DNA from: a virus
Taxonomy: Duplodnaviria > Caudoviricetes
IMG/VR virus record: IMGVR_UViG_3300016666_000287
Coordinates: 1 to 34,438 of that record
DNA: 34,438 nucleotides
Direction: 5' to 3' (one strand)
In this document: piece after piece, positions 1 through 34,438 of the stretch
How positions within the stretch are numbered: the first letter of the stretch is position 1
Layout of the letters: every line of letters begins with the position of its first letter
Notes under the pieces: model-generated
What the model saw: the letters and a program-made list of their open reading frames with translations, nothing else
Database searches by the model: none
Told to the model about the DNA's origin: nothing
Translations under genes and position numbers: made by a program

Positions 1-29
1 GAACCCGCGTGATCAGCTTGGGAAGCTGG
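1..29. repeat. att core copy (displaced tRNA-Gly 3' portion; probably extends beyond the left window edge)
   Basis: GAACCCGCGTGATCAGCTTGGGAAGCTGG is identical to 34175-34203 and includes the anticodon stem-loop symmetry CAGC-TTGGGAA-GCTG. Confidence 0.95.
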
Positions 30-153
30 GCTGCACGTAGTTTCACTTTGTTGCTGGGAGTACCATGACACCCCTCTAGCCCAGTAAAACAAAGGGCTGG
101 AGGTCAGGGTGGGGCTTTGGGGTGTATCACCTAATGTCATACACGTTCGGGCT

Positions 154-178
154 AACTGTCACCAGGAACTGTCACCAG
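154..178 (+). promoter_or_regulatory. Tandem integrase arm-type binding sites
   Basis: AACTGTCACCAG at 154-165 and 167-178, directly before the int ATG; the same motif pair occurs at 34086-34109. Confidence 0.75.
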
Positions 179-1378
179 ATGCTCACGGAAAAGCAAATCC
201 GGGCGTTCAAGCCCCGGGAGAATGACTACATCGTTTCTGATGGAAGGAGTACCAGAGGGGAAGGCGTATTGATCCTCAAAGTCAGGCCAAACGGTACGAA
301 GGAGTATTATTTTCAACGTCATGTGGCTGGGAAGAAGAAGTTAACCAAGGTAGGAGTGTGGCCCACGCTGAGCCTTGTTGAGGCTCGTGAGAGCTGTAGA
401 GAGCAGCGTACCAAGGTAATAGCAGGTGGTACGTTTAATGACCTTCTTGATGCTTATGTGTCCAAGCTTACTGGTGAGAATGCTGCATCGACAGACGATG
501 TACAGTGGTCATTCAAGCGGTACGTGACCGAACCATTTCCAAATTTTGCAATACTTCCAGCGTGCGCAATCGGCCCTGGAGAAATTCGTGACATCATCAC
601 TCGGATGATTGAGCGTGGAATAACGACCTACTGCAATCGCGTAAGGTCCCGTTTGCATGCTGCATTTCAAATGGGGCTCGAACAAGAGTTCAACCCTCGA
701 AATTATCATCAGGGCGGTCTGAAGTTCGGCCTGCAAAACAACCCAGTGGCCAGCATACCGGTTCAGGATGATTGGGAGCGCCCAGGTGATCGAACACTTA
801 CGGTTGAGGAGTTGGCAACGCTTTGGCAGCTTCTACCTGAGAAGCTGTCGTTGACTACTGCTGTATTGCTTCAGTTCTTGATTGCTTCTGGTGGCCAGCG
901 TCCTGAACAGCTCCTGGCTGTGGAGCGGCAGCAGTATTACAAGGACCATCTGCTCATTCGAAACAAGAAGGGGCGGGACGGAGAAAGAGCCGCGCATGCG
1001 GTACCGTACAATAAGCTCATGCGCCAAAGCCTACACACGATGTCCGAGATCAGCAGTACAAGCGTCTATCCCTTTGAGGGGAAGAACGAAGGAAAAAGCC
1101 TGCATGCCAATTCGCTATCGCGTGCAGTCACAAAGCTCTATGGGCGCCACGCTGAGAAATTTGAAGAGCCATTCACGCTTCGAGATCTTCGTCGAACCTG
1201 CAAAACATTGATGGGGGTAGCTGGCATTTCAAAAGAGTTGCGTGACCGGATTCAGGGTCATGCATTTAGTGATGTTTCGTCCAAACACTACGACCGCTAT
1301 GACTATTTTAAAGAAAAGAAAAGCGGTCTTGCACGATGGTCGACGTGGCTAGAAAAAAATGCTATCAAAAGGCCATGA
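179..1378 (+). CDS. int: Tyrosine recombinase / P4-like phage integrase with N-terminal arm-binding domain
   Basis: N-terminus MLTEKQIRAFKP..DG....L.L.V.P.G.K; catalytic motifs GGQRPEQL, RDLRRT, QGH, KHYDRY; adjacent to att. ATG 179 is preferred over GTG 122 of the ORF track. Confidence 0.95.
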   Translation: MLTEKQIRAFKPRENDYIVSDGRSTRGEGVLILKVRPNGTKEYYFQRHVAGKKKLTKVGVWPTLSLVEARESCREQRTKVIAGGTFNDLLDAYVSKLTGENAASTDDVQWSFKRYVTEPFPNFAILPACAIGPGEIRDIITRMIERGITTYCNRVRSRLHAAFQMGLEQEFNPRNYHQGGLKFGLQNNPVASIPVQDDWERPGDRTLTVEELATLWQLLPEKLSLTTAVLLQFLIASGGQRPEQLLAVERQQYYKDHLLIRNKKGRDGERAAHAVPYNKLMRQSLHTMSEISSTSVYPFEGKNEGKSLHANSLSRAVTKLYGRHAEKFEEPFTLRDLRRTCKTLMGVAGISKELRDRIQGHAFSDVSSKHYDRYDYFKEKKSGLARWSTWLEKNAIKRP

Positions 1379-1412
1379 ATGTCAGTTTGACCTTCACATT
1401 GAGGAATGGACT

Positions 1413-1898
1413 ATGCCAGCAATGACCGATCCAATGGATGGTTTGAAAAGCTTTCAGAAGCAGGTAAAAATTGTCGGAATAAAGTTATCGAAAGGCGAGG
1501 TGCATCCGGATGTTTCCGTACACCTCGATTACCCTAATGGAGTAGCACGGTTGAGCTACGCATTAATTGATAATGGTCGTGTACGAGCCTTTGTTACCTA
1601 TATCCCGGGCGAGCCATACAATGGCCTGCCATGTTTTTCTATTGGGTATGCTGTCCCTGAGAAGTTCAGAAATCAGGGGCTTGGGGCAGAGATTATTGAG
1701 AAAAGTATCGACGAGCTTAAAAACGGTTATTCCCGTAATGGGATCAGTGAATTCTATGTTGAAGCAGTTGTTGCAGAATCCAACGTACCATCACAAAAGC
1801 TAGCGGAAAAAGCCATCTCGCCAACTGTCGATCGCACGGGCCATGATAGTTACTCTGGTGAGCCGGCATTAACGTATATGCGGTACGTTGAGGCTTAA
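1413..1898 (+). CDS. GNAT-family N-acetyltransferase (cargo gene)
   Basis: Acetyl-CoA motif A IGYAVPEKFRNQGLG and motif B V.ESNVPSQKLAEK; GAGGA upstream of ATG 1413; visibly AT-richer than the structural genes. Confidence 0.8.
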   Translation: MPAMTDPMDGLKSFQKQVKIVGIKLSKGEVHPDVSVHLDYPNGVARLSYALIDNGRVRAFVTYIPGEPYNGLPCFSIGYAVPEKFRNQGLGAEIIEKSIDELKNGYSRNGISEFYVEAVVAESNVPSQKLAEKAISPTVDRTGHDSYSGEPALTYMRYVEA

Positions 1899-1903
1899 AC
1901 TTA

Positions 1904-1929
1904 AATGAGGCCGCTTACGCGGCCTCGTT
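1904..1929. terminator. Hairpin between convergent GNAT and alpA-like genes, probable (bidirectional) terminator
   Basis: GAGGCCGC-TTAC-GCGGCCTC perfect stem (1907-1926) with the alpA stop codon in the loop; T-rich run follows on the - strand. Confidence 0.55.
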
Positions 1930-2121
1930 GCACTTCCATAGCAGAGGGTTTGATTGCCAAGTAGCAATCACCGACTCTCGCCACCCCACCCGTCCAGCAG
2001 AAATCGGAATGGGTTTAGGGAAGTTTCCCCGTTTGATCTCTCGCCACAACGTCGAGTGCGACAAGGATGTTGCTTCGAGGACTTCTTTTTCTTTCATGAA
2101 ACGGTCGAGCTTAGGCCGCAT
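1915..2121 (-). CDS. AlpA-family HTH protein, probable excisionase/recombination directionality factor
   Basis: 68 aa with the AlpA signature EVLEATSLSHSTLWREIKRGNFPKPIPISAGRVGW; last gene of the early operon, near int. Confidence 0.85.
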   Translation of the reverse strand: MRPKLDRFMKEKEVLEATSLSHSTLWREIKRGNFPKPIPISAGRVGWRESVIATWQSNPLLWKCNEAA

Positions 2122-2344
2122 CTTTCCCCCCAGCCCGACTCTGCAGTGCCGCCAACTCTAACGCATCAAGCAGTAACTCCATTCGCGCATTTTTGTGCAA
2201 CAGTTCGTCGATCGCTTGAACCATCAATGTGTTCATGCTCGTGTATCGAGCCTTTGCTGCTGTCTCGACTTTTTCCCGTAATCCGTCCGGCAGACGAACA
2301 ACGAATTTATCTGCTGTACGTGAGTTGTACTGTTCACTAATCAT
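2111..2344 (-). CDS. Arc-family ribbon-helix-helix DNA-binding protein, AmrZ(AlgZ)-like
   Basis: SRTADKFVVRLPDGLRE....A.....SMN closely matches the Arc/AmrZ RHH pattern; AAGGAG RBS on the - strand. Confidence 0.85.
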   Translation of the reverse strand: MISEQYNSRTADKFVVRLPDGLREKVETAAKARYTSMNTLMVQAIDELLHKNARMELLLDALELAALQSRAGGKDAA

Positions 2345-2355
2345 ACGCTTACTCC

Positions 2356-2604
2356 TTATATTGCTTTTCTAGCGATTAACTCGGCAACCATTGCCGCGTC
2401 GAGGTCAGATAAATCACCAAGGGTTTGGGCCATACTGGTGAGAGATTCGAGGCGGATCCGTGCATCGGAAGTTTTTCGTACCTGGTAATCAAACAATGCT
2501 GTTCCAACAATCCGGATTGCCATTAGATGCCGCGCCGTTTGTGCGCCTTCAACGGTCGATGTGATAGCCTTCGGGTCGCTGCTGCTTTGGTGCTGTGCTT
2601 GCAT
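2356..2604 (-). CDS. Hypothetical phage early protein (82 aa)
   Basis: ORF in the early operon; GAGGG RBS before ATG 2604 (MQAQHQ...). Confidence 0.65.
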   Translation of the reverse strand: MQAQHQSSSDPKAITSTVEGAQTARHLMAIRIVGTALFDYQVRKTSDARIRLESLTSMAQTLGDLSDLDAAMVAELIARKAI

Positions 2605-2671
2605 GGTGTTGCCCTCAGTGGTGGTTGGTGTCGGGGAGGGCCAACTCCTCGACACCGCTCTTCAATTCCGG

Positions 2672-2965
2672 TTAATCCTGACGAGCTAGGTGAATAACCA
2701 GGTCGTCAAAACTCGGGTCATCCTCAGTGCATGACCTCCATTCCAGAACCTTCAAAATCTGCAGCCTGCTGCAATCCTCAACCAGGATTTCGCGCTCACC
2801 AACTGCAGCCCATATATCCAAAATGGCTAGTAGGCCGTCTTCGGCATATGCACCGGCTTGAATAACCGGGGCGTTGATGCCTGACGCAATCAGCCGATCC
2901 TGCACTTCCTGCAGCGTTGATGTTTTGCCGTCGCTGGCACGTCCCAAAAAGACTTGAACCTGCAT
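2672..2965 (-). CDS. Hypothetical 97-aa protein with P-loop-like motif
   Basis: VFLGRASDGKTS (Walker A-like) and ILVED (Walker B-like); GGAGG RBS; directly downstream of the primase-helicase. Confidence 0.7.
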   Translation of the reverse strand: MQVQVFLGRASDGKTSTLQEVQDRLIASGINAPVIQAGAYAEDGLLAILDIWAAVGEREILVEDCSRLQILKVLEWRSCTEDDPSFDDLVIHLARQD

Positions 2966-2980
2966 GTTTTCTGCCCTCCT

Positions 2981-5770
2981 TTACGCTTTGAAAATCCAGC
3001 ATTTCACTGTTGGGCAGCGGCTGGTCATCGGCGACCTGATGGCCTGTGCTGCTCGCACTGCGCTGTCGACTGCCTTGTAATCAACGTACTTGCGGCTGCG
3101 GGACTCTTTCAGCAGATCCTTCAATGTCGAGACGTCTGCCAGCTTTTGACGGTGCTCTGCGGCACGCTCTGCGAACTCGTTGATGTTGATGGCAATGAGG
3201 TCTGGGTTTTTGCTGTGGTTGACCAGGGGATCTTCGTAGAGCGATTCGAGGTATTCGTAGACCTGCCAGAATTCGGCAACCGCCGCGTGGTCGGCACTGG
3301 TTGTGCTTTGGCGCTCGAGCGCCATTTCGAGGATCTTCCGCCGGGTGGCTTCAACTTGGTTATCAGTGAGCGTCACCACCAGGCGGATGGTGTCGAGCAG
3401 GCTGAGCAACTGGGCGTGGTTTTTGATAATTCGCTCGACGCGGATCTGGCCACGGATGGCGTTGCCACACTTCTTGCACTTACTGTCTGCAGTAAATTCG
3501 GTGCTGCAGAAGAAACAATGGGTGTGCAGGCGGCGCAGCTTGCCTTCGTACTCGGGCATACGGTGGCCAAGTGCATCCATCACGACTGATTCTTTGCTTA
3601 CCGCCTGTAGCAGGAAGTGGCTGAGTGTCGCGCCATCTAGGGCGTTGAGCTTGTCCGCAGCCTCACGGCTTTCTGGAGTCACATTTGGGCGTACAAAGTG
3701 CAGCTTGCCAATCCGCGTCATGATTGCTTCGTGGGCAACGACTGCAGCGTTCTGGCTGATTGCGATCGCGCCTCGAAAAGGCGGTTCATAGGTTTCGTTG
3801 CCAGCAGTTTTTACGCCCTTGGTGGCCAAGGTGCCGCCGCCATAGAAGTCTTTCAGTTCGTCCCACTCAAAGGCCTTTGCATGGGTCTTGTTGTCTTCGC
3901 TGTGACGGTCAGCTTCCAGGAACACCACCGGCATACCCGATACCTGGCCCATCAATCGGGACCGGCCAGCCTTAGTCGACTTCATTGGGTCGAAACCCTC
4001 GTAGCCTTCACGACCGAGCAGCTTCCACAACAGGTTGAGCAGTGTTGTTTTACCCGACCCGGCTTCACCCGTGAGCTCAAGGAAAAGGTAGGACTGATAT
4101 CGAGCGCGGATCTGTTCACAAAACAGCGATCCGAAAAAGAACACTAGAGCGACCAGGCCTTGAGTGCCAAAGCAGATCCACAACAGGCGCAGCCATTCCT
4201 CGTTGTAGTCCTTCCGCTCACGCTGCAGGCGAACAGAGACACCCTTTTGCAGCGTCTTCAATCGCATTTTCCCGAACTCGAAATAGTCTTCGAGGTTGAT
4301 CGGGTATACCGCACCGTCTTTGACGGCCACGTCACCAAATAGGTAGGCGCCGTGTTCCTTGCTGTAGCCAATGTAATCAATCGTCGACACTGTTTTGAGG
4401 CCATAGAGTTGATCTTTCATGATCTTGTCCAGTTGCTGACCGCTACCGGTGTACATGGCTCCAGCAGCCATCCCGAGCAGTCGTTTTTTGAATTCGCTGG
4501 CTGCAGTGAGCTGGCCACTGGTAAAGGTGTTCTTGACGCTGTCACCGTCATGTGGGAAATCGACGCGGACGTAGTACCAGGACTCGTCCGTGACTTCGTT
4601 GCGCTGGTAATACAGGGCTTGGGGGTAGCAGTTGGCGATCTCGAGAACGCTCCCACACTGCTGCAATGCCTTGTCGACAACTTCTTTCTTGTTGAGCAAT
4701 TGGTTGTCGTGGTCGTCGCTGTCCTCGAGCTCTTGAGTGGCTCGATTGAATTTCTCCATGTCCAACTTGAACCAATACAAGCGGCTGCCAAATCCGAAGT
4801 GGAATTCCACCCGTTTGTTCCAGTCGTACATGAGCAGGGCTTTTTCGGAGGCGGTCTCAGCGATGAGCAAGGCGCCCTGGTGGCGAGCCTGCTTGATGTC
4901 GGTAGTGATCTGGGTCGATCGCTTAGCTTCGTCATCGATGAAGGCCCAGCGCTGGTGTAGGTCGTTCCAGTCGACCTTGCGCCCGTCGCGTTGCGGGACT
5001 TGTGCGGCCTCGCACACAAACCCCAACTCCCTGGCCATCCGGACCCAGCGGCGGGTGTAGCCATGCGCACTAGGTTCGTTATCGAGCGCCCATACCAGTT
5101 TCGGCAATTTGTCCGTGCGATCGCGCAGCAGCGCTTTCAGAGATTGTTCCGGAAAGGCGTTGGATGACATGGCGGACACTGCCGCGATCCCGTTATGCAC
5201 CAAGGCGATTGCGTCAAAGATTCCCTCGACGATCCAGATCTCTTTGACCTCAAGCAGATCGATGGAAGGCGGGCACCACCAGACGCCACGGTAGGAATCA
5301 CCGGGCTTAAAGCGAGCTTTCATCTTGCCGAAGCGGGAAGGGCGATCGATCAGGCGTTCCCAATATCCGCCTCTCTCCAGGGCGAAGCGTACCGTCGCGC
5401 TGCCAGCTTCGTGCTGGCTGGAGTAGTACGTTTCCTGCGTGAACCAGCCGCCGATCAATGAAATATCGAAGCCGCGGGCAAACTCTAGGTAGGCTCGTGC
5501 TGTAGCGGTCGGAGCGTTATCGGTGGCCGGTGCACGCTTGCTCCAGTCCTCGAACAGATCTTCGTAAATGTCTTTTACATGCATCGTATGAGCGCACTTT
5601 TCAGGGCGACCGCAGATCACCAGCCAAGGCGCGGGGTGTCGTGTAAACAAGGTTTTTTGGTGACACTTTGGGCACGTGCCGCCGCGCATGTAGTCGGTGC
5701 TAGGGCGATGCTTTAGGCCGTAGTCGTGCTCGAGGCGCTGCAGGACGTCGTGACGCAGATCGTCTCTCAT
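2981..5770 (-). CDS. Toprim-domain primase-helicase replication initiator (P4 alpha / phiCTX-type)
   Basis: N-terminal Zn motif CPKC...C....C; Toprim IVEGIFDAIAL, WALDNE, DWND; Walker A GEAGSGKTT; 929 aa. No HUH gpA-type replication protein is present in the window. Confidence 0.9.
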   Translation of the reverse strand: MRDDLRHDVLQRLEHDYGLKHRPSTDYMRGGTCPKCHQKTLFTRHPAPWLVICGRPEKCAHTMHVKDIYEDLFEDWSKRAPATDNAPTATARAYLEFARGFDISLIGGWFTQETYYSSQHEAGSATVRFALERGGYWERLIDRPSRFGKMKARFKPGDSYRGVWWCPPSIDLLEVKEIWIVEGIFDAIALVHNGIAAVSAMSSNAFPEQSLKALLRDRTDKLPKLVWALDNEPSAHGYTRRWVRMARELGFVCEAAQVPQRDGRKVDWNDLHQRWAFIDDEAKRSTQITTDIKQARHQGALLIAETASEKALLMYDWNKRVEFHFGFGSRLYWFKLDMEKFNRATQELEDSDDHDNQLLNKKEVVDKALQQCGSVLEIANCYPQALYYQRNEVTDESWYYVRVDFPHDGDSVKNTFTSGQLTAASEFKKRLLGMAAGAMYTGSGQQLDKIMKDQLYGLKTVSTIDYIGYSKEHGAYLFGDVAVKDGAVYPINLEDYFEFGKMRLKTLQKGVSVRLQRERKDYNEEWLRLLWICFGTQGLVALVFFFGSLFCEQIRARYQSYLFLELTGEAGSGKTTLLNLLWKLLGREGYEGFDPMKSTKAGRSRLMGQVSGMPVVFLEADRHSEDNKTHAKAFEWDELKDFYGGGTLATKGVKTAGNETYEPPFRGAIAISQNAAVVAHEAIMTRIGKLHFVRPNVTPESREAADKLNALDGATLSHFLLQAVSKESVVMDALGHRMPEYEGKLRRLHTHCFFCSTEFTADSKCKKCGNAIRGQIRVERIIKNHAQLLSLLDTIRLVVTLTDNQVEATRRKILEMALERQSTTSADHAAVAEFWQVYEYLESLYEDPLVNHSKNPDLIAININEFAERAAEHRQKLADVSTLKDLLKESRSRKYVDYKAVDSAVRAAQAIRSPMTSRCPTVKCWIFKA

Positions 5771-5772
5771 AG

Positions 5773-6006
5773 TTACTTCACTGCTTTAAGGCTAAGGGAA
5801 AGGGCCGCCATCAGGCGTTTCTGTGCTGCCATCACTGGGGATCTTTCTAGGATAAATTCGTGTCGTATGGCCGCTGGGACGTAGCGATATTCGTCTGCGT
5901 ACCAGTGTTCATTCAGGCTCATCAGGTACTGCGCACGCACGGCAGCCCGTAGCGCTTTTGCCTGGTCAGGCGGCATTTGGGTGGTGACAATCACGGCGTT
6001 TCCCAT
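5773..6006 (-). CDS. Hypothetical phage early protein (77 aa)
   Basis: GAGG RBS before ATG 6006 (MGNAVIV...); stop codon 2 bp from the primase start. Confidence 0.7.
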   Translation of the reverse strand: MGNAVIVTTQMPPDQAKALRAAVRAQYLMSLNEHWYADEYRYVPAAIRHEFILERSPVMAAQKRLMAALSLSLKAVK

Positions 6007-6085
6007 AGTGAAACCTCGAATTTGGACGCAGCTCACCCAAACCCACTGGGTGTGGGACAGGCGATTTATTGGATTGGTGGTGCTA

Positions 6086-6568
6086 CTAAGAAGCGACGGA
6101 TGGCCGACGCTTTGCATGCAGTTGGAGAACTGCCATAACTTCCGCATGCCTGGCAGCCATGTGCAGGCTTTCAGCTTTATGGATGGCGTCTGCTTCGTCT
6201 TGATCGATCACACCGTCCTCAAGGGCTTGGGCGATGATTTGGTCCACTGTCCCGCGCTTAGCGGCTGTGTCCACACACATGGTGTACAGCTCAACATTGT
6301 CGAGTGAGTCCGTATCCGCCACGCGGACGAACATACCGCCGTACATGGCTGCGACGTACTCAGGGTAATGGGTCGTACCTGTGACCAACTCCAGTTGATA
6401 AACCTGCTCAGCAGTTAATGGGCTGCTTTTGTTGTTTTCGTAGGCATGGTTTTCAAACTTCTTTTGGTTCATGCCGAGCAGGTCTGACGCGAATTTACAG
6501 CCACCAGGTAAAGAGCGAATCAGCTCACTGGCCACATCCCTACGAGTTTTTAGAACGATGGTTTTCAT
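6086..6568 (-). CDS. CII-like / YmfL-family phage regulatory protein
   Basis: N-terminal HTH-like LIRSLPGGCKFASDLLGM, GGMFV, and C-terminal ALEDGVIDQDE typical of this family; second gene of the early operon. Start is uncertain (6568 or 6580). Confidence 0.7.
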   Translation of the reverse strand: MKTIVLKTRRDVASELIRSLPGGCKFASDLLGMNQKKFENHAYENNKSSPLTAEQVYQLELVTGTTHYPEYVAAMYGGMFVRVADTDSLDNVELYTMCVDTAAKRGTVDQIIAQALEDGVIDQDEADAIHKAESLHMAARHAEVMAVLQLHAKRRPSVAS

Positions 6569-6597
6569 CTTCTGTTTCATCCTTTTGTTTATCGGCT

Positions 6598-6858
6598 TTA
6601 CTGTCCGGCACACGCAAGGCGTTCACCGTCTGGTTGGAGAATTCCCGGAAGTACTTCTTGGCCGATAAAAACTGACAAATCTTGCAGAATCCGAAACGTC
6701 AGCCTTCCGCTTGGAAGGTTTGTGTGTCCTGCCCAGCGCTTAATTACCTGGGTGACAGTTCGAGGTTCGTAGCCGTGACTAATAGCGAACTGGCGGAAAT
6801 TGCTCCCCCGTTCTATTAACCGTGCCTGAATCAGGCGCTTTTCCATAACGTCGCTCAT
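6598..6858 (-). CDS. Ner/Cro-like HTH DNA-binding protein (lytic-side repressor)
   Basis: IQARLIERGSNFRQFAISHGYEPRTVTQVI Ner-like pattern; divergent from cI; first early gene. Confidence 0.75.
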   Translation of the reverse strand: MSDVMEKRLIQARLIERGSNFRQFAISHGYEPRTVTQVIKRWAGHTNLPSGRLTFRILQDLSVFIGQEVLPGILQPDGERLACAGQ

Positions 6859-6887
6859 GGTTGAAGTGTTCTCAGTTGGTTAAGATG

Positions 6888-6954
6888 TACCCATTGCGTG
6901 TAATCCTAATAACCCATTTTGGGTAAGTCAACGGGAGATTCTTCAAATTGGGTA
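6888..6954. promoter_or_regulatory. Lysis/lysogeny switch: leftward sigma70 promoter with three putative CI operators
   Basis: - strand TTGACT (6926-6931), 17-bp spacer, TAGGAT (6903-6908). Palindrome ACCCA-TTT-TGGGT (6912-6924) lies in the spacer, with related 15-mers at 6888-6902 and 6940-6954. Confidence 0.7.
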
Positions 6955-7364
6955 ATAAAAGTGCTGGGGCCGTGTTAGACCGCCTTCATGTGGTCTACGA
7001 GGTGAAGAACGATTCGCAGCTTTGTGATGCGACAGATACGCCGCGAGCGACGCTTGGAAACTGGAGAAACCGTGATTCCGTGCCTTACTCGTTGTGCGTA
7101 AGCGTTGCTGAGAGCAAAGGGATTTCTTTGGATTGGCTTTTAACGGGAGAGGGGGCAATGCGTCGAATTACCCCAGAAACTCATCCTGTAGAGGCAGTGA
7201 GCAGCCCTAAAGAAGAAGCCATCTTGGCCTTGTTTCGATCATTAGATGAGAATGGACAGCGGGATATACAGAGCGCTGCTGAAGAAAAGAAACGCTTAAA
7301 AGACATGGCTCAGCAGCTGTCCGAGATAACTGCCATGCTCCTTGATAATAAGCGGCAGGCCTGA
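6948..7364 (+). CDS. cI: CI-type immunity repressor (186/HP1-like HTH, no peptidase domain)
   Basis: VLDRL..VY.VKNDSQL.......ATLGNWRNR.SVPY...GISLDWLLTGEG; TTG start with GGGAG RBS; only 138 aa. Confidence 0.85.
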   Translation: MGNKSAGAVLDRLHVVYEVKNDSQLCDATDTPRATLGNWRNRDSVPYSLCVSVAESKGISLDWLLTGEGAMRRITPETHPVEAVSSPKEEAILALFRSLDENGQRDIQSAAEEKKRLKDMAQQLSEITAMLLDNKRQA

Positions 7365-7619
7365 TTAGGTTCCACAGCGTAGCTTCTCAAACAAGTCTTG
7401 TTGTTGAGCCCGAGTCATTTCACGAACCCTGTCAAAAATCAAACTATCCACAGCTTGAGCTGAAGGGCTCAAAGTATGTGAGAAAGTCAGGTTCGCGACC
7501 CACGTATGGCCGCACACTGCGGAATTGCACTGGCAATATAGCTTCACAAATTGCGCCGATAGCTCCTCACTCGTCGTAATCCTTCCTTTGCTCCGGCACT
7601 CTTTGCAATAAACTCGCAT
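7365..7619 (-). CDS. ogr: Ogr/Delta-family zinc-finger late transcription activator
   Basis: CKEC...LYCQC....CGHTW...TLSPSA; GGGGAGG RBS before ATG 7619. Confidence 0.9.
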   Translation of the reverse strand: MRVYCKECRSKGRITTSEELSAQFVKLYCQCNSAVCGHTWVANLTFSHTLSPSAQAVDSLIFDRVREMTRAQQQDLFEKLRCGT

Positions 7620-7692
7620 ATACCCCTCCCCAGGAATTTCAAGAGCCACTATTTTGCCACAAGGCAAATGTTTTTTATTCATTTTGGGGAAA

Positions 7693-8724
7693 TTAGCCGC
7701 TAGAAACCTCAAGTTTTGGTTCGTCTCGCCATGCTATCCGCCGATCCTCTCGCAACAAATCGTTGACCTGGTTAAACAACTGACAGATCGGCCGAATTTC
7801 ATTGCTGGTGTAGACGCGATCGATCTTTTCGATATCGCCGAAACCAGCGCTGTTTTCCGGGATGATGCCGGCCAGTGCGGGGTTCATACGCCAGGCAGCA
7901 ATCACGTCGTTTCGCGTGATGTTCTTCACTTTTTCCAGTTCGTCTTTGGCCTGGAAGTCGCCCACCGGGATGATCTGAATGGCGTTTTCCTTGCCGTTTG
8001 GAATATTGACGAACATCGAGCGGAAATTACCCACACCCTTGCTTGCGCTGATTTGTTCGCGCAAGTTGTTTTCGTCTTCTTCCGTCAGGTCTGGATCGTT
8101 GGTGTAGAAAATGTAGCCCGCGTGGGCGCCGTTGCTGTAGTAGCGCCGGCGGAAGAGGGTGGCCGCTTCATTGAGCAGTAACGCCTGCATGCCGCCCAAG
8201 TAATCCGGAATGCCATAGATGTTCTGCTCCACGTCGTAATCCATGACGTGCTCGATATCGTCCTGTTCAAAGTCCATGAACTTGTTGTCAGGCAGAAGCA
8301 TTCTGAAACCGCCGCCTACCTTGACCCGCATATTGATCGCAGAAAGGTGCTGCAGCTCCAGGACTTGGCCGAAAGCGTTTCTATCCCGGTAGAAGTACGC
8401 TTCGCCAAACACCATGTAGTCCAAACCGGCGCGACCCATGGTTTGAGAGTTGCAGCCGTCAGAAGGTATGAACTCACGCAGTAGCAAGTTGCGTTTGAAC
8501 TTCGGAATGGCGCCGTGGTGTGCGTTGGCACGCAACAGTTTGGCCAGGCCCGTGCGTGACACTGGCGGCTTGTATATCTCGCCGTCGTCGCTGGGAAACA
8601 CCCCCACGTACTCGCCGATATTGCCACTGAGTACCTGTTCTGGTTCCCCGAAGGTGAACGCGCGCATTGGCTGTTGTTGCCGTGGTTGCTGATTGACTTG
8701 GTGCTTGTTGCGTCGGTTGGGCAT
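7693..8724 (-). CDS. gpQ: Portal protein (P2 gpQ family)
   Basis: YGIPDYLGG...LLNEAATLFRRRYYSNGAHAG, SKGVGNFRSMF, GFGDIEK signatures; position next to the terminase. Confidence 0.95.
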   Translation of the reverse strand: MPNRRNKHQVNQQPRQQQPMRAFTFGEPEQVLSGNIGEYVGVFPSDDGEIYKPPVSRTGLAKLLRANAHHGAIPKFKRNLLLREFIPSDGCNSQTMGRAGLDYMVFGEAYFYRDRNAFGQVLELQHLSAINMRVKVGGGFRMLLPDNKFMDFEQDDIEHVMDYDVEQNIYGIPDYLGGMQALLLNEAATLFRRRYYSNGAHAGYIFYTNDPDLTEEDENNLREQISASKGVGNFRSMFVNIPNGKENAIQIIPVGDFQAKDELEKVKNITRNDVIAAWRMNPALAGIIPENSAGFGDIEKIDRVYTSNEIRPICQLFNQVNDLLREDRRIAWRDEPKLEVSSG

Positions 8725-10522
8725 GGGTTCCGCTCGTGATGTAGCGGCTCCGGCGCCGCTTGTTCGTGTTCAAGGGTTCGTTGGCCAAGGCGTGCATGAT
8801 TGCCCAGGCGATATCGGCGTGGCCGGTAGCTTCGGTGCGCGAAGCGCTGTAGGTGATCTGGCCGCTGCCGGTGGTGCCGCGCTTGATCGTCAGGAACGCC
8901 TGGGCCACGTCGGTCCAGCCGGCATCCCATTCGATACGGCTGCCTTGGATCGTGTCTTGGGCTTTGAGGACAAGCGTGTTTTTTGTTTCCAAGCTGTAGT
9001 GAATCGACGTTGTTCGTGGGTAGAAGTCGCGCACCAGGTCGAAAACCCCATAACCGATCCCGGTGGTATCGATGCCGATGTGCTGCACGTTGAAGCGCTC
9101 CGTGAGCTTCTTGACCTGCTCGGCCTGGTACTTGAACGATTGCCCCCGCCAGCTGTGTTTCTCCAAGATGCGGAACTTCGCTCCAGCTTCGAGTGGAGGA
9201 GCAATAACCACGCAAGTGGCGTCATCGCGAGTACGGCTGGGGTCGTAGCCGATCCAGACGGGGCTGTTGCCGTAGGGGCGGTCGTCGTCGGGCTTGTAGT
9301 CCTCCCACAACGTCAGGTCGGAGTAGCAGCGCTCCAGGTCTTTGAGGCCGAATGCGCTCTGCGAGCTGTCGATGAACTTGCAATAGAACAACTGCTGGAA
9401 CTTGTCCTCGTCGTATTCCAGCTGCAGCTGCTCGAGGTCGAACAGATCGCAGCCGCCGTCGATTGCATCCTGGATGGTGATGGTCTTGCGCCATTGGCCA
9501 TCTGGACACAGCGCCCCCTGGGTGTAAGCCGCTTCGGTAGGCCAGGTTCCGCCGGCCTTTTTACCGCGCTTGCTGTTGCGAAACTCTTCGCCTGACCAGA
9601 ACGGATAGGCCTGGTGTGACACTGCGCTGGGGGTCGAGAAGTAGGTTTTGCGCCACTTCTTGTGCGTTCCCATGGCGCTTGCCACGGTGCTGAGTTTTTC
9701 GAAATCGCGAATCCAGAAATACTCGTCCACATAGACGTGCCCGTGGTAGCCCTGGGCGGTGCTGCTGTTGGTGCTGAGGAAACGCAGCTCGGCGCCGTTG
9801 CTGAGGGTTATGGGGTTGCCGGTCAGCTCGATGCCAAACCACTGCTGAGCAAACTGGATGATGTAGCTGCGGAAAATTTCCGATTGCGATCGGCTAGCCG
9901 ACAGAAACACCTGGTTGTCGCCGGTCAACACCGCGTCCATGAAGGCTTCGCCGGCGAAGTAGTAAGTCAGACCGACCTGGCGACTTTTGAGAATGTTGCG
10001 GATCCGGCAGGTCAGCGGGTTTTGCTTAGCCGCGAACAGTTCCTTTTGGTAGCCGTACATCTTGGAGATGAACTTATCCAGGAAGTCCACTTCGGTCAGG
10101 CCGCTGATATCGTTCTTGGCCTTCTTTTCCCGTTTTTTGTCGCCACTGTCCTTACGACCGGAACGCTCCCCACGTGAGCCTTGGCGGCGCTCCTGGGGTT
10201 CTGCCGGATCGTCAACGTTTGGGGCCAGGGATGGCTTGGCGGCTTGTTTAAGAAGCCGCTCGCGAATGGTGGTCAACCGGTCCAGCTCGTTCAGGTCGTC
10301 CTTGGAGAGGCTCGTGGCCTTGTCCAGTAGCAGGGTGATCCGTCGGCCGATCGCCGTCAGCGGTTCTTCATCCGACAGCATGTCCTCCCAACCGCCCTGG
10401 CGAATCCAGTAGTAGACGATCCGGATGTTGGGCAGGTTGAGTTGTGCCTGAATTTCCTTCGCCTTACAGCGGCGTAGAAACAGGCGTTTAGCAGCTTCTT
10501 TTACTTCGGTTGAATAGAGCAT
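8474..10522 (-). CDS. gpP: Terminase large (ATPase/nuclease) subunit (P2 gpP family)
   Basis: ILKSRQVGLTYYFA, YVDEYFW, FSTPS, IGYDPSRTRD, GHADIAWA; the ORF extends 251 bp into the portal gene. Confidence 0.95.
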   Translation of the reverse strand: MLYSTEVKEAAKRLFLRRCKAKEIQAQLNLPNIRIVYYWIRQGGWEDMLSDEEPLTAIGRRITLLLDKATSLSKDDLNELDRLTTIRERLLKQAAKPSLAPNVDDPAEPQERRQGSRGERSGRKDSGDKKREKKAKNDISGLTEVDFLDKFISKMYGYQKELFAAKQNPLTCRIRNILKSRQVGLTYYFAGEAFMDAVLTGDNQVFLSASRSQSEIFRSYIIQFAQQWFGIELTGNPITLSNGAELRFLSTNSSTAQGYHGHVYVDEYFWIRDFEKLSTVASAMGTHKKWRKTYFSTPSAVSHQAYPFWSGEEFRNSKRGKKAGGTWPTEAAYTQGALCPDGQWRKTITIQDAIDGGCDLFDLEQLQLEYDEDKFQQLFYCKFIDSSQSAFGLKDLERCYSDLTLWEDYKPDDDRPYGNSPVWIGYDPSRTRDDATCVVIAPPLEAGAKFRILEKHSWRGQSFKYQAEQVKKLTERFNVQHIGIDTTGIGYGVFDLVRDFYPRTTSIHYSLETKNTLVLKAQDTIQGSRIEWDAGWTDVAQAFLTIKRGTTGSGQITYSASRTEATGHADIAWAIMHALANEPLNTNKRRRSRYITSGTHAQPTQQAPSQSATTATTANARVHLRGTRTGTQWQYRRVRGGVSQRRRRDIQAASVTHGPGQTVACQRTPRRHSEVQTQLATA

Positions 10523-10543
10523 GGGCCGCAGTCTATGCGGCGA

Positions 10544-10607
10544 AAACGCGGTAAACGCGGTGTTAAATTCCGCGTTCCTCCTATAAGTCGAATATAGGAG
10601 GAACGCG
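10544..10607. promoter_or_regulatory. Divergent late-promoter region with 15-bp inverted repeat (candidate Ogr site)
   Basis: CGCGTTCCTCCTATA-N7-TATAGGAGGAACGCG (10571-10607) plus tandem AAACGCGGT (10544-10561), between the divergent gpP and gpO starts. Confidence 0.6.
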
Positions 10608-10685
10608 CAGTTGAATCGTTTGTTCGTAATTCGATGGCTCCATATCGTGGTGGCTCAAATCACCGATTGAGCGCAGTTATCGCCC

Positions 10686-11621
10686 ATGCCCCGTTCCCTT
10701 GTTTCGTTCTGGAAACGTGTCGCCACCAGCGGCCCGACCGTTGACGGTCGAGTAATCCTTCCCCAGGAACTGCGTGATATCGCTGAGACCTACAGCACCA
10801 CCACCTATACCGCTTCGATCTGGAGCGAACACGAACGCTGGCCTGGCTCCCACGGCACCGTGTTTGCCGTGCGTCTGGTTGAGGATGCGGAAGATTTGCA
10901 GCCTGGCCAAGTGGCTCTGGAAGCCCAGTTGAAGCCAAACCAGCGGCTGCTTTACCTCAATGATCAGGGTGAAAAACTGTTCACCAGCATCGAGGTCACT
11001 CCGGACTTTGCCAACACTGGTAAGGCGTATCTGACCGGGTTGGCGGTGACCGATTCCCCGGCCAGCCTGGGCACCCAGGAACTCTACTTTTCCCGCAAGA
11101 CCGGCCAGCCCGCTTATTTTGCGGCCTCTGTGGCCTTTGGGCCTCTGGGGAAACTGAAAGAGGAAGACCCAGTGGGTGAGATCGGCAAGCTGACTCGTCT
11201 GCTGACCCGGATGTTCAGCCTCTTTGCGGCTGTTGACCCTTCCATCGAAACGCCATCACTCCCCCCCACTGAGAGCAAACCCCCAATGGATGAAGCTACT
11301 GCAACGGCCTTAAAAGCCCTGCTGGCGCAGCTGCTGATTGTCGCTGCCGGCATTCAGGCCGTAATTGAGCCTGCAGCTGAAGATGCACCAGAGCCCGATC
11401 AGGCACCTATTGACGATGTGAGCGCAGCAGTAGACGACATCGTCACCACTGCCGAGGAAGAGCGTGAGTTTCGTCGCAATGGCAGTACTACCAACAAGGC
11501 AGTACTGGCGGCACTGACCGATCTGAAAAATCAGTTCAACACCCTGCAGAACACCGCTACTGGGCGTCAGCTGCCAAAAAACACTGGTCCAGCATCGACC
11601 ACTAATAAGCGGGTGCTTTGA
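10686..11621 (+). CDS. gpO: Capsid scaffolding protein/protease (P2 gpO family)
   Basis: VATSGPTVDGR, LFTSIEV, YLTGLAVTDSPASLGT motifs. Confidence 0.95.
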   Translation: MPRSLVSFWKRVATSGPTVDGRVILPQELRDIAETYSTTTYTASIWSEHERWPGSHGTVFAVRLVEDAEDLQPGQVALEAQLKPNQRLLYLNDQGEKLFTSIEVTPDFANTGKAYLTGLAVTDSPASLGTQELYFSRKTGQPAYFAASVAFGPLGKLKEEDPVGEIGKLTRLLTRMFSLFAAVDPSIETPSLPPTESKPPMDEATATALKALLAQLLIVAAGIQAVIEPAAEDAPEPDQAPIDDVSAAVDDIVTTAEEEREFRRNGSTTNKAVLAALTDLKNQFNTLQNTATGRQLPKNTGPASTTNKRVL

Positions 11622-11622
11622 T

Positions 11623-12663
11623 ATGGCCTATTCCCTGAGTGCTCACGGCGACAAGATGTTTGCACAGATGCAGGTCGCTATTGCTGAAACGTATGGCGTG
11701 GCGCTGGCCAGCAAGCGATTCAGTGTCGATCCGACCATTGCCCAGGAACTGAACGACGCGATCACCGCCAAGTCGGACTTCCTGCAGCGCATCAACATTA
11801 TCCCCGTGACCGAGATCAAAGGTCAGAAGGTGTTCATCGGTGTTTCCGGTCCGGTCACTGGCCGTACCAACACCAACACCACTGATCGCGTTGCTAAAGA
11901 CGCATCGGCACTGGATCAGACCACTTACGAACTGCATTCCACTGAATCTGATGTGGGGATGCCCTACGCGAAAATTGACGCTTGGGCTAAGTTTCCGGAC
12001 TTCCACCAGCGTTATTCCGCGGCCGTGCAAAAGCAGATCGCTCTCGATCGCATCATGATCGGTTTCCACGGCACATCCGCTGCTGCGCAGACCAATATCA
12101 CTGATAACCCGATGCTGCAGGACGTTAACAAGGGTTGGCTACAGCAGGCCCGCGAACAGATCCCGGCCCAGGTGCTCAAGGAAGGCAAAACTGCTGGCAA
12201 GGTGCTGATGGGCGTGGGCGGCGACTATGCCAACCTCGATGCCCTGGTGCATGACACCAAGCAAATGGTGGACGAGCGTCTTCGCGACGGTGGCGACCTG
12301 GTAGCTATCATCGGTACAGATCTGCTGGCCGCCGACAAAGCCAAACTCTACGCCAAACAAGGCGATGTACCGTCCGAGAAAGAACGCATCGAAGAGGCCC
12401 AAGTGATCGCCACCTACGGCGGTATGCCAGCGTTCAGTGTGCCGTTCTTCCCCGTCAATGCCGTACTGGTCACCAGCTTCGACAACCTGTCGATATATTT
12501 CCAGGACTCCAGCTGGCGTAAGCAGACGGTGGATAACCCGAAACGCTCCCGCGTCGAGGACTTCAACAGCCGCAACGAAGGGTACGTGATCGAGCAGCTG
12601 GAGAAATTCGCGCTGACTGAGAACGTCGAGGTGATCCCTGATCCGGTGGTGGAAGCCCCATGA
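11623..12663 (+). CDS. gpN: Major capsid protein (P2 gpN family)
   Basis: IDAWAKF, ALDRIMIGFHG, PMLQDVNKGWLQ, NLSIYFQ, NEGYVIE motifs. Confidence 0.96.
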   Translation: MAYSLSAHGDKMFAQMQVAIAETYGVALASKRFSVDPTIAQELNDAITAKSDFLQRINIIPVTEIKGQKVFIGVSGPVTGRTNTNTTDRVAKDASALDQTTYELHSTESDVGMPYAKIDAWAKFPDFHQRYSAAVQKQIALDRIMIGFHGTSAAAQTNITDNPMLQDVNKGWLQQAREQIPAQVLKEGKTAGKVLMGVGGDYANLDALVHDTKQMVDERLRDGGDLVAIIGTDLLAADKAKLYAKQGDVPSEKERIEEAQVIATYGGMPAFSVPFFPVNAVLVTSFDNLSIYFQDSSWRKQTVDNPKRSRVEDFNSRNEGYVIEQLEKFALTENVEVIPDPVVEAP

Positions 12664-13376
12664 GCCTAGCCCTTTCGCACAAACGTCGAATTCTGAGCAT
12701 GGGCGCCGATGCACTACTCGCTGCTGCTGCGGCACCGTCGACGTACTCCCCGGCCGAAGCCTTGAGCAGCCCAGCCAATGCCCGCAAGAACATTCTCTTG
12801 CAGGAAGTGGCGCTAGATCAGGATCTGGAGCGCCTGAGTGCGATCAAGGGCCTGGCCGGCAAACAAGCACTCAAGCGTGACGAACTGCTGCCCAAGTACC
12901 AGGACTTTGTTCAGCGCTACTGCGAGTCAGGTCAGAACCTGCCGAACCGCGTCCTGGTGCAGGTGATGGTCTGGCTGTTCGACACCGAACAGTTCGAAGA
13001 CGGCCTGGAGCTGGCCGACTTTGCGATGGAGCAGGGCCAGGTCATGCCGGAGCGCTTCAAGCGCGACATCCAGACCTTTGTGGCTGACGCGGTGATCGAG
13101 TGGGCCATGGTCGAGTACCAGGCCAATCGCAGCCCCGAACCTTACCTGTCGAATCTGCTGCCCCGCGTGGATGGTGAATGGCAGCTGACCGAGCAGATCC
13201 CGGCCAAGTACCACAAGTTGATCGGCATCCGCGCCATGGAGGCCAAGGCCTGGGAAACCGCGCTTCAGCACTTTGAACGTGCCACTGCTCTGTATCCCAA
13301 GGTGGGTGTGGATACGCGAATGGATAACTGCCATAAGGCGCTGAAAAAACAACAGGCCAAACCGGCTACCGAATAA
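12660..13376 (+). CDS. gpM: Terminase small subunit (P2 gpM family)
   Basis: K..LLPKY, VMVWLFD, MPERFKR, KVGV motifs; follows the capsid gene. Confidence 0.9.
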   Translation: MSLALSHKRRILSMGADALLAAAAAPSTYSPAEALSSPANARKNILLQEVALDQDLERLSAIKGLAGKQALKRDELLPKYQDFVQRYCESGQNLPNRVLVQVMVWLFDTEQFEDGLELADFAMEQGQVMPERFKRDIQTFVADAVIEWAMVEYQANRSPEPYLSNLLPRVDGEWQLTEQIPAKYHKLIGIRAMEAKAWETALQHFERATALYPKVGVDTRMDNCHKALKKQQAKPATE

Positions 13377-13475
13377 CCGACTACCCCCCCCGGCGAGAAA
13401 CTGTGGATGTGAGCCAGCCATTTATGGCCCTGACCCGCTGAAACAGTTTTCCCGCCCCTATTCGAGCGGCCAGCG

Positions 13476-13937
13476 ATGAGCTTTTCAGGTAACCCCACCA
13501 AGTTTGCGGAACGCCAGATCGTGAACGACGGCTTTTGGCCGGACTTCTCGCTGGCTCAGTTCCAGGAGGCCTATCGCCTTCCAGGGGAATACCTGGTCGA
13601 AACGCTGGTCGACGGTTTGACCACGGCGATGACCGAGGTCAATCAAGATCTGGCCAGGCTCAAAGTCAGATGGCAGGACGCTGGTGTCACCAGCGTGGAA
13701 TCTGCTGACCCTACGGTGCTGCCGGAGCGCACATTTCACGTAGCGACGTACAAGCGCGCCGTGTATTGCCGCGCCAAAGCCAACCTGTTGACCCAGTTCG
13801 CCACCATCACCCGCCGCGAAAGCGCCGAGAACACTGGCAAGGAAGCCCCGGAGCGTGGCGAAACCTTCCTTGAGTTTAGCCAACAGGCCGTTCGTTCGCT
13901 GCAGGGCCGTGGCCGCATCACGGCGGCGTTGTTATGA
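13476..13937 (+). CDS. gpL: Head completion/stabilization protein (gpL family)
   Basis: NDGFWPD and YKRAVYCRAKA motifs; synteny. Confidence 0.9.
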   Translation: MSFSGNPTKFAERQIVNDGFWPDFSLAQFQEAYRLPGEYLVETLVDGLTTAMTEVNQDLARLKVRWQDAGVTSVESADPTVLPERTFHVATYKRAVYCRAKANLLTQFATITRRESAENTGKEAPERGETFLEFSQQAVRSLQGRGRITAALL

Positions 13938-14377
13938 ACAAGCTCAAAGCCCTGACCAGCTATCTGTTGGCTCGCAACCTAGTCATGCCCGAGCAGCTCG
14001 ACAGCTGGGCCAGCCAGGTCAATCCGGAGCTGATCTGGAAACCTGACCTCAAAGGCATGCACTTTGCGGACATGCGTTACAGCGCTGTCGTGGTGTTTGA
14101 GCGCTTCGCAGATGAACCCGGGCGGCTTATGGCGCTGCTGGCAGGTTGGCTGCAGACCTATGACCCTGACCGCGATGGCCTGCCCAATCCAACCCTTGCC
14201 ATAGACATCCTGGACAACGACCTGGCCGACGTGGAAATCACGTTGGAATTTGTCGAATCGTTGTACCTGGCGGAAGACCCAGCCGGTGAAATCGAGGCTT
14301 TCGACAAGACCTGGTCATTCATCCCGTTTGATCTATGGGTTGCTGAAAAGGGCGAGGTAGGCACCAGTGGCCGCTAA
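13934..14377 (+). CDS. Tail completion protein (gpR-like)
   Basis: MNKLKALTSYL N-terminus; synteny after gpL; 4-bp overlap. Confidence 0.75.
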   Translation: MNKLKALTSYLLARNLVMPEQLDSWASQVNPELIWKPDLKGMHFADMRYSAVVVFERFADEPGRLMALLAGWLQTYDPDRDGLPNPTLAIDILDNDLADVEITLEFVESLYLAEDPAGEIEAFDKTWSFIPFDLWVAEKGEVGTSGR

Positions 14378-15047
14378 TCCGCTCGACCTCGATATCAGGG
14401 GCTTGCTCGATGCCGACGCACTGTTGGCCTTGCTTGAGCTGTCGCCACAGTTGCGCCGCCGACTGCTGAACAACGTCACCAAACGTGTGCGCTCGATGGG
14501 CCGCAAGCGCGTGCGTACACAGCAGAACCTGGACGGCACCCCCTTTGCCGAGCGGAAGGGATCGGCCAAGGGCAAAAAGAAGATGGAAGCCGGGTTGGCC
14601 AAGCTGCTGCAGGTCACTCGCGTCAGTTCTGACGAAGCGGAGCTGGGTTGGAAAAACGCACTGACTCGTTGGGTCGCATCGCAGCAGCACAACGGTGTCA
14701 GCGAACGGCGTACCGCTGCGCAAATGCGCCGTTGGAACAAAGTCCCGCCCGGTATTGCCTGCACGGAAAAGCAAGCCAAACGCTTGCGCCGTCTGGGGTT
14801 TCGCACCCGGCAGAAGGGCAGAAAAACAATGACCCGGCCCTCGGTAGCGTGGATTCAAGAACACGTGAACTACGCCAAAGCGGGTCTGCTGATCCGCATT
14901 TTGAACGATGAAAGATCCGAGACATCAGGCGCGCAAAGCTGGGACATCACCCTGCCTAAACGTCAGTTCCTCGGCGTGGGCATCGGCCAGGAAACCAGCC
15001 AGCTGGTTAACCAGGTCTTTCAACAAATACTCAATTCACCCCGCTAA
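14367..15047 (+). CDS. Virion morphogenesis / tail completion protein (gpS-like)
   Basis: QQNLDGTPFAERK and LPKRQFLG motifs. Confidence 0.85.
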   Translation: MAANPLDLDIRGLLDADALLALLELSPQLRRRLLNNVTKRVRSMGRKRVRTQQNLDGTPFAERKGSAKGKKKMEAGLAKLLQVTRVSSDEAELGWKNALTRWVASQQHNGVSERRTAAQMRRWNKVPPGIACTEKQAKRLRRLGFRTRQKGRKTMTRPSVAWIQEHVNYAKAGLLIRILNDERSETSGAQSWDITLPKRQFLGVGIGQETSQLVNQVFQQILNSPR

Positions 15048-15059
15048 GCGAGGCACTGC

Positions 15060-16175
15060 ATGGCACTCGGCAAAGTCAGCGTTAACAATCTCAATCTGGG
15101 CCAAGGGGCCGTGACCGAGATTGAGCGCTATTTCCTTTTTATTGGCCCCGCAGCCAAAAACGTGGGGGCGTTGCTGGCCCTCAATACCGACAGTGATCTG
15201 GACGGCGCCCTGGGCATTGCGGCCAGCGACCTGAAAACCCAGATCACGGCGGCCCGTCTCAATGGCGGCGATCGCTGGGCGTGCATCGCCGCCCCGATCG
15301 GCGAGGACGAAGACTGGCCGGCAGCGCTGGAAAAAGCCCAGCAACAGGGTTATTCGGTCGAAGCCATCGTGATTACTCAACCGGTGACCTCTGGTGCCGA
15401 GCTGTCGAAAATGCACGAAGCCGCCGTACGCCTGAACGACGTTTACGGGCGCCGTTCGTTTGTCATGGCGGCGTCTGCTGGTATCGCCGCTGCGCAGTCG
15501 TGGGCGCAGTACCTCACCGAGCAACGCGCCATCACAGCTGACCTGGCCGCACCCCGCGTTCTGGTGGTGCCGCAGTTGCACGGCAATGACCTGGGCGTAT
15601 TGGCCGGTCGTTTGGCCAGCACCGCCGCGAGTATTGCTGACAGCCCCATGCGTGTGGCCACCGGTGCCGTGCTCGGCCTTGGGCCTACGCCGCAAGACTC
15701 CGAAGGTGTACCGCTGCCTTCCGCAACCCGGACCGAGCTGGACAAAGCGCGCTTCTCGGTTTCGCAAACCTACTCGGATTTTTCCGGCGTGTACTGGGGC
15801 GACGGCAACCTGCTGGACACCCCGACCAGTGACTTTTTGGTGATCGAGTACCTGCGCCTGGCTGACAAGGCATCGCGCCAGGTGCGCCCGCTGCTGATCC
15901 GCCGCGTGGCAGATCGGCGCCTCAACAACACCGCCAACAGCATGGCCGTCGCAGCCTCAGCCCTGATGGCCCCGCTGCGCGCGATGGCCAAGTCTGTTGC
16001 GTTTGCCGGTCAAGTCTTCCCGGGCGAAATCGAGGCCCCCAAAGATGGCGCCATCGTGCTGGCCTGGAAGAGCAAAACCGCCATCGAGGTGTACATCAAG
16101 ATCAAGCCCTACAACTGCCCGAAAGACATCACGGCGAATATCGCCCTGGATCTTTCCAACGACGCTTCGGAGTAA
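15060..16175 (+). CDS. Tail sheath protein (HP1-type, DUF2586-like)
   Basis: V.VNNLNLGQG...EIERYFLFIG, SIADSPMRVATG, PYNCPK.I...I.LD pattern; 371 aa. Confidence 0.85.
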   Translation: MALGKVSVNNLNLGQGAVTEIERYFLFIGPAAKNVGALLALNTDSDLDGALGIAASDLKTQITAARLNGGDRWACIAAPIGEDEDWPAALEKAQQQGYSVEAIVITQPVTSGAELSKMHEAAVRLNDVYGRRSFVMAASAGIAAAQSWAQYLTEQRAITADLAAPRVLVVPQLHGNDLGVLAGRLASTAASIADSPMRVATGAVLGLGPTPQDSEGVPLPSATRTELDKARFSVSQTYSDFSGVYWGDGNLLDTPTSDFLVIEYLRLADKASRQVRPLLIRRVADRRLNNTANSMAVAASALMAPLRAMAKSVAFAGQVFPGEIEAPKDGAIVLAWKSKTAIEVYIKIKPYNCPKDITANIALDLSNDASE

Positions 16176-16181
16176 CCCCCT

Positions 16182-16631
16182 ATGTCACGCATTGGCGGCA
16201 AAAACTTCGACGTGAACCTGGGCGATCTGCTGGTTCACGTTGAAAGCTGCACCCTCGATATCACGGACAACAGCGCCACGGCGCAGACCCGTGGTGTTCC
16301 CGATGGCCATGTGGACGGCGACGTTTCGGCCAGCGGGGAATTGGAACTCGACTCCCTCAATTTCAACCTGTTGATCGACGCGGCCCGCAGTGCAGGAAGC
16401 TTTCGCCAACTGGCCCCGTTCGACAATGTTTTCTTTGCCAAGGCGGGCGACGAAGAGCTGCGCGTGGAGGCGTTCGGCTGCAAGTTGAAGGTGTCCAGCT
16501 TGCTGAGCATCGACCAGAAAGGCGGCGAAAAGAGTAAGCACAAGGTGCCGTTCGACGTTACCAGCCCGGATTTTATCCGCATCAATGGCGTGCCGTACCT
16601 GGCTGCTGCAGAGATCGAGGGACTTAGCTGA
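16182..16631 (+). CDS. Tail tube protein (HP1-type, DUF2597-like)
   Basis: RIGGKNFDV...GVPDGHVDGDV...VTSPDFIRINGVPYL; follows the sheath gene. Confidence 0.85.
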   Translation: MSRIGGKNFDVNLGDLLVHVESCTLDITDNSATAQTRGVPDGHVDGDVSASGELELDSLNFNLLIDAARSAGSFRQLAPFDNVFFAKAGDEELRVEAFGCKLKVSSLLSIDQKGGEKSKHKVPFDVTSPDFIRINGVPYLAAAEIEGLS

Positions 16632-16843
16632 TGTCTTGCCCGTTCGACCGCGCCCAGGTGCAGGAGCAACGCGAGCGTGACCAGGCGATTGCCGCCCAGT
16701 TGGCCAAGCGGCGCCCGAGCGGGCCAAGTCGTAGTGAATGCCTGGACTGTGACGGCGAGATCCCCAAAGCGCGCCAGGCGCTGGGCGGGATCCTGCGTTG
16801 TACACCGTGCCAGTCCATTTTTGAGAAAGGGGGGCGCCGATGA
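16631..16843 (+). CDS. TraR/DksA C4-type zinc-finger protein
   Basis: N-terminal helix FDRAQ..E and CLDC..EIPKAR......RCTPCQ. Confidence 0.85.
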   Translation: MSCPFDRAQVQEQRERDQAIAAQLAKRRPSGPSRSECLDCDGEIPKARQALGGILRCTPCQSIFEKGGRR

Positions 16844-17043
16844 GCACGAATCAGGCCGCTCAGGACACCGCCATGGCAGTCATAAAAGCATCACCGGCAA
16901 TCGGCGTGGCCGCTACCGGTGCGACAGGTGCTGTCGACTGGTCGTCAGTCGCCTACATGCTGACCGCGCTGTACATGGTGCTGCAGATTCTGCTGCTGGT
17001 CCCTAAGTACCGCCAGATGCTGCGTGACTGGAGACGCAAGTGA
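16840..17043 (+). CDS. Holin
   Basis: 67 aa, hydrophobic segment(s) and basic C-terminus (WRRK), immediately before the endolysin. Confidence 0.7.
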   Translation: MSTNQAAQDTAMAVIKASPAIGVAATGATGAVDWSSVAYMLTALYMVLQILLLVPKYRQMLRDWRRK

Positions 17044-17510
17044 TGAGCCTGCGTAACAAGATCGCCATAGGCGCGTTAACGGGTGTGCTGGGTATGACCG
17101 GTGCTCTTGTCAGCTGGTTTGAAGGCCGTTCACTGATGGCCTACCTCGACCCGGTGGGCATTCCGACCATCTGCGAAGGCGTCACCTTGGGCGTGAAGCT
17201 GGGCGATCAGGCCACACCGGCCCAGTGCGACCAGCTGCTGCAGCGTGAATTGCGTATCGCATTGACCGCGGTTGATCGCCAGGTACGGGTGCCGATGCCG
17301 GATACACGCCGCGCTGCCCTGGGATCCTTTGTTTACAACGTGGGGGAGGGCCAGTTTTCCAGCTCGACACTGCTGCGCCTGCTTAATGCTGGTGATGCAT
17401 GGGGCGCCTGCGCCCAGCTGTCGCGCTGGGTTTATGCCGGTGGCAAGCAGTTGGCCGGATTGGTGAACCGCCGCGCCGCCGAGCGTGAACTGTGCGAGGT
17501 CGGGCTATGA
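17043..17510 (+). CDS. GH24 lysozyme endolysin with probable SAR N-terminal anchor
   Basis: FEG....AYLDPVGIPTICEG (E-D-T triad), GLVNRR..E; Gly/Ala-rich hydrophobic N-terminus after RNK. Confidence 0.92.
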   Translation: MSLRNKIAIGALTGVLGMTGALVSWFEGRSLMAYLDPVGIPTICEGVTLGVKLGDQATPAQCDQLLQRELRIALTAVDRQVRVPMPDTRRAALGSFVYNVGEGQFSSSTLLRLLNAGDAWGACAQLSRWVYAGGKQLAGLVNRRAAERELCEVGL

Positions 17511-17938
17511 GTGCGCTCCCCACAAATCTGCTTTCGTTGGTGGCGTTCTTGGCCGCTTGGTTTTTGTTTAACCACCTCATCGATGAGCGCAACAGCGCCA
17601 AGCTTGAGGTGGTCGGACTACGCGAAGCGGCCCGTATCAGCGGCGAAATGCTGGCCGACCGCGACGAAAACGACCGAACCCGAACCGAGGAACTGAACCA
17701 TGCACTTTCTAAGAACGCTGACCTGCAGCGTGATGTTGCTGATGGCCGTCAGCGGTTGCGCATCAACGCCACCTGCCCAGTCGCCAAAGCCAGCCCCGGC
17801 AGCGTGGCTGATGCAGGCACCGCCGAACTCGCAGCAGACGCTCGATCGGATTATTTCACCCTCAGAAATCAGCTCGCCCTCAGTCGAGAAATGATTCTGG
17901 GCCTGCAAGACCACGTGCGCCGGATCTGCCTGCGTTGA
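17507..17938 (+). CDS. Rz: i-spanin (Rz-like)
   Basis: N-terminal TM segment, coiled coil, RLRINATC...DYFTLR...GLQDHVRRIC pattern. Confidence 0.88.
   Translation: MSALPTNLLSLVAFLAAWFLFNHLIDERNSAKLEVVGLREAARISGEMLADRDENDRTRTEELNHALSKNADLQRDVADGRQRLRINATCPVAKASPGSVADAGTAELAADARSDYFTLRNQLALSREMILGLQDHVRRICLR
17700..17894 (+). CDS. Rz1: o-spanin lipoprotein (Rz1-like), embedded in Rz in the +1 frame
   Basis: Signal peptide with lipobox VSG-C followed by Pro-rich PAPAAWLMQAPPN; wholly nested in Rz. Confidence 0.85.
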   Translation: MHFLRTLTCSVMLLMAVSGCASTPPAQSPKPAPAAWLMQAPPNSQQTLDRIISPSEISSPSVEK

Positions 17939-17972
17939 ATCACCCACTTTTAAACCTGAATGGAAAACACCC

Positions 17973-18260
17973 ATGTCTGAACGTCGCGAAATCACCCTGG
18001 AAGTTGGCGAAAAGGAATTCACCTTCGAGCTGACCCCGCAGGACGTGACCAAGTACTTCAATACCTTGACCCAGACCAACAAGGTGTCGCCCGCCAACAA
18101 CCTGCTGGTGACGACCGTTAAGCAAGAAGAACGCGCCTCTTTGAAAGCGCTGCTGGGAAACCCGCTGATGGTGATGAACCTGGCGGGCACGCTGTTGGAA
18201 GAGTACGGCCCGGACGTTGAAATCACCGTAAAAAAGCCCTCGAACACGCTGAGCGCCTGA
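17973..18260 (+). CDS. Tail assembly chaperone
   Basis: Upstream of the tape measure gene; slippery A-AAA-AAG at 18230-18236. Confidence 0.8.
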   Translation: MSERREITLEVGEKEFTFELTPQDVTKYFNTLTQTNKVSPANNLLVTTVKQEERASLKALLGNPLMVMNLAGTLLEEYGPDVEITVKKPSNTLSA

Positions 18261-18424
18261 GCGAAAACGGCTTGGGCCAGCTAGTGGCCCTGGCCAATCG
18301 CTGGCTGCCCGGCGCCGACCCCACCTACGAGGTGATGGGCACGGCCAAGTGGTTAGAGGACGAGCACTGGCGACGGATGGAAATCGCAGTGGCCAACGGT
18401 ATCGCCCACGCACTGAACGGATAA
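18230..18424 (+). CDS. -1 frameshift extension of the tail assembly chaperone (gpGT/E+E'-like)
   Basis: The -1 frame from AAAAAAG is open (KKALEHAERLSENGLGQLVALANRWLPG...AVANGIAHALNG) to TAA 18422-18424, 3 bp before the tape measure ATG; missing from the ORF track. Confidence 0.75.
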   Translation, partial: KKALEHAERLSENGLGQLVALANRWLPGADPTYEVMGTAKWLEDEHWRRMEIAVANGIAHALNG

Positions 18425-18427
18425 AAC

Positions 18428-20407
18428 ATGGCAGATCGCAGCGCAAAGCTGGCCTTTATTTTGAGCCTGACCGACAAGGTCACCGCGCCTTTGGGCAAGG
18501 TGAAAACCAGCTTTTCGGACTTGGCAGAACAGGGCCAAAACAACATCAAGACCATGGGCCTTGGGCTTGGGGGATTGGTGGGCGCTGGCGCGGCGATTAA
18601 ACAGTCCCTGGAACCGGCGCTGGAGATGAACCGCGCCTTGGGCGAAGTCCGATCGCTGGGCGTGGCCGAAGACGCGCTAGATGCCCTCAACCGCAAGTCG
18701 CTTGAATTCTCCGTGGCCTACGGGGCAAACGCCCGTGACTTTGTGGCCTCGGCGTACAGCATTGAGGGCGCAATCAAGGGCATGACCGGCAGCCAGCTGG
18801 CCACCTTTACCAACACCAGCAACCTGCTGGCCAAGGCCACCAAAACCGACGCTGAAACCATGGGTGCCTACGTGGGCACCATGTACAACCTGTTTAAAGA
18901 CCAGGCCGATGCCATGGGCAAAAGCCAATGGGTGGAGAAAATGGGCGGGCAAACCGCCCTAGCGGTGCAGCTGTTCCGTACCGACGGCGCCCAGCTCAAG
19001 GACGCCTTTAAAGAGTTCGGCGCGATCGCGACCACGGCAGGTGTCGACCTGGCTGAGCAATTCGCGGTTATTGGTTCGTTGAGCAGCACCATGGAAGGCG
19101 GCGATGCCGGGGGCATGTACAAAGCCCTGTTTGAAAACATCGGCGCCGCCTCGACCAAACTGGGGATCAAGTTCACCGATCAGAACGGCAAATTAATGCC
19201 GATGCTCGACATCCTGGACAAGCTGCAGGGCAAGTTTGGCGACCTGACCAGCGCGGCCAGTGGCACAGCGTTGGTCGATGCGTTCGGCGGCGAAGGTGCC
19301 CGGGTGATCGGTGCGCTGGCCAAGGACACTGGGCGCCTACGCAATGGCCTGGATCAACTGGGTAAGGTGCGCGGCCTGGAGAGCGCCGAGAAGATGGCCC
19401 AGGCCATGGTCGACCCGTGGCAGCAGTTCGGCGCTGCTGTGCAGGCGTTGCGTATTGCGTTCGGCCAAGCCCTGATCCCGATTCTGGGGCCACTAATGGC
19501 CAAACTGACCGGGGTGGCCCAAACCCTGACACGTTGGTCGCAATTGTTCCCGAACATCACCCGGGTAATCAGCATCACCTCGTTGACCATCCTCACGATC
19601 ACCGCAGCTATGTCCGCGCTCACGCTGGCCGTGGGCATAGGGAAAATGGTCTGGCTGGGGATGATTACGGTTTGGAAAGTACTCACCTGGACGGGCTACC
19701 GCAGCATTGCCATGTTTCTGTTTCACACGGCCATGGTCACCGCGTTTGTGGTCAGCTTGGTGGCCATGGCCACGTGGGCGGGCATCGTTCGCGGCGCCAT
19801 GCTGCTGTGGCAAGGCGCTATCTGGCTGGTCAACACGGCTCTGCTGGCCAACCCTGTGATCTGGGTCGTGGTCGGGATTGTCGCGCTGGTCGCTGCCGTG
19901 GTGGCCGCTGCCTATTACTGGGACGAGTGGACATCCGCGCTACTCAACAGTGCTGCGTTCAAGTGGGTCAGTGACCAGCTGCAGGGCCTCAGTGACTGGT
20001 TCAGCTCGATGGGCGGCTGGTCAGGCATGGCCAAGGCGGCGTGGGACGGGATCATCAACATCTTTAAAAACGCCATCAATGGCTTGATCGAGATGCTGAA
20101 CAAGATCCCCGGCGTGAAGATCGATGCGGCCTTTGGCGCCTTGCCAGAGATGCCCAGTACGAAGATGGCCATGTCTGCAGCCGACCAGGCGGGACGTGGC
20201 GAAAAGCTCCAACAAACCCTCAATTCATCCATGCCCAGCCTGTCGCCAACACGGGCCAGCGCTGTGCCCCAGGGCGGATTCCTGAAAAGCATCCAGAACA
20301 ACCAGACCCAGAACAAAGGCACGCACGTGGAGAAAGTCGAGATCCACAACAGCAAGCCGATGAGCCCGCTGGAGATGGAAAACATGATCGGCATGGCGGT
20401 GGGCTGA
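18428..20407 (+). CDS. Tail tape measure protein
   Basis: 659 aa, Ala/Gly-rich helical; LSLTDKVTAPL N-terminus; hydrophobic ANPVIWVV region; synteny. Confidence 0.92.
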   Translation: MADRSAKLAFILSLTDKVTAPLGKVKTSFSDLAEQGQNNIKTMGLGLGGLVGAGAAIKQSLEPALEMNRALGEVRSLGVAEDALDALNRKSLEFSVAYGANARDFVASAYSIEGAIKGMTGSQLATFTNTSNLLAKATKTDAETMGAYVGTMYNLFKDQADAMGKSQWVEKMGGQTALAVQLFRTDGAQLKDAFKEFGAIATTAGVDLAEQFAVIGSLSSTMEGGDAGGMYKALFENIGAASTKLGIKFTDQNGKLMPMLDILDKLQGKFGDLTSAASGTALVDAFGGEGARVIGALAKDTGRLRNGLDQLGKVRGLESAEKMAQAMVDPWQQFGAAVQALRIAFGQALIPILGPLMAKLTGVAQTLTRWSQLFPNITRVISITSLTILTITAAMSALTLAVGIGKMVWLGMITVWKVLTWTGYRSIAMFLFHTAMVTAFVVSLVAMATWAGIVRGAMLLWQGAIWLVNTALLANPVIWVVVGIVALVAAVVAAAYYWDEWTSALLNSAAFKWVSDQLQGLSDWFSSMGGWSGMAKAAWDGIINIFKNAINGLIEMLNKIPGVKIDAAFGALPEMPSTKMAMSAADQAGRGEKLQQTLNSSMPSLSPTRASAVPQGGFLKSIQNNQTQNKGTHVEKVEIHNSKPMSPLEMENMIGMAVG

Positions 20408-20724
20408 TGAAGCTTTATATCGATCTGCTGATCACTGACAACGACCTGACTCTGGATCCTTCCAACCAGCCCGTGCTGATCGATGACCGGGGCAGCATCG
20501 CCCAGGACATCGCCCACATGATCCGCGAAAGCGGGCTGCTGGTGAGGCTGGTAGCCGAGCGCGACCGTTTCCAGCGTGCCGACTGCATCCAGCAAATGGA
20601 GCTGATCGTGGAAGACGACCAGCGTCTGGTGCCTGGGACAGCTCGGATCATCGACCAGAAAGACGGGCAGTACCTGGTCACTGCCCAAACCGTTGAATTT
20701 GGCCTTATCGAGGTGGCTGTGTGA
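20407..20724 (+). CDS. Baseplate wedge/sheath initiator (DUF2590, gp25/gpW-like)
   Basis: YIDLLI...SIAQDIAHMIRESGL...VEDDQRLVPGT; synteny. Confidence 0.75.
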   Translation: MKLYIDLLITDNDLTLDPSNQPVLIDDRGSIAQDIAHMIRESGLLVRLVAERDRFQRADCIQQMELIVEDDQRLVPGTARIIDQKDGQYLVTAQTVEFGLIEVAV

Positions 20725-21902
20725 GCGAAATAGATTTTAAACAGGCGCTGGCAGATGCTGGCATCCCGACCACCAAGGCCAAGTTGCGTCAGGCATGGGA
20801 GGCCGAAGTGGCAGCCCAGGGCAGCAAGCTGAGCAACAGCAGTGGCTGGTCGCCATTCTGGCGGGTGATTACGGCGCTGGTGACTACGCCCGTGCTGTGG
20901 CTGATCGAGTTCATTGCAGACACCGTGCTGCCGAACTTCTTTGTGAAAACCGCAAAGGGTGCCTGGCTGGACATGCTCGCCTGGGCCGTGAACGTCACCC
21001 GCAAAGCCTCGACCAAAGCCGAAGGCGTATTGCTGTTCACCCGCGTCAGCAGCGCCGGGGTGCTGGAAGTACCTGCAGGCACCCGGGTGCAATCCGTGTC
21101 GATCAACGGCAACGTCTACGAGCTGTTGACCACGGGCATGGGGTCATTCGCCGATGGTGAGTTTCAGGTCAAGGTGCCAGCCCGGGCCAAAGAGGCCGGA
21201 AGCGGTTTTAACCTTGCACCAGGTTATTACTCGATCCTCCCCGAGCCGGTGCCCGGGGTGATTCTGGCGGTCAATGCTGACAACTGGCTGAGCCAGCCCG
21301 GGGCGGATATTGAGCTCGACGACGACTTGCGCCTGCGCGTGCGTAACCAGTTCTCGGCGGTCAACCAATGGCACACCGACGCGGTGTATCGCGCCATGAT
21401 CGCCGTGTTCCCCGGTGTGCAGGCAGATGGCGTTTACTTTGAACACAATGCCCCGCGTGGCCCGGGCAGTGCCAATGCCTACCTGTTGTTTGAAGCTGAC
21501 ACCCCAGCAGCCAGTTACCTGGCGCAAATCAACGACTATATCCGCGACTCGGGCAACCATGGCCACGGCGATGACCTGCTGGTGTTTGAAATGCCCGCCA
21601 CCCATCACACGGTAAAGGTCAGGATCTGGCCCAAAGCCGAGCTGGGTGCTGAACGCCATCCGGCGTTGAAGGCCGACATCGAGCTGTACATCCGTGCGGC
21701 GTTCCGCGAAAGCACGGATAGCGATTTCAAACCGGCGCCGACGCTGACCCATCCCCAGTCGCGTTTTTCCTTCAGCCGCTTGGGCGAGGAGCTGCACCAG
21801 CAATTCCCAGGCATAGACTCGCTGGACTTCGACAACACCGACATCGTGTCAGAGCTGACCATCCCACGGCTGGCCGGGGTTGAGGTGTCGCTCAATGCTT
21901 AA
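20721..21902 (+). CDS. Baseplate J/gp47-family protein
   Basis: SPFWRVI, GSGFNL, PGADIELDDDLRLR, PRGPGSAN motifs. Confidence 0.9.
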   Translation: MSEIDFKQALADAGIPTTKAKLRQAWEAEVAAQGSKLSNSSGWSPFWRVITALVTTPVLWLIEFIADTVLPNFFVKTAKGAWLDMLAWAVNVTRKASTKAEGVLLFTRVSSAGVLEVPAGTRVQSVSINGNVYELLTTGMGSFADGEFQVKVPARAKEAGSGFNLAPGYYSILPEPVPGVILAVNADNWLSQPGADIELDDDLRLRVRNQFSAVNQWHTDAVYRAMIAVFPGVQADGVYFEHNAPRGPGSANAYLLFEADTPAASYLAQINDYIRDSGNHGHGDDLLVFEMPATHHTVKVRIWPKAELGAERHPALKADIELYIRAAFRESTDSDFKPAPTLTHPQSRFSFSRLGEELHQQFPGIDSLDFDNTDIVSELTIPRLAGVEVSLNA

Positions 21903-22512
21903 GCTGCGTTTGCCCTTCTGGCTGGACGGCCCTGAGCTGGCCAAGCTCAAGGCTGCCGCCCAGTCCTGGTGGGAAATGGTCGAGGGCTGGATGCGCTGGC
22001 CGCTGCTGCAGCTGGACGCCGAAACCTGCCACCTGAGCGTGCTGGACATGCTCGCTTGGCAACGGGACATCACGCGCTTTCGAACTGAAAAGGAGGCGCT
22101 GTATCGATCCCGGGTCAAGTACGCCTTTATCAACGCGGTAGACGGCGGATCCACGGCGGGCCTGAAAAGGATCTTTGAGCGCCTGGGCGTGGGCTATGTG
22201 GAGATTGTCGAGCGACAGCCTGACCGCGATTGGGACGTGATCGAGCTGCGCCTTTCTGAATCCCAACTGAGTAAAAACCCCGAGCTGTTGCGCGTGATCG
22301 CCCAGCAGTACGGGCGCACTTGTCGCCGTTATGAGTTCGTCAATTTCTCACCGCTGACCCTGCAGCTGCAGACCGTGGAATTCAACGACGACCAGCAAAC
22401 CTTCGGTGCCTCGATCCTTGCCGAGGAGCAGACCCAGCTGGATGAACTGAACCGCAGCGTGGCCCGGGCGTACTACTTCACCCACGTTGAATTGCCTGAA
22501 TATCTGGGATAA
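21895..22512 (+). CDS. Baseplate wedge / tail protein I-like, with C-terminal extension
   Basis: LPFWL...LAWQRDITRF..E...YR.RVKYA..NA.D.GS..G...IFERLG...YGRTCRRYEF; extra ~30-aa helical tail. Confidence 0.85.
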   Translation: MLKLRLPFWLDGPELAKLKAAAQSWWEMVEGWMRWPLLQLDAETCHLSVLDMLAWQRDITRFRTEKEALYRSRVKYAFINAVDGGSTAGLKRIFERLGVGYVEIVERQPDRDWDVIELRLSESQLSKNPELLRVIAQQYGRTCRRYEFVNFSPLTLQLQTVEFNDDQQTFGASILAEEQTQLDELNRSVARAYYFTHVELPEYLG

Positions 22513-22514
22513 CC

Positions 22515-23036
22515 ATGAGCGAACTGTCCGAACTACAAGCCGCCGAAATCGCCAAGCTGCAAGCCTTGGGCAAGGCCTGGAATCAATTCCACCACGGGGC
22601 CAGCGATGAGTTGGTGCCGACCGACGCGGGCAATATTCCGACCTTGTCGGGGCTGGCCAAGGTGATCTTTGACGCCATGGGCGGCGTGTTGCTGCCGGTG
22701 CTGGAAACCATCAACGCTGCAGGCCCGGCTGTCGCCCTGGACATCGATCCTTTGCGCCGGGTGTCGGCGTTCGACATCACGCTGACAGCCCCTGAGTGCG
22801 CGCTGTCATTGCTCAACGAGCAGGTGCCGGCCGGTTATTCGCGGGCCATTAGCCTGACCCTGAGACAGGGCAGCGGCGCCAACAAAGTGCAGTGGCCATC
22901 GAACGTGGTGTGGGCCTACAACCGCCAACCGGTGCTGTCGTATGTACCCGGGGCGTATGACCAGGTCACGTTGGTGCATGACCCGATTGCACACAATTGG
23001 CGCGGGATGGTCGACGGGGGCTGGTTCAATGTTTAG
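22515..23036 (+). CDS. Hypothetical tail-associated adaptor protein (173 aa)
   Basis: Tightly coupled to its neighbours; N-terminal helix plus VPTDAGNIPTL (resembles tailspike anchor segments) and a beta-rich C-terminal domain. Confidence 0.6.
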   Translation: MSELSELQAAEIAKLQALGKAWNQFHHGASDELVPTDAGNIPTLSGLAKVIFDAMGGVLLPVLETINAAGPAVALDIDPLRRVSAFDITLTAPECALSLLNEQVPAGYSRAISLTLRQGSGANKVQWPSNVVWAYNRQPVLSYVPGAYDQVTLVHDPIAHNWRGMVDGGWFNV

Positions 23037-25863
23037 CACCGCACTCGACAGCCGCCCATTGGTCGGCAGCCGCAACCCGGGCGTGGCCAACGCACTGTCG
23101 ATGATCGAGGGCCACCACCGGTTTCTGCTGAGCAATACCGGCGACACTGCCGATGCCACGCTGCAGCACTTCGTGCAAAACACTCAGGGCGTTCTGGCGA
23201 ACAATCGGCACTTTATTGCCCATTCGCAAATGGAGTACCAGCCCAACGGCGACGGCACGACCGAGGGCCAGTCCCTGCACATCATTGGCTACGCCTATGC
23301 CTACTTGGCCACGGGCGAAGCCGAGTATCTGGCTGCAGCTCGCAAACACTGGGATGCGTACCTTACGTATTTCTACGCTGGCCAGCCCATCCCGGATACA
23401 CCGTCGCGCTGGATTGCCAACTGGATTGTTAACGCCAAGGAACCGGTGCTGGCCAACTGGCCGATCGATCCGGTGAACCCAACGCAGAGCGGTTTTAAAG
23501 GCGTACCTTTTGAGTTTGTCGACGGTTTCACCCGCATTCCACACGGTGCGCCGCACTGGGGCGAGTACCTGGACAAGGCTACTTTTGCCTTTGAAGGGGA
23601 TCTGGCCTGGAACGCGATCAATGCGTCCGTAAAAGCTCGCAAAGAGGATGGTTCGACCGACTGGAGCGCCGACGGTAAACAGTTCGACGTGGATTGGGTG
23701 ATTGTCTGGACGGGGCAAAAGATCGATGCCAACGGTCGCGAGCTGTCCACCGGACATGATGCGGCCGAGTTTGGCTCCGTCCAGCTCAGGGACACCACGC
23801 TGCAGGGCGAGTACCCATTCAATTACGCCACGCGCCAACCGGTGGAGTTCGGCGGGCAGTACATCCCGCGCAACGCGGTGCAGCACAACCGCCCGTTGCA
23901 CGTGCCGCTACTGGGCAGCGCCAACCAGATGGGCAATGCCGCCGACGGTGAGGAATGGTTCGCTGACGCCTGCTATCTGCTGTGGAAAATCACTGGCGAG
24001 GAGCCCTATAAAAAGGCGCTGGATTCGTGCCTGTTCACGGCCCACGAATACACGCAGATCGACTCCCTGGATAAGTTCTTCCGTCAGTCCATGGCGGCCA
24101 CAACACCGTTCACTGACGGCATTTCCTACGGCTTTGTGTATCCCAAGACTGTGCAATCCACGTACGGACGCGATACGGCGGGGTTTATCACCGCCCAATT
24201 TGATCGAGCGGCCAGCCTGTCCCTTGAGCAGCAATCAATCTGGTTTCGTCTCGATCAACAGTCAGGATTCTTGACCACCTTTGGCGGTGTCGGCGTGGAT
24301 GGCGCGCCCGTTGAAGCCCGGGTGGAAGTGCTGCTAAGCAGCGACAAGATCGATGCGAACGGTAAAAAGTGGGGGTTTGCGTTGCCGCTGTCGACCAGCC
24401 TGGAGCCGATCGCCTACGACGTGCCCCTGAGCAGCCTTTATCAAATGGTACGGGATGACGGCTCGGCCTACATCACCGCCGATGCGTCCGCCGTGACCGA
24501 TTACGGCGGCCTGGTCATTACCCAGCACTACGACACGACGGTACTGGGCAACCGCCGAGCGAACACCATCACCGCGTTTTTTCCGGACGATGACGCGGGT
24601 TTTATCGTCGGCAACTGGACTAGCGGCACCGGACGCGCGCCGATCAACTCGATCACCTACAAATCCAATGGCGAGACAGACCTACGGATCGAGGACGCGG
24701 ACGGGTGGCGGTGGTATTGGTTGCTTGAAAACACCCTGGACACCTGGATCACCAAAGACCTGTTGCCCGGTGACCTGGTGCTGTCCGGTTATCAGCCCAA
24801 CCATTCCGATGATCCAGATCCTGCAGGCCCGGTTTACACCGAGGTCGACCAGTTCACGGTGATTCTTGAAAACGGTTCGGACAAGGACATTAGTTGGACG
24901 TATGCCTACGTCAACGACGTGCCGCCGCTGTACACCCTGGACGACGGCTACAGCCTCAATTACCGGCTGACCCTGACCTGTGCCGAGGCATTCAGCGCCA
25001 AAGTGGGGGATTGCACGGTGACCGGCTTTCGCGACGACTCGCTGGCCTACACCCCGGGTTTGATCCCGTTTTCCAACATCTACGAGGAAGGTTCAGCCCA
25101 AATCGGCGCATGGCACGGGATGCCATACCCGGGCTACCAGTACCCGTTTATCTACACCCTGGAACCGGAGAAGTACGCCCGGCACCTGGGCAACATGGTC
25201 GACTTCCTGCACGACTCTCAACAGTGGTACGCCGCCAAGTTCGGCCAGCTCGGCCCGGGCGCGAGCGCCTACGTGTGGAACCGTTGGGACAACTTCAAGT
25301 ACGGCACGCCGGACACCTTCACCATGAATCACTGGGGTGACGGCACTGCTTGGTCTGGCTACCAGCCCAGGGCATTTCAGGGCGCATGCCGTGCCTGGCA
25401 GCAACTGGTCGAGGACGGCAAACCTGTACCGGAAAAGTTGAAGGCGTATGTCGGCAACTGGATTAACTGGTTGGGCGAGTTTGTCAGCCAGCACAACGGC
25501 GTACTGCCCACCGACTTTCCAATGACCAGCGTTCCCCAGCCAGTGCCTGACGACTTCACCGGGCACATGACCGGCCTGTGGTTGTCCGGCGCCTGCATGG
25601 CTGCCATGGCGGGCTGTAAACACCCGCAGCTGAACACGTTGATCGAGGCATGCGTCACCGAGCTGCAAAGCAACTACGTGGTAACGCCTGTACCTGGTCA
25701 ACCCATGAACGGTTGCTGGAGTCCGGCGGTTCGCCTTGGAACCGATAACGGCATGTTCTTTGGCTTCTGGGCCGGGGAGATCCTGCGCGGCCTGGGCATG
25801 TACATCTTGCTTAAACAACTTGGCCCCGGGGCGAGCATTTTCGACCGCCATCCACACGCTTAA
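23029..25863 (+). CDS. Large virion-associated protein (944 aa) with GH8-like glycoside hydrolase motifs; putative depolymerase/second receptor-binding protein
   Basis: TTEGQSLHIIGY and NAADGEEWFA resemble the GH8 SEGQ and ATDGD catalytic segments; Trp/Tyr-rich beta-type central region; located between baseplate and fibre genes. The ORF is certain, the function is inferred. Confidence 0.6.
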   Translation: MFSTALDSRPLVGSRNPGVANALSMIEGHHRFLLSNTGDTADATLQHFVQNTQGVLANNRHFIAHSQMEYQPNGDGTTEGQSLHIIGYAYAYLATGEAEYLAAARKHWDAYLTYFYAGQPIPDTPSRWIANWIVNAKEPVLANWPIDPVNPTQSGFKGVPFEFVDGFTRIPHGAPHWGEYLDKATFAFEGDLAWNAINASVKARKEDGSTDWSADGKQFDVDWVIVWTGQKIDANGRELSTGHDAAEFGSVQLRDTTLQGEYPFNYATRQPVEFGGQYIPRNAVQHNRPLHVPLLGSANQMGNAADGEEWFADACYLLWKITGEEPYKKALDSCLFTAHEYTQIDSLDKFFRQSMAATTPFTDGISYGFVYPKTVQSTYGRDTAGFITAQFDRAASLSLEQQSIWFRLDQQSGFLTTFGGVGVDGAPVEARVEVLLSSDKIDANGKKWGFALPLSTSLEPIAYDVPLSSLYQMVRDDGSAYITADASAVTDYGGLVITQHYDTTVLGNRRANTITAFFPDDDAGFIVGNWTSGTGRAPINSITYKSNGETDLRIEDADGWRWYWLLENTLDTWITKDLLPGDLVLSGYQPNHSDDPDPAGPVYTEVDQFTVILENGSDKDISWTYAYVNDVPPLYTLDDGYSLNYRLTLTCAEAFSAKVGDCTVTGFRDDSLAYTPGLIPFSNIYEEGSAQIGAWHGMPYPGYQYPFIYTLEPEKYARHLGNMVDFLHDSQQWYAAKFGQLGPGASAYVWNRWDNFKYGTPDTFTMNHWGDGTAWSGYQPRAFQGACRAWQQLVEDGKPVPEKLKAYVGNWINWLGEFVSQHNGVLPTDFPMTSVPQPVPDDFTGHMTGLWLSGACMAAMAGCKHPQLNTLIEACVTELQSNYVVTPVPGQPMNGCWSPAVRLGTDNGMFFGFWAGEILRGLGMYILLKQLGPGASIFDRHPHA

Positions 25864-25885
25864 AAATTACTGAACAGGTAGACGC

Positions 25886-27481
25886 ATGTCTTCAAACATC
25901 ACGATCGCGGGTGAAAACCTTATCGCGAAAAAGCATGGTGAACAGAAAGCGCTGGAAGTCAGCCGTTTTGTGTTCGCACTCATCCCGGGCTTGAACCCCG
26001 AAAGCGAAGTGGATCGCGCCTCAACCCTGCCGCCTGCAGCGCAAATCGTCCACACGGCCCCCATTCAGCGATCGGGCTACGTGACCCCCAATCAGGTGGT
26101 CTACAGCGTGATGCTGGGTTCTGACGTAGGCGACTGGGACTTCAACTGGGTAGGGCTGCAGACTGCTGAAAACGTTCTGTTGGCCGTGGCGTACGTGCCC
26201 GTGCAACAAAAGCGCAAGAACCGGCACCCGTACCAGGTTGGCAACAACCTGACCCGAAACTTTATGGTCGCCTTCAGCGGCGCCCAGGCCATGACCGGCA
26301 TCACGATCGACGCCAGTACCTGGCAACACGATTTTACCGTACGCCTGGGCGGCATCGATGAGCGCGAGCGCCTGCACAATCGCGACTTTTTTGGTCGAGC
26401 GTGTTTTTTCGACAGCGGCCTGCAGTTGGTCAAAACAGGTAATAGCTATCAGCTCAAGCCGGGTATTGCCTACGTTGAAGGCATTCGCGTTGTGCAGACC
26501 GAGCCGACCATCATCAACGTGGCCAACGTGCCATCCAAAGCCTGGCTGGAGGTCGCTTTACAGCGCAAGGGCAGCGATATGGTCACCACCTGCCAGGTGG
26601 TCTTTGGCGCAAACCTGGTCGACAAAACCGACAGCGCCGGTGCCCGTCATTACTTCGTGCCGATCGCGGATCTGCCCAACTCCAACACTGTGACCGATTT
26701 GCGTCTGCCTCAACCGGTCGACGTTGCCTTGATCGAGCATCTAGCCTTACGCAATGGCGACTATGAAAAGCTGCGAGCCCGGGGCACGACAAAAGAGGAC
26801 GTCGGGCTCAGCGAGTTGCCCAACGCTAAAAGCGATGACCCACAAACCAACAACAGCGAGATTCTGGCCACCACCAAGGCCCTGAACGTCCTGCGCAAAG
26901 CTATGGATGATCCGCTGACCGGGCTTGTCTGCAGTTTTGCGATGGCAACGCCGCCGTTGGGATGGCTCAAGGCCAACGGTGCCGCAGTGTCACGTACTAC
27001 CTATGCCGCACTGTTCTCCAGAATTGGCACCCTTTACGGCGCGGGGGATGGGGTCAACACCTTCAATCTGCCAGACCCACGCGGAAAGTTTATTCGCGTA
27101 TTGGATGACGGGCGCGGGATCGACCCAGGGCGGCAACAGGGCAGTAATCAGGCAGACGAAACACGCAGTCACAACCACGGTGCCAGTGCGAGCGGTGGCG
27201 GTGCCCATACGCATACGGCGTGGACTGATGCCCAGGGCAAGCACGCCCACACCGTGAACAACTCCAGCTCGTTCGGCTGGAATTACGGCAACTGGTACTA
27301 CTCCGACACTGGCGGGGCAGCCGACCAGCCTCAAAACATCACGAACGAAGCGGGTAGCCATACGCACAACGTAGGCATTGGTGCGGTTGAGGATCACCTG
27401 CACGCCATCACCGTGGCTTATTCCGGTGGTGCTGAAACACGCCCGCAAAATATCGCCTTCCTTGCCTGCATTAAGTATTGA
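25886..27481 (+). CDS. Tail fibre protein
   Basis: N-terminal baseplate-binding domain (VVYS.MLGSDVGDWDFNWVGL); collar domain (P.GWLKANGAAVSRTTYAALF..IGT.YGAGDG..TFNLPD.RG.F.R); five HxH motifs; ETRPQNIAFLACIKY end. Confidence 0.92.
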   Translation: MSSNITIAGENLIAKKHGEQKALEVSRFVFALIPGLNPESEVDRASTLPPAAQIVHTAPIQRSGYVTPNQVVYSVMLGSDVGDWDFNWVGLQTAENVLLAVAYVPVQQKRKNRHPYQVGNNLTRNFMVAFSGAQAMTGITIDASTWQHDFTVRLGGIDERERLHNRDFFGRACFFDSGLQLVKTGNSYQLKPGIAYVEGIRVVQTEPTIINVANVPSKAWLEVALQRKGSDMVTTCQVVFGANLVDKTDSAGARHYFVPIADLPNSNTVTDLRLPQPVDVALIEHLALRNGDYEKLRARGTTKEDVGLSELPNAKSDDPQTNNSEILATTKALNVLRKAMDDPLTGLVCSFAMATPPLGWLKANGAAVSRTTYAALFSRIGTLYGAGDGVNTFNLPDPRGKFIRVLDDGRGIDPGRQQGSNQADETRSHNHGASASGGGAHTHTAWTDAQGKHAHTVNNSSSFGWNYGNWYYSDTGGAADQPQNITNEAGSHTHNVGIGAVEDHLHAITVAYSGGAETRPQNIAFLACIKY

Positions 27482-27489
27482 GACCCGCC

Positions 27490-28200
27490 ATGGACACCAA
27501 AATCGTTTATCAGACTGATCATCATGGGATCTTCACAGGTGAAGCTTGTGCTGACCGCTGCCCTTTAGAGCCAGATGTCTGGTTAATCCCGGGCGGCTGC
27601 GTGGAAGTAGCGCCCCCAGCGATCCCTGCACACCAAGCGGCCCATTGGAACGGCAAGGCGTGGAAGCTGATCGAGTCGTACCAGGGCGAGATCGTCTATC
27701 ACAAGATCACCGGGCAGCCGTTGCTGATCGAAACCCCTGCGCCACTGCCAAAAGGCTACACCTTGAAAGCACCCGGTGAGCACCAGGTATGGAGCAAAGG
27801 CCAGTGGGTTGACGATGTGCCGGCACTGGTAAAAATTCGTCACGCCGAACAGTTGGACTCGGTAAATGCGGCCTGTGAACAAGCAATCACAAGGGGCTTT
27901 TCCTGCGATGTCCTGGGGGAAACACACTGCTACGACAGTACCCTGATTGACCAGGTCAACCTGACCAGCCAGGTGGTACTGGGCAACGACGGGCACTTGG
28001 CCTGCCGTGATGCCCTGGGCGTCAAAGCCTACCGCGAGCACACCGCCGAGCAGTTGCACCTGGTCAGCGCCGCGTTCAACCATCACCGGCTGACCTGCCA
28101 GCAAAAAGCCCTGTTGCTCAAAGACCAGCTGGATGTGGCCCTGACCGCCAACGACCTGGCCGCGATCGAGGCGGTGAGCTGGGTAGCAGGCCAAGCATGA
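27490..28200 (+). CDS. Tail fibre assembly chaperone (DUF4376-like C-terminus)
   Basis: VYQTD..G.F.G...AD..PLEPDVWLIPGGCVEVAPP and C-terminal IEAVSW; follows the fibre gene. Confidence 0.8.
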   Translation: MDTKIVYQTDHHGIFTGEACADRCPLEPDVWLIPGGCVEVAPPAIPAHQAAHWNGKAWKLIESYQGEIVYHKITGQPLLIETPAPLPKGYTLKAPGEHQVWSKGQWVDDVPALVKIRHAEQLDSVNAACEQAITRGFSCDVLGETHCYDSTLIDQVNLTSQVVLGNDGHLACRDALGVKAYREHTAEQLHLVSAAFNHHRLTCQQKALLLKDQLDVALTANDLAAIEAVSWVAGQA

Positions 28201-29120
28201 ACTGGGCGCCCGTCACCATGCGCTGGCCAAGCCAGTCAACCCAATGGCTGAGCCAGCTGGCCACCGCCAAACAGATGGCCGGATCTGAGCTGGCCAGCAC
28301 CGCGTCACGCCTCGAAACGCTCAAGGGTATGGCCACCACCAGCCCGGGGCCGGTCGCGGAACTGGCAAAGCAGGGGATCGAGGCCGGGCGCTCGGCAATG
28401 GCTGACGCCCTGGGCGAAGTCCCGGCGTGCCTGGTAGTGACACCTTTCCAGAGCGGGGTTGGTCAGGGCACCGGCTTATTGCGTGCGTTGGCTGCGCCGA
28501 ACCTGCTGCAGCTGCTGAGCGCCAAACTTAAGGACAGCCACGACACCGGGCTACCCACCGGGCAGCAATACGCGCTGGTGATCCTGTTCCTGGGCACTCG
28601 ATACGACCAGTTCGCCGCCACCCTGGCGCGGTTCAACGCCTTGCTACCGTTTCCGGATCTGGAACGCGCCCAGCGCCGTGCCCAACAGTTGTTCAAGCTG
28701 GAGGCGGAAAAGTGGGAGCTACCTTCTGCCGGTGCGCTGCCGCGCTGGGGGCAGATGCCCCTGGAGCGTTGCACCGTGACCAAAGCCGCAAGCCAGGCAC
28801 TGTCCAGCCAACTGGCCGCGCTGGAGGGCTACGCCGCTGACAGCTCGCCCATGGCCGACTTGGCGGCCCTGGCTGCACGTAAGGCCACTCAGGCCCAAGC
28901 CCACGACCGAAAGCTGGCCGAGCTGCAGCAGCTGCTGACCGGCAGCACCGCGGAAACCACCATGCAATGCCGCCTGATCGGCCCGGGGAACGGCGCCGAG
29001 CTAAGTGCCCAACTGCTGGAAGGCCAAGCCCCGGGCCATGAATGGGGGATCTGCGCTGGCATGGTGCTGGTGGGATCGCGCAAAGGGCTGAGCTTTGTAC
29101 AGGAGATGATCGGCCTATGA
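28197..29120 (+). CDS. Conserved-looking tail-region hypothetical protein (307 aa)
   Basis: 4-bp overlaps with both neighbours; late operon position. Confidence 0.7.
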   Translation: MNWAPVTMRWPSQSTQWLSQLATAKQMAGSELASTASRLETLKGMATTSPGPVAELAKQGIEAGRSAMADALGEVPACLVVTPFQSGVGQGTGLLRALAAPNLLQLLSAKLKDSHDTGLPTGQQYALVILFLGTRYDQFAATLARFNALLPFPDLERAQRRAQQLFKLEAEKWELPSAGALPRWGQMPLERCTVTKAASQALSSQLAALEGYAADSSPMADLAALAARKATQAQAHDRKLAELQQLLTGSTAETTMQCRLIGPGNGAELSAQLLEGQAPGHEWGICAGMVLVGSRKGLSFVQEMIGL

Positions 29121-29650
29121 CGCTGCTACTCGATGGCGAACAAGTGCGCTGCAAAAACATGAAAGCCACGGCAAATCTGCGCATTGAAAGCGGAGATATG
29201 TCGGGGCAGACAAGCAACAGCGACAAGGCCCACACCGGCTTCAAGCCCAAGACCCTGACCTTTTCCGGGCTGATCCGCCATGCCGATGCGGACTGGTTGC
29301 GCACGCTGATGCGCCTGGCCGAAGCAACAGAGAGCGGTGGCCAACTCAAAACCTACCGTATCGTTCACGACACGGCCGCCGCCTTCGGCATGCGCCAGGT
29401 GCAATTCAGCGACGGGGTCAGTTCCCGGGAACACGACACGCTGCAGGCCTGGCTGATCCAGTTCACGTTGACCGAGAAACTGAGCAACCCCGAGCGGGTA
29501 GAAGGCCGTCGCACGGGCAACACCGTGGCCAGTCAGTCGGCGCCCGGGCAAGGCGTTGCCGGTGAGAACGGCAGTGACCCGGAAAAGCCCGGGCAAGAGC
29601 TGACTGGCTTTGAAGCCGTGCTGAAAAAAATTGATAACTGGATGGGCTGA
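29117..29650 (+). CDS. Baseplate/tail-tube initiator-like protein (HP1-type)
   Basis: DMSGQTS.....G.KPKTL...W...FTL.EKLS.PE pattern; AGGAG RBS; ATG 29117. Confidence 0.65.
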   Translation: MTLLLDGEQVRCKNMKATANLRIESGDMSGQTSNSDKAHTGFKPKTLTFSGLIRHADADWLRTLMRLAEATESGGQLKTYRIVHDTAAAFGMRQVQFSDGVSSREHDTLQAWLIQFTLTEKLSNPERVEGRRTGNTVASQSAPGQGVAGENGSDPEKPGQELTGFEAVLKKIDNWMG

Positions 29651-29655
29651 CCGCC

Positions 29656-30348
29656 ATGAAACTGCACAAAGTGCTGACCATCGGCGGCACCGTATACCCG
29701 CTGGTCAAAGACGATGTCCGGCTGGAGCTGCGCACCCCGGGGCGAGCCTCGTTCACGGTGCAAGCCAAAGCCCCGTTAAAAGGATTGGTGACGCTGGACA
29801 TTGGTTACAACGACAAGCCGCTACAGCGGTTTTTCATTGGCTACGTCGAGCGCAGTACCAGCGTGAACGCCGTCGAGCAGGTGCTGTTCTGCCGCGAGCT
29901 GGCTGCAATCCTGAGCCAGCCGCTGCCGTTGAACCTGCGGCACGTGGATCTTCGCGCCGTGCTGACCGCTATCAGCAACAAGACCGGGCTCACGTTCCGC
30001 GTGCCTGATCAGCCCTATGCCAAGGTCAAGGCCCCGTTCTTTTACAACCTGGCCACCGGCATTCAAGCCATGGACAGTCTGGCCCGGGTGTTCAGCATTC
30101 CCGACCCGATCTGGCAGCAGCAGGGCGACGGCGAAGTCTTTGTGGGCAGTTGGGCCGACAGCTTTTTTGGTGCCCGGGAGCCGCTGCAGCTGCCAATCGA
30201 ATTGTTCGACGGCTACCAGGGCAACGAAAGCGCCATGGTCGCCGCCATGCCAGGCATACGCCCTGGTGCAACCTTTAATCAGGCGCAACGCATCGTTTCG
30301 GTGTCGCTGGCCGCGAATCAAATGGGTTTGAAGTGGAAGAAGCAATAA
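29656..30348 (+). CDS. Baseplate hub-like protein (gpD-like)
   Basis: PGRASFTV...LDIGY...WQQQGDGEVFVGSW...PGIRPG; precedes the spike gene. Confidence 0.65.
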   Translation: MKLHKVLTIGGTVYPLVKDDVRLELRTPGRASFTVQAKAPLKGLVTLDIGYNDKPLQRFFIGYVERSTSVNAVEQVLFCRELAAILSQPLPLNLRHVDLRAVLTAISNKTGLTFRVPDQPYAKVKAPFFYNLATGIQAMDSLARVFSIPDPIWQQQGDGEVFVGSWADSFFGAREPLQLPIELFDGYQGNESAMVAAMPGIRPGATFNQAQRIVSVSLAANQMGLKWKKQ

Positions 30349-31310
30349 AACGCGCCGTAGAACGTCAATTCCCCGAGCTGAGCGGCGGCTACCACCTGCC
30401 CAGATTCGCCCTAGTGCAAGGTGTGGCCGATGCCCCGGCCCAGTCCGGCATCTGCGACAACTTCCGGCCCCGGTACGCGGTTGACCTGCAGGTACTGGCC
30501 GAAGATGGCGAACCCGACCCCAACCTGCCGATTCTGGCCGGTGTACCGCTGCCAGTGTCCGTGGGCGGTGATGAGATGGGCTTTTTCGGCTTCCCGGGGG
30601 AAGGCACCACGGTGGTGGTCAACTTCGCCTATGGCATGCCCAGCAAGCCCTTTATCCAGACCATACTGCCCCACGGCCTGAGCCTGCCCAAGGTGCCCAA
30701 AGGGGATCAAGTCTGGCAGCACAGCGAAACCGCCCAACAGCGCGTGGACGCCGACGGCAACTGGTCGCGGCAGACTGATGGCCGCATACAGGACTTCTCA
30801 GCTGATCGCGAAGTCCAAGCCCTGGACAACCAGGAGCACTATCAAAGCCACAGCCAAACCGTGGACGACCATTCAAAAGAGACGGTCGGCGGCGTAAAAA
30901 CACTCGAAGCGATGGGTGCCATGAAACTGCTGTCAGGCGGTTCGATGAGCGTGGCGGCTGTGGATGACTTGCACCAGGCCACGGGGCGCGACCTGAATTT
31001 GGTGGTTGGTGATAAGTACAACGCCACCGTGGGTGGCGATATGCAGGAGCGGATCGAGGGCCTGCGCAAGAGCGTGGCGGGGGAGGGGCAGCGGTTGGTC
31101 GCGCCGAAAAACTGGATTGGCTCTGAAAGCGTGAACCTGTTTCAGGTGGTGTGTGATTTGCTCGACCTAGTGCAGGAGATGAACACGCAACTGGCGGGGC
31201 ATACGCATTTGCCTGGGCCGACGCCGAGTCCTACAGATGCAGCTGCATTTATAGCCAAAGCAGCAATTGGCAAGCAACTTTCGGTTAAGACGAAAGCAAT
31301 AAACTTTTGA
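30333..31310 (+). CDS. Baseplate central spike protein (gpV/gp5-like)
   Basis: OB-fold-like N-terminus (P.EGT.VVV.FAYG.P..P), beta-helix-like repeats (VGGD..E.I.G) and C-terminal HTH metal-binding tip (LAGHTH). Confidence 0.7.
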   Translation: MEEAIKRAVERQFPELSGGYHLPRFALVQGVADAPAQSGICDNFRPRYAVDLQVLAEDGEPDPNLPILAGVPLPVSVGGDEMGFFGFPGEGTTVVVNFAYGMPSKPFIQTILPHGLSLPKVPKGDQVWQHSETAQQRVDADGNWSRQTDGRIQDFSADREVQALDNQEHYQSHSQTVDDHSKETVGGVKTLEAMGAMKLLSGGSMSVAAVDDLHQATGRDLNLVVGDKYNATVGGDMQERIEGLRKSVAGEGQRLVAPKNWIGSESVNLFQVVCDLLDLVQEMNTQLAGHTHLPGPTPSPTDAAAFIAKAAIGKQLSVKTKAINF

Positions 31311-31416
31311 GCTTTTCTATATTCGTCGACGAGCACGCGCTCTATAAAACTTGCTTTGGTATGGTCTCCCCGCAAGTAACTTAACTCTATTAGTTAACAT
31401 TGCTCTCGAGCCAACT

Positions 31417-31436
31417 ACCGTCTATCGGTTTTTTTT
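31417..31436 (+). terminator. Short-stem intrinsic terminator downstream of the late operon
   Basis: ACCG-TCTAT-CGGT followed by a T run; the stem is weak. Confidence 0.4.
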
Positions 31437-31550
31437 GAGGGCAGCATGAAAAAACGAGCCCGAAGGTCGTATTGGTAAAATACGAACGGCAATAGGGAAA
31501 CCCTGAATTTTACTAGCGAAAACGCGAACGCCTGATCGTTTTCAGGCGGC

Positions 31551-31584
31551 AAGAACGCCGAAGCCCGCACTGGGCGGGCTTCGG
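31551..31584 (-). terminator. Intrinsic terminator-like hairpin
   Basis: CCGAAGCCCGC-N5-GCGGGCTTCGG perfect 11-bp stem (31558-31584) with CGTTCTT tail on the - strand. Confidence 0.7.
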
Positions 31585-31671
31585 GTGTATGCTTTTAGCA
31601 GGATCCCTGACGGAAAACCTGTGATAGCATCTGGCTCAATCACTCGAACCATAGATCTTTGGAACTCGACA
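31551..31671 (-). ncRNA. Predicted ~120-nt antisense sRNA (candidate antitoxin/regulator)
   Basis: - strand promoter TTGACG (31701-31706), 17-bp spacer, TAGCCT (31678-31683); no ORF seen; ends in an 11-bp hairpin plus CGTTCTT. Ends are estimated. Confidence 0.5.
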
Positions 31672-31893
31672 CTTCAAAGGCTATGGCTAACTGATCACCC
31701 CGTCAAGCCCGAATAGGTGCTTGCGGGTGAAACACTGCAAATGCTGGGTTGTTATTCATATATGTAATGCTTCCCAGATTAATTAGTTAACCAAACTGGC
31801 TAACTAATTAGCGTGTACGGTTAGATCAAGTGAGAGGTGCTGCTAACGCTCATGTCAGTGTGCAGCTTTCTCTAACCTTTGGAGTAGTAACCA

Positions 31894-31989
31894 ATGTTGA
31901 ATTACATTGCTCGCTTCCTGCCGGAGGAGTTGATCAGGTTCTTGCAAGTAACCTATTGGCTGATCCGTCTGTACAAGCTTTTTTTCTAA
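31894..31989 (+). CDS. Unannotated 31-aa amphipathic peptide MLNYIARFLPEELIRFLQVTYWLIRLYKLFF (type I toxin-like)
   Basis: GGAG SD at 31881-31884, ATG 31894, TAA 31987-31989, strong terminator 14 bp later; below the ORF-track size cut-off. Confidence 0.65.
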   Translation: MLNYIARFLPEELIRFLQVTYWLIRLYKLFF

Positions 31990-32003
31990 GCTTGTCGTCA
32001 AAT

Positions 32004-32030
32004 AAAACAGGGGCTTCGGCCCCTGTTTTT
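32004..32030 (+). terminator. Strong intrinsic terminator (potentially bidirectional)
   Basis: AAAACAGGGGC-TTCG-GCCCCTGTTTTT; C(UUCG)G tetraloop on the + strand. Confidence 0.9.
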
Positions 32031-32228
32031 GTTTCGCACGCTGAAGATATCTCCACCGTGCCTCTCTTGATTTTCTGACGCGTGGGTAAGCCTCTTGATC
32101 CGATAGGTCGGTATTCGCCCGTCGCTACGATGCTGCACCTGTTGCAGGCGTGCTCACTCCACGCAAAAGTGACACGGTAAGAAGAAAGTCAGGCAAAAAC
32201 GTTTCGCAGCATAAAAATATCGGCTCAC

Positions 32229-32253
32229 AAAAAAGCCCGCATTTGCGGGCTTT
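32229..32253 (-). terminator. Intrinsic terminator of the DUF2335-type cassette
   Basis: AAAAAAGCCCGC-ATTT-GCGGGCTTT, 10 bp after the stop at 32264. Confidence 0.88.
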
Positions 32254-32263
32254 AGGGACGCGT

Positions 32264-32788
32264 CTACTTCTTTTTACCGGTGGGTTTTGTTACAGCCCCT
32301 TCGCTCGGTGTGCGTTTCCGTCGTCCAGTGATGAATGCTGCGATGATGCCGCCGAAGCCAACGGTTCCGATAGCGCTAGCAGCTATCTCATGGCCTTGAA
32401 GAGCCAAGTACACCACGGATGCAATTACTGCTAACGAAATCATCAGAGCGAACAGCTGGCCCATCAATATTTCGACTATATACCAAGTCGATAGTTTTTC
32501 ATCGATGGCTATCGATCGGCTTTCTATACCCTGTCGATGCGCTGTCTGGCTGGTCGTCCATTGGACAATCTCCTGGGCCAAACCAGGGACTACAGAGTCA
32601 TATTCTCTGAGTAGTGATGGAGGAGGCAGGGGGCCTTGAAAGGCCGTGGTGACCATTCCGGTCTGCTTCCTCTCGCGTTCAATCGTGCCGGTGCGAGGCT
32701 CTACGCGAGCATCAGGCTTGTTGGGTGTCACGTTCTTTGGCTTCTGCGACACGCTGTTTGCCTTGTTCTGCTGCTTTATAGAAGTCAT
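32264..32788 (-). CDS. DUF2335-like predicted membrane protein
   Basis: FQGPLPPPSLLREYD.VVPG.A..I......Q.AHR signature, two C-terminal TM segments and basic tail. Start is uncertain (ATG 32788 or GTG 32752). Confidence 0.8.
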   Translation of the reverse strand: MTSIKQQNKANSVSQKPKNVTPNKPDARVEPRTGTIERERKQTGMVTTAFQGPLPPPSLLREYDSVVPGLAQEIVQWTTSQTAHRQGIESRSIAIDEKLSTWYIVEILMGQLFALMISLAVIASVVYLALQGHEIAASAIGTVGFGGIIAAFITGRRKRTPSEGAVTKPTGKKK

Positions 32789-32939
32789 GACCGATCGCCT
32801 GCACATCTTCTTGCAGCGCTTCAAAGTCAGTTCGTGCTAACTCAGATCCGTGACCACGATAGTGGCTGTAGCCTTGTGCCGGGCAAAGCACCAAAACGGA
32901 CCCGATGCCTGAGAGCAAATTCCTGAGCATACGATTCAC
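32712..32939 (-). CDS. Small hypothetical partner of the DUF2335-like gene (75 aa)
   Basis: LLSGIGSVL.L.P ... D.EALQED.QAIG.D pattern; overlaps the next gene; sits just after a promoter. Start is GTG 32939 or the nearby ATG. Confidence 0.7.
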   Translation of the reverse strand: MNRMLRNLLSGIGSVLVLCPAQGYSHYRGHGSELARTDFEALQEDVQAIGHDFYKAAEQGKQRVAEAKERDTQQA

Positions 32940-32974
32940 ATTCTTAGTCCAATGTCAGTAAAAACGGCGCGCAC

Positions 32975-33003
32975 ATTCTACATAGGTGTCTATATATGCG
33001 CAA
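32975..33003 (-). promoter_or_regulatory. sigma70 promoter of the two-gene moron
   Basis: - strand TTGCGC (32998-33003), 17-bp spacer, TAGAAT (32975-32980), with AT-rich DNA upstream. Confidence 0.65.
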
Positions 33004-33118
33004 TAAATAAGACCTCAATCAATCAATTTCGTTCAGTTTATTTACGAATTGGTTGACAGCTGCCTTAAGTCAAGAATGGCATGCTGGCTGAGGCCTGTAC
33101 AGTGTGTTTTTGAACATA

Positions 33119-33134
33119 CTGTAAATATATACAG
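33119..33134. promoter_or_regulatory. LexA (SOS) box
   Basis: CTGTAAATATATACAG = CTG-N10-CAG with AT-rich spacer, preceded by TA. Confidence 0.85.
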
Positions 33135-33244
33135 CTTTTTCCTTCTTGGCTCCTTTACCTACGTTGCCGCTCGAGATCTAAACAAGATGCAGCATAGCTG
33201 CAGCTTGGGAAGTCAGGCATGAAATTAAAAAACTGCGGGAAAAA

Positions 33245-33406
33245 GCACTTATCCCCCTCCCGCCGACGGGCCTTGTGTCCTTTTTTTGTGCAAATCCGGA
33301 TGTAGTGCAAACGAACCTGTAGCCCAGGCGGGCCGTGGGGCTCTGTAGGGGATCGGCCATTGCACAGAATGCAAAGTTTTGAAGGGAAGTGCAGCGCGGT
33401 TGCACA
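33245..33406. other. Putative cos (packaging) region
   Basis: The reverse complement of 33245-33264 (GGCGGGAGGGGGATAAGTGC) resembles the P2 cohesive end GGCGAGGCGGGGAAAGCAC as recalled; followed by a T-tract and repeated GTGCAAA/TTGCACA motifs. Confidence 0.55.
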
Positions 33407-33726
33407 GCGGTGCGTGAGGTGGTCGCGGAGGGGGTGTCGCTGGAGTGCCCGGTTTCATTGGGCGAAAACTTTGAAAACGTGGGATTCGATGGGTTTTCAA
33501 AAATGCGCATGATCTTATTTGAGCGGAGATTGATGGTGTGCGAAGAGAGGTTGAATTCCCTGCAAGCCAAGCGCGGCAAGGGTTATAGGCGGATTGCAGC
33601 GTTTCACAAGCTGACGCTGAAGAGCTGAGTCAATCGGCCCTGTTTTGGTGTATGAAAAAACTACTGAAAACGGGGGTGGGCAAGGTTTTTTAAGATGATG
33701 GCAAGGTGGGATTTCAGGTTGGTCGC

Positions 33727-34015
33727 GGGGAAAGGGTAATTTGGTAATTTTTTACAGGGAGTGGTCTGCAGCTCTTATGGGGCGGGACTTTGAGCGATTA
33801 CCGGTGACGGTAATTAGGGGTAATTAGAAAGGTAATTTTTTACTAAGTGCCTGATTTGTAAGGGTTTTATTCGGGTTGGTTATTACCATGGTCAAAGGTA
33901 ATAATCTTACTATTCAATTACCCTAAAATTACCCTTGCCAAAGACTTTCAAGCCATTGATTTTAAAGGCTTTCAGGCAGATTAAGAAATTCAATTACCAA
34001 AATTACCTTTTCCCC
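33727..34015. repeat. Iteron-rich symmetric region, putative replication origin
   Basis: Six GGTAAT and six ATTACC copies, ~24-bp imperfect terminal inverted repeats and two IHF-consensus-like sites. Confidence 0.7.
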
Positions 34016-34085
34016 ATGGGTCAACATGAAACGGGGTAGGCATACGGGAGAGGGGGGTGGAACCTGACGCCTGCGTAAAAGCAGT

Positions 34086-34109
34086 AACTGTCACTGAAAC
34101 TGTCACCAG
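34086..34109 (+). promoter_or_regulatory. Tandem integrase arm-type binding sites
   Basis: AACTGTCACTGA followed by AACTGTCACCAG, matching 154-178. Confidence 0.75.
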
Positions 34110-34154
34110 CCGCTATTGGATGTCCGTGGACTGCGCTGGAGGCCTTGAAAACGT

Positions 34155-34228
34155 TGGAGCGGGTGGCGGGAATCGAACCCGCGTGATCAGCTTGGGAAGC
34201 TGGAGTAATACCATTATACGACACCCGC
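34155..34228 (-). tRNA. tRNA-Gly (anticodon CCC), integration target
   Basis: 74 nt GCGGGTG...CAGC-TTCCCAA-GCTG...GGTTCGATTCC...CACCCGC-T-CCA; acceptor stem, T-loop and encoded CCA are all present. Confidence 0.96.
34175..34203. repeat. att core copy inside tRNA-Gly
   Basis: Identical to positions 1-29. Confidence 0.95.
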
Positions 34229-34438
34229 TCAGAGCGGCTGACTTTGTACCAGAAGTCGGCCTTGATGAGAAGTTTTATTCTGAAAATATGCACTTCGCAG
34301 CGTTTTTTCGACCTGTTGTTTGTCTCGCGCGCGCTCACAGGGAGAGTGACTGTGGTTGAAGCTGCGTCGGTTTTAGAAAGTCGAGCAGGGCGTTTTTACT
34401 GATATGGCTGGCGGATTTGTGTTCCATGTCCAGAAAAT

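Follow-up and report, generated by a model that had tools for sequence, protein, structure and literature searches.

Several described type I toxin-antitoxin pairs resemble, in one respect or another, the locus analyzed here. In dinQ/agrB and dqlB/agrB, a small helical peptide is encoded behind a leader of ~200 nt with mutually exclusive pairings, and in dinQ/agrB the antisense RNA binds far from the ribosome-binding site (RBS) and closes the Shine-Dalgarno (SD) sequence (available sections of PMC5066626), while dqlB-agrB is presented as a plasmid addiction module (accessible text of PMC12365149 and PMC12317039). In timP/timR, a 5′ structure is needed for translation, the small RNA (sRNA) disrupts it, and long-range pairing governs the SD (available text of PMC13000454). 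The hok/sok pair and the ldr/rdl pair each have a cis-encoded antisense RNA whose open 5′ end targets leader sequence upstream of the ORF and are likewise tied to the maintenance of mobile DNA, and the tisB/istR-1 and shoB/ohsC pairs are alike in the size of their peptides, a single polar stripe along the helix, and the central position of a Gln.

Here, we examined a window of 34,438 nt (the whole stretch of viral DNA under study), in which a first-pass annotation had proposed a type I toxin-antitoxin-like module; the motifs, the ORF with its translation, and the hairpins that it listed were all recovered, position for position. The window is an entire virus record and represents a P2-family prophage carrying integrase, P2 capsid, terminase, portal, Ogr, and tail genes, with a tRNA-Gly gene close to its right end, and from its named relatives we infer that its host is Pseudomonas. 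The module (46.5% G+C versus 56.9% window-wide) sits between the last tail-region gene (30333-31310) and a convergent DUF2335 gene. The gene order of P2 places cos close to the portal gene, and the slot, which had been described as a cos-proximal defence hotspot, instead follows the last tail gene near the tRNA-Gly end, making it att-proximal, and gave no PADLOC match. Its elements are as follows:

31551-31672, minus strand: predicted antisense RNA of ~120 nt, with its 5′ end placed from promoter spacing to within ± 2 nt
31558-31584, minus strand: antisense terminator-like hairpin (-22.4 kcal/mol)
31622-31630, plus strand: extended -10 element TG-A-TAGCAT of the peptide mRNA, which would start near 31637
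31639-31646, plus strand: 5′ strand of the long-range helix P1 (RNAalifold consensus, 46 modules)
31649-31686, plus strand: hairpin SL1 (-13.0 kcal/mol), with the left arm and loop as predicted antisense target
31672-31686, plus strand: SL1 right arm, a predicted latent anti-SD that overlaps the antisense -10 DNA
31678-31706, minus strand: antisense sigma70-type promoter TTGACG-17 nt-TAGCCT (-35 at 31701-31706, -10 at 31678-31683)
31695-31810, plus strand: variable middle leader with three hairpins that fold in the window, unconserved in sequence and length and absent from short-leader copies
31827-31833, plus strand: 3′ strand of P1 (same consensus fold)
31876-31884, plus strand: SD-proximal segment ending in the GGAG SD (31881-31884)
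31894-31989, plus strand: peptide gene, 31 aa (family 28-36 aa, core PEELIRxLQxxYWxxRL, predicted single helix)
32004-32030, plus strand: mRNA terminator hairpin (-17.4 kcal/mol), with a matching hairpin after the stop codon in relatives

In our folding models, the module would work most like dinQ/agrB and timP/timR, with an sRNA bound at a distance from the RBS and a resulting shift between alternative helices, while differing from both. The agrB RNA does not overlap its mRNA, whereas the antisense RNA here overlaps the mRNA 5′ end; loss of the dinQ 5′ end turns translation on, whereas the present module is predicted to have its RBS closed when the 5′ end is lost or blocked; and dinQ is under LexA control, which we rejected for the module as no LexA box lies at it. 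E. coli DinQ has an ELIRFL stretch in common with the family peptide and, as one of five toxins tried, scored 5.3 bits on the family profile, a score matched by 1 of 300 shuffles. In the ESM Atlas, the cluster nearest to the window peptide was DinQ (0.81, a lead only), followed by TisB (0.78), and another member gave no usable match. The NCBIfam DinQ/DqlB models NF041472 and NF041473, which do match E. coli DinQ, matched none of 53 members at E ≤ 1, and a distant link between the family and DinQ is conceivable. TimP has no similarity to the peptide, its model NF040796 was unmatched by the family, the timP 5′ pseudoknot is required for translation (the module folds here covered nested pairing), and the timR gene lies 400 nt upstream without overlap (compare the available part of PMC11228461). 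We therefore file the module in neither the DinQ nor the TimP family, because no member matches their models and the layout differs.

The remaining systems are more distant in other ways. TisB and ShoB scored no better on the family profile than shuffles (98 and 129 of 300 did as well), and istR-1 and ohsC are non-overlapping sRNA genes. The antisense RNA of symE/symR also overlaps a 5′ end, but there it lies across the start codon, and the toxin is a non-membrane one. Searches for Hok, Ldr, or Fst proteins and of Rfam gave no match, and although an out-of-frame leader ORF reaches the RBS in 38 of 50 modules, a mok-like one with its own SD, as in hok/sok, occurs in just 5 of 50, both counts having no null model behind them. 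Sok and Rdl lie wholly inside the mRNA, whereas here ~85 nt of the antisense RNA extend upstream of the mRNA start, and this head-to-head partial 5′ overlap fits none of the T1TAdb antisense classes (upstream separate, 3′ overlapping, or wholly inside the mRNA) set out in the available sections of PMC8594479.

Library searches agreed with the earlier view that the family is unnamed. There was no meaningful match in Pfam, NCBIfam, PHROGs (best E 0.07), PADLOC (two members), or Rfam, and none among PDB sequences, phage records, or plasmids by blastn. The openly readable papers searched (including the accessible part of PMC9966142, and papers rather than T1TAdb entries) do not describe it; the motif is absent from the main text and eight supplementary files of Fozo 2010 (file 3 was outside this scope, and sequences are not necessarily in all files); and the available sections of the P. 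aeruginosa and P. syringae surveys (PMC9424990 and PMC8790059) name hok- and ldr-like predictions alone. Two candidates were set aside: the DC3000 entry "hok-sok" in T1TAdb refers to another protein, PSPTO_2768, and PesA of PAPI-1 was considered since one island copy (L187) follows pilM, and the same slot in pKLC102 and pDC3000B is without such an ORF.

The module is found on prophages, ICE-like islands, and conjugative plasmids of Pseudomonas. Related prophage loci were collected with the upstream gene, and a homologous module was present in 15 of the best 80 of 440 loci; a 5′ RNA profile, built partly from those loci, matched these 15 again and nothing in the remaining 65, and all 15 matches carry the peptide ORF, one of them divergent. 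An RNA-only pattern (hairpin plus promoter) gave 22 matches with the peptide downstream in every one (21 strong, 1 divergent at 8.4 bits). Peptide patterns returned 45 members among 49 matches in viral records, 50 among 57 in metagenomes, and at least 14 among the 80 matches listed for genomes, these members all titled Pseudomonas and the other 66 matches being chance. The profile occurred in 10 of 401 genomes of the genus Pseudomonas, in the centre genome alone among 301 genomes of the taxonomic family, and in the centre genome among 401 of the class, where four weak partial matches in other Gammaproteobacteria (E 0.002-0.005) were treated as chance. Among 1.84 billion representative proteins, 20 matched at E 0.001, namely 18 family members and 2 long repeats. 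Most copies sit behind the same prophage gene as the window's, and others adjoin umuC-type genes, end a type IVb pil operon accompanied by an integrase (L187), or lie beside topoisomerase and SNF2 helicase genes (L182). Six conjugative plasmids of the P. syringae group carry the module, which is unannotated in all six records; the plasmid copy keeps this anatomy but has a short leader. No neighbour gene is conserved across element types, and a tree on 87 columns was mostly unresolved and supported no direction of transfer. The modules are related, and counts across them are not independent.

The peptide ORF evolves under coding constraint, with pS 0.73 and pN 0.20 over 1225 pairs from 50 modules, and with differences of 0.35, 0.18, and 0.58 at codon positions 1, 2, and 3 in the 12 modules found by synteny; the conserved ORF for which the first-pass annotation had advised looking thus recurs in relatives. 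Residues E11, I14, R15, Q18, Y21, and W22 are invariant in 53 aligned members, partly an effect of the search pattern, and together with the near-invariant R25 they fall within 300-60 degrees of the helical wheel, i.e., on one face. AlphaFold gave one helix (residues 3-30; mean pLDDT 82, pTM 0.38), and on this model the shared face suggests oligomerisation or a specific protein partner. The earlier description of a small hydrophobic membrane peptide fared less well, since hydropathy is far below that of DinQ, TisB, and ShoB and lower than expected of a strongly hydrophobic transmembrane helix: the best 19-residue value is 1.05 for the window peptide and 0.86 for the family mean, versus 2.27-2.56 for DinQ, TisB, and ShoB and 1.7-1.8 for TimP and LdrD, and family GRAVY is 0.31 versus 1.6-1.8 for DinQ, TisB, and ShoB, TimP being likewise moderately hydrophobic (0.46). 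The hydrophobic moment exceeded that of shuffles in just 1 of 53 members, and mean net charge is +2.5. A cationic, membrane-associated peptide is likely, but a hydropathy this low for a type I toxin and a hydrophobic moment no higher than that of shuffles do not establish a simple pore.

On the RNA side, the plus-strand fold of 400 nt had z = -7.1 (0 of 100 shuffles equally good) and the antisense-strand fold z = -4.0 (0 of 200). A consensus scanner run on the window listed neither promoter and neither terminator of the module, and the U tail of the antisense terminator is interrupted, so that the case beyond chance rests on conservation in relatives and not on consensus scores. The antisense promoter motif TTGAC-TAnnCT was present in 62 of 64 non-redundant modules (L076 being missed through an anchoring error), with a 17-nt spacer in 60. 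The peptide-mRNA -10 has the TG extension in 44 of 62 modules, and the best plus-strand -10 lies 46-49 nt from the antisense -10 in 55 of 62, which fixes the mRNA/antisense overlap near 35 nt. Going by promoter and terminator motifs, the peptide mRNA would be ~395 nt long. In 50 relatives, the predicted antisense RNA has a median of 115 nt to the hairpin end, its first 20 nt are mostly unpaired (0.63 versus 0.35-0.38), and at least 5 U occur within 12 nt of terminator tail in 36; in 13 aligned modules, 7 of 10 consensus pairs of the terminator hairpin have changed on both sides. The antisense promoter, terminator, and ~35-nt overlap proposed at first pass therefore stand as DNA motifs conserved in relatives, and they predict an adjacent antisense RNA gene complementary to the mRNA. 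Separately, two 151-nt contigs of a freshwater metatranscriptome are identical to 31779-32057, which we do not count as expression evidence because the run was picked for holding this stretch, depth was 4, the data are strandless, and one contig extends 27 nt beyond the terminator; nor do we draw any conclusion from the missing cover elsewhere.

Leader structure was assessed on 46 modules, 11 of 62 (short leader, plasmid, or poorly anchored) and 5 near-duplicates having been left out. Aligned without structure, they gave an RNAalifold consensus of SL1 and P1. In P1, 266 of 354 cells are paired (75.1%), 44 with both sides changed, versus a mean of 65.5% and a maximum of 70.6% in strand-swap shuffles and at most 44% in slid alignments, margins that the relatedness of the modules can inflate. 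In SL1, 490 of 598 cells are paired. Both elements thus covary, as the earlier proposal had asked to be checked, under the same caution about related modules. An alignment-free test was weaker, with cognate 5′-end:leader pairings at -16.1 versus -13.2 and best rank in 3 of 62. Of the five hairpins said to favour the plus strand, four do, and 31780-31810 favours the minus strand (-9.8 on plus versus -14.1 on minus). As a functional array the five did not hold up, since just SL1 and the long-range helix are conserved, the middle being variable and missing in island and plasmid copies. Across modules, the antisense -10 stands about 110-280 nt from the start codon, and short-leader variants on islands and plasmids (L182, L187, L225, L230, and L272) have ~110-120 nt, offering natural minimal versions for experiments.

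These elements suggest a switch. In the free leader, the 5′ end would form P1 and SL1, keeping the SL1 right arm off the RBS. The antisense RNA would start at the edge of that arm and pair with the first ~35 nt of the mRNA, and this pairing would release the arm to pair over the SD region ~200 nt downstream; once the mRNA is complete, additional cover of its RBS, mostly by codons 3-10, would give a silent stored pool. By analogy with type I systems already described, the duplex would be cleaved by RNase III, the mRNA would outlast the antisense RNA, and loss of the element would leave a cell producing the peptide and arrested in growth (the available text of PMC8309996 and PMC13000454 covers cleavage by RNase III and differential decay in such systems).

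Folding calculations were made on 50 modules (5 of 55 with uncertain anchors excluded). With the antisense site blocked, the right arm paired with the RBS region (P>0.5) in 42 of 50 modules, compared with 5 of 50 when the site was free, and in the window it pairs with 31875-31885 at -12.9 kcal/mol. In the nascent leader, blocking raised the RBS opening energy from 6.8 to 10.4 kcal/mol (up in 44 of 50, down in 3), an equal block in the mid-leader as control added 0.1 kcal/mol, and blocking the right arm as well brought the value back to 7.8 kcal/mol; among nine further modules, close kin of the first set, it rose in 8. In the full-length mRNA, blocking raised the opening energy by only 1.1 kcal/mol (up in 29 of 50, down in 7), as the RBS is occluded even without the block, codons 3-10 being its most frequent partner (0.33 of the ensemble); in the window's full-length fold, codons 6-9 (31913-31918) pair back with the SD. 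The full-length RBS is accordingly modelled as sequestered, with a predicted SD unpaired probability of 0.20-0.24 and an opening energy of 10.6 versus 6.8 kcal/mol nascent, values that have no ordinary-mRNA baseline. As 3′ trimming cannot remove coding sequence, re-opening this RBS would need nascent ribosome loading or a standby route. It also counts against the model that its nascent leader is fairly open, in contrast to most type I toxin mRNAs (available text of PMC13000454).

A type I pair could also do without the switch, with the antisense RNA acting solely through RNase III cleavage, a standby-site block, or collision of the facing promoters, and with the right-arm:SD match as a by-product. 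Each promoter does lie head to head within the other transcript, and the right arm is constrained as promoter DNA anyway. Among 55 modules, no downstream site suits the arm better than the SD window in 22, shuffle p is ≤ 0.05 in 15, and the core duplex is weak in 29 (outside the top 5% of windows); cognate pairs gain little (-7.4 versus -6.5), and the unpaired probability of the SD itself was unmoved by blocking (0.24 versus 0.22 full length, 0.33 versus 0.33 nascent). Against this stand the move of the blocked leader's arm to the RBS region and the loss of most of the effect when the arm too is blocked, as well as the retention of the SD-proximal match in short-leader island copies with a weak SL1 (L182, L187, and L225), and we consider this switch-free reading unlikely.

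We assign a probability of about 0.6 to the module being a new type I toxin-antitoxin family that acts as an addiction module. The type I-like reading proposed at first pass gains support from the coding constraint, the conserved antisense promoter, the co-occurrence of RNA and peptide, and the presence on three kinds of mobile element, and post-segregational growth arrest, of the kind shown for dqlB-agrB on plasmids, is in keeping with these three kinds, the patchy presence, and the layered silencing. A more detailed version, which we advance tentatively and with more doubt than belief, is a Pseudomonas-specific type I family with head-to-head partial 5′ overlap, in which one 15-nt stretch would serve as antitoxin -10, right arm of the target hairpin, and releasable latent anti-SD, and in which the toxin, rather than a pore, would be a helix whose E-IR--Q--YW--R face binds a specific essential protein.

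The peptide might instead be an abortive-infection or superinfection-exclusion effector, freed when infection halts host transcription and the antisense RNA decays. The module fills a variable slot (12 of the 56 slot-spanning loci among the best 80 of 440), its neighbours elsewhere include AbiTii, NYN, and methylase genes, and hok/sok has a reported anti-phage role. However, the two members scanned with PADLOC gave no match, exclusion proteins are usually constitutive and so fit heavy silencing poorly, and the module also occurs on plasmids and ICE-like islands, for which reason we favour addiction over superinfection exclusion and judge a defence role improbable.

Weak hydrophobicity and a strongly conserved polar-aromatic face would also suit a non-toxic small regulator that binds one host protein, with its level tuned by the antisense RNA. 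The layered silencing and the near-universal antisense promoter motif (62 of 64) better fit a product that is harmful when made, and the same gene neighbour does not accompany the module from one element type to another, which leaves this reading with quite poor odds. A chance, functionless ORF between terminators, to which its very short length and the scanner's omission of both promoters might point, is excluded by the codon-position constraint and RNA-peptide co-occurrence and can be set aside.

If the addiction reading is true, the family would help explain the persistence of Pseudomonas prophages, ICE-like islands, and conjugative plasmids. The predicted switch specifies exact helices and is therefore directly testable, and the conserved polar face offers a route to a possible new antibacterial target.

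Several further observations concern the window and other copies of the module. The sole LexA-type palindrome in the window (33119-33134; 0.54 expected by chance) has no long plus-strand ORF after it and may be what is left of the promoter of a umuDC-type operon since lost, such genes lying near the module in relatives. A non-coding stretch at 33227-33300 is 78-97% conserved in most related prophages (56 of 80 loci) and bounds the variable cargo slot. On the minus strand, 32264-32939 holds a two-gene cargo of a 75-aa ORF and a 186-aa DUF2335 membrane protein, with a similar region in L056 and no PADLOC match. A GNAT acetyltransferase gene (1359-1898, plus strand) overlaps the integrase gene end and is possible accessory or toxin-like cargo. 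When the first start codon is used, the portal ORF and the end of the terminase ORF share ~250 nt (7693-8724 and 8474-10522, minus strand), and the true portal start is probably further down. Elsewhere, L076 (3705-4160, the same as L305) has a canonical RNA element before a strongly diverged peptide without the EELIR core. A Peptidase_C58 gene (effector-type family) at 5909-6748 on the plus strand of L213 lies 2 kb away from a copy of the module, next to an integrase fragment. Two module copies ~1.8 kb apart occur in L093 and L130 (same contig), L238/L239, and L293/L294, flanking a umuC-type gene in L093/L130, and the antisense RNAs of such double-copy prophages might be copy-specific.

Follow-up and report, generated by a model that had tools for sequence, protein, structure and literature searches.

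At the right-hand end of a P2-family prophage we found an unannotated cassette that is probably a type I toxin-antitoxin module, in which an antisense RNA would silence a 31-aa peptide through a double helix swap about a hinge stem that stays fixed in the mRNA leader. The DNA analysed (34,438 nt, hereafter the window) is the whole prophage, with an integrase-like gene (122-1378), genes for a PBSX-type portal, a P2 major capsid and a tape measure, a baseplate-spike-like gene ending at 31310, and a tRNA (34158-34228) that was the only Rfam match at gathering level over the window. The named genomes with related prophages are Pseudomonas. The cassette is part of the cargo to the right of the tail genes, at the prophage end, and its parts follow a fixed order: antisense terminator, two head-to-head promoters (~34-nt overlap), leader, peptide and terminator. 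In the window these elements are:

31550-31671, minus strand: predicted antisense RNA, ~121 nt
31558-31584, minus strand: predicted antisense terminator, a GC-rich hairpin with a U-rich tail
31622-31630, plus strand: predicted extended -10 box of the mRNA (TG-A-TAGCAT), start at ~31637
31640-31647, plus strand: E1, mRNA 5' end, long-range pairing with E4 (7 bp in the window, weaker than in most homologues)
31649-31663, plus strand: arm C (anti-anti-SD) of hairpin C:A
31664-31672, plus strand: loop of this hairpin with the YUNR motif CUCG, likely the first contact for the antisense 5' tail
31671-31686, plus strand: segment A (anti-SD), which pairs with C or the RBS and includes the antisense -10 box
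31678-31706, minus strand: predicted antisense promoter, -35 TTGACG (31706-31701), 17 nt, -10 TAGCCT (31683-31678)
31687-31824, plus strand: variable middle domain, closed in both folds by a hinge stem (31687-93:31818-24)
31826-31837, plus strand: E4, which pairs with E1, or with E5 as the base of an RBS-proximal hairpin
31867-31872, plus strand: E5, which supplies the 3' strand of that hairpin base
31873-31885, plus strand: segment B, with the SD GGAG at 31881-84
31894-31989, plus strand: unannotated 31-aa ORF, predicted cationic amphipathic helix, family motif R[FY]xPEELIRxLQxxYWxxRL
32004-32029, plus strand: intrinsic mRNA terminator

A preliminary description of this DNA had proposed that 31671-31683, within segment A, pairs either with B over the SD or with 31649-31663, and that an antisense RNA decides between the two. 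All three segments were found at these positions and both pairings exist: A matches B at 12 of 13 positions (11 Watson-Crick pairs and one G-U, duplex -12.9 kcal/mol), although predicted folds give a helix of 10 bp (31671-80:31876-85) rather than 13, and A forms with 31649-31663 a 14-bp hairpin of -14.8 kcal/mol. These pairings are not due to chance. Only two positions in the 34-kb window reach 12 of 13, the RBS being the better one, and no more than 3 of 3000 dinucleotide shuffles of the leader match the RBS 13-mer equally well. The free RNA of the window prefers neither fold, which is what could be said for incidental, functionless pairings; that reading is nonetheless scarcely credible in the face of the shuffles and of family-wide conservation and covariation, the latter largely refuting it.

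We infer both promoters from conservation, a scan with the standard sigma-70 consensus having listed neither. In most of 44 homologues a TGnTAnnnT-type box is found 39-45 nt upstream of the antisense -10, and in 43 of the 44 TTGAC stands as the antisense -35 with a spacer of 17 nt, a partly circular count since the promoter anchor used this motif. When 15 loci were aligned without the anchor, GTCAA and TA were invariant in all 15, spaced like a minus-strand -35/-10, with a plus-strand extended -10 ~53 nt upstream. The antisense terminator covaries, two-sided changes being present at seven of its nine consensus pairs (32 aligned loci). Conservation of promoter and terminator, together with fold and cofold, points to an antisense RNA whose overlap with the mRNA is predicted to be limited to the first ~34 nt of the latter (31637-31671), ending some 220 nt short of the start codon. 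The antisense RNA is predicted to have a single-stranded 5' tail of 11-12 nt, complementary to the C:A loop. That the antisense 5' end complements arm C, as had been pointed out, is true but automatic for a cis-antisense RNA; with a predicted start at ~31670-71, the 5' tail meets the loop (31664-70) first and arm C afterwards. A YUNR motif is found in the C:A loop of 30/44 homologues versus 15 expected from shuffles, with relatedness ignored. Among the eight RNA runs listed, all consisting of assembled contigs that carry neither strand nor ends, metatranscriptome X1, which was found with the window sequence itself, contained two 151-nt contigs identical to 31779-32057; this cover, extending 28 nt beyond the mRNA terminator and accompanied elsewhere in 20 kb by the tRNA only, is a weak hint at transcription over 31779-32057.

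The first two scans of Pseudomonas prophages and genomes yielded 57 distinct cassettes out of 72 matches. Before dereplication to 44, five of 61 cassettes without the promoter anchor were removed, as was a degenerate copy in a Pseudomonas MAG (L132:2690-3130, plus strand) with altered N- and C-terminus and altered promoter spacing; from the held-out set, six without the anchor were removed and 13 cassettes used. Alignment A3 excludes six of the 44 with long insertions, and the statistics exclude plasmid copies. Helix conservation was assessed by comparing cognate with non-cognate duplex energies, with coding-region controls, in permutation tests that ignore relatedness; the tree is poorly resolved.

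The strongest conserved long-range helix is E1:E4, formed by the first ~10 nt of the mRNA and a segment ~60 nt before the start codon. The preliminary description had overlooked both this helix and its competitor, the E4:E5 hairpin, which ends ~21 nt before the start, and its switch model was to that extent incomplete. Over 44 cassettes, z was -10.2 for E1:E4, -5.0 for E4:E5, -5.0 for C:A and -1.35 for A:B (p 0.09), with null controls; in the 13 held-out cassettes it was -5.5 for E1:E4, -4.7 for C:A and -2.9 for A:B (p 0.003), one control coming to p 0.049. Pooling the 57 dereplicated cassettes gave -12.2, -7.2 and -2.8 (p 0.004), respectively, again with null coding-region controls. Across 38 aligned leaders, E1:E4 showed two-sided changes at seven of eight pairs, with several different compensated cores; none of 500 shuffles reached its covariation score and slid controls scored lower, while the C:A score was reached by 2 of 500. 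The hinge stem is predicted to bring the mRNA 5' end beside the RBS region.

A:B is the weakest helix, real but looser and with a shifting register. It showed no column-wise covariation in the 38 leaders (165 of 500 shuffles equalled it, and a +1 slide scored as well), its p value was 0.14 in an early set of 43 cassettes and 0.09 in one of 44, and A paired better than with shuffled B, at p up to 0.05, in 17/57 cassettes; in a plasmid copy, a 10-bp A:B match stops 4 nt before the SD. The window holds one of the best examples of A:B and one of the weaker examples of E1:E4 (-6.8 kcal/mol, 0.9 bp in the free ensemble), and there E1:E4 and E4:E5 overlap by only 2 nt. Since A contains the antisense -10 box TAGCCT, its conservation is not independent evidence for A:B, and the mutational test proposed earlier for this segment would be confounded at 31678-83 by the same box. 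The weakness of A:B across the family, the promoter constraint on A and the fixed spacing of the overlapping promoters would fit repression mainly by RNase III decay of the 5' duplex and/or by head-to-head promoter interference, with A:B secondary or lineage-specific. We consider this quite improbable, as decay or interference alone would need neither the strongly covarying swap between E1:E4 and E4:E5 nor the cognate A:B signal.

Consistently with the proposed antisense-driven closing, folds of the window's mRNA computed from 31637 were dominated by A:B once 31637-31670 had been blocked or removed, and cofolding with the predicted antisense RNA gave a duplex of 34 bp, with A:B lying across the SD as a helix of 10 bp. 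Blocking 31637-31670 raised A:B pairing in the window from 4.4 to 10.1 bp and the cost of opening the SD from 3.4 to 8.7 kcal/mol. The direction of this effect was also borne out in silico among the homologues, although the SD itself was covered in under half of them: with the 5' 34 nt blocked, released A gained RBS-proximal pairing in 35/44 and pairing with SD bases in only 19/44, and the SD-opening cost went up in 22/44 and down in 9/44. Released A paired mainly at -20..0 (0.25 and 0.18 per nt, versus at most 0.03 elsewhere in the leader), and formed 5.9 bp with native B versus 3.7 bp with a shuffled B linker (p 0.001). With E1:E4 forced, opening -20..+2 cost 5.9 kcal/mol; removing E1 brought this to 8.3 and removing both E1 and C to 9.5, the last value exceeding the first in 35/44 homologues and falling below it in 2/44; the opening cost of the SD only barely separated the states (22 versus 14 of 44, p 0.047). 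Taken together, the opening costs over -20..+2 and the pairing of released A favour, in these models, a polarity in which the mRNA with an intact, paired 5' end would be ON and the antisense-bound or cleaved mRNA OFF. The exposed RBS that had been envisaged for the ON state is less clear-cut, as the free RNA of the window lies 2-3 kcal/mol from both folds and the full-length mRNA also pairs the SD with the coding region. With native coding regions the opening cost was 8.5 versus 7.6 with synonymous shuffles (27/44, p 0.009), a weak hint from modelling at a family-wide coding-region lock on the SD.

One modelled result fits the opposite polarity: forcing E1:E4 increased pairing of E5 with the SD (1.3 versus 0.4 nt; up in 23/44, down in 1/44). 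It would be expected from a two-layer control of the dinQ type, in which E1:E4 locks the primary transcript by releasing E5 to pair over the SD, cleavage between E1 and C yields the active mRNA, and the antisense RNA silences this form through C and A:B. The 1:2 / 2:3 / 3:4 logic of such a system is described for dinQ (PMC5066626), and it would provide the missing first lock. Even so, we regard two-layer control as unlikely, since the SD-opening cost is equal in forced and trimmed forms (p 0.75), trimming makes the -20..+2 footprint harder to open in 37/44 homologues, and E5:SD pairing shows no cognate specificity (p 0.10). For the toxin-antitoxin reading with ON as the default state, it is unfavourable that the mRNA would be devoid of the usual first lock of type I systems.

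Under the toxin-antitoxin reading with a double helix swap, the peptide is preceded by a leader of ~257 nt with two predicted folds, and E1 would pair with E4 in the ON state and so loosen the RBS-adjacent hairpin, while arm C would keep segment A in a local hairpin, leaving the ribosome footprint most open. To switch OFF, the single-stranded 5' tail of the antisense RNA would enter at the YUNR loop and capture E1 and C over ~34 bp; E4 would return to E5, and the freed A would pair with segment B, covering the whole SD in the window copy. The hinge stem would stay in both folds. A cut of the duplex by RNase III, suggested by dinQ and hok, would leave a 5'-truncated mRNA stuck in the OFF fold. 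Should the antisense RNA decay faster than the mRNA after loss of the element or a block of transcription, peptide would be made, much as the preliminary description had envisaged for host shut-off or prophage loss; this would likely serve maintenance of a prophage, plasmid or ICE and possibly abortive infection too. A bolder version is conceivable but rather doubtful: a new type I family restricted to Pseudomonas, with an mRNA that is active from its synthesis on and controlled solely by the antisense-driven double helix swap across a 130-nt hinge, as a processing-free dead-man switch that fires when antisense synthesis stops, with abortive infection or addiction exerted via a specific protein target and not a generic pore.

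By analogy, the cassette most likely works like timP/TimR and dinQ/AgrB. The timP mRNA is switched without processing, and its 5' truncation abolishes translation (PMC11228461, PMC13000454). As in our model of the cassette, the unprocessed timP mRNA is both the active and the targeted form, translation needs 5' sequence, the RBS is opened by long-range pairing, and the sRNA acts at a distance from the SD by disrupting an activating structure upstream. The timP leader differs in its SL1-SL3 pseudoknot and stable SD stem-loop, whereas the cassette helices are nested (only nested folds having been computed); in the cassette, moreover, the RBS would be closed by a freed anti-SD, and the predicted antisense gene lies in cis and head-to-head with the mRNA. 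No match to the timP/TimR family was obtained in Pfam, NCBIfam or Rfam. With dinQ it shares mutually exclusive helices in a long leader and closure of the SD by refolding, as AgrB does (PMC5066626), rather than by covering; for dinQ/AgrB and for DqlB/AgrB, a plasmid addiction module, RNase III cutting of the duplex is also described (PMC5066626, PMC12365149). The dinQ system differs in its need for 5' processing, its LexA control and an agrB gene that has no overlap with the mRNA, whereas the predicted antisense RNA of the cassette overlaps the mRNA 5' end. The two peptides have the letters ELIR in common. Membership of the DinQ family was rejected: the hhalign probability was 5% over 4 columns, and a leader profile missed the dinQ locus at E up to 5.

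In hok/Sok and ldr/Rdl, as predicted here, a cis-antisense RNA is encoded in the 5' region of a mobile-element gene (PMC5668327, PMC8594479), and its 5' tail meets a U-turn target loop, the entry point of Sok into hok mRNA (PMC5668327). In those systems, however, the antisense RNA lies wholly inside the mRNA and acts via a leader ORF after 3' processing, while the predicted cassette overlap is only ~34 nt, none of the three leader frames is conserved (they are open in 7, 14 and 13 of the 44 homologues), and the 5' and 3' ends show no covarying pairing. A mok-like leader ORF was thus rejected, no conserved open frame or start being found (the 82-aa frame at 31830-32078 of the window included), as was a hok-like 5'-3' fold-back (E1:3' end p 0.43, SD:3' end p 0.66). 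SymR is likewise encoded opposite the 5' part of its toxin gene, but lies right over the RBS and start codon, and its toxin SymE is a protein of nuclease type with 113 aa (PMC4147584); the cassette overlap at 31637-31671 is far from the SD at 31881. The passage of T1TAdb on locus layouts (PMC8594479) lists no family in which the overlap is confined to the first ~34 nt of the mRNA, and the cassette differs from every arrangement given in that passage.

The ORF diverges in a coding-type manner (mismatch per codon position 0.28/0.13/0.55). Homologous peptides are 28-35 aa long, with a net charge of +1 to +4 in 44/44 and a near-invariant E-x3-R-x2-Q-x3-W-x2-R stripe, and are predicted to form a single amphipathic cationic helix (moment ~0.5; in an AlphaFold model of one homologue, one helix at pLDDT 85.7). 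Hydrophobicity is low: the best 19-residue Kyte-Doolittle mean is 0.87 (range 0.28-1.6), under the usual transmembrane level and not that of a classic transmembrane segment. This speaks against the toxin-antitoxin reading, although type I proteins usually, but not always, have a hydrophobic membrane helix. No family was found for the ORF in Pfam or NCBIfam, the latter being empty even at E up to 10, nor in PHROGs (1/17 members matched, at E 0.07), and no PDB chain matched; none of these searches revealed homology to known toxins. With phmmer, three relatives, all unnamed or hypothetical, were found among 1.84 billion representatives.

The low hydrophobicity, the invariant stripe, suggestive of a specific partner, and the lack of toxin homology in family, PDB and profile searches would agree with a real switch in which the antisense RNA doses a non-lethal phage or plasmid effector, acting for example on membrane state, superinfection or a specific host protein, instead of forming a toxin-antitoxin pair with it. 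We find such an effector rather improbable, because the layout (small cationic amphipathic peptide, long structured leader, cis-antisense RNA and own terminator) and the occurrence on prophages, plasmids and an ICE-like locus are typical of type I modules. The nearest Atlas look-alikes of the peptide, DinQ (0.81) and TisB (0.78), point the same way, as a lead only. At 31 aa, with a predicted mRNA of ~393 nt, it falls within the small-protein range of the type I class (20-60 aa, 150-400-nt mRNA), and by analogy the peptide is likely to be a toxin.

Of 80 prophage ends retrieved via the neighbouring tail protein, 72 extended for 1 kb or more downstream, and the cassette was present in 15 of these, about a fifth. 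Scanning with a degenerate peptide pattern brought up 47 loci in viral sequences, 17 in genomes and 54 in metagenomes, some being chance matches. The peptide profile was positive in 10/401 Pseudomonas genomes and, in 401 order-level and 401 class-level genomes, detected nothing besides the centre genome. By tblastn, relatives were found on six conjugative P. syringae-group plasmids, where they are unannotated and adjoin an integrase, with ParA nearby and RelE-type genes in one case. The same tail gene neighbours the cassette in most of 25 genomic or plasmid loci checked; other identified neighbourhoods hold terminase, integrase or ICE-type pilus genes. Annotated phages and plasmids contained no blastn match to the cassette; tblastn against phages gave a single chance match, and two strict DNA patterns 0 and 2 loci, the one examined (L002) being unrelated. 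Rfam in E-value mode over 10 homologue loci returned eight sub-threshold matches far under the cut-offs and no family.

Several variants were observed in these loci. Short-leader copies (~110-125 nt from the antisense -10 to the start: L141, L143, L147, L148, L157, L192 and L193), carried by plasmids, an ICE-like locus and other islands, are without most of the middle domain; compensated E1:E4 pairing is clear in L141, L143, L192 and L193. Two copies lie ~1.8 kb apart on single contigs in three cases (L092/L127, L160/L161 and L212/L213), and the differing loops of the first pair (CTAGACA versus CTCGCA) would allow two insulated antisense specificities. At L146:4897-5748 (plus strand), an ORF of the Pfam Peptidase_C58 family, an effector-type cysteine protease family, lies ~2 kb from the cassette beside an integrase fragment.

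Type I modules appear barely described in Pseudomonas, as the word Pseudomonas is absent from the main text of T1TAdb and of Fozo 2010, and passages of a P. aeruginosa survey report only hok- and ldr-like homologues. Literature searches listed no description of the peptide family, of which Fozo 2010 Table S8 (>2000 predicted ORFs) and T1TAdb entries may hold a member. Being unannotated and present in related prophage ends and on conjugative plasmids, the cassette may have gone unnoticed as a factor in the stability or defence of related prophages and of P. syringae-group conjugative plasmids. It would also offer many natural compensatory variants for studying how a toxin mRNA is silenced from >200 nt away without processing, the question raised by timP, and a compact antisense-controlled translational switch for Pseudomonas.

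Other features of the prophage were noted. Just past the cassette (32264-32939, minus strand) lie two backward-facing cargo genes, an ORF of 75 aa and one for a DUF2335 membrane protein of 186 aa, which may form another accessory or defence pair. At the other end, a GNAT acetyltransferase gene (1359-1898, plus strand) overlaps the end of the integrase gene, and a GNAT next to an integrase was seen again at L143:4402-4977. Motifs GGTAAT/ATTACC are repeated at 33730-34010, near the right attachment site and upstream of the tRNA, as a possible protein-binding array or origin element. Finally, a contig of run X4 joins 31208 to 33239 (one contig, with a 32-nt side), representing a related phage devoid of the window's cargo stretch and consistent with a swap-in slot for cargo.
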